Translations under genes and position numbers: made by a program | The notes under the pieces: generated by a model | The model's input: the letters and a program-made list of their open reading frames with translations, nothing else | The model's database searches: none | What the model was told of the DNA's origin: nothing | Part shown: positions 1 to 41,938 of the stretch, piece after piece | Numbering within the stretch: the stretch's first letter is position 1 | Layout of the letters: every line of letters begins with the position of its first letter | Assembly: GCA_040389905.1 (NCBI GenBank) | Contig: JAZJZK010000040.1 | Location: 1-41,938, forward strand | Length of the DNA: 41,938 nt | Origin: Gemmatimonadota bacterium | GTDB taxonomy: Bacteria > Gemmatimonadota > Gemmatimonadetes > Gemmatimonadales > Gemmatimonadaceae | Reading direction: 5' to 3'

Positions 1-51
1 CGGCCGCTCACGCCACGGGACAACGCCTGGTATTTTTGCGCCAAGAAGTAA

Positions 52-537
52 CTAACGACCGATCACCTTCAACCGGCGCCGAATGGACTTTGGCAGAAAG
101 AACGCGGCTGCCGCGAGCGCTTCGCGCAGGTTCAGCTCCGCGAGATCCTCCTTTGCGCCCGACCAATACGACGCCAGCACTGCTGGGCCCGCATTCGCTA
201 TCAGCCGCTGGAGCGCGACGACCAGGATGAAAACGTCATCCACTTCCCCAATGAACGGGATGATGTCGGGGACGAGATCGAGCGGCATGACGATGTAGGC
301 GATCGCACCCGCAACCAGCAGCTTGTCCACCGATGCCACGCGACGGTCGGTGAGCAATCCGCCCAGGAGTCTGAGGTAGGCAGGAAGCTGCTTCATGTAG
401 TACATGACCGTCCGCCGTGCTCCGGTACGAGGCGCCCTCGGAACATCAGCCGCTTCTGCAGGCATGCGTCCGCGCGACGGTGTCGGCGACCCGGTGCGCT
501 TGCGCCGCGCCTCGCCTCGATTGATAGTGGAACTCAC
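52..537 (-). CDS. DUF1232/YkvA family membrane protein
   Basis: Motif AIAYIVMPLDLVPDIIPFIGEVDD is typical of DUF1232. The GTG start is uncertain. Confidence 0.85.
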   Translation of the reverse strand: MSSTINRGEARRKRTGSPTPSRGRMPAEAADVPRAPRTGARRTVMYYMKQLPAYLRLLGGLLTDRRVASVDKLLVAGAIAYIVMPLDLVPDIIPFIGEVDDVFILVVALQRLIANAGPAVLASYWSGAKEDLAELNLREALAAAAFFLPKSIRRRLKVIGR

Positions 538-549
538 GGTGTGACTCCG

Positions 550-1017
550 TTACGTGGGTGTGCCGGAACCCGGTGTAGCTCCGGAGCCCGGTGCGGCATC
601 ACCGGACTTCCCGGGTGTCGCTGTCCCACTCGCACCACTCGTGCCGCCGGACACAGCGTCGGTCACACCGGCGGCCGCCGAGCTAGCCGCCGACGCGGCG
701 GCGTCCACCACTCGGTTCGTGGCAGACATCAGATCGCTCGCGACTGACTTGCCGGCCGCTGCGGCCCCGTTGAGCACTCCCATCGCCTTGTTCATGAAGC
801 CCATCGTCTCCGCAATCGTGCTCGCGCTCACCTTTCCGGCTCGGAGCTTTTCTTCGACGGTATCGGCGAAACGCGAGAGCGGATTGCCCGCCGCGGCTGT
901 CGCACGCTCGGCGTACTTGGATTCGAGGAACTCGACGTAGTCGAGAACCTGATAGCCACGCTCGTCGGAGAGTGATTCGAGCTTCTGAAGCAGCTTGTCG
1001 CGCAGATACGTGTTCAT
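550..1017 (-). CDS. Hypothetical protein, DUF2281-like N-terminus with low-complexity Ala/Gly/Ser tail
   Basis: ATG at 1017 gives MNTYLRDKLLQKLESLSDERGYQVLDYVEFLESKY, resembling the DUF2281 'LP..Q.EVLDFVEFL..KY' pattern. The upstream extension in the ORF track looks non-coding. Confidence 0.7.
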   Translation of the reverse strand: MNTYLRDKLLQKLESLSDERGYQVLDYVEFLESKYAERATAAAGNPLSRFADTVEEKLRAGKVSASTIAETMGFMNKAMGVLNGAAAAGKSVASDLMSATNRVVDAAASAASSAAAGVTDAVSGGTSGASGTATPGKSGDAAPGSGATPGSGTPT

Positions 1018-1256
1018 GCCTCGCGTCCCGTTGAAGTGCGAATGTGGAGTATGACCGGTCGTTCCAGTGAATGCCAATGCCGGACGACACTTCTTCGTGA
1101 TTCCTCCGCAAGTTGTTTCGCGAATAACCCTGCGTGATTCCGCGCCTTGGAGATTGACGTGGTCGATCAGGAACATCGGTTCAGGGACGAATGGCTCGTG
1201 CGCTTGATGCATCGCGTGCCGGGCGTCACCCCCACCTCCATCGGGCAGTGGCGTGA

Positions 1257-1430
1257 GCAGGGCAAGGCGTATCTCAGCCAGGCGGCCGTGATCCGATCGC
1301 CGGACCGCAGGGCCACCAGATCGGCACGCTGTGCATCATCGACGAGAAGCCGCGGGAGGTGACGCCAGACGAACTGGAGTCACTGCGGGATCTGGAGCAC
1401 ATGGTGGAAATGGAGATCGGCAGCCGCTGA
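1257..1430 (+). pseudogene. Remnant of a GAF-domain gene (C-terminal part only)
   Basis: The frame between TGA 1254-1256 and TGA 1428-1430 reads ...GRDPIAGPQGHQIGTLCIIDEKPREVTPDELESLRDLEHMVEMEIGSR*, the typical end of a GAF domain. No start codon precedes the domain. Confidence 0.65.
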
Positions 1431-1446
1431 GCGACTGACGGCCGAA

Positions 1447-2472
1447 TCAACCGGTCCAGCGCTTCCGCGTTCCCCGCGCGTCGATGTGCACGTAGGGACT
1501 TGGATACCGGCGGCTCGTGTACAACCCAAGGCCGCCTGCGAGCTCGGGATACCGGTCTTCGACGCGCTCGACCGCGAGCATGACGAGCATCTCGTCCGTC
1601 ATGGTGATCCTCCCATCGCCGTCGGCATCAACCGCAATGTCTGCCGCGTCACCGTACTGGTGCCGGCTGTCGCTCGCCGCGCGTGGTACTCGAGCGTTGT
1701 GCGATGGCGAGCGGAAACCGGAATGGACGTCCACCGCGAGATCGGGCCGAACCGCGCCGCCGAGGTCAGCGAAGACGAGCTCCAACTTGTCGAGGAGCCG
1801 AGGATCGAGGACGACGTACTTCGGCCAGACGTCGCCCTGATCGTCGTGCGTGACGAAGTCGGCAAGCTTGAGGTGGCGCGTGACCTGAAGGTCGAGCATT
1901 TCTGGACGCACTTCCACGAATCCGTCCGGTCGTTCCTGCGTCCTCCGGCCAAAGCGTTCGGACAGATACGTCCCGATACGGTAGCCGTTCAGGCGGCCAG
2001 CGATCTTCTGATCGAACGGCACCATCACGGCGAGCGTCGGCTCCGGAAGGACTTCGCGCTCGGTACCGTGCACCAGCACCATCTGGTAAAAGCCGGGTTT
2101 CGCCGGCGCAATCGGCGGGGCTTCCGTCAACGGGCGAGTATAGGCAATGCTGATCGAATCGCCGTAGGGAATCCACGTATAGCTGAGCGAATCGGCGACA
2201 CCGGTGAGATTGACCGGGAACTCGACGGCTCTGCCCGGCAGGGCGAAGCGGACCTTGACGTTGCCACTGGCCCCGAACGCGTCAGCGGCGGGCTCGGCAA
2301 CGGGGCCAGCGCCGGACGCGACCGCCTTCGCAAGGCGTTCGAACGGCGCCGTCGGCATCGCGTCGGACGGCTTGAGAAACTGCACCACGGCGATCGTGGC
2401 CACACAAAACATCAGCCCCGCTCCAACGATGTGGAGGGCGCCGCGCCCTTCCGTGGGCTGCGAGTCGTTCAA
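1447..2472 (-). CDS. Peptidase M15 family (D-Ala-D-Ala carboxypeptidase-like, YcbK/DUF882-like) metallohydrolase
   Basis: Zinc-site motifs SGFRSPSHN, SRHQYGDAAD and YVHID, plus an N-terminal TM segment. TTG start. Confidence 0.85.
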   Translation of the reverse strand: MNDSQPTEGRGALHIVGAGLMFCVATIAVVQFLKPSDAMPTAPFERLAKAVASGAGPVAEPAADAFGASGNVKVRFALPGRAVEFPVNLTGVADSLSYTWIPYGDSISIAYTRPLTEAPPIAPAKPGFYQMVLVHGTEREVLPEPTLAVMVPFDQKIAGRLNGYRIGTYLSERFGRRTQERPDGFVEVRPEMLDLQVTRHLKLADFVTHDDQGDVWPKYVVLDPRLLDKLELVFADLGGAVRPDLAVDVHSGFRSPSHNARVPRAASDSRHQYGDAADIAVDADGDGRITMTDEMLVMLAVERVEDRYPELAGGLGLYTSRRYPSPYVHIDARGTRKRWTG

Positions 2473-2570
2473 GACGCCGCCTCGCTCGCGCGGGCGTCGT
2501 TCCCATTGGGTCGAACAACAAGAAAATCAGCCCGCCGCTTGGTGCGGGCGCTCGAGAACGAAACTGTCAT
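2469..2570 (-). CDS. Possible 33-aa upstream ORF coupled to the M15 peptidase
   Basis: ATG at 2570 gives MTVSFSSARTKRRADFLVVRPNGNDARASEAAS*. Its TGA overlaps the TTG start of the next gene (TTGA). Confidence 0.3.
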   Translation of the reverse strand: MTVSFSSARTKRRADFLVVRPNGNDARASEAAS

Positions 2571-2839
2571 GACTGGAACTATCTCTTCAGAGTGGCCATC
2601 GAACGGAGGCACGCACGCGCTCGTGATCAGAAACCCCGAAGCGGATGCTTTGTGCCCCGGACCGCCCGTTCCTTCCCCTCAATGGCGATCGGCTGCGCTC
2701 ACGTCCCTGAAAAATAGCCGCTCAGGGGCCCGAAGTGTACCGCTGGGGCGCATGAATTTGGTGAGAACGGGACACGCCCGTCACTTTTCCCGGTTACATT
2801 TCGCCCTCCACGCCTTCTCGACCACCCGCGACCTTCTGC

Positions 2840-4384
2840 ATGCCCAAGTCGTCCCGCGCCGCGCCGGTTGTTCTTCTTGTTCTCGACGGATGGGGCTATC
2901 GAGCCGAACGGGAGGGAAACGCCATTGCCATGGCGAATGTGCCTACCTGGGACCGCCTCTGGGCGCGGGCGCCGAAGACGCTCCTCGAGGCGTCGGGTGA
3001 GGCGGTCGGGCTACCCGCTGGGCAGATCGGAAACAGTGAGGTTGGCCACCTCAACCTCGGCGCAGGACGCGTCGTCCAGCAGGACCTCGTTCGTATTTCG
3101 ACGGCAATCCGGGACGGAAGCTTTTTCGCCAATCCGGTCTTCACCGCAGCATGCCATCAGGTCAAGGCGAACAATGGTACGCTCCATCTCATCGGCCTGA
3201 TCGGGTCTGGTGGTGTGCACGCCATCGATACGCACCTGATTGCCTTGCTCGACCTCGCGGAACGGGAACAGGTCCCTCGCGTTGCCATCCACGCCATGCT
3301 CGATGGACGCGACACCATGCCGCGTTCCGGCCTCGCCTACCTCGAGGAACTCCTGGCGAAGTCGAACGGGCGAGCCCGCCTCGCGAGCATCGGTGGCAGG
3401 TATTACGGAATGGACCGCGACCACCGCTGGGAAAGGACGGAGAAGTGGTACCGCTCCGTCGTCGAGGGCACGGGCCCGCGGAGCGATGATCCTATCGCGC
3501 TCGTCTCCGGGGCGTACAGTCGCGGCGAGACGGATGAGTTCCTGACGCCCACGACGATCGTGGATGACACCAACACCCCGATCGCCCCCATTCGCGACGG
3601 CGATGCGGTCATCTGCTTCAACTACCGGTCAGACCGGATGCGGCAGATCGTGCGCGTGTTGACGATGGAGGGGTTCGACGGGTTCGACGTCTCGAACCGG
3701 CCCAAGGTCACGCTCGTCACAATGACCCTGTACGATCAGACGTTCGGCGTCCCCGTCGCCTTCCCACCGCAGTCCATGGCGAAGATCGTCGGCGAGGTTG
3801 TCTCGGCCTCAGGCCTGACAATGTTGCGCACGGCGGAAACCGAGAAGTACGCGCATGTGACATACTTCTTCAATGGCGGGATCGAGACGCCGTTTCCGGG
3901 TGAGGACCGTCGACTCGTTCCCAGCCAGAAGGTGGCGACCTACGATCTCGCCCCGGAGATGAGCGCAGCCGGCATCACGGACGTTCTGTGTTCGGCGATT
4001 GCAGGGCGTGAACATGACTTCGTCCTCTGCAATTACGCGAATGCGGATATGGTTGGGCACACCGGCTCGATTCCGGCAATCCTCAAGGCAGTGGAGACGG
4101 TCGACCAATGTCTTGCGCGTGTCGTTGCGGCGGCGGAAGCGGCAGGCGCCCGGCTTCTCGTTACCGCAGATCATGGCAACTGCGAGATGATGATCGATCC
4201 GGAAACTGGCGGTCCGCACACGGCGCACACGACGAACCCGGTACCATTCCTGGTCGTCGACGGCGACGGACAACATGAACTGCGCTCCGGCGGCGCGTTG
4301 TGCGACGTGGGACCCACCATCCTCGGGTTGCTCGGCATCGAGCAACCTGGTGAAATGACGGGGCGCGACCTGCGCTTCGCCTGA
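2840..4384 (+). CDS. gpmI: 2,3-bisphosphoglycerate-independent phosphoglycerate mutase
   Basis: LDGWG, GNSEVGH (phospho-Ser), DGRD, AETEKYAHVTYFFNGG, DMVGHTG, TADHGN and HTAHT motifs; 514 aa. Confidence 0.97.
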   Translation: MPKSSRAAPVVLLVLDGWGYRAEREGNAIAMANVPTWDRLWARAPKTLLEASGEAVGLPAGQIGNSEVGHLNLGAGRVVQQDLVRISTAIRDGSFFANPVFTAACHQVKANNGTLHLIGLIGSGGVHAIDTHLIALLDLAEREQVPRVAIHAMLDGRDTMPRSGLAYLEELLAKSNGRARLASIGGRYYGMDRDHRWERTEKWYRSVVEGTGPRSDDPIALVSGAYSRGETDEFLTPTTIVDDTNTPIAPIRDGDAVICFNYRSDRMRQIVRVLTMEGFDGFDVSNRPKVTLVTMTLYDQTFGVPVAFPPQSMAKIVGEVVSASGLTMLRTAETEKYAHVTYFFNGGIETPFPGEDRRLVPSQKVATYDLAPEMSAAGITDVLCSAIAGREHDFVLCNYANADMVGHTGSIPAILKAVETVDQCLARVVAAAEAAGARLLVTADHGNCEMMIDPETGGPHTAHTTNPVPFLVVDGDGQHELRSGGALCDVGPTILGLLGIEQPGEMTGRDLRFA

Positions 4385-4403
4385 CGCAAACTCCAGATCA
4401 ACG

Positions 4404-5102
4404 ATGAAAGCACGCGTGATGGTTTTGTTGGCCGGCGCTGCGGCCCTGTTCGCTGCAGCCCCCGCGATGGCGCAGGTGGGACATCCGCCGGATCGCAGCC
4501 CGTTTCTCGACCTGGAGCACAACCAGGAACTCACCTTCGTGGGCGGGTGGATGAAGGCGCGGCACGACCCCGCCGGTGTTGCGCCGCTCAGCCGGCCGGC
4601 GTTCGGTGTTCGCTACGAGCTGACGCTCACAGGGCCGCTGGCACTCAGCAGCGACATCTGGACAGCGTTCGGAAGCCGCAACGTCGTCGATCCACTCAAG
4701 CCGGCCGCCACACGAAGCATCGGGACGCAAAGCAACGTGGAGACCGCGCTCGATCTCGCGCTCGCCATGAACTTGCCAGGCACACGCAGTTGGCATCGTC
4801 TCGTACCGCAGGTTCGCGGCGGAATCGGCTTCGTCCACAATGGTGCCAAGGACGATTCGTCGGGCTTTGCGTTCGGCACCCCGTTTGCATTCTCGCTGGG
4901 CGGCGGGTTGAAGTACGTACCGGGCGGCAAGATCCAGCTTCGTGCCGACCTGTCCGATCACATCTTCAAGCTCGGGTACCCCGACGCGTACTACCGGCTC
5001 GCCTCCGACAACACGACGGTCATTCCCGCGAGCACCCCGCGATCGTTCTACACGCATCACACGATGTTCACCGTGGGCGTGTCGTACCTCTTCGGCAGGT
5101 GA
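4404..5102 (+). CDS. Outer-membrane beta-barrel protein
   Basis: Signal peptide ending AMA-Q, alternating amphipathic strands, C-terminal FTVGVSYLF beta-signal. Confidence 0.75.
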   Translation: MKARVMVLLAGAAALFAAAPAMAQVGHPPDRSPFLDLEHNQELTFVGGWMKARHDPAGVAPLSRPAFGVRYELTLTGPLALSSDIWTAFGSRNVVDPLKPAATRSIGTQSNVETALDLALAMNLPGTRSWHRLVPQVRGGIGFVHNGAKDDSSGFAFGTPFAFSLGGGLKYVPGGKIQLRADLSDHIFKLGYPDAYYRLASDNTTVIPASTPRSFYTHHTMFTVGVSYLFGR

Positions 5103-5141
5103 CGTCCGGGTCCCGTCGTCACCTTCACGACGGCGGGCATC

Positions 5142-5636
5142 ATGGCGCACGATTACGAGAACCTGCACGACATCGATCAGCTGGACGACCGCGAACTCCG
5201 TGAGCTGGTTCGCGAGCAGCTCGCGCAGCATACCGCGCTGGACATCGGCGACATCACGGTCAGCGTGTCCGGTGGCAAGGTCCTCCTCTCCGGACGCGTT
5301 GGCACCGATGGAGAGCGACGCATTGCGGAACACGTGCTTACCGATGTGCTCGGCATTCAAGAGTTCTCCAACGACCTCGTCGTCGATTCAATCCGCCGCG
5401 CCGAGAGCTCCGACGACATCGACGAACACCTCGCGGACGAGGAGGTGCGCAGCGGCACCTTGCTGGGCGACGTCGCCGTGCCGTTCAGTCCCGAGGCGGA
5501 ACATCTCGCCGACGCGGTGAACGACGATCTGGAGGGAAGCAGCGACATGCAGAAGGTGATGGAAGACGGAATGACGTGGAACCCTCCGTCGACGCCGACT
5601 CCTGAAGGGATTGACGCGGAGTCTGGGGGACGCTAA
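5142..5636 (+). CDS. BON domain-containing protein
   Basis: D.ELR..V...L....LD...I.V.V.GG.V.LSG.V......AE......GI....NDLVV pattern, followed by an acidic tail. Confidence 0.85.
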   Translation: MAHDYENLHDIDQLDDRELRELVREQLAQHTALDIGDITVSVSGGKVLLSGRVGTDGERRIAEHVLTDVLGIQEFSNDLVVDSIRRAESSDDIDEHLADEEVRSGTLLGDVAVPFSPEAEHLADAVNDDLEGSSDMQKVMEDGMTWNPPSTPTPEGIDAESGGR

Positions 5637-5648
5637 CTGAGATGAGAA

Positions 5649-5784
5649 AGGGGACAGGGGACAGGGGACAGGGGACGGGTTTCGGGGAGCTAGGGCCTAG
5701 GAGTTAGGGGCTAGGAACAGCGATACTTCACGTAGTCCCTAGCACCTAGCACCTAGCACCTAGCACCTAGTCCCTGTCCCCTAG
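5649..5784. repeat. Heptamer tandem-repeat inverted element (AGGGGAC / GGRGCTA left arm; TAGCACC / TAGTCCC right arm)
   Basis: (AGGGGAC)x4 at 5649-5676, then GGAGCTA-like units, a spacer, TAGTCCC (TAGCACC)x4 TAGTCCC TGTCCCC. The arms are approximate reverse complements. Confidence 0.85.
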
Positions 5785-5785
5785 A

Positions 5786-6205
5786 ATGCCGTCCTTTCTC
5801 ACACGTCGTGTCAGTTTTTCAGCCGCGCACCGGTATCGCATCGCCGCGTGGAGTGACGCGCAGAACGAAGCAACCTTCGGGCTGTGTGCGCGCCCCAACT
5901 ATCACGGGCACAGCTACGTATGCGACGTTACGGTGACCGGCGAGATCGATCCGGTCACGGGATTTATCATCGACCTTTCGCTCCTCGACGCCGCGCTCGA
6001 GACCGAAGTGCGTCACCGCTTCGATCACCGGAATATCAACGTCGACGTGCCGGAGTTCGGCGAAGGAGCCATGGTGCCGACCGGGGAAAACCTTGCTCGC
6101 TTCATCTGCGAGCGGGTTCAACTGGCGATTGGATCAGCATCCCGGGTTGTGCGTGTCGTCGTCGCGGAAGATGCGACGCTCAGCGCCGCCTACGAACCGG
6201 AGTAG
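5786..6205 (+). CDS. queD: 6-carboxytetrahydropterin synthase (QueD/PTPS family)
   Basis: FSAAH, C...NYHGHSY, G.IID, FDHRNIN and PTGENLA motifs. Confidence 0.9.
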   Translation: MPSFLTRRVSFSAAHRYRIAAWSDAQNEATFGLCARPNYHGHSYVCDVTVTGEIDPVTGFIIDLSLLDAALETEVRHRFDHRNINVDVPEFGEGAMVPTGENLARFICERVQLAIGSASRVVRVVVAEDATLSAAYEPE

Positions 6206-6303
6206 CCCCGGAGCGTGACCTTCGGGCGGCTCGGTCGTGCTTCTTGCGGAGCAGGATCGCCTTGGCGCCGACGAGCCGGGGCACTCAGTCGCCCCCGGGA
6301 CCC

Positions 6304-7077
6304 GTGCCTACCGAATCGTCCGTTCTCGCCTCCAGGCCCATCACAGTTCGTAGCACAACCGCCGAACAATTCGAGCCGGTTCTCCGCATACACGCCGAGT
6401 TGATTCGCGCGAGTACGCCAACCGTCGACGCGGGCGCCGCGCGCGCACGAATCGCAAACGGTCAGGTCGGCTATGACGCGTCACGGGTGATCGCATCGTG
6501 CGGCGACCTGGTGCCGGCGTTCGTGCGCGTCCTCGATGCCTTCGAACTTGCCGGACTCGTCTCCAACGACGATCGTCGCGCAATTCTCGACGGCGATTTC
6601 GACCCAGATGACATCGTCAGCGGCTGGTTGACCGGCGATCGCGCGCCGCGCGGCCAGCGGCGAATCGTGGCTCGGCAGGTTGCAATCGTCATTGCCAACG
6701 CACGCCTGCGCGTCGCGACCGAACGCGTTGGCCCGCCTTCGCTCTGGCGCGCGTGGACCCGCGTTGTGTGCCCATGCTGCGGAGGGTCACCGGATATTGC
6801 GCTGGTGGAACGCGGTGGCGGCCGCTCGCTGGTGTGCTCTCGCTGCGACGCCCAGTGGCGCTCCCCCAGTGAATTGTGTCTTGGCTGTGATAATGGAGAC
6901 GCGCCGAGTGTAGCCAGGATCTCGAATCCGGCGCTCGGATATGACCTCGTGATGTGCAACGCGTGTGGTCGGTTCATCAAGGAACGTCCCCGACGCGGCG
7001 TGGAGTCGTTCCTCGTGGAACGCGCGATGACGACGGAACTCGACGTCGCCGCCGAGCAGCGGGGATTACGGATCTGA
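6304..7077 (+). CDS. fdhE: FdhE-like formate dehydrogenase accessory protein
   Basis: Four CxxC motifs (CPCCGG, CSRC..W, CLGC, CNAC..FIK) and an LD..AEQRG C-terminus as in FdhE. The GTG start at 6304 is a best guess. Confidence 0.75.
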   Translation: MPTESSVLASRPITVRSTTAEQFEPVLRIHAELIRASTPTVDAGAARARIANGQVGYDASRVIASCGDLVPAFVRVLDAFELAGLVSNDDRRAILDGDFDPDDIVSGWLTGDRAPRGQRRIVARQVAIVIANARLRVATERVGPPSLWRAWTRVVCPCCGGSPDIALVERGGGRSLVCSRCDAQWRSPSELCLGCDNGDAPSVARISNPALGYDLVMCNACGRFIKERPRRGVESFLVERAMTTELDVAAEQRGLRI

Positions 7078-7697
7078 CAATCCGTACGCCTTCGTGCGTC
7101 GGTGTCCTCCTGGCGGGGGGTGCAGCGCGGCGGTTTGGCGGCCTCCCCAAGGGGCTCGCTCTCGTCGACGAGGTGCGCATCGCGGACCGCGTTCTCAACG
7201 CGCTCAGGGGCGCGACGGATTCACTGCTCGTCGTTTCGAACGATGCGCGCGCACCGCAGTGGTTCCCTGCCCTGCCGGTCGTGGCGGACAGCCTTCCCGG
7301 CCTCGGTCCGCTCGCCGGCATCGAGACGGCTCTTCGCGCGGCGGCGGGAAACTCGGTGGTGATCGTCGCCTGGGACATGCCCTTCGTCACGACACCGCTG
7401 CTCCGCGGCATGCGCGCACTCGGCGAGATCGGCCCGCCGGCGGTGGTACCAGTGCACGGTGATCCGCCGGTGGCGGAGTCCCTGTGCGCATTCTATTCCG
7501 CTGACGCCCTTCCCGTGTGCACCGCGCTTCTTGCAGCAGGAGAGCGTCGCGCCGGCGCACTGTTCGAGGCGTTGGCTGACGCGCGATCGATACCACACCA
7601 CATTCTCGCCGAGCACGGCGAGCCGGAGAAGCTGTTCTTCAGCGTGGATGGTCCGGATGCACTGGACGATATTGGCGGGACGATGCCTCGCCTCTGA
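7074..7697 (+). CDS. mobA: Molybdenum cofactor guanylyltransferase
   Basis: LLAGG.ARRFGG.PK, GPLAGI and AWDMPF motifs. The likely start is CTG 7074, overlapping the fdhE stop. Confidence 0.88.
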   Translation: MTIRTPSCVGVLLAGGAARRFGGLPKGLALVDEVRIADRVLNALRGATDSLLVVSNDARAPQWFPALPVVADSLPGLGPLAGIETALRAAAGNSVVIVAWDMPFVTTPLLRGMRALGEIGPPAVVPVHGDPPVAESLCAFYSADALPVCTALLAAGERRAGALFEALADARSIPHHILAEHGEPEKLFFSVDGPDALDDIGGTMPRL

Positions 7698-7734
7698 GAG
7701 GCCGTGCTGCCATCTTTCTGTCCACACAGCATCC

Positions 7735-7761
7735 TGTCATCCTGAGCGTAGCGAAGGATCT
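7735..7761 (+). repeat. REP-like short palindromic element (TGTCATCCTGAGCGTAGCGAAGGATCT)
   Basis: Intergenic hairpin ATCCT...AGGAT. A related copy lies at 34405-34430. Confidence 0.7.
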
Positions 7762-7789
7762 GCACCTCAGAACACCTGACCCTTCGATC

Positions 7790-9298
7790 ATGCGCGCGTT
7801 TCGTCACATCGCTCTCGTCGCCTTCGTCGCGGGCTGCGCCACCGTCGGCAGAACCGGCTCGCCGGCACCAGGCGCGGCAGCGTCGCCCACACGCGTGGCA
7901 TTGCGGCAGTTCATCGACTCCATGATCGGCGATTCGGAATTCCGTAGCGCCAATTGGGGAATTCTCATCGTCGACCCGGACAGGCACGACACGCTCTATT
8001 CGCTCAACGCGGACAAGCTCTTCATGCCCGCGAGCAACATGAAGTTGGTCACCGGTGCAACCGCGGTCACGCAACTCGGACTCGAGTACCGATGGACAAC
8101 GACGCTGTTCGCACGCGGTGCGGTGCGCGACGGTACGTTGCTCGGTGATCTGGTCGTGCGCGGAAACGGGGATCCGTCCGTCAGCGCGCATATGCAGAAG
8201 GGCGATGCGCTCGCGCCGTTGCGCGCGCTGGCCGACTCGCTGCGCGCGCACGGCATCACGCGTATCCAGGGCCGACTCGCGGCAGCGCCGTCTCCTTTCG
8301 TCGATTCACCACTCGGATACGGATGGTCGTGGAGCGATCTCGACGACTCGTACTCAGCGGGCGTCGATGCGCTCTACTTCAACGAGGGTTTCACGGAGAT
8401 CGTCGTGAAGGGTGGCGCGCGGCCGGGAGAGCCTGTGAGCGCGTACACGCGGCCAGCCTCCTCCTTTCCAAGCCTCATCGTCAAGGCGCGAACCGTCGCG
8501 AAGCTAGCTCCGACGGCATCGGCCGCTGACACCTCGGCCGCGCGCATTCGCGTGGATGTGAGCCAGGACTCGTCGCGCACTGGCGTGCTCGTCACCGGCA
8601 ACATCGTCGCGGGTGACAGCACCATCGTCGAGATAACATTCCGCGATCAGACCGCGGCGTATCTCTCCGCACTGCGTGAAGCATTCGCCGCGAAAGGCAT
8701 CATCGTCGATAACGCGTCCACCGATGCCGGTGCGCGCAACGACTCCCTCTTCGCCGTTCGTTCTCCCTCGTTGCGCGAGGTACTGCCCTTCTTCCAGAAG
8801 CCCTCGCAAAACCAGATCGGGGAACTCCTCTTCAAGACGTTGGCGCTGGAAAAGACGGGCATCGGCCGCGCCGATAGCGCGTCACGCGTGGTGAGTCGGC
8901 AACTCGTCGCGTGGGGTGCAGAAGCCGATGGATTCGCCGTTCGCGACGGCAGCGGGTTGTCGCGACACGACTATCTGGCGCCGCGCACGATCATTCACGT
9001 CCTGCATGCGATTCGGCAGCACCCCGACTTCAATGTCTTCTTCGACGCGTTGCCCATCGCCGGCGTTGACGGAACGATTCGCGCGCGAATGAAGGGAACA
9101 CCCGCCGAAGGAAACGTGCACGCCAAGACTGGCACACTCGACAAGGCGCGCGCGTTGTCCGGGTTCGTGAAGACCGCCGACGGCCGGGTGCTCTTGTTCA
9201 GCGCCTTGTGCAACAACTACTCTGTGCCGACGCGTCGCGTGGATCGCGTGACCGATGCGCTCGGCGCACGCCTCGCGTCGATGCGTCTCGATCCCTGA
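7790..9298 (+). CDS. dacB: D-alanyl-D-alanine carboxypeptidase/endopeptidase (PBP4, peptidase S13)
   Basis: PASNMK (SxxK), SQN (SxN), DGSGLS and KTG motifs; lipobox-like VAGC signal. Confidence 0.93.
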   Translation: MRAFRHIALVAFVAGCATVGRTGSPAPGAAASPTRVALRQFIDSMIGDSEFRSANWGILIVDPDRHDTLYSLNADKLFMPASNMKLVTGATAVTQLGLEYRWTTTLFARGAVRDGTLLGDLVVRGNGDPSVSAHMQKGDALAPLRALADSLRAHGITRIQGRLAAAPSPFVDSPLGYGWSWSDLDDSYSAGVDALYFNEGFTEIVVKGGARPGEPVSAYTRPASSFPSLIVKARTVAKLAPTASAADTSAARIRVDVSQDSSRTGVLVTGNIVAGDSTIVEITFRDQTAAYLSALREAFAAKGIIVDNASTDAGARNDSLFAVRSPSLREVLPFFQKPSQNQIGELLFKTLALEKTGIGRADSASRVVSRQLVAWGAEADGFAVRDGSGLSRHDYLAPRTIIHVLHAIRQHPDFNVFFDALPIAGVDGTIRARMKGTPAEGNVHAKTGTLDKARALSGFVKTADGRVLLFSALCNNYSVPTRRVDRVTDALGARLASMRLDP

Positions 9299-9299
9299 C

Positions 9300-10553
9300 G
9301 TGACCGTCACTCGGCTGGACGTGAAGGACGCCAGCGCGCACATACTCTCTGGCGTGCGCGCCTTGGATGGCGAGGACACGACACTCGACGTCGCGCTCGG
9401 ACGCATCCTCGCACGCGACGTATCATCGCCCGTTTCGCTGCCGCCACACGACAACGCGAGCATGGACGGCTTTGCCGCGCACGCCGATGATGTTCGCGGT
9501 GCGAGCGCCGAACGACCCGTACGGCTCACAGTGGTCGGAACGATCGCTGCCGGCGCGCCGCATACGCTAGCGGTCGGGCGCGGAGAGGCAGTGCGCATCA
9601 TGACCGGAGCGTTCGTTCCGGCCGGCGTCGATTCGGTCATTCGTGTTGAGGACACGGATGCGGGCGAGCACGACGTCTCGGTGTTCGACGACCGCGATGC
9701 CGCGCGCAACATACGCCCACGAGGCGAGGACGTGCGCGCGGGCGACATCGTCATGCGCGCGGGAACGCCGATCGGTGCAGCGCATATCGGAGTACTCGCG
9801 TCGGTTGGATGTGCTCGGCCGCTCGTCCACCGCAAGCCGCGTGTGGCCATCCTCGCGACAGGTGACGAAATCGTTCCAATCGAACGGTTCGACGATGTGC
9901 TCGCGGGTCGTCGGATCGTGTCCTCGAACAGTTACTCGCTCGCTGCCGCCGTGCGCGCGGCTGGAGGCGAGCCCGTCTCCCTCGGGATTGCGCCCGATGA
10001 TCCAGCGGCACTTGCTGAGGCACTCCGCGTCGCGAACGGCTGCGACGTCGTCCTCACCTCGGGTGGCGTGTCGGTCGGCGACTTCGACTACACCCGCGAC
10101 GTCGTGACGGCGCTCGGAGGCGAGCTCTCCCTTTGGCGCGTGCGGATGCGGCCCGGCGCACCGCTTGCATTTGGCAGGCTGTTCGGCGTGCCGTGGCTCG
10201 GCCTGCCGGGGAATCCCGTGTCGGCGCTCGTGACCTTCGAACTGTTTGGGCGCCCGCTTGTGCGTGTGCTCGCTGGTCACGCACGTCCGCACCGCCGCAC
10301 GATCGCCGTCACACTCGGCAACGACATTCACCTTGGCGCGCCCCTGACTCACTTCCTCCGTGCTGTCCTCGAAGATTCCGGTGGACCGCAGCCGGTCGCA
10401 CGTCTGACTGGTGCGCAGAGTTCCGGCATGCTCACGTCGATGTCGGCCGCGGATGTGCTGCTCATCGTGACGGAGAGCGTGACGGCGGGAGCGACGGTTC
10501 GGGCCATCCCCCTCGATGGTGATCTGGGCGGAAGCGCGCGCTTCCTCGAATGA
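9300..10553 (+). CDS. moeA: Molybdopterin molybdotransferase
   Basis: DNASMDGFA, RIMTGA, ATGDE, TSGGVSVG, RPG.P and GLPGNP motifs. GTG start at 9300. Confidence 0.95.
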   Translation: MTVTRLDVKDASAHILSGVRALDGEDTTLDVALGRILARDVSSPVSLPPHDNASMDGFAAHADDVRGASAERPVRLTVVGTIAAGAPHTLAVGRGEAVRIMTGAFVPAGVDSVIRVEDTDAGEHDVSVFDDRDAARNIRPRGEDVRAGDIVMRAGTPIGAAHIGVLASVGCARPLVHRKPRVAILATGDEIVPIERFDDVLAGRRIVSSNSYSLAAAVRAAGGEPVSLGIAPDDPAALAEALRVANGCDVVLTSGGVSVGDFDYTRDVVTALGGELSLWRVRMRPGAPLAFGRLFGVPWLGLPGNPVSALVTFELFGRPLVRVLAGHARPHRRTIAVTLGNDIHLGAPLTHFLRAVLEDSGGPQPVARLTGAQSSGMLTSMSAADVLLIVTESVTAGATVRAIPLDGDLGGSARFLE

Positions 10554-11239
10554 CCGGCGCGGACGCCATCGACGTCGTTGCATTACGTGCCGACTTGACG
10601 CGGCGATTTCGGACGGTGAGCCGTCCGCTCAGAATCTCCGAACGTGACGTATCGCTCCTCAGCCCGGCCAATGCGGACGACCTGATCAGCGAGGACGAAT
10701 ACGTCCAGGACGAACGACTGCCATACTGGGCGGACCTCTGGCCTTCGGCGCAGATCCTCGCGAACGAAGTGGCGATCATGCGCCTCAGCGGCCAGCATGT
10801 GCTCGAACTCGGGTGCGGATTGGGTGTCGTTGCCCTCGGCGCCGCGATGGCCGGTGCAATCGTCACGGCCACGGACTACTACGATGACGCGCTCCTCTTC
10901 GCCGCACTCAACGTCGCCGAAGCAACCGGACGCAGTATCAGCACGCGCATGGTGAACTGGACGGCCCTTCCAGATGACCTCGGAAAGTTCGATGTCGTAC
11001 TCGCGTCGGACGTCCTGTACGAACATCGCTACGCCGCGATGGTCGCCAGTGCGATCGCGAGGACGCTTGTTCGCGGCGGGGAGGCCATCGTGGCCGACCC
11101 CGGTCGCATCGCACTCGAAGAATTCCTCGAAGAATGCGCCGATCGCGGCCTCGCGAGCGAGGCGGACGTGCGGCCGTATTCCGACGGTGACATTCGCCAG
11201 ACCATCACGCTCTGGCGTCTGCGGTGGAAGAGCGGTTGA
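10550..11239 (+). CDS. Class I SAM-dependent methyltransferase, Methyltransf_16 (protein lysine MTase-like) family
   Basis: PYWADLWPSA, VLELGCGLG, TDY and SDVLYE motifs. ATGA overlap with moeA. Confidence 0.85.
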   Translation: MTGADAIDVVALRADLTRRFRTVSRPLRISERDVSLLSPANADDLISEDEYVQDERLPYWADLWPSAQILANEVAIMRLSGQHVLELGCGLGVVALGAAMAGAIVTATDYYDDALLFAALNVAEATGRSISTRMVNWTALPDDLGKFDVVLASDVLYEHRYAAMVASAIARTLVRGGEAIVADPGRIALEEFLEECADRGLASEADVRPYSDGDIRQTITLWRLRWKSG

Positions 11240-11240
11240 G

Positions 11241-13313
11241 CTAGGCGAGCTGGCCGGCGACGACTTCCGAAATATCCCAGACGGGTACATCTGAGCCGTT
11301 GGCTTTCACGCCGTCGGTCATCATCGTCATGCAGAAGGGGCACGCCACGGCAATCGCGTCGGCACCGGTCGCGAGCAGTTCTTCCGTCCGCTCGATGTTG
11401 ATGCGCTTGCCCGTACGCTCCTCCATGAACATCCGGCCGCCACCCGCTCCACAACACAGGCCGCGATCCTTGTTCCTCGGCGCTTCGACCAGATTGATCA
11501 CGGGAAGCGCGCGCTTCATCGACTCACGCGGCGCGTCATACACATCGTTGTAGCGGCCGAGGTAGCAGCTGTCGTGGTAAGCCACGGTGAGCTTCCGGCC
11601 CTCTGCGGTTGTCAACGGAACGCGTTCTTCCTGAAGCAACCGTTCGATGTATGTCGAATGATGGATGACTTCGTAGTTGCCGCCCAACTGCGGAAACTCG
11701 TTGCCGATCTGATGGAAACAGTGCGGACAATGGGTCACGATCGTCCTGACCTCGTAGCGGTCGAGCGTCTCGATGGTGTTCTTCGCCAGGACCTGGTAGA
11801 GGTATTCGTTGCCCATGCGGCGCGCGGGATCGCCGTGACAGCTCTCCTCCTGCCCCAGTATCGCGAAGTTGATGTTGCAGGCCTGCATGATCTTCGCGAA
11901 GGCGACGGTGATCTTTTTCGCACGGTCGTCGAACGAGCCCATGCATCCCACCCAATACAACAGGTCGGGACGTTCACCGCGCTCCATCAACTCGGCCATG
12001 GTCGAGATGTGCAGGCCGTTCGCCCACTCGGCTCGGTCGCCCGCATTGAACGCCCACGGCGATCCATTGCGCTCCAGCGACTCGAACACGGGTTGCAGCT
12101 CCTCGGGGAAGCGGGACTCCGTGAGCACCAGGTTGCGGCGCAAGGAGTTGATGACGTCGAGTTGGTCGATGGAGACGGGACATTCGGTCACACACGCCCT
12201 GCAACTCGTGCATGCCCACAGCTCCTCTTCCGTGATGTAGTTGTCGAGGAGGCGGTGGGCGAGCGCCTCGTCCGGCGTGTGTGCGCGCGCGTCATCCCCT
12301 TCCCCGTGCACGAGCGCCGCGACGGTGAAGTCCATGCGATCGCCCGTTACCACTGGGCCCTTCTCCATCAATCGCTGCCGCGTATTGACGACGATCTTGC
12401 GCGGACTCAATGGCTTGCCGGTGATGTTCGCGGGACATGCCGCGGTGCAACGGCCACACTCGGTGCAGGAGTATCCATCGAGCAGGTTCTTCCACGACAA
12501 GTGCTCGACGTCGCTTGCGCCGAACTCGTCGACCTCCGCCTCGAGATCCATGTACCGCATCGCGCCGCGCGTTCCCGGACCGCTCGTATTCGAAAAGAAA
12601 ACGTTGATGAGCGAGGTGACGACGTGCAAATGCTTGGAGTACGGCAGGTAGTTGAGGAATGCCAGAATGAGCAGCGCGTGCGCCCACCAGAAAATCTGAA
12701 AGCGCGCAAGGGCCGCTCGACCCTTCATCATGCCGCCCAGGGCCGTGGCGAGCGCGTGAGACGCGACCTTCTCGGGCCCATATGCCCCCGGCAGAACGAC
12801 CAGCAGGAATGCATTGCTGAGCAGCAGCGTGAGCATCAGGCCCGCGATCATGCTCAGGATGATGAGCGCGTCCGTGTGCTCGAGATCATCGCCTTCGAGC
12901 CGCTTCGGATGCAGAATCGTGCGCCGGAACAGCGCGAAACCAACAGCGGCCAGGACGAGCACGGCAAAAATGTCCTGGGAGGCGGAGTACGCGAGGTAGA
13001 TGAAGCGCGGGAGAATCCGCGCGAAGGTAAAGCTGTTGAACACGCCGCTGACCAGGATCTCCACCGTGCCTGCGGTGAGAACCATGAAGCCCCAGAAGAT
13101 CAGCGCGTGCATCGGGCCCGCGACCGGATCGCGGAAGATCTTCTTCTGCGCGATTCCGATCTCGAACACGTTCTTCAGGCGCGTGAACGGATGGTCCGTG
13201 CGATCCTCGGCGAAGCCGAGCTGCATGTAGCTCATCAATCGCTGGACGTTGAGGGCGAAGAAGCCCGCTGCCGCGACGAGAATGAAGAGGAAGATGATGC
13301 TGCCTGAGGTCAT
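11241..13313 (-). CDS. Membrane-bound Fe-S oxidoreductase (FadF / heterodisulfide-reductase-like, CCG domains), probable ETF:quinone oxidoreductase
   Basis: N-terminal TM helices with His, two CxxCxxCxxxCP ferredoxin motifs, CCG domains ([18 protein letters not shown]). GGAG precedes ATG 13313. Confidence 0.9.
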
Positions 13314-13385
13314 GCAGGGCACTCCGGAAGTGCGGTTCGCTTGAGCCGATTGGCTTGGCGAGCGGAAGGTATGAGCAGGCCGTGT

Positions 13386-13486
13386 TAGGGGACAGGGGAG
13401 AGGAGCTGGGAGCTAGGGACTAGGTGCGAGGAGCTAGGAACAGACGTCCTTCCTCATGGCTTCTAGCCCCAAGGACCTTGTCCCCT
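13386..13486. repeat. Second copy of the heptamer inverted-repeat element
   Basis: AGGGGAC AGGGGAG AGGAGCT GGGAGCT AGGGACT ... GCTAGGAACAG ... CTAGCCCC ... TGTCCCCT. Shares GCTAGGAACAG and both termini with 5649-5784. Confidence 0.75.
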
Positions 13487-13526
13487 TGACATCCGGTTTC
13501 TACACATGTAAATCTACAACTGTAGA
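13486..13526 (+). promoter_or_regulatory. sigma70 promoter with two BlaI/MecI operators
   Basis: TTGACA at 13486-13491, 17-nt spacer, TAAATC at 13509. TACAcaTGTA at 13501-13510 and TCTACAacTGTAGA at 13513-13526 match the BlaI/MecI/CopY consensus TACAnnTGTA. Confidence 0.85.
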
Positions 13527-13548
13527 GCCACCCGCGCGGAGCCACGAC

Positions 13549-13941
13549 ATGACCGACCAGCATCAACTCACCGATCTCCAGACCTCCATCCTCCGCCTGT
13601 TGTGGCAACGCGGAGAGGCCACCGTCGCGGAAATCTGGGAAGAACTGTACGCGGAACGCGGGCTTGCCCAGACGACGATCGCCACCATCGTGGCACGCCT
13701 CCAGCGCCGGGGCATTCTCGCCCGTCGCAACAAGGACCGGCAGTTCGTCTACCGGCCGCTCATCACCGAGGCCGATGTCCAGCATTCGATGGTGAAGGAA
13801 CTCACCGAGCGCCTCTTCGACGGCGATGTCACCGCATTGGTCAGCCACCTCATCGCCGACCGCGACATGACACCCGGTGATCTCGAACGCGTACGGCAGA
13901 TGATCGAGAACGCATCGCCCGGCAAAGGGGAAGCCAAATGA
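13549..13941 (+). CDS. BlaI/MecI/CopY family transcriptional repressor
   Basis: LTDLQ..IL..LW..GEATV.EI...TTIATIVARL..RG...FVYRP...FDG pattern; GGAG RBS. Confidence 0.93.
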   Translation: MTDQHQLTDLQTSILRLLWQRGEATVAEIWEELYAERGLAQTTIATIVARLQRRGILARRNKDRQFVYRPLITEADVQHSMVKELTERLFDGDVTALVSHLIADRDMTPGDLERVRQMIENASPGKGEAK

Positions 13942-16013
13942 CGACGTCCATTTCCGCCGCCGCACTCGCGTGGTTGCTCACGTATGCGGTGCACAGCACG
14001 GTCCTGCTCGGTTCTGCCCTGCTTCTAGTGCGCGTTCGGCGGTGGACGCCGGCAGCGGCCGAGATTCTGTGGAAGACGGCGATGGTTGGCAGCATTCTCA
14101 CGGCCACTCTTCAGCTTCAGCTCGATGTCCGGCCGGCTGGAACAGTCTCGCTCGTGAAGTCACCGGCGGCGACGGCCTCGGCAAAGACGCCTTCGAGCGA
14201 CGAACATGTGTCCGCCGCGCAGGCCGACGAAGAGCCCGTGGGCTTGCCCGAACTCGCGAAGCGTTCGGACCCCTCCGTTTCCTTCCACGCCGCAAATAAC
14301 CCGCCCACCACGGCCAGTGCGACCGGTGCTTCGGCGTCATTCGTGGTCGTTGCGGTATGGGCGACGATCGCGCTATTGCTCGCCGTTGCCTTCGGCGCGC
14401 GTCGGCTCGTCCTTGTCGGTCGCCTCGGTGACCGCCGCGCGGTGCATGACGGCCGCATCATCGAAATCCTGTCCGAGTTGTCGCGCGATACCGGGTTGTC
14501 CGGCACTCCGCGGTTAACGACCACCGTCAGTATCTCCAGCCCGGTCGCGCTGGGCATTCGTGAGATCTGCATTCCGGAGTCGGCGCTCACGGAACTCGAC
14601 GTCGAGCAACAGCGTAGCATGTTGGCGCATGAGCTCGCGCACCTTGCGCGCCGCGATCCGCTGTGGCTCGTGCTCGCGAGCATCATCGAACGCGTGTTCT
14701 GGATTCAACCACTCAATCGCGTCGCGCGGCGACAAATCGCCACGGCCGCCGAATATCTCTGTGACGACTGGGCGGTGCATCGCACCGGTTCGGGACTCGC
14801 CCTGGCCCGCTGCCTCGCGCAGGTGGCTGAATGGATTCAGGCCTCACCACTTGGCGTGCCGGTATCCGGTATGGCTGAAGAGCGTTCCCTTCTCGTATCT
14901 CGCGTCTCTCGCCTCCTGGAGGACAGAATGCCAAGCACCGCCTCACGTCGCGCCCTCGTGCTCGGCGCAATCGCCATGCTGCTTGGAACCGTCGTGCTGG
15001 TGCCGAGTGTGTCTGGAAAGACAGCGCCCGATCGTACCCTCGATGACCAGCGGCCGTCGGCATCCGAAGCTGTTATTACGCGTGGGCCGACCGGTTCGGA
15101 CGCGCCGGATGATGTCACGCCGATGCTCGCCGTCATGGAACACAAGCGGTCCGGTGTCCTGACTGCCGCCGACAGCGCCGTCGTCGTCGCACTCATCGCG
15201 CGCCTCAAGGACGAAGATGCCGAGGTGCGCCAGGCCGCCGCCGAGGCGCTCGGCAAGCTCGAGGATGCGCGCGCCGTTCCAGGACTAATCGAAGCCCTCA
15301 AGGACCGTGACAAGCGCGTCCGGGCGAGCGCAGCGCAATCGCTCGGCCAGTTCAAGGACGGCCGCTCGATGAACGCGCTCGTCGCTCTGCTCAGCGATTC
15401 ATCGACCGAGGTCAAGCGCCAGGCGCTCGAAGCGCTCTCCGAGTTCGAAGAGGGTGTTCCCTCCGCAGGCATTGTGCGTTTGCTCGACGACCGTGATTCG
15501 GAGATCCGCCACAAGGCGGCACACCTTGTCGGGCAACTGCACGATCGCTCCGCGAGCGGCGCATTAGCGAAGCTTATTCGCGACTCCAATGCAGACGTCC
15601 GTAGCGCGGCCATCGAAGCGTTGAGTGAACTGCACGATGTGTCCGCCGGTTCCGCAATTCTCCCTGCGCTCGGCGACGTCGATGCCGATGTGCGGCAGCA
15701 GGCACTCAGCGCCTTGAGCGACCTCAAGACTCCGATCCCGGAAGCCACGCTGATCGCGCTGCTGCGCGACACCAGCCCCGATGTGCGCAGTCACGCGGCC
15801 GACCTCGCCGGCGAACGATCGGTGGTGGCCGCCATCCCGGCGCTCCGCCGCATGCTCGAGGACGCGAACGGAGATGTGCGGCAGAATGCCGTGTCGGCGT
15901 TGAGCAACATTGCTGACGCGGCCGCACACGATGCGTTGCGCGCGGCTCTTAACTCGAAGGATCCCAAGGTGCGCCGCGCCGCTGTCGAGGCGCTCGGTGA
16001 GCGGAGGCAATGA
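13938..16013 (+). CDS. M56 family (BlaR1-like) metallopeptidase with C-terminal HEAT repeats
   Basis: TM helices, SP..LG, LAHELAH (HExxH), W.QPL and EYLCDD motifs. A further TM segment is followed by about 9 PBS-lyase HEAT repeats (L.D.D.EVR.AA..ALG). Confidence 0.92.
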   Translation: MTTSISAAALAWLLTYAVHSTVLLGSALLLVRVRRWTPAAAEILWKTAMVGSILTATLQLQLDVRPAGTVSLVKSPAATASAKTPSSDEHVSAAQADEEPVGLPELAKRSDPSVSFHAANNPPTTASATGASASFVVVAVWATIALLLAVAFGARRLVLVGRLGDRRAVHDGRIIEILSELSRDTGLSGTPRLTTTVSISSPVALGIREICIPESALTELDVEQQRSMLAHELAHLARRDPLWLVLASIIERVFWIQPLNRVARRQIATAAEYLCDDWAVHRTGSGLALARCLAQVAEWIQASPLGVPVSGMAEERSLLVSRVSRLLEDRMPSTASRRALVLGAIAMLLGTVVLVPSVSGKTAPDRTLDDQRPSASEAVITRGPTGSDAPDDVTPMLAVMEHKRSGVLTAADSAVVVALIARLKDEDAEVRQAAAEALGKLEDARAVPGLIEALKDRDKRVRASAAQSLGQFKDGRSMNALVALLSDSSTEVKRQALEALSEFEEGVPSAGIVRLLDDRDSEIRHKAAHLVGQLHDRSASGALAKLIRDSNADVRSAAIEALSELHDVSAGSAILPALGDVDADVRQQALSALSDLKTPIPEATLIALLRDTSPDVRSHAADLAGERSVVAAIPALRRMLEDANGDVRQNAVSALSNIADAAAHDALRAALNSKDPKVRRAAVEALGERRQ

Positions 16014-17269
16014 CCATGCGCCGCGCCACCAAGATTCTCGTCTCGACGCTTTTCGGCGCTGGAGCGCTCGTCGCGGGCGTTCGGTTGAGTAGTGCCTCGA
16101 CGTTCTCCAATTCTTCGAACGACGATGACGAACGGCATGCCGGCCCCGATTCCGCACGCGTCGCCATGATGTTGGACGCCGTCGGCAGGGCGGACCCGCT
16201 CGTCTGCGAACTGATCGCCGACCAACTCGGCAACTTCTGGTACGGGCATGAGCGTTCGGGAATCGGAAGACTCTCGGACGCGAAGACATCATTGGATGCA
16301 GCGAAGGATTCGATCGGCGGACGAGTCTCCGAGCCTCGCGCCATCCAGCGATTGACCACGGAACTCGCAAACCCGAACGCGTGTGTACGTCGTGTCGCGA
16401 GCAAGATGCTCGGCCACAGCGCGATCACGAATGAGAGAATCGGTGCGCTGCTCGCGGATGCGTCGCCTGTCGTGCGTGAGGCGGCAGCGTTGACAGCCGG
16501 CGTCGCCGAGCGGCACGAGTTGACGACAGCGCTGGTGAATGCGCTCGGCGACCGGTCTCCTGCCGTGGCGGCCATGTCGGCGTGGGCGCTCGGTGAAACT
16601 GAAGATCGTGCGGCGTTTTCGGCGCTCGTGAAGTCAGCACGGAGCGGTGAAATACGCTCCCGCGCGGCCGCGATCTGGGCGCTCGGTCAACTCGAAGACG
16701 ACCGCGCGGTCCCAGTCGTGCTCCCCGCGCTCGGTGACGCCGATGCCGGCATTCGTGCGATTGCGGCGGAGGTCCTCGGGAAGTTCGAGAATGCGGAAAG
16801 TGTGTTGCCGATCGAACGGCTGTTGGCCCGAGACACGGATGCGTCGGTCCGAGTTGCCGCAGCGGAAGCACTCGGAGAACTGAGTGCTCCCACCTCCGCG
16901 GCGGCGCTTGGCCGCGCACTCGAAGACAGCGATGTCCGCGTACGCCGCAGCGCAGCGAGCGCACTCGCGGACCTCGACGACCTGCACACGGCGCCCCCAG
17001 AGTTGGTGAAAGCGTTGTCGTCGCCTGACAAGGTATTACGACGTCGCGCCGCGCACGCGCTCTGCGAGATCTCTGATCCCGCCACTGTCCAGGCATTGAT
17101 CGGACTGCTCGACGATCCCGACGCAGAGTTGAGGAAGAATGCCATCGAGAGTCTCGGGAACATTGGCAATCCAGCCGCTGTGTCGGGGCTCTCGCGTGCA
17201 CTGAACGACAAGGATCCTCAGGTCAGGAAGGCTGCCGTCGAGGCGCTCGGAGAGATGAAAAAGGATTGA
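16010..17269 (+). CDS. Exported HEAT-repeat protein
   Basis: Basic N-terminus plus hydrophobic signal, then about 10 HEAT repeats. ATGA overlap with the upstream gene. Confidence 0.88.
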   Translation: MTMRRATKILVSTLFGAGALVAGVRLSSASTFSNSSNDDDERHAGPDSARVAMMLDAVGRADPLVCELIADQLGNFWYGHERSGIGRLSDAKTSLDAAKDSIGGRVSEPRAIQRLTTELANPNACVRRVASKMLGHSAITNERIGALLADASPVVREAAALTAGVAERHELTTALVNALGDRSPAVAAMSAWALGETEDRAAFSALVKSARSGEIRSRAAAIWALGQLEDDRAVPVVLPALGDADAGIRAIAAEVLGKFENAESVLPIERLLARDTDASVRVAAAEALGELSAPTSAAALGRALEDSDVRVRRSAASALADLDDLHTAPPELVKALSSPDKVLRRRAAHALCEISDPATVQALIGLLDDPDAELRKNAIESLGNIGNPAAVSGLSRALNDKDPQVRKAAVEALGEMKKD

Positions 17270-17281
17270 CGATGCGGGTCG

Positions 17282-17674
17282 TCAGCCGGCGCAGCCGGGG
17301 CACTTGAAGAAGATTGACATCAATCGAATGACTCGCTCGCCGAACAATGCGAGCGTGAGCAAACTGGCCAGCAGGCCGACGGCCTTGTGGCCGATGCGAA
17401 AGGCGAGACCGGGCGGGGGACTCCCCATTCCGGTCTCGCTCGTTTCGTCGAGCTTCTTCTCGAAAAGCGCCCAGAGGCCGAAGGTGCTCACGACGGCCAG
17501 CGCCAGTGCGCTGCGGTGCCAGCCCCACGCCCACAGTTGTAGCCCGGCTGGTGCCGCAACCTGCATGAGCAAGTAGAAGCGCGCCGGCACCTGCCGTATG
17601 GCAATCGAATGAAGGCCCGCGAATAGCGTCGGGCCTTCGGATGCTTCGTCGTATCTAGTGACCCTTGCGCGCAT
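17282..17674 (-). CDS. Hypothetical membrane protein
   Basis: Two to three hydrophobic segments and a C-terminal CPGC. Start uncertain (17674 or 17566). Confidence 0.45.
   Translation of the reverse strand: MRARVTRYDEASEGPTLFAGLHSIAIRQVPARFYLLMQVAAPAGLQLWAWGWHRSALALAVVSTFGLWALFEKKLDETSETGMGSPPPGLAFRIGHKAVGLLASLLTLALFGERVIRLMSIFFKCPGCAG
17611..17638 (-). terminator. Possible hairpin/terminator after etfA
   Basis: 9-bp inverted repeat GAAGGCCCG...CGGGCCTTC just past the etfA stop. The U-tract is weak. Confidence 0.35.
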
Positions 17675-18641
17675 CGCGAACAGCGGCCGTCAACGCCGGA
17701 ACCACTTCCAGCACGTCGCCGACGATTCCGTAGTCTGCAACCTTGAAGATCGGCGCTTCCTTGTCCTTGTTGATCGCGACGATCGTCTTCGACGTCCGCA
17801 TGCCGGCAAGATGCTGGATCGCGCCGCTGATACCAACGGCGACGTACAGCTGCGGGCTCACCTGGCGACCGGTCTGTCCGATCTGGTCGCTGTGCGGGCG
17901 CCAGCCGTCGTCCGTGACGGCACGCGTTGCACCGACCGCGGCGTGTCCGAACGCATCGGCGAGATCTTCGACGAGCTTGAAGTTCTCCGCGGCCTTGAGT
18001 CCCCGTCCGCCTGACACGATGATCGACGCCTCGCCGAGATCAGGGCGTCCTTTCGCGCCTTCCTTCACCTCCGTCACCGTGATCGTCGCGCCTGTTGCGG
18101 GGACCGCCGCCAGCGATTCGGTGCGTGCTTCCCTTGGCGTTTCGACGGCGGTGAATGCGCTTGGGCGTACGCTGATCACGACGGGCGCTCCGGTGATGAC
18201 GAGCGTCACGATGACCTTGTTTGCATACGCGGGATGCTTGACGGTCAGGCTTTCGCCACTCACCGAGATTTCCGTGACGTCGCTGACGATGGGCGCATCG
18301 AGGCGCGCAGCGACTCTCGGTCCGAGATCGCGGCCCTGTGCGGAAAAGCCAAGGACGACCGCGCGATACCCACCTGATTTGGCACGCTCAGCGATCGTCG
18401 CTGCAATCGATTCACGCGCAAAGGTGGCATATTCGGCGCTCTCGGCAACGAGTACGACATCCGCTCCGTACGTGCCGAGCAGCGATGCCTTCTCGCCGAT
18501 TCCGGCAGAACCTGCGAGCACGGCGTGGACTTCGCCGCCACCAGTGGCGTCGGCAAGGGCGCGTGCCGCGGTGACTGCTTCGAACGCGATCTTTCGCGGC
18601 GCATCGCCGCGGGATTCCGCGTACACGAGAATGTTCGCCAT
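17655..18641 (-). CDS. etfA: Electron transfer flavoprotein alpha subunit
   Basis: IIVSGGRG, VGATRA, QIGQTG, LYVAVGISGAIQHLAGM and AINKD..APIF motifs. Confidence 0.96.
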   Translation of the reverse strand: MANILVYAESRGDAPRKIAFEAVTAARALADATGGGEVHAVLAGSAGIGEKASLLGTYGADVVLVAESAEYATFARESIAATIAERAKSGGYRAVVLGFSAQGRDLGPRVAARLDAPIVSDVTEISVSGESLTVKHPAYANKVIVTLVITGAPVVISVRPSAFTAVETPREARTESLAAVPATGATITVTEVKEGAKGRPDLGEASIIVSGGRGLKAAENFKLVEDLADAFGHAAVGATRAVTDDGWRPHSDQIGQTGRQVSPQLYVAVGISGAIQHLAGMRTSKTIVAINKDKEAPIFKVADYGIVGDVLEVVPALTAAVRDARKGH

Positions 18642-19393
18642 CAGATCACCTTCGCTTCATTCTGGAGGAGTCGCACCAATTCCGGGACCGCAGCCACACC
18701 TTCGCCGATGATACGGCCGGCGGGGCGATCCGGCGGAAGCTCCATCTTTTGGACGCTCATGCGCACGGCGCCGAGATTTGCTGCCTTCGATTCGAGCGGC
18801 TTCTTCTTCGCCGCCATGATGCCCTTGAGCGACGGATAGCGTGGGCGCGCGACGCCTTCATCGATGGTAACCACGGCTGGCAGTGAAAACGTCACCAGTT
18901 CAGCGGCGCCTTCGAGCTCGCGCCGCGCGGTTCCCTGCCCATTCGCGACGGATAGCTCCGAAGCGGCAGTCACGCATGGTATGCCGAGGAGTTCGGCGGT
19001 CGCGGTTCCGACGACGCCTGACGACGCGTCGAACGAGTGTTTGCCAAACAGGATGAGGTCGTAGCCTCCCTGTGCCAGTTCGGCGGCGAGCGCCTTGGCA
19101 ATGGCGATTCCATCGGCGGGAACGGCGTCGGCCTTGAGATGTACGGCGCGATCGACGCCCATGCTCATGGCCTTCCTGAGCGATTCCTGAACGTTGTCCG
19201 GGCCGAGTGCGATGACGACGGACTCGCCGCCGCCGGCCTTCTCGTTGATCTGGAGCGCGGCTTCGACGGCGTACCCGGCGAAGTCGTCGATATCGAATTT
19301 CAGCCCGGTTTCGTCTATCGACGAGCCAGACGGGGCGATCTTGAAGCGCGACTCGGAATCGGGAGTGCGCTTGATGCAGACGGCAATTTTCAT
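18641..19393 (-). CDS. etfB: Electron transfer flavoprotein beta subunit
   Basis: MKIAVCIK..PD, DLILFGK, PRYPSLKGIMAAKKK motifs. GGAGG RBS before ATG 19393. Confidence 0.96.
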   Translation of the reverse strand: MKIAVCIKRTPDSESRFKIAPSGSSIDETGLKFDIDDFAGYAVEAALQINEKAGGGESVVIALGPDNVQESLRKAMSMGVDRAVHLKADAVPADGIAIAKALAAELAQGGYDLILFGKHSFDASSGVVGTATAELLGIPCVTAASELSVANGQGTARRELEGAAELVTFSLPAVVTIDEGVARPRYPSLKGIMAAKKKPLESKAANLGAVRMSVQKMELPPDRPAGRIIGEGVAAVPELVRLLQNEAKVI

Positions 19394-19404
19394 TGCCGAC
19401 CTCC

Positions 19405-19422
19405 ATGTGAAAAGATTCACAT
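19405..19422. promoter_or_regulatory. Palindromic operator ATGTGAA-aaga-TTCACAT (Rex-like, also fits CRP TGTGA-N6-TCACA)
   Basis: Perfect 7-bp arms immediately upstream of the etfB RBS and downstream of a TACACT -10 (minus strand, 19425-19430). Confidence 0.7.
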
Positions 19423-19679
19423 GTAGTGTAGATGGCTCGCGGCAGATGAGGTAGTAGCGCGTTCATTGCGCGAACCGAGTGCTGCACCGGTGCTACAGAG
19501 TGCGGCGTGGTCCCGGCAGGACGCATCCCAAATTGCCGCGCAGCGCGCGAGCACACCGTATAAGACGTTTATTCGCAATGACTTAGTCCGTGCGCATCAG
19601 CGTCAGTTTGAACGTGTGGCCTTGGCACTGCTTCTTGCAATGCATGAGCCCGCAGCACTCCCACACACAATCCCGATTC

Positions 19680-20339
19680 ATGAGAATTCGCAGCTTCTTG
19701 GCCGCCGCCGGCTTGTTCACTGCGACGTCGCAGCTTCACGCACAGACGGCCTTCATCGCGTCTGAGGGAGCATTCGGGACGCCAGCGGGCTATCTGCACT
19801 GGGTAGACAAGGGTCCCGAGTATACCGTCGTCTCCAACCCATTCACGATTGCCGCCACGGGTATCAGCAACACCGCCACGGTGTGGAAAGCGGGTGGCAC
19901 GTTTCAGCGGCTGTCGAACCAGAATTCGTGGGGCGGGAACTTCGCGCCGCTCGAGCCGCTGCTCTACAACGCGTCGGGCGATCCGATGCACTTCGACTTC
20001 GCCAATGCGATCCACCAATTCGGCCTCCAGATCAATTCGGATCAACCGATCGATGTTCCGTGGAGTGCGTCGATCTCAGCGTACGATTTCTCGAACACGC
20101 TGCTCGGGACCTTCTCGGCGTTCGGGGTGAGGACCGATTCGTTCGACGACACAGCGCTCTTTCTCGGCGTCGGGAGCTCGACGAACATCTATCACGTGGT
20201 CGTCAGCACGAACGCCGACTTCGTCGTCTCCGACGTGAGTCTGGATGCCGCAACCGAGACGACGCCGGAGCCGGCGTCGCTGGTGTTGCTCGCCACCGGC
20301 ATCGGTGCGATTGCATTCCTGAGACGCCGTCGGGCCTGA
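19680..20339 (+). CDS. PEP-CTERM sorting-domain protein
   Basis: Signal peptide MRIRSFLAAAGLFTATSQLHA. C-terminus TTPEPASLVLLATGIGAIAFLRRRRA is a PEP motif, TM segment and basic tail. Confidence 0.92.
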   Translation: MRIRSFLAAAGLFTATSQLHAQTAFIASEGAFGTPAGYLHWVDKGPEYTVVSNPFTIAATGISNTATVWKAGGTFQRLSNQNSWGGNFAPLEPLLYNASGDPMHFDFANAIHQFGLQINSDQPIDVPWSASISAYDFSNTLLGTFSAFGVRTDSFDDTALFLGVGSSTNIYHVVVSTNADFVVSDVSLDAATETTPEPASLVLLATGIGAIAFLRRRRA

Positions 20340-20356
20340 TCGCGCAGGCGACATGC

Positions 20357-20398
20357 ACGAAGGGCCTGCATCTCCCTCGGGAGGTGCAGGCCCTTCGT
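20357..20398. terminator. Long hairpin between convergent genes (likely bidirectional terminator)
   Basis: ACGAAGGGCCTGCATCTCCC-tc-GGGAGGTGCAGGCCCTTCGT, a stem of about 19-20 bp with one G-U pair. Confidence 0.8.
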
Positions 20399-20410
20399 TC
20401 GTGAGAGAAT

Positions 20411-21583
<1,173 letters not shown>

Positions 21584-21695
21584 GAGTGAAAGTCATTGGG
21601 TTTTGTGGTGACTCGAAAGGTAATCGGCGCGGTCTGGACGCGTGATGTGCCTCGACGTACAGTAGCCTCTGGATATCCACCGAGGCTGAGGACGC

Positions 21696-22250
21696 ATGTC
21701 AAAGAAGATTCTGATCATCACGGGCGACGGCGGCGAGTGCTACGAGACACTCTACGCGACACATCGTTTCCGCGAGGCCGGCTACGAGGCGCGCATTGCC
21801 GCGAAGTCGGTCAAGCGCCTGCACCTCGTCATTCACGACTTCGAACCGGACTGGGACACCTACATGGAACGGCCGGGTTACCAGGTCGAGTCGGATCTCG
21901 CCTTCGAGGACGTCCGCGTCGAGGACTACGACGCCGTTCTCCTGATCGGGGGGAGAGCGCCGGAGTACCTGCGGCACGATGCCCGGGTGCTTGATATCAT
22001 GCGCGAATTCGACGCGCAGGAAAAATGGCTGTTCGCGATCTGCCACGGCGTGCAGGTGCTCGCGAGCGCCGGGCTCGCGAAGGGCAAGCGCGTGACGGCG
22101 TACGAGCACTGTCGAACGGACTGCGAATCCGGTGGCGGCGAGTACATCTCCGCCGATCAGGCCGTGCGCGACGGCCGGGTCGTCACGGGCCAGACGTGGC
22201 AGTCGCACCCGGAATTCTTTCGTGCAGTCATGGAGTGCCTAGGGAGCTAG
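21696..22250 (+). CDS. DJ-1/PfpI family protein
   Basis: E..E near the N-terminus, GGRAPEYLR, nucleophile-elbow AICHG. Confidence 0.92.
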   Translation: MSKKILIITGDGGECYETLYATHRFREAGYEARIAAKSVKRLHLVIHDFEPDWDTYMERPGYQVESDLAFEDVRVEDYDAVLLIGGRAPEYLRHDARVLDIMREFDAQEKWLFAICHGVQVLASAGLAKGKRVTAYEHCRTDCESGGGEYISADQAVRDGRVVTGQTWQSHPEFFRAVMECLGS

Positions 22251-22261
22251 GAGCCCGCTCG

Positions 22262-22669
22262 CTACTTACATGCCTGCTGCGCCCGCGCGCTGTCTGCCCG
22301 CACGAACAGCCCCTGAACGCTGCGACGCATGCGTTGCATGCCGCCGTCCTCCGTCACTTCGTCTGTTACGAGGACTCCCGTCGCGCCGACTGATCCGGCG
22401 CGCGCGCGCAATGCGAGTTCCGCCGCTTCCGCCTCTTCCGGGCTCGTCACGCGAATCGGTGCGTCCGGCGGCGGAACGCGCAGCGTGTCGTACGGCGTCG
22501 GCACCTGACTCTTGTCGGTAAAGACGCGAACACCCTTGGCGCACACGGGCGGCCGGCCAGGTGCGGGGTTCGCCGCCGAGGCGCCCTGCGCCGAGGACGA
22601 TGCGCCCGCCGCGACGGTGACGAGCGACGCGATCGCGACCGCGCGCAAGGATCGAATGATGGACGACAT
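22262..22669 (-). CDS. Small secreted protein (YbjQ/RcsF/DUF4156-like LR..A...GA.GV motif)
   Basis: Signal peptide, two Cys (VCAKG, QACK), and LRARAGSVGATGVLV. GGAG upstream. Confidence 0.7.
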   Translation of the reverse strand: MSSIIRSLRAVAIASLVTVAAGASSSAQGASAANPAPGRPPVCAKGVRVFTDKSQVPTPYDTLRVPPPDAPIRVTSPEEAEAAELALRARAGSVGATGVLVTDEVTEDGGMQRMRRSVQGLFVRADSARAQQACK

Positions 22670-22694
22670 GGTAGAGGCTCCGTGGTGAGGTGAA

Positions 22695-22800
22695 TGTCCA
22701 ACAACTGTTGGACACGGCCGCCGGGCCGATGGTTTCCGCGGAAACGTTCACGCCGGTGGCTGTGTCCAACGATCGTTGGATATCCAACAACTGTTGGATG
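22695..22800. promoter_or_regulatory. Divergent ECF-like promoter pair with three palindromic operators
   Basis: Operators TGTCCAACAacTGTTGGACA (22695-22714), TGTCCAACGatCGTTGGATA (22763-22782) and TATCCAACAacTGTTGGATG (22781-22800). The central palindrome GTTTCCGCGGAAAC (22732-22745) gives GGAAAC-N16-GTGTCCAAC on both strands. Confidence 0.8.
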
Positions 22801-22829
22801 TTGCCCGTCACCAGCCCCGAGCCTGCCCC

Positions 22830-25800
22830 ATGTCACCACGTCGTCGCGCACTCACATGTGCCGCCTGCCTGCTTGTCCTTCCCATGGCCGGATCGCTCGC
22901 GCAGGTGGCGACACCGGCCGCAACCTCACGCCACGAGATCGTGCGTGGAACGGTGCTCGATGCCGCGGCGAAGCCCATTGCCGGCGCGGAGATCATCGCC
23001 ACCCGCGCGCCGGACCGTGCGTTCAAGTCCAGCACGACCGATGCCGCTGGTCGCTACAGCATCGATTGGCCCGATGGCACCGGAGACTATCTGATCCACG
23101 CCACGGCCGTCGGGTTTCAGACCTTCCGGAGGCGGGTCACGCGCACGGGATCGGACACAGTGCTCGTCCTTGATATTGTGCTCGCACCCATCGTGAAGGC
23201 CCAGGAACTCGCGCCGGTGGTTACCACTGCGCGCAAGCCGAAACCGACGCGCGATCCCGCGTTCGGCGCTGACGTTGGTGCGGCGGAGCAGCTGTCGGGA
23301 GGAATGATCGGGAAGCTCGCGCCCGACATCGCGGGCGACCTGAGCGCGATCGCCGCAACGTTGCCAGGCGTCATGCCGGTCAGTGGCGGCGTATCCGTGC
23401 TCGGACTCGGCGCCGACCAGAACAGCACGACGCTCAATGGGATGGCTTTCCCCGGCGGTGACGTACCGAGGGATGCGAACACGCGCGTTCGCGTATCGAC
23501 GTCGGCATATGATCCGGTCCGCGGTTGGTTCAGCGGCGCCAGCACGAACGTCGAGCTCGCACCGGGCAATCTCTTTGGTGCGCGTCGTTCGCATGTGACC
23601 CTCGACGCGCCCGCGCTCCAGGTCAACGACCCCGTATCCGCTCACCTCGGCCAGCGATTCACCAGCGGCCAACTCAATGTCGGGGAGGATGGCGAGCTTG
23701 TCGAGGACAAGTGGTACTACAACATGGGCATTCAGGGCGGACGGCGAACGGCACCTGTCAGTTCGCTCGTCTCCGCGGATGCCGCGCTGCTGTCGCACGC
23801 AGGACTCGCGAGCGATTCCGCCGCGCGCCTCCAGTCGCTTGCGCTCGCGCGCGGAATTCCAGCGTCGACGAGTGCCGCGTCGTCGGCCGCCATCACCGAC
23901 AATATTTCGTTTCTCGGACGTTTCGATCACACGCCCTTTGATCCCGTAACCCTGGGCGCGGCCAAGACGACGTGGGGAGTCACGGCCTACGGCCGGCTCG
24001 CGCGGACGAGCGCCCTCGGGGCCTCACCCGCCGCGACGCCGGCGCACGGCGGCGAGACCGCACAGCACACCGGCTCGATTCAAGCGCAGTATTCGACCTT
24101 CTTCGGGCGCGACTTTCTCGCAGACGTTCGCAGCAATCTCTCGCTCGTGCGCAATCGGACGACGCCCTACCTCGCGCTTCCCGATGCGCGCGTGCGCATT
24201 GAATCGAGTCTCGACGATGGCGCAGGCGCGGTGGCGCTTGGCGAAGTCGGCGGAAACAGTAGCCTCGACGCGGATACGAAAGCGTGGACGTGGGAAAACG
24301 CCGCCGACGTGCAGTTCTACGCCACCAATACTCCCGCGCATCGCGTGAAGCTCAGTGGCGACGTTCGGCTCGATGGTTATAGCCAGACGCTCGCGCCAAA
24401 CCGTCTTGGGACGTTCTTCTATAACTCCCTCGCCGACTTCGGTGCGAATGCACCGGCGTCGTACTCGCGCACGCTGACTGCGCCTGCGCGCGACGGGGCG
24501 GAGTGGAATGCCTTCATCGCCGTCAGTGACTTGTGGCGGGCGAGCCCCAGCTGGCAGCTCCTCTATGGTGCGCGCATCGAAGGCAATGCGTTCACGAATG
24601 CGCCGGCCCGCAACGTCGCGATCGAGCAGCGATTCGGCGCGCGAAACGATTTCACGCCCGCGGGGGTTCATGTCAGTCCGCGTTTCGGCTTCACGTACAA
24701 TCGTTCCGCACAAATCCGGAACGGCGTCATGGATGGAGCGCTTGGCAGATTCACGAGCACGACCCCTGGCGTCCTCCGGGGAGGGTTCGGCGAGTTCCGC
24801 GGTCTGACGCAAGCGACAGCACTCGCGAACGCGCTCGTGAGCACGGGGCTCGAAGGGACACAGTCGCGGTTGAGCTGTATTGGCAGTGCTGTTCCGCGCC
24901 CGGATTGGCAGGCGTATGTAAACAACGCTGGCGCGATCCCGACCACGTGTGTCGGGGGCGCAACCTCGTTCGTTGATGCGGCGCCGAACGTAGCCTTGGT
25001 CGATCCCTCCTGGAGCGCAGCACGGAGTTGGCGCGGCAACGTTGCGTGGAGCTCGATCGTCGGGATGTTCAACTATACGCTGGAGGGTCTGTATTCCCTC
25101 AACCTCGGTCAGCCGGGGAGCATCGATCTGAATTTCGGCAATGCTGCCCGATTCACCGTAGCGGACGAGGGACGCCCGGTCTTCGCCGATGCGAGCGATA
25201 TCGTGCCCGGAACCGGGCTCGTGAGCGGTACTCGGGCGCGACTCGCCAGCGAGTTCGGCCGCGTTACCAGTATTCGCAACGATGGGCGCTCGATCAGCAA
25301 GCAGGCGACGCTCACGGTGTCTCCCAACTTGTTTGGCGGAGGGTTCTCGAACTTCTACGTCGCGGCGGCGTACACCCTCTCATCGATCCAGGCGCAACAG
25401 CGTGGTTTCGACGCATCGACCTTTGGTTCTCCTATGGAACGCGCATGGACTCGCGGCATCTTCGATGCGCGTCATCAGCTCTTGTTGCAGGGAGGTTATA
25501 CCACTCCCTATGGCGCGACGTTCACGGTGCTCGGCCGATTGCAGTCTGGCCTCCCCTTCACGCCGATGATCGCGAGCGACGTGAATGGCGACGGCCTGCC
25601 GAACGACCGCGCGTTCATTCCGGATCCTGCGCACGCGAGGGATGCGTCCGTCGCGCAAGGACTGAACAGGCTGCTCTCGTCCGCATCGCCGTCGGTTCGC
25701 GGCTGCCTCACATCTCAGTTCGATCGCGCTGCGGCTGCAGCGAGCTGCGAGGGACCGTGGACGTCCACGCTCAACGCGCGCCTCGGAATCGCTGGCAACG

Positions 25801-26531
25801 GAACGCGTCTGAGCCGCAGAGTGAACATCGGCATCAATTTCTCCAATCCTCTCGGTGGCATCGACCAGTTGCTGCACGGTGCGGACGGTCTACGTGGCTG
25901 GGGCGCACTGGCAACGCCTGATCCCGTGTTGTTCAGCGTGCGTGGCTGGGATGCTGCCAACAACCGCTTTCAGTATGCCGTGAATCCGCGCTTCGGTGAC
26001 AGCCGGCCGACGTCCACGACGCTTCGCGCTCCTTTTCGCATAACCCTTGATGTGGCTATCGACATCGGCCGACCGGTAGAGGAACAGCAAGTGGATCGCT
26101 GGCTTCGTCCTGGTCGCAATGGCCGCGGTGGCCTCAAGGCCGATGGGCAGGAGTTGAAGCGGCGCTATGACAGGAACGTGCCCGACCTTTTTGCGATCAC
26201 GCTGCAGCAGGCGGACTCGCTCCTGCTCTCGCGCGAGCAGGTGGATACGCTGCAGAAGGTTCGGGCAGCTTACCGGGTGCAGATGGATTCAGTGTGGACC
26301 TCGCTGGCGAATCATCTCGCGAACCTGCCGGACAGCTACGATCCACACGACGCGTACACGCGCGCGTCCGGGACAATCGATGGCGCGTGGGAACTGACGC
26401 GGGATGTCCTCAAGCGATCGCTGCCAGGGATACTCAATCCCGTTCAGATTCAACTCCTGCCCAGTGTCGTGAAGACGTTGCTGGATTCGACGGGCCCGCT
26501 GCGGATTCGAATCTTCATCACGGGCGGGTGA
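22830..26531 (+). CDS. Carboxypeptidase-regulatory-like domain / TonB-dependent-receptor-like outer-membrane protein with C-terminal helical extension
   Basis: Signal peptide, VRGTVLD...PIAGA...TTDAAGRY domain, plug-like segment (NSTTLNG), long amphipathic barrel (SPRFGFTY, SGLPFTP..DVNGDG..ND), then an alpha-helical tail of about 150 aa. Confidence 0.85.
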   Translation: MSPRRRALTCAACLLVLPMAGSLAQVATPAATSRHEIVRGTVLDAAAKPIAGAEIIATRAPDRAFKSSTTDAAGRYSIDWPDGTGDYLIHATAVGFQTFRRRVTRTGSDTVLVLDIVLAPIVKAQELAPVVTTARKPKPTRDPAFGADVGAAEQLSGGMIGKLAPDIAGDLSAIAATLPGVMPVSGGVSVLGLGADQNSTTLNGMAFPGGDVPRDANTRVRVSTSAYDPVRGWFSGASTNVELAPGNLFGARRSHVTLDAPALQVNDPVSAHLGQRFTSGQLNVGEDGELVEDKWYYNMGIQGGRRTAPVSSLVSADAALLSHAGLASDSAARLQSLALARGIPASTSAASSAAITDNISFLGRFDHTPFDPVTLGAAKTTWGVTAYGRLARTSALGASPAATPAHGGETAQHTGSIQAQYSTFFGRDFLADVRSNLSLVRNRTTPYLALPDARVRIESSLDDGAGAVALGEVGGNSSLDADTKAWTWENAADVQFYATNTPAHRVKLSGDVRLDGYSQTLAPNRLGTFFYNSLADFGANAPASYSRTLTAPARDGAEWNAFIAVSDLWRASPSWQLLYGARIEGNAFTNAPARNVAIEQRFGARNDFTPAGVHVSPRFGFTYNRSAQIRNGVMDGALGRFTSTTPGVLRGGFGEFRGLTQATALANALVSTGLEGTQSRLSCIGSAVPRPDWQAYVNNAGAIPTTCVGGATSFVDAAPNVALVDPSWSAARSWRGNVAWSSIVGMFNYTLEGLYSLNLGQPGSIDLNFGNAARFTVADEGRPVFADASDIVPGTGLVSGTRARLASEFGRVTSIRNDGRSISKQATLTVSPNLFGGGFSNFYVAAAYTLSSIQAQQRGFDASTFGSPMERAWTRGIFDARHQLLLQGGYTTPYGATFTVLGRLQSGLPFTPMIASDVNGDGLPNDRAFIPDPAHARDASVAQGLNRLLSSASPSVRGCLTSQFDRAAAAASCEGPWTSTLNARLGIAGNGTRLSRRVNIGINFSNPLGGIDQLLHGADGLRGWGALATPDPVLFSVRGWDAANNRFQYAVNPRFGDSRPTSTTLRAPFRITLDVAIDIGRPVEEQQVDRWLRPGRNGRGGLKADGQELKRRYDRNVPDLFAITLQQADSLLLSREQVDTLQKVRAAYRVQMDSVWTSLANHLANLPDSYDPHDAYTRASGTIDGAWELTRDVLKRSLPGILNPVQIQLLPSVVKTLLDSTGPLRIRIFITGG

Positions 26532-26569
26532 TACTCGTTTGTCGTCCTGAACCGAGCGAGGCCATGCGC

Positions 26570-27679
26570 CTACCGAATCATCACTCGCACTTGCTTCGTA
26601 TGCACGGTCACCGTGCTGTCGATGTCGACGAGGCGCCCAACTTCATGCGCACGGTTCGTTGCGTTGCGCATGATGTCCGCCGGAGCGGCATCGAGCGCAG
26701 GGGCTGGGGAAACGACCGGGAGCAACGAGAGGCCGGCCGCGAGCGCTCCGATGGCGACGAATGCATTGCGGCGTGTTGCCGTGTCGCGCTCGTCGAGCCC
26801 CGCAATGCGCGTAGCGCGTGCCACGAGCGGGGAACCGTCGTACGCCGTTGCCGCGCCACGAAGCGACGAACGCGCATCGAATGGCGACGCAAGCAGCGCG
26901 AGCGCGCCGATCAATCCCTGGCGATCATGCGTGCGGCGGACTGCTGCTTCATCACAGATCAACTCCACGTCGCGCCGAAACTCGCGCGCGACGAGAAAGA
27001 TGAGCGGTTGAAATGCCGACACCGCCGTAACGACCTCGACGAACGCGAACCAGTGCGGGTCCTTGCGCTGAAGATGCGCCACCTCGTGGGCGATCAAGGT
27101 GTCCCGGTGCCGAGTCGAAAACTCCCGGGCCACGACACTCGGCAAGCAAATCTCCGACGCGCCGAGTGCCACTGGAGATGGAAGGTCGCTGGCGATGGAC
27201 AGGTTGATCGACGGGTCGGCGACACCAGGGAATGCACGCCTGCCAACGAGCGCGCGCGCCAGTGCTCGGCGCCGGCCAACCAGGCGTGCTGACGCGAGTG
27301 CAATGGCGACAAGTGCCACGCTGATCACTGCGACCGCGAGCGCGAGCGCCACGGGGTCATCGAGTTGCTTTATGATTCGCTCCCCCGCTCCGTCGTCGAG
27401 CACGCGAACCATGAGACGGCGCCCGGGAAGGTGTATCATGCTGGCGCGTCTCGCGACGTCCGACAGGTCGATGTTGAGGCGCTCGAAGGCTCCAACGCCG
27501 CCGCGGAGCGCGACGGACGTCGTCAGGAGGGGCGCCACGAATGCGGCCTTCCACAAAAGGTCTCGCTCCTGTGGCCGACGGAGCAGTCGACCGAGGAGCA
27601 GCGTCACCACGCAGGCGGCCGCACTGTGGCTCGCATACGTGAGCACGGTTGCCGAGACAGCGGTCAGGATCGCAGGCAT
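26570..27679 (-). CDS. M56 family (BlaR1-like) metallopeptidase, short form
   Basis: TYASHS...LLWK N-terminus homologous to the 13938 gene, SPVALG..EICLP, LIAHEVAH, FQPL, ELICD. Confidence 0.9.
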   Translation of the reverse strand: MPAILTAVSATVLTYASHSAAACVVTLLLGRLLRRPQERDLLWKAAFVAPLLTTSVALRGGVGAFERLNIDLSDVARRASMIHLPGRRLMVRVLDDGAGERIIKQLDDPVALALAVAVISVALVAIALASARLVGRRRALARALVGRRAFPGVADPSINLSIASDLPSPVALGASEICLPSVVAREFSTRHRDTLIAHEVAHLQRKDPHWFAFVEVVTAVSAFQPLIFLVAREFRRDVELICDEAAVRRTHDRQGLIGALALLASPFDARSSLRGAATAYDGSPLVARATRIAGLDERDTATRRNAFVAIGALAAGLSLLPVVSPAPALDAAPADIMRNATNRAHEVGRLVDIDSTVTVHTKQVRVMIR

Positions 27680-27680
27680 G

Positions 27681-28073
27681 CTACTTTCCTCCCTTCACGT
27701 CGCGCTCGAGCTGTCGGAGCAGCGTCACGAGCTTGTCCACATCACCGGACCGAACGTCGCTCGGGTCGAGCGCCAGCGCCCCGGCAAGACGCGGCTGCCC
27801 CACGAAGACCGCACCGAGTAGGCTGGCCATGCGCGAGCGCAGGACGGCTTGCTTTGGCACCGTGGCGCGGTAGACACCGGAACGCTCATCGATGTGATGC
27901 TTTACCAGCCCGCGCTGCTCCAGCCGCGACAAGAGCATGGCGATAGTCTTCCGCGTGATCGGACCTCGTTCGCTCAGGTGCTCGTGAATGGTGCCGATGG
28001 TCGCCTCACGCTCCGACCACAGGACACTCATGATCGTGAGTTGGAGGTCGGTGAGATCGCCGTAGTCGGGCAT
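27681..28073 (-). CDS. BlaI/MecI/CopY family transcriptional repressor
   Basis: ATG at 28073 gives MPDYGDLTDLQLTIMSVLW...ATI..I...KTIAMLLSRL..RG...VYRA; lies directly upstream of the M56 gene. Confidence 0.92.
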   Translation of the reverse strand: MPDYGDLTDLQLTIMSVLWSEREATIGTIHEHLSERGPITRKTIAMLLSRLEQRGLVKHHIDERSGVYRATVPKQAVLRSRMASLLGAVFVGQPRLAGALALDPSDVRSGDVDKLVTLLRQLERDVKGGK

Positions 28074-28103
28074 GCGGATGTCGGTGTAGGGGTGCGAGGC
28101 CGG

Positions 28104-28146
28104 AGGGTAACAGTCGTTGGACACACGCGGTGACCGAAACGTTTTA
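28104..28146 (-). promoter_or_regulatory. ECF-like promoter with degenerate operator upstream of the second blaI
   Basis: Minus strand reads TAAAAC-gtttcggtcaccgcgt(16 nt)-GTGTCCAACGacTGTTaccc, with the same geometry as the two promoters at 22.7 kb. Confidence 0.75.
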
Positions 28147-28166
28147 CCTTGCCCTGTGTGGCCGTC

Positions 28167-28901
28167 ATGAAAATGTACCTTCAATTCATCCGGAACATTC
28201 GCGCGCGGGGTCCCGATGTTCCCTTCATCGTGGACGCGTTCCGTCACGCAGTTTCGAGCCGATGGGATCTTGCTTCCGGTTCGAAGTTTTCGACCTTGTA
28301 TCGTCAGGTCCACGCGTACTCGATGTGCAGCAGCTTCCGACTCAGGTCACTGCGCGCCGCCGTGACTCGCGTCGTCGAGGCAGGCATTCCGGGAGCCATT
28401 GTCGAGTGTGGTGTTGCTCGCGGCGGCAGTGCGGCACTGATGGGACTTACCTTGCGCGAGCTCAGTGCGCGACGAGATATCTGGCTTTTCGATACCTTCG
28501 AGGGGCTACCCGCGCCAACGCGGGCCGACCCGGACTTCGACATTGCCGTGCCATACACCGGAACGTGTGTCGGAACGCTCGACGAGGTCGGCGAGCTATT
28601 TGCTCGGCTTGGTCTACAGGACGACGTGCATTTCGTGAAGGGATTGTTCCGCCACACGATTCCGTGCGCCGATACGGGGAACATCGCGGTTCTGCATATC
28701 GATGGCGACTGGTATGACAGCGTCAAGTCGTCGCTCGATCTTCTCTACGATCGTGTGTCACCCGGCGGACTGATTCAGTTCGACGATTTCGGGTTCTGGG
28801 CAGGGGCACGCAAGGCGGTGGAGGACTTCATGCGTGAGCGCGACATTCACACCGCGCTTCAGCACATCGATCATTCGGGACGTCTCCTCGTGAAACAATG
28901 A
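28167..28901 (+). CDS. TylF/MycF/NovP-family O-methyltransferase
   Basis: G.IVECGV.RGGS, FDTFEGLP, VKGLF..TIP, LHIDGDWYDS and DDFG.W.GA..AV motifs. Confidence 0.9.
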   Translation: MKMYLQFIRNIRARGPDVPFIVDAFRHAVSSRWDLASGSKFSTLYRQVHAYSMCSSFRLRSLRAAVTRVVEAGIPGAIVECGVARGGSAALMGLTLRELSARRDIWLFDTFEGLPAPTRADPDFDIAVPYTGTCVGTLDEVGELFARLGLQDDVHFVKGLFRHTIPCADTGNIAVLHIDGDWYDSVKSSLDLLYDRVSPGGLIQFDDFGFWAGARKAVEDFMRERDIHTALQHIDHSGRLLVKQ

Positions 28902-28932
28902 GCGACGGCCGCGGATGGCTGGAGGAATACGG

Positions 28933-29688
28933 TTAGAAGTGGCCGCTCGCGGGACCTGACAGCGACCGACTGCCAGCGGGCGCGCGAACGAGCACGCGCC
29001 GGGCGTGCGGTGCCACGCCGACCTCGCGCGCCTTCGCCCGGAATTGCGGGCCATGATCGATCGGCCGGCCCGTCTCATCCTGCCATTGGTGAACCATCTC
29101 ATGGAGCAGTGTGTGGAGTGCCTCCGTCCACCCATGCCGCTTGATGTGCGTGCGGCTGATCGCGATCTCCGGTTCGTCGGAGCCGGGGATTCCGGCGGAG
29201 TAGTGGCCAAGCCTGCTCTTCATTCGACGCGACACGCGAACGGGCACTGGTTTGAGCTGGCCGTCGAAGTGCCGAATGTTCAAGCGGTGGTGCCACTCGC
29301 GAATGCGCTGCGCGAGTTCCTCGTCGTCAGCGTGGCTCCTTTCGCGCCGCGGCCGGGCGATGTCCACTTCGATCGGGTGGGTGATGATCACCCGCTTTGC
29401 GGCACGACGTTCGGCCTTGGTTCGCCCTTCGACGAACACGACGATCGCGCGCAGGACTGGCTCCGGCGCATTGAGATAGCCCTCGTTGACGCGGAGCGCG
29501 CCCCCTCCGAAGCTCACCATCACATTCCGATTGTGCGTGAGGCGCAGCCGTTTGATCTGGCGAAGGCCGAGCTGCGCCAGACGCTGCAACAACTCGTCGC
29601 CATTCCTTGGTGCCGCGACGGTAAGCGCCAGCTCGAGTTGTGAGGTCGCCGGCGTGCGGCGAAACAGCTTCGTCAGCGCGCGAAGCAC
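28933..29688 (-). CDS. SprT-like domain metalloprotease
   Basis: N..HF.G.L, RMKSRLG, TLLHEMVH (HExxH) and HGPQF motifs. Probable GTG start at 29688. Confidence 0.87.
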   Translation of the reverse strand: MLRALTKLFRRTPATSQLELALTVAAPRNGDELLQRLAQLGLRQIKRLRLTHNRNVMVSFGGGALRVNEGYLNAPEPVLRAIVVFVEGRTKAERRAAKRVIITHPIEVDIARPRRERSHADDEELAQRIREWHHRLNIRHFDGQLKPVPVRVSRRMKSRLGHYSAGIPGSDEPEIAISRTHIKRHGWTEALHTLLHEMVHQWQDETGRPIDHGPQFRAKAREVGVAPHARRVLVRAPAGSRSLSGPASGHF

Positions 29689-30500
29689 TTGGTCGGCCCC
29701 GGGACGAAGCTGTGGTCGGCGTTTGACCAGACGAGGGTGGAGACCTCGATCTTGTCCGCCGAGAGCCGGATGCTGTTCACAGACGATGGCCGGCCGCCGC
29801 GCATCCGGTTCGACACGGTGCCCGCCGTGGAGATGACCGTGCCCTTCTTCGTATGCTCGATGTAGTGAATGGCGTCCTGATGATCGTGGCCGCACAGGAC
29901 GACATCGACCGACATGTCGGCGAACGCACCGAGCACGCGGGCCGTGTGCTTGAGCCCGTGCCGTTGCGATAATTCGCCTTTCACCGGGTTGTGGTGCATG
30001 ACTACAACGCGAATATCGCTTGCCGGCGCGGCCGTGAAGATTCGCCGAAGACGGTCGATCTGCTCCTTCGTCACGATGCCGATGATCGAGATGTCACGCA
30101 GTCGCCACGTCAGCGTGTTTCTCGTCACGCCATGCGACGTATTGAGTCCCACCAAGGTGACACCCGGCACGCGAAGCACCGGCTCGATCTCGTCACCGAT
30201 AAAGCGACGGTAGGCCTCCAGCATGCGGGAGTCATCGCCCACACTGAACGGCGACTTCCACCACGCGACGTCGTGATTCCCAGGGATGCAGATGACTTTG
30301 CTCGTCTCCTCGGCGTGCTTGATGAAGGCGCGCGCGCGCTGGAATTCTCCGGCGCGCGCACGTTGGGAGACATCCCCCGAAATCGCGACGACGTCATACC
30401 GAAATTCGTGAATCAGCGCTTCCATCGCCTCGTACTGCTCGGGCACAGCTGGGTGACCGAAATGCAGATCAGAGCAATGAAAGACGGTGGTCGTGGTCAC
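29673..30500 (-). CDS. Calcineurin-like metallophosphoesterase (CpdA-like)
   Basis: SDLHFG, SGD, PGNHD, HHNP and GHDH motifs. Confidence 0.92.
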   Translation of the reverse strand: MTTTTVFHCSDLHFGHPAVPEQYEAMEALIHEFRYDVVAISGDVSQRARAGEFQRARAFIKHAEETSKVICIPGNHDVAWWKSPFSVGDDSRMLEAYRRFIGDEIEPVLRVPGVTLVGLNTSHGVTRNTLTWRLRDISIIGIVTKEQIDRLRRIFTAAPASDIRVVVMHHNPVKGELSQRHGLKHTARVLGAFADMSVDVVLCGHDHQDAIHYIEHTKKGTVISTAGTVSNRMRGGRPSSVNSIRLSADKIEVSTLVWSNADHSFVPGPTKCFAR

Positions 30501-31507
30501 AGACGCGAGATGATGGCATCGGTGAACTGGTCCGTGCTCGCACTCCCGCCGAGATCACCCGTCACGGTCTTCTTTTCACGAACGGTCGCTTCGAAGGCAT
30601 CCCGTATGCGGCGTGCACGCGCGCCGTCATTCATGTACTCGAGCATCATGCACGCGGCGAGCAGGAGCGCTCCCGGGTTCGCCACGCCCTTGCCGGCAAT
30701 ATCAGGGGCGGTTCCGTGCACCGCCTCGAAGATGGCGCCGCCCTGGCCGATGTTCGCGCCCGGTGCCAGCCCCAACCCTCCGACGAGCCCGGAGATCTGG
30801 TCCGACAGGATGTCGCCAAAGAGATTCGTCGTCACGATGACGTCGAACTTTTCGGGGTGTAGCACGAGGTTCATCGCCGTGGCGTCCACGATCATTTCCG
30901 CGAACTCGATGTTCGCGTATTCGCGGGCGACCATGCGACCCACTTCCAGGAACAGTCCCTGCGAATACTTGAGAATGTTCGCCTTGTGGACCAGCGTGAC
31001 CTTCTTGCGTCCGTGCTTGCACGCATAGTCGAACGCATAGCGAACGATGCGCTCGGAACCGACGCGCGTGATCAGCGCAATCGATTCTGCGGCGGCCTTG
31101 GGGTCGCTGCCGATCTTGATGTAATGCTCGTTGCCGACGTACAGCCCCTCCGTGTTCTCGCGGATGAGTACGATGTCGATGCCCTCGTACCTCCCGCCCG
31201 GCACGATGGTCCGCGCCGGGCGCACGTTCGCATAGAGATCGAAGGTTTTTCGCAGCGAGACGTTGATGGAGCGGAAGCCCTCGCCAACAGGTGTCTCGAG
31301 AGGGCCCTTCAATGCAATGCGCGTGCGGCGAATGGAGTCGAGCGTCGCGTCGGGAATGGGGTCCCCGTACTGGGTTACTCCGGCCATCCCCGCCTGCTGC
31401 GTATCCCACGTGATCTCCGCCCCAGCGGCTTCCAGGATGCGGACGGTGGCGCTGCTGATCGACGGTCCGATACCGTCGCCTGGAATGAGTGTGACTGGCG
31501 TGCCCAT
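30497..31507 (-). CDS. Isocitrate/isopropylmalate dehydrogenase family protein (short NAD-dependent IDH type)
   Basis: IPGDGIGP, KGPL.TP.G.GFRSINV.LR, RENTEGLY, HKANI, NLFGDILSD and FEAVHGTAPDIAGK motifs. Confidence 0.93.
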   Translation of the reverse strand: MGTPVTLIPGDGIGPSISSATVRILEAAGAEITWDTQQAGMAGVTQYGDPIPDATLDSIRRTRIALKGPLETPVGEGFRSINVSLRKTFDLYANVRPARTIVPGGRYEGIDIVLIRENTEGLYVGNEHYIKIGSDPKAAAESIALITRVGSERIVRYAFDYACKHGRKKVTLVHKANILKYSQGLFLEVGRMVAREYANIEFAEMIVDATAMNLVLHPEKFDVIVTTNLFGDILSDQISGLVGGLGLAPGANIGQGGAIFEAVHGTAPDIAGKGVANPGALLLAACMMLEYMNDGARARRIRDAFEATVREKKTVTGDLGGSASTDQFTDAIISRL

Positions 31508-31527
31508 GATTCCTATGTCAAGTCGGC

Positions 31528-32193
31528 TCAGGGAGCCGTGATCAGGTCTGCAAAGTGCGCGGCGAGATTGGTCAGCACCGCGGGGGAAAGTTCCGACACT
31601 GGATCGCTCCGAACGGCCCCGATCCAGCGAACGTCTCCGAGTCGTCCGTCCAACAGCGCGACGCGCAGCACCGCGATCCCCTGCCCGGTGGGTGTCCGTT
31701 CGAAATGCAGCTGAACGGGCACGAGCACCGCGCGCGCACCTTCCTGAAGAGCAATCATTGTGCGCAACTGTGTTGCGAGGGGGTCTCCCAGTTGCGCTCC
31801 AGAGACGATGCCAGGGTTTCGCAACACGTTGACCCCCATGGAATATGGATCAACGGCGTACGTCGGGTTCGCCTTGAGCGCTCGCACAAGGTCGGGCGGA
31901 TAGATCCACTGCGTCTTGAGCCCGCGTTCGCCGAGCGCCGCGGCGATTTCGTCATCGAGCGACTTGAGGTAGTCGCGCGGCTTCGGAATTTGCGTGGCCC
32001 AGCCGAGCGCATCACCGGCGGCGATGCTGAAGGCTGGTGTGACGATGACGCGCTGGGCGGCAAGGTTCGCGAGCGGGCGGAGTGGCTGCGGGACCGGGGC
32101 CTGCTCGGCGGGTGGTTTCTGTCCGCCGCCGCACGCGAGCAGAACCAGCGCAAAACTCGGAAGCAGTAGGGCGGATCGAAGCACAGGTGGCAC
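31528..32193 (-). CDS. Hypothetical lipoprotein
   Basis: Lipobox LVLLAC followed by GGG and a Pro-rich linker. GTG start at 32193 or 32184. The longer upstream ORF is antisense to cstA. Confidence 0.7.
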   Translation of the reverse strand: MPPVLRSALLLPSFALVLLACGGGQKPPAEQAPVPQPLRPLANLAAQRVIVTPAFSIAAGDALGWATQIPKPRDYLKSLDDEIAAALGERGLKTQWIYPPDLVRALKANPTYAVDPYSMGVNVLRNPGIVSGAQLGDPLATQLRTMIALQEGARAVLVPVQLHFERTPTGQGIAVLRVALLDGRLGDVRWIGAVRSDPVSELSPAVLTNLAAHFADLITAP

Positions 32194-32295
32194 TTGGCGA
32201 AGGGGTCGCCGAAAGCTAACCGAGCAGCACAGACCGAGCGACGGCTGACCGATAGGTGATTGACCCTCACCGCTCCGCGCGGCACTTTGGCGGTC

Positions 32296-34389
<2,094 letters not shown>

Positions 34390-34396
34390 TGCCAAC

Positions 34397-34442
34397 GCTC
34401 GTTCTGTCGCCCTGAGCGTTAGCGAAGGGTGACAAAACGGGC
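34397..34442 (+). repeat. REP-like hairpin, same family as 7735-7761
   Basis: GCTCGTTCTGTCGCCCT-gagcgttagcga-AGGGTGACAAAACGGGC. Core TGTCGCCCTGAGCGTTAGCGAAGGGT. Confidence 0.7.
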
Positions 34443-34478
34443 GTAACTGCAAAACCCAAATCGTCTATCGCATCACCT

Positions 34479-36836
34479 ATGCGTTTCATTTCAGCAACAC
34501 TATTCGCAGCAACCGTCGCGCTCTCGCTCTCAGCGCAGGGGCCAGCGCGCGTCTCATCCGGAGAAGGATTCGACTTCTCCATCAAGAACATCATGCGCGG
34601 ACCGGAACTGTACGGCCGCGCGCCCACCAATGTTCGCTGGAGCGCCGACGGCAAGTGGATTCACTTCCTCTGGAACGAACCGGGCACCGATTGCCGTGAG
34701 CCGCTGCGGCCATATCGCGTGCGGGCGGTCGCGGGATCCACGCCGGAACGCCTGACGCTTGCGCAGGCAGACTCCTCGCTTCCATATACGAACGACGGAA
34801 CGCTGTCACCGGACGGAAAGCTCCGCGCCGTCGATGCCCAGGGTGATCTCTACCTGATCAGTGTGCGCGATGGTTCCGCGCGCCGGCTGACACAAACGGT
34901 CGCGACCGAAACGCATCCGAGCTTCTCGAGCGACGGAAAGACGTTGTACTTCCTGCGTGACGCCAATGCCTACGCGCTCACGATCGACGGCGGGGCGATT
35001 CGTCAGCTCACCGACATCCGTCAGGGCGGCGCACGGTCGGATTCGGCGAAGGCGGTGGGTCAGCTTGGTCGGCTGGAACAGCAGCAACGCGACTTGTTCG
35101 AGGTCATTCGCGATCGCGCCGCCGCTGACAGCGCGTCGAGAGCGGACCGCCGGTCACGCGAACTCGCGGCCCTTCAGCCAATCAACATCGCGGCGACCGA
35201 ACGCGTGAACGCTATCGAGGTCTCACCGAACGGGAAGGCGGCCATCGTTGTCGTCGCCCAGAACGCGGCCACGACTCGCTCGGCGGAGGTTCCGCAGTTC
35301 GTCACGAGCACCGGCTACGTCGAGAACATCCGTGGCCGCACCAAGGTCGGCGACGCGCAGGGAAAGTCACGCGTACTCTGGGTGTCGCTCGTCACCGGCA
35401 AGGCTACACCGCTCAAGGTGTTCGCCACCGACACCACGACTGGCTTCACGAACATCGGCGCGTGGAGCGATGACGGAGCGCGTGCCGTCCTTTACGCGTT
35501 TCCAACCAATCACAAGTCACGAATCCTGTACACCGTTCGCAGCGATACGGCGACGCTCACGGAGATTGAAACGCTGCGTGACACCGCATGGGTTGGGGGT
35601 CCGTGTTCTTCGTGCGCGGGCTTTCTCGACGGTGGCACGCGTGTCTGGTTCGTGTCGGAGAGTTCCGGTTACGCACAGCTCTACTCGGCGAATGCCGCGG
35701 GCGGTGACGTCAAGCCGCTCACGACGGGCAAGTGGGAAGTCCTCAGCGCCGAGCTGGCGCCGGACAAGAAGGAGTTCTATCTCACCACAAGCGAGCCGTC
35801 GTCCAACGAAAAACAGTTCTACCGGATGAACGTTGCGACCGGCGCACGTACCCGCATGACCACGGCGTCTGGTGGCCACGCCGTCGTCGTCTCTCCCGAT
35901 GGGAAATCGATCGCGGATGTGTACTCGTTCACCAATCAGCCCCCTGATCTTTTTCTCCAGGCGAACGCGCCGAACGCGACACCGGCACGATTGACGACCT
36001 CGCCGAGCGCGGAGTGGCTCAAGGGTCCGTGGATTGCGCCGGAAATCGTGCAAATCCCGGCATCGGATGGGATCAACGTCCCCGCGCACATCTATCGTCC
36101 GCAGGACATGGGCGCGCAGCCGAATGGCGCGGCGGTCATCTTCGTACATGGCGCCGGCTATCTGCACAACGTTGGCAACTTCTGGTCGGAGTACCCGCGC
36201 GAATACATGTTCAACCAGTATCTCGCGAAACATGGCTACGTCGTGCTCGACGTCGACTACCGCGCATCATCGGGATATGGGCGTGATTGGCGCACGGCGA
36301 TCTATCGCTGGATGGGTGGGCGCGACCTTCAGGATCACGTCGATGCGTCGAAATGGCTCACGAGGACGTACGGTATTCCCGGCAACCGGATCGGATTGTA
36401 CGGCGGGAGCTATGGCGGCTTCATGACGTTGATGGCGCTGTTCACGGCGCCCGACTACTTCGGTGCCGGCGCCGGGTTACGCTCCGTGACCGATTGGGCG
36501 CACTACAACGAGGGTTACACCTCGGCGATTCTCAACCGGCCGCAGGACGACACGCTCGCCTACCACCGTTCATCGCCGATCTATTACGCGGAGGGCTTGC
36601 GGGCGCCGCTGCTCATGGCGCATGGCATGGTTGACGTCAACGTGATGTATCAGGACATCGTCCGGCTCGAGCAGCGCCTCATCGAGCTCGGCAAGACGGA
36701 TTGGGAGCTCGCGTCATATCCGGTGGAGGATCACGGCTTCGTGCGGCCCTCGTCGTGGACGGATGAATACCGCAGGATCTTCGAACTCTTCGAGCGCTCG
36801 ATCGCTAGACCGGGAGGTGCGGTGAAGAAACCATGA
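34479..36836 (+). CDS. S9 family serine peptidase (prolyl oligopeptidase / DPP-IV-like)
   Basis: Signal peptide, beta-propeller repeats, GGSYGG nucleophile, HGMVD and EDHGF (Ser-Asp-His triad). Confidence 0.93.
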   Translation: MRFISATLFAATVALSLSAQGPARVSSGEGFDFSIKNIMRGPELYGRAPTNVRWSADGKWIHFLWNEPGTDCREPLRPYRVRAVAGSTPERLTLAQADSSLPYTNDGTLSPDGKLRAVDAQGDLYLISVRDGSARRLTQTVATETHPSFSSDGKTLYFLRDANAYALTIDGGAIRQLTDIRQGGARSDSAKAVGQLGRLEQQQRDLFEVIRDRAAADSASRADRRSRELAALQPINIAATERVNAIEVSPNGKAAIVVVAQNAATTRSAEVPQFVTSTGYVENIRGRTKVGDAQGKSRVLWVSLVTGKATPLKVFATDTTTGFTNIGAWSDDGARAVLYAFPTNHKSRILYTVRSDTATLTEIETLRDTAWVGGPCSSCAGFLDGGTRVWFVSESSGYAQLYSANAAGGDVKPLTTGKWEVLSAELAPDKKEFYLTTSEPSSNEKQFYRMNVATGARTRMTTASGGHAVVVSPDGKSIADVYSFTNQPPDLFLQANAPNATPARLTTSPSAEWLKGPWIAPEIVQIPASDGINVPAHIYRPQDMGAQPNGAAVIFVHGAGYLHNVGNFWSEYPREYMFNQYLAKHGYVVLDVDYRASSGYGRDWRTAIYRWMGGRDLQDHVDASKWLTRTYGIPGNRIGLYGGSYGGFMTLMALFTAPDYFGAGAGLRSVTDWAHYNEGYTSAILNRPQDDTLAYHRSSPIYYAEGLRAPLLMAHGMVDVNVMYQDIVRLEQRLIELGKTDWELASYPVEDHGFVRPSSWTDEYRRIFELFERSIARPGGAVKKP

Positions 36837-37012
36837 TCACGCTCGCACGCGTTGCCGCGATCATCCGGCGCATCATCGGTGTGCCGGATTACGACGCGTA
36901 TCTAGCGCACGCAAGGAAGTGTCATCCGGAACGGGCGCCGATGACAAACGCCGAGTTTCAGCGCGACACGCTGGTGCGGCGGTATTCCACTCCGGGCAAT
37001 CGCTGTTGTTGA
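36833..37012 (+). CDS. ybdD: YbdD/YjiX (DUF466) CstA-associated small protein
   Basis: Manually translated as MITLARVAAIIRRIIGVPDYDAYLAHARKCHPERAPMTNAEFQRDTLVRRYSTPGNRCC* (59 aa), with the G.PDY..Y..H...HP..P.M...EF...RY...RCC signature. ATGA overlap with the S9 gene. Absent from the ORF track. Confidence 0.92.
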   Translation: MITLARVAAIIRRIIGVPDYDAYLAHARKCHPERAPMTNAEFQRDTLVRRYSTPGNRCC

Positions 37013-37028
37013 TGAAGCACGCGCGGAC

Positions 37029-38963
37029 ATGAGCGCGTCATCTTCCGAGTTTCTCGGCCTCCAGGAGGTCGTCGCCGGCCGATACTCGCTCGAACGCGAA
37101 ATCGGCCGTGGCGGAATGGGCATCGTGTTCCTCGCGCGCGATGTGGCGCTCGAGCGTCCGGTGGCGATCAAGCTGCTGCCGCGGCACATGGCCGCTGATG
37201 ATGCGCTGCGTGAACGTTTTCTCCGCGAGGCGAGGACCGCCGCGCAGTTGATGCACCCGCACATCATACCGATCCACGCCGTCGAAGCGCACGACGACAT
37301 CGTCTTTTTCGTCATGGCGTTCGTCGAGGGTGAAACACTCGCGGAGCGCTTCAGGCGTATCGGCGTCATGAAGCCGGCGGACGCGATGCGCCTCATGCAG
37401 GAAGTCGCGTGGGCGCTCAGCTACGCGCACGGACGCGGGATTGTACACCGCGACGTAAAGCCCGACAACATTCTCATCGAGCATGCGTCGGGCCGCGCGA
37501 TGGTCGCGGACTTCGGAATCGCACGCGTCGCGAACCGCAACACGCTCTCGTCGGACGGCGCGCTCATGGGGACGGTCCAGTACATGAGTCCCGAACAGGC
37601 GGGCGTAGAGGATGTGGACGGACGGAGCGACGTGTATTCCCTTGGCGCCACCCTGTATTTCGCGGTCACCGGATCCTCGCCAGTGGAGGCGCCGACGATG
37701 CCGGCGATGCTGGCGAGACTGATGAACGACGAGCCGGCCTCGGTGGCAAGCCTCCGCCCCGAACTTCCGTCGCCGTTCGCGGGCGCGGTGATGCGCTGCC
37801 TCGCTAAGCGCCGCGACGACCGCTTCCCGTCGGCCGATGCGCTGGCTGCGTCCCTGCAGGACATGATGCCGCGCGTCCACGTCCTGCGCCCGGAAATCAG
37901 GGCGTTGCTGCGCGAGATCAACTCGGCGGTGATGTTCCTCGTCGCGGGCGTCGCGGGTGCGCTGATCCTGTCCACGCTCATCCTCACGAACACGGTTCCG
38001 CGAGATGCGTGGCCTGGCGTGGCGCTCATTGCTTTCGGATGCCCTTTCCTGTTCGCCATGGTGTCGCTCGGCGGGCTGCTCCAGATCGCACGAGCGCGTA
38101 TTCCACGGGCCGATGTCGACTCCGCCATTACCGACGAGCTCGAGGACATGAACGAGGCGACCCGGCGCGCGCAAAGCCAGGTCTCCGAACGTTACACGGT
38201 CCGTGTGTTCCAGGGATTTGGCGCTCTCTGTGCCCTCGGTTCGCCATGGGTGGCGTACCGCTATTGGGCGTTCATCAAGATCGTGCCGGAAGCGGAGCGC
38301 TCCCTCGAGTGGTACCTGCCGTTCGCTCTATTCGCCGCCTACTTCGTTTGGGGAAGTACGCTGCTCCTGTCGCTGCGACCCAATCGACCGCTCCCCAAAT
38401 GGCTGAAAGGCGGTAAGGGTGGCGGCAACTACATCAACGCATGGCCGCTTCGTGCAATCCGCGCGTTCACGCGCGGTCGCGTGGCGGGTTGGATGTTCTC
38501 GAAGTTCGGCGGTGCCGACGTTCGTCAGAGCCCGGGCACGCTCCCGACGGCCACAGTGCTCCTCAATCGCGTGCAGGAGCTTGTCGCCCTACTGCCACCG
38601 GATCTTCAGAAGCGGTTGGCTGATGTGCTTCCCGCAGCCACGGCGCTCGAGCGAGCCACTGCGGCGCTCCGCAGCCACATCGGACGACTCGATGCCGCGA
38701 TGGGGGAAATTCCGCTCCTGAGTCCGGCCCGCGAAGAATTCACGACGGCACGCACGCGGGCTGCCGATCGTCTCGAACAGTGTGTCGGCGCGCTCGAAGT
38801 GCTGCGAACGGACTGTCTCCGCCTCGGTGCCGGTCTGATCGCCGCCGAGGGGGTGACGGCAGAATTGGACAGGGTACGGGAGCTGAGCACGATCATCGAT
38901 GCGGAGTTGCACGGGATCGACGAGTCCCGTCGCATCGTATCGAGCGACAACGAATCGAATTGA
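37029..38963 (+). CDS. Hanks-type Ser/Thr protein kinase with TM helices
   Basis: IGRGGMG, VAIK, HRDVKPDN, DFG, GTVQYMSPEQ and DVYSLG motifs, about 4 TM segments and a helical C-terminus. Confidence 0.95.
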   Translation: MSASSSEFLGLQEVVAGRYSLEREIGRGGMGIVFLARDVALERPVAIKLLPRHMAADDALRERFLREARTAAQLMHPHIIPIHAVEAHDDIVFFVMAFVEGETLAERFRRIGVMKPADAMRLMQEVAWALSYAHGRGIVHRDVKPDNILIEHASGRAMVADFGIARVANRNTLSSDGALMGTVQYMSPEQAGVEDVDGRSDVYSLGATLYFAVTGSSPVEAPTMPAMLARLMNDEPASVASLRPELPSPFAGAVMRCLAKRRDDRFPSADALAASLQDMMPRVHVLRPEIRALLREINSAVMFLVAGVAGALILSTLILTNTVPRDAWPGVALIAFGCPFLFAMVSLGGLLQIARARIPRADVDSAITDELEDMNEATRRAQSQVSERYTVRVFQGFGALCALGSPWVAYRYWAFIKIVPEAERSLEWYLPFALFAAYFVWGSTLLLSLRPNRPLPKWLKGGKGGGNYINAWPLRAIRAFTRGRVAGWMFSKFGGADVRQSPGTLPTATVLLNRVQELVALLPPDLQKRLADVLPAATALERATAALRSHIGRLDAAMGEIPLLSPAREEFTTARTRAADRLEQCVGALEVLRTDCLRLGAGLIAAEGVTAELDRVRELSTIIDAELHGIDESRRIVSSDNESN

Positions 38964-39077
38964 CCGTCGAGGTCGGGGTTTTTCCAGCCCTCGCGCATGC
39001 GCCAGCAGAAGCCATACTTCATGCGTAGGCATTCATACCCCCGAACGCTCGACGTCCCTCTCGTGACCCCCACCTAT

Positions 39078-41938
39078 ATGCGTCTCTCCCGCTGGCTCGC
39101 CCTCGGCGCGCTGCTTGGTGCGCCTGGCCTCGCGCACGCTCAGAAGAAGGTCTTGACCCAGGCCGACTGGGACCTCTGGAGGTCCATTCAAGGCGCCGCT
39201 ATCTCGAATGACGGCAAGTGGGCGATGTACTCGCTGGTACCGCTCGTCGGCGACGGCGAACTCATCGTCCGCGCCACGCAGGGCGCGACGGAATACAAGG
39301 TCCCGCGCGGCTACCTCGGCCGTCCAAACAACGTGCCCGGCGGTCTGCGCCCACGCGGCGGAAACGCCGAGGATGAACCGCAAGCGGCTACGGTGGCGCC
39401 TGGCCAGTTTTCGCCGGACAGCAAGTTCGGTCTCGTGCTCACCTATCCGACGCGGGCGGAGTTCGACCGCGTGTCACGGAATCGGAGACTCGCGGCGTCG
39501 GTGCAGAACCGCGCTGATCTTGCCATCGTGTCGCTCGCAGACGGCAAGGTCACGACCGTCCCCCGTGTTCGCTCGTTCCGCGTGCCGAACAACGGCGCAT
39601 GGATCGCGTACATCCCTGAGGACACCACTGCCGCTGCAGATTCCACCGGTGGTCGCGCAGGAGGTGCAGGGCGTGGTGGCGCCGGTGGCGGTGCGCCAGC
39701 CGGTCCTCGTCGCCAGTACGGGAACGCGCTCGTCTTGCGCAATCTCTCGACGGGCACGGAAGAACGGTTGACGGACGTCGCGCAGTATTCCTTCGACGAC
39801 AGTGCGAAGGTGATGGCGTACACCGTCATCTCGCGTGACCCGACGAAGGACGGCGCCTACGTCCGGAACATGTCGACCGGAGCGACGTCAACGCTCCTCG
39901 CTGGAGCCGGCGACTACAAGGGACTGACCTTCGACCGAACGGCCAGCCAGATCGCGTTCTTCTCGAACAAGGATGAATTCGGCAAGCCGAAGGCGTCGTT
40001 CACGCTGTATACGGCGAGCCTCAAGGGGGCTGGCGCCACGCCTGTCGTGTCGTCGGCGGATGTACCGAAGGGCATGCGTGTGGCCGATGGGGCGGGCGTC
40101 TCGTTCACGAAAGCCGGCAACGCGATCGCATTCGGTGTGTCGCCGATCCTGCCGGATTCTGTGCCGACGGATTCGCTCACCGGCAAGGCGGTGTTCGACC
40201 TCTGGCATTGGAAAGACCCACAGCTTCAGCCGACGCAGCGCATCAACGCGGCGCGAGATCGCAGCCGCTCGTACCAGAGCCTCTACTATCCGGCGACGAA
40301 GAAGATCGTCGCGCTCGCCGTGGACTCGCTGCCGACGGTCTCCCTCGGTGACGATGGCAAGGTGGTGCTCGGCACATCGCGCGAGCGGTATGCGATCGAG
40401 AGCATGTGGGGCGACGGCGCGACCGACGTCTACGTGATCGACGGCGTGACGGGTGTGGCGAAGGTCGTGCGCGAGAAGATCAGCGGCCAGGCGCAGCTCT
40501 CGCCTGAGGACAAGTACGTCGCCTTCTTCGACAAGGGCCACTGGTTCACGTACAACACCGCGAGCGGAAAGACGGTGAACGTGACCGGCAACATGAAGTC
40601 GGTCCACTTCGACCAGGAAACGCACGATACGCCGAACACGCCGCCGGCGTGGGGCATCGCGGGCTGGACGAAGGGCGACAAGACGATGCTGGTGTACGAT
40701 CGCTTCGACTTGTGGGAACTCGATCCGAACGGTGTGAAGCCCGGCGTGATGGTGACTGACTCACTCGGACGAAAGAACAGCATCACGCTGCGGCTCATGC
40801 GCCTCGGCGCCGGTGGTGGCGGCGGCGGCCGTGGTGGCGGCGGCGGCTTCGGTGGGGGAAGCGACACGGCGAACGTCTACGACGCGATCGGGCAACTGTT
40901 CTTCCGCGCGATGAACGAGGAGACGAAGGCCGCCGGCTTCTATCGCGATCAACTCGGCGCGAACAAGGTGCCGGAGCCAGTCGTCATGGCCGACATCGCG
41001 TGGGGCACGCCGCTCAAGGCGAAGAACGCAGAGCAGTATCTCGTGACGAAGGGCACGTACGTCGACTTCCCGAATCTCTACACGGGCCCGAGTCTCACCA
41101 ATCTGTCGAAGATTTCCGACGCGAATCCGCAGCAGAAAGATTACAACTGGGCCACCGTGGAGCTCGTCCACTGGACGAGCAGCGACGGCCACGAGCAGAA
41201 GGGATTGCTGTACAAGCCCGAGAACTTCGATCCGAAGAAGAAGTATCCACTCGTCTCCTACTTCTACGAGCAGCTCTCCAACAACCTGCACAGCTACGTC
41301 GCGCCCAACGGCCGCAACGTGATCAACCCCACGCACTACGCGTCGAACGGATACCTCGTGTTCGAGCCGGACATTCACTACGAGATCGGCTATCCGGGAC
41401 CGAGCGCGATGAAGTCGATTATCCCCGGCGTGCAGATGTTGATTGGTCGCGGTTACGTGGACTCGAAGCACATGGGTCTTCAGGGGCAGTCGTGGGGCGG
41501 CTACCAGACGCTCTACATGATCACACAGACGCAGATGTTCGCCGCCGCGATGGCGGGCGCGCCGGTCGTGAACATGACGAGCGCGTACGGTGGCATTCGC
41601 TGGGGCACGGGAATTTCGCGCACCGGACAGTACGAGAACGGCCAGAGCCGCATCGGCGGCAGCCTGTGGGAGAATCCCATGCGCTACATCGAGAATTCTC
41701 CGCTCTTCTGGCTCGACAAGGTGACGACGCCGCTGTTCATCATGAACAACGACGCCGACGATGCGGTACCCTGGTACCAGGGCATCGAGACCTTCGTCGC
41801 GATGCGCCGTCTCGGCAAGGAAGCGTACTTCATCGACTACAACAACGATGTCCACAACCCGGCGAGTCGCGCGAACCAGAAAGACATCGCGATGCGCATG
41901 CAGCAGTTCTTCGACAACAAGCTGAAGGGTGCGCCGGC
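39078..41938 (+). CDS. S9 family peptidase (acylaminoacyl-peptidase-like), 3'-truncated by the window
   Basis: ATG 39078 gives signal MRLSRWLALGALLGAPGLAHA. In-frame GQSWGGY near 41484, NDADDAVPWYQG and YNNDVHN. No stop in the window, so the ORF track missed it. Confidence 0.9.
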   Translation, partial: MRLSRWLALGALLGAPGLAHAQKKVLTQADWDLWRSIQGAAISNDGKWAMYSLVPLVGDGELIVRATQGATEYKVPRGYLGRPNNVPGGLRPRGGNAEDEPQAATVAPGQFSPDSKFGLVLTYPTRAEFDRVSRNRRLAASVQNRADLAIVSLADGKVTTVPRVRSFRVPNNGAWIAYIPEDTTAAADSTGGRAGGAGRGGAGGGAPAGPRRQYGNALVLRNLSTGTEERLTDVAQYSFDDSAKVMAYTVISRDPTKDGAYVRNMSTGATSTLLAGAGDYKGLTFDRTASQIAFFSNKDEFGKPKASFTLYTASLKGAGATPVVSSADVPKGMRVADGAGVSFTKAGNAIAFGVSPILPDSVPTDSLTGKAVFDLWHWKDPQLQPTQRINAARDRSRSYQSLYYPATKKIVALAVDSLPTVSLGDDGKVVLGTSRERYAIESMWGDGATDVYVIDGVTGVAKVVREKISGQAQLSPEDKYVAFFDKGHWFTYNTASGKTVNVTGNMKSVHFDQETHDTPNTPPAWGIAGWTKGDKTMLVYDRFDLWELDPNGVKPGVMVTDSLGRKNSITLRLMRLGAGGGGGGRGGGGGFGGGSDTANVYDAIGQLFFRAMNEETKAAGFYRDQLGANKVPEPVVMADIAWGTPLKAKNAEQYLVTKGTYVDFPNLYTGPSLTNLSKISDANPQQKDYNWATVELVHWTSSDGHEQKGLLYKPENFDPKKKYPLVSYFYEQLSNNLHSYVAPNGRNVINPTHYASNGYLVFEPDIHYEIGYPGPSAMKSIIPGVQMLIGRGYVDSKHMGLQGQSWGGYQTLYMITQTQMFAAAMAGAPVVNMTSAYGGIRWGTGISRTGQYENGQSRIGGSLWENPMRYIENSPLFWLDKVTTPLFIMNNDADDAVPWYQGIETFVAMRRLGKEAYFIDYNNDVHNPASRANQKDIAMRMQQFFDNKLKGAP

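Follow-up and report, generated by a model that had tools for sequence, protein, structure and literature searches.

A variant BlaI-clade operator predicted over ECF-type promoters of an envelope gene locus in Gemmatimonadota

The window analysed here is the whole stretch of 41,938 nucleotides of contig JAZJZK010000040.1 (assembly GCA_040389905.1) from a member of the Gemmatimonadota. Within it, genes for a secreted protein, a TonB-dependent-receptor-like barrel protein, an M56 membrane metalloprotease and a BlaI-family repressor are accompanied by short bipartite motifs and palindromes. The features are listed below with one unlinked gene of the same genome (G000), promoters and operators being predictions throughout.

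22262–22669, minus strand: secreted protein, 135 aa, with a Sec-type signal peptide (by inspection), no lipobox and a conserved Cys pair
22697–22712, no strand: perfect candidate operator TCCAACAACTGTTGGA over the predicted -10/start of the secreted-protein promoter, kept in orthologues
22711–22735, minus strand: predicted ECF promoter of the secreted-protein gene, AAAC-N17-TGTC, kept in orthologues
22732–22745, no strand: back-to-back -35 elements of the two divergent promoters, GTTTCC-GC-GGAAAC
22742–22766, plus strand: predicted ECF promoter of the barrel gene, AAAC-N17-TGTC, orthologue spacer 17 or 18
22765–22780, no strand: perfect candidate operator TCCAACGATCGTTGGA over the predicted -10/start of the barrel promoter
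22783–22798, no strand: second, tandem perfect candidate operator in the barrel 5' leader
22830–26531, plus strand: TonB-dependent-receptor-like β-barrel, 1233 aa, with an N-terminal carboxypeptidase-regulatory-like domain (PF25183 and PF13620)
26570–27679, minus strand: M56 membrane metalloprotease, 369 aa, HEVAH (198), ELICD (239)
27681–28073, minus strand: BlaI/MecI/CopY-family repressor, 130 aa, of a variant clade with an xKT recognition helix (TRKTIAMLLSRL)
28106–28121, no strand: degenerate, putatively autoregulatory operator (minus-strand sequence TCCAACGACTGTTACC), its distal half carrying 3 mismatches
28120–28144, minus strand: predicted ECF promoter of blaI-M56, AAAC-N17-TGTC, spacer 16–18 in 16 of 23 clade members
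G000 C2:77259–78620: PF00144 serine hydrolase (184.8 bits), a predicted unlinked fourth target

The BlaI, M56 and barrel gene calls of the initial annotation hold by Pfam. BlaI matches PF03965 with 76.9 bits (cut-off 22.6) and has the PDB relatives 1p6r and 2g9w, and M56 matches PF05569 with 76.6 bits (cut-off 31), both HExxH and ExxCD being intact. The protease has about 45 residues after its last hydrophobic segment and no C-terminal penicillin-binding sensor domain; against the NCBIfam blaR1 profile it reaches 32.9 bits versus 400, with the protease part alone matched. The barrel protein is one of four family members in the genome. The best Foldseek matches of its model (pLDDT 90) are FusA (E 1e-21) and YddB (E 2e-20), and all matches listed are TonB-dependent receptors, as expected of a predicted plugged β-barrel. 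In addition, an atypical helical domain of about 155 aa is found at the C-terminal chain end; a Spy/CpxP identity was considered for it and kept as a lead, with LTXXQ in 10% of the cluster (score 0.79) and no Pfam match. The secreted protein has 154 homologues and no Pfam match, and PDB sequence searches with it and with M56 gave no match. The best structural match of its model (pLDDT 85) is RcsF, with a Z of only 5.8, an rmsd of 2.8, 66 aligned positions and a Foldseek E above 0.1, and the top 13 structural rows belong mostly to the RcsF/YbjQ/DUF1471 fold group. Atlas neighbours with YbjQ_1 (score 0.85–0.86) give a further lead, and an RcsF/YbjQ/DUF1471-like fold is predicted. An RcsF-type lipobox was not found, the first Cys being residue 43, well beyond the signal peptide.

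The three AAAC-N16-GTGTCCAAC sites reported earlier are present as placed, with AAAC starting at 22735 (minus), 22742 (plus) and 28144 (minus), although the promoter ranges given at that time carried two extra 5' bases. There are four exact copies of AAAC-N16-GTGTCCAAC in the 5.08-Mb genome, every one at spacer 16, and none at 17 other spacers (8–25) over the whole genome, where about 0.055 would be expected per spacer (33 GTGTCCAAC sites × 0.00166). The fourth complete promoter-operator site lies on another contig, at C2:77186. The palindromes announced by the initial annotation were likewise found, three perfect copies between 22695 and 22800 and a degenerate one near blaI. Its description of GTGTC as the first part of the palindrome stands as far as an overlap is concerned, only the last two bases lying inside the 16-bp palindrome, and the copy at 22783, unlike those at 22697 and 22765, has no promoter of its own. 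No tandem copy like that at 22783 was seen at the orthologous barrel promoters viewed, and the distal half-site of the blaI operator is degenerate in most close orthologues too. Perfect TCCAAC-RNNY-GTTGGA occurs at 10 loci of the genome against 0.07 expected, other spacers giving 0–2. Furthermore, a scan of the sequence collection gave 26 stretches, and the 8 loci inspected comprised 3 chance-like ones and 5 real regulon loci (including 2 duplicates of known loci, counted once). The motifs are real and far above chance, and comparative genomics resolves them into two elements, a predicted ECF-type promoter and a BlaI-clade palindrome.

The first element, (A/C)AAC-N17-TGTC, is supported as an ECF-type promoter by comparative evidence. 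CAAC-N17-TGTC is found upstream of 28 of the 30 related ECF sigma loci fetched, the upstream DNA of the remaining two being just 19 and 104 nt long; eight control spacers gave three matches in total. A bipartite motif with a spacer of 16–18 nt before the ECF genes themselves is what an ECF promoter should show, and both the spacer range and the ECF autoregulation agree with PMC7776599; the main text of PMC7826278, in its available part, holds no match for Gemmatimonad or for the motifs. MAAC-N16-KTGTC occurs 23 times in the upstream regions of G000, as against 2–10 at other spacers, and the genes that follow include those for a DegP-like protease, two ECF sigmas and further envelope proteins. 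The ECF sigma matches TIGR02937 above its cut-off. Among 53 oriented contexts of TGTC- or CGTC-bearing operators, AAC stands at 16–18 nt in 35 (27 at 17, seven at 18 and one at 16), and the 18 contexts without AAC are mostly the antisense reading of a palindrome. In orthologues of the secreted-protein promoter, AAC is still 17 nt from TGTC despite a diverged spacer sequence. GTTTCC-N2-GGAAAC as the site of a factor of its own was rejected: one side becomes GCAAC in G033 and G025, and the gap differs in L064.

Comparative evidence supports the second element as the probable operator of this BlaI clade. In a tree of 38 BlaI rows the xKT proteins form a clade of 23 (support 100/100), and the variant site lies upstream of 19 of them by the strict pattern and, in degenerate form, of three more; it is absent from all 15 rows outside the clade, 13 of which have TAC-RNNY-GTA. 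The canonical TACAnnTGTA is not found in the xKT clade, which has CCAAC-RNNY-GTTGG instead, and goes with the sister clade. The 16-bp length and the AC-RNNY-GT core fit the geometry of the CopY/BlaI box as described in part of PMC7253601. The other BlaI paralogues of G000 have palindromes of their own at TTGACA promoters. That a single residue sets the new specificity is unproven: the sister clade has QTT or LTT in place of xKT, yet B. licheniformis BlaI has PKT, and G387 lacks the Arg. Of 55 genus genomes, five have the variant blaI, and the combined promoter-operator site occurs in exactly these five; genomes of one genus are related and not independent samples. L064, a genome found from the motif alone, carries a variant blaI of 81% identity at a distance of about 9 kb. 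At the blaI promoter of G387 no operator was found, and at that of G007 only a degenerate one.

The two elements come apart at the promoter of the PF00144 hydrolase, the target with the widest spread across lineages. This protein has SxxK and YxN (SNTK and YSN in the alignment), scores 69.8 bits with NCBIfam bla_class_C, far below the cut-off of 415, and similarly low with the D-aminopeptidase and AmpH profiles; its gene is followed by one for a VanX/DdpX-like D-Ala-D-Ala dipeptidase. In blaI-negative genomes, PF00144 homologues have the promoter at 7 of 20 loci and the operator at 0 of 20, and barrel homologues also have the promoter motif and no operator, while all four blaI-positive genus genomes with an intact PF00144 5' end have both. 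Two separable inputs on one promoter are therefore supported by comparative evidence, and since PF00144 orthologues keep the promoter without the operator where blaI is absent, a reading as a putative AND gate is well supported. These findings also bear on two properties first ascribed to the locus. It is not self-contained, because the motif-bearing ECF genes are found on different contigs, promoters of this class occur throughout the genome and the fourth target is unlinked; nor are its targets outer-membrane components rather than a β-lactamase, inasmuch as the most widely shared one is this serine hydrolase. A two-input switch spread over a patchy group of Gemmatimonadota, with envelope genes and a β-lactamase-family hydrolase as targets, is likely. 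It is most improbable that AAC and TGTC are instead the flanks of a longer repressor site, with the primary sigma reading the genes: distant clade members (G082, G210 and G095) do have the operator on TTGAC-type promoters without an ECF promoter, and at some sites the symmetry of the palindrome continues into TGTC, but the same bipartite motif stands without an operator before the ECF genes and before the PF00144 and barrel homologues just described.

The surprising and new part of the finding is the intragenic copies. In G000, 6 of the 10 perfect palindromes lie inside coding genes against 0.11 expected, about 50 times the codon-usage prediction, and 6 of 47 coding positions able to spell the site do so perfectly, none being one base off. 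They sit in housekeeping-type genes, are spelled with rare synonymous codons and recur in six other blaI-positive genomes; promoter repression does not explain them. Several explanations were rejected. For palindromes perfected by template switching, the centres are R..Y but mostly non-complementary, the flanks are asymmetric, and 6+RNNY+6 is observed 733 times against 679 expected. For local codon bias or foreign DNA, the GC3 of the flanks is 0.70–0.83. For a general BlaI trait, G000 has no intragenic perfect site for any of seven operator patterns of other paralogues or six control patterns. For a wider regulon, the host genes have no common theme, and the ECF promoter is at 0 of 9 sites checked in G449/G450.

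Scattered copies in housekeeping-type genes would be explained if the palindrome belonged to another DNA-binding protein (e.g., a chromosome-organising or mobile-element factor) and its link with blaI were hitch-hiking. In G008, an 84% complete genome with 14 perfect palindromes, protein and family searches found no variant blaI, so that another protein might read the palindromes there, or the blaI locus might be unassembled or lost. This account is nevertheless highly unlikely. The site stands at the blaI promoter across 45–100% BlaI identity, in tandem in G082 and G095; 46 of 50 blaI-negative genus genomes have no copy; among 400 order genomes more than one copy occurs only in G387, which is blaI-positive; and one orthologous intragenic site is common to G008 and G000, consistent with a blaI that G008 once had or that is missing from its assembly. 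With the palindrome taken as the BlaI operator, we tentatively propose, giving it less than even credence, that a BlaI clade has changed its specificity so that its operator can be written on ECF -10 elements, that a small protease-controlled repressor module, in passing between lineages, thereby takes over single genes of a global ECF envelope regulon, and that the intragenic copies are selected decoys. Host genomes would then gain perfect intragenic copies by synonymous and some non-synonymous changes, the extra sites being selected because they titrate or buffer BlaI.

What can be read directly in the sequence is that the elements exist, are conserved and separable, and co-occur with the blaI clade; from this we infer the steps of a mechanism. 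It is reasonably probable that the palindrome is the operator of the BlaI encoded at 27681–28073, placed over the -10/start of promoters that a widespread Gemmatimonadota ECF sigma is predicted to read, such that expression would require the ECF sigma to be active and BlaI to be removed, likely by the sensor-less M56. An ECF sigma of the C30:52833 / C7:329851 type would recognise (A/C)AAC-N17-TGTC, the start site would lie about 6–7 nt after TGTC within the operator, and a BlaI dimer bound there would block initiation. An envelope signal would activate M56 to cut BlaI, relief by this protease being suggested from family membership only, and the weaker blaI site would permit basal synthesis and reset the loop. 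In this way a sub-regulon (the secreted protein, one TonB-dependent receptor paralogue, blaI-M56 and the PF00144 hydrolase) would be carved from a larger ECF envelope regulon, and the targets, with the dipeptidase neighbour of the hydrolase, point to cell-wall or envelope stress. ECF promoters likely came first and had the operator added to them later, most of a half-site being present from the start in their -10 region, TGTC-C/T-A. Less in keeping with two inputs, M56 has no β-lactam sensor domain, and at least three ECF clades share the promoter motif, so one of them may be constitutively active; it is unlikely, though, that BlaI is relieved by a ligand or another protease or that the ECF sigma is always active, leaving effectively one input. 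The blaI gene adjoins M56 wherever a clade locus extends far enough to include the two, the protease motifs are intact, sensor-less PetP degrades PetR according to the available part of bioRxiv 2020.07.31.226407, and each of the two motif-bearing ECF genes of G000 is followed, by inspection, by a membrane anti-sigma-like gene.

The remark that no described system of such a layout was known cannot be kept for the two-input logic, which has precedents in fecA (FecI and Fur) and PetR/PetP, although no BlaI-variant operator regulon on ECF promoters appeared among the sources consulted; the comparisons that follow draw on parts of the sources cited. PetR/PetP of Synechocystis sp. PCC 6803 resembles the present case in its BlaI/CopY factor with an adjacent sensor-less membrane protease (M56/M48), Gram-negative host, small regulon and non-canonical operator (bioRxiv 10.1101/2020.07.31.226407), and differs in the operator GAC-N5-GTC, the copper signal and the photosynthesis targets; the available part of that account mentions no ECF promoter. 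PetR also activates, which counts against a pure-repressor view of BlaI-family factors. BlaI/BlaR1, MecI/MecR1 and the CopY box share the repressor family, the 16-bp operator with its AC-NN-GT core, autoregulation, a protease partner and a β-lactamase-superfamily target (PMC4549145, PMC7593790, PMC7253601). In contrast, the half-site here is TCCAAC-R and not TACA, the penicillin-binding sensor is absent, the promoters are predicted to be ECF-type, and the hydrolase is not a class C β-lactamase by the NCBIfam cut-off. In E. coli fecA, too, a repressor site (Fur, covering -38 to -1) overlaps the ECF-sigma (FecI) promoter of a TonB-dependent receptor; there, however, Fur is global and ligand-controlled and FecI a dedicated local sigma (PMC9249621), whereas here the sigma would be general and the repressor local and likely protease-controlled. 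Clostridium thermocellum BlaI_0696 and BlaI_1845 are likewise paralogous BlaIs with small regulons and non-canonical operators of their own, demonstrated by DAP-seq and EMSA, though with GTCTAT / GACTAT repeats and, in the available text, no mention of an ECF overlay (PMC8457756).

For a nearly unstudied phylum, these results provide a predicted envelope-stress ECF promoter consensus, the candidate sigmas C30:52833, C7:329851 and C7:157436, and a delimited sub-regulon whose predicted operator can be tested. The PF00144 promoters constitute a natural experiment on the addition of a second input to an existing promoter. If the decoy reading is true, the intragenic copies would be a naturally occurring example of selection for transcription-factor decoy sites that can be read in codon choice, and synonymous codons would show how a bacterial repressor is titrated.

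Three promoter-like elements were borne out at the window positions given by the initial annotation, as were four palindromes; the 16-bp palindrome, TCCAAC-RNNY-GTTGGA, is the predicted variant operator of the BlaI encoded in a four-gene locus:

22262-22669, minus strand: 135-aa secreted protein
22830-26531, plus strand: barrel protein
26570-27679, minus strand: M56 protease with HEVAH and ELICD, without a penicillin-binding sensor domain
27681-28073, minus strand: BlaI-family repressor (profile match)

The source genome (G000; 5.08 Mb, 63% GC, 85% complete) contains four copies of AAAC-N16-GTGTCCAAC at spacer 16 (about 0.055 expected per spacer) and none at 17 other spacers, and TCCAAC-N4-GTTGGA is found at 10 loci, every one R..Y (0.07 expected), the same half-sites at control spacers other than N4 giving 0-2 loci. 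The fourth complete promoter-operator site lies on contig C2 (C2:77186), 5′ of the gene for a 453-aa PF00144 serine hydrolase, and a gene for a PF01427 D-Ala-D-Ala dipeptidase comes next; other named records with the same locus are all Gemmatimonadales or Gemmatimonadaceae. The locus had been described as self-contained, which is wrong, the fourth target being unlinked and the promoter class genome-wide.

In G000 upstream regions, defined with our own crude gene caller (4168 genes), MAAC-N16-KTGTC occurs 23 times versus 2-10 times at other spacers. The genes that follow the 26 listed G000 sites code for a DegP-like protease, for secreted or membrane proteins and for two ECF sigma factors (named by inspection, sigmas excepted), and include a barrel paralogue with the promoter and a half-site only. 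Moreover, CAAC-N17-TGTC is present upstream of 28 of 30 ECF sigma loci (the best 30 of 57 matches), the other two being cut upstream by contig ends, and eight control spacers gave three matches in total at these 30 loci. According to the available text of PMC7776599, about half of ECFs autoregulate and ECF promoter spacers are 16-18 nt; AAC stands 16-18 nt from TGTC in 35/53 oriented regulon-site contexts, with divergent spacer sequence. As judged from sequence, (A/C)AAC-N17-TGTC is a genome-wide ECF promoter class; because the motif is common to at least three ECF clades, only candidates can be named for the acting sigma. No text matching gemmatimonads or the motif was found in the accessible part of PMC7826278. 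In two G000 ECF operons, C30:49472-53378 and C7:325582-330438, the sigma gene is accompanied by an anti-sigma-like gene and genes for more secreted proteins, and the autoregulatory CAAC-N17-TGTC promoter is conserved; they may represent a general sigma system for envelope stress in this group.

The variant palindrome follows one BlaI clade, to which it belongs as the predicted operator. In a BlaI tree of 38 rows, 23 form one clade with support 100/100 and the xKT recognition helix, although these are not 23 independent cases because several metagenome rows are near-identical. The strict site lies within 170 nt upstream of blaI in 19/23 clade rows and is degenerate in three more, and G387 has no site at blaI and one 5′ of the next gene; outside the clade, the variant site is upstream of 0/15 BlaI rows and TAC-RNNY-GTA is present in 13/15. 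The variant blaI occurs in 5/55 genus genomes, 5/400 other order genomes and 11 metagenome loci, and the combined promoter-operator pattern in exactly those five genus genomes. Genus tallies count G012, flagged unpublished, as one genome, with one row each in the PF00144-locus and tsaD comparisons, and none of the conclusions rests on it. The four-gene order is kept in G033, G025, G007 and L091, and in G031 its halves lie on separate contig ends. Among the 400 order genomes, a perfect palindrome is present in 4/5 blaI-positive versus 20/395 others, one copy apiece in those 20, and only the blaI-positive G387 has more than one. Locus L064, picked up by motif alone, has a variant blaI about 9 kb off, and none was found at L056 and L062, whose motif matches look like chance. 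The 16-bp CopY/BlaI box has the same length and AC-RNNY-GT core as the variant operator (PMC7253601, available part).

The ECF promoter and the predicted operator are two separable elements. Homologues of the PF00144 gene occur in 24/55 genus genomes; at 20 such loci from 19 blaI-negative genomes, AAC-N17-TGTC is found in 7/20 and the variant operator in 0/20, and the loci of G000, G025, G033 and G007 have both (the 5′ end in G031 falls outside the locus). Barrel paralogues have the same promoter without the operator, and in G082, G210 and G095 (BlaI identity 45-52%) the operator sits on TTGAC-type divergent promoters without the ECF motif. At L097:7236-8876 (G082) and L099:6255-7982 (G095) the same operator, with a TTGAC-type promoter, is 5′ of the gene for a secreted protein (about 520-550 aa) that belongs to no Pfam family, and blaI there looks leaderless. 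The site is at a PF00144 gene adjoining blaI-M56 in G387, at an unlinked one in G316 and, with an imperfect -35, at one divergent from blaI in L063; since the barrel is absent from these three loci, the hydrolase is the most widely shared target. It carries SNTK and YSN motifs, and the framing as a non-β-lactamase system was wrong; its score is far under class C cut-offs, so β-lactamase activity is not claimed.

The barrel model (pLDDT 90) is a plugged TonB-dependent receptor, nearest to FusA and YddB, with an additional helical domain at its C-terminus; the family has four members in G000 and is present in 52/55 genus genomes. This conserved domain (26064-26531, about 155 aa) lies beyond the final barrel strand, faintly resembles Spy/CpxP (LTXXQ) and is unusual among outer-membrane barrels. 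The 135-aa secreted protein, whose sequence has no lipobox, is modelled with an RcsF/YbjQ/DUF1471-like fold (modest Z 5.8). The locus is flanked by a PEP-CTERM protein (19590-20339) and a TylF-family methyltransferase (28149-28901), which is divergent from blaI and whose annotated start adjoins the blaI -35. G000 has seven clear family matches each for BlaI and M56, and five further blaI genes each have their own palindrome close to a TTGACA promoter, one being the canonical TCTACAACTGTAGA near 13513-13526 of the window. The latter belongs to a second BlaI/M56 operon (13456-17269), in which the operator lies at the TTGACA promoter, M56 is fused to HEAT repeats and another HEAT-repeat protein comes next; orthologues of this blaI, with the canonical box, are common in the genus. 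At C23:76763-81511, two blaI genes, one of them paired with M56, occur within 5 kb together with an ECF sigma gene, and the palindromes of the two blaI genes differ. Two other G000 palindrome families, TTCATTCCA-N4-TGGAATGA and GTGTATGGCAGTA-TGCCATA (C12:25061, C14:131713, C14:224701, C25:85665, C51:38537, C62:939; C20:142, C20:27264, C20:39558), are mostly intergenic with extended symmetry and look like REP-type repeats.

Anatomy, conservation, co-occurrence and separability, all sequence-level observations, indicate that the regulon is real and conserved and that the promoters are likely to take two inputs. The ECF holoenzyme would start about 6-7 nt after TGTC, within the operator, where bound BlaI would block initiation; M56 would cut BlaI upon an envelope signal, as PetP cuts PetR (bioRxiv 2020.07.31.226407, available part), and the degenerate site at blaI may give basal autoregulation. 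TGTCCA already stands in many ECF promoters that lack the operator, so few changes make such a promoter a regulated one. The parts are already known and the combination is a BlaI operator over ECF promoters. PetR/PetP is likewise a BlaI with a sensor-less M56; in the available texts, BlaI paralogues have their own specific operators (PMC8457756), fecA resembles the barrel in that a repressor-covered ECF promoter drives a TonB-dependent receptor (PMC9249621), and sigC is named among genes downstream of BlaI in M. tuberculosis (PMC9480834). Neither a BlaI operator over ECF promoters nor a TCCAAC-RNNY-GTTGGA site was found in the literature searched, which lies mostly outside subscription journals and was available in part.

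Six of the 10 perfect G000 sites are intragenic and written in rare codons. At 47 coding positions with permissive amino acids, codon usage predicts 0.11 perfect sites and six are present (Poisson P ~3e-9), whereas one-mismatch sites number zero versus 1.08 expected, the remainder matching expectation; 13 other operator or control patterns gave no intragenic perfect site in G000. An orthologue encoding the same peptide differs synonymously at the site; FtsI-like IPTFVGL has a perfect site in G033 and is 5 bases off in G000, and the tsaD site, perfect in G000, has 2-7 mismatches in 29 relatives, some of them due to amino-acid changes. Non-promoter perfect copies number four in G031, two each in G033 and G025, four in G387, five in G450 and six in G449 (all four examined of the six being intragenic), and the majority of the copies inspected are within reading frames; the blaI-positive G007, G082, G210, G095, G316 and G451 have none. 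Of 50 blaI-negative genus genomes, 46 have no copy and three have 1-2. Competing sites can titrate repressors. Very weak selection, with an estimated 2Ne*s near 4, would be enough for the 50-fold excess, and therefore decoy titration or noise buffering is the preferred cause, though an improbable one. Against decoys, G008 (84% complete) has 14 perfect copies (L206-L219), seemingly all intragenic, one at a site orthologous with G000, yet neither variant blaI nor a regulon orthologue was found in it. Of all that is added to the initial annotation, the operator copies inside genes are the most surprising and the most open to testing.
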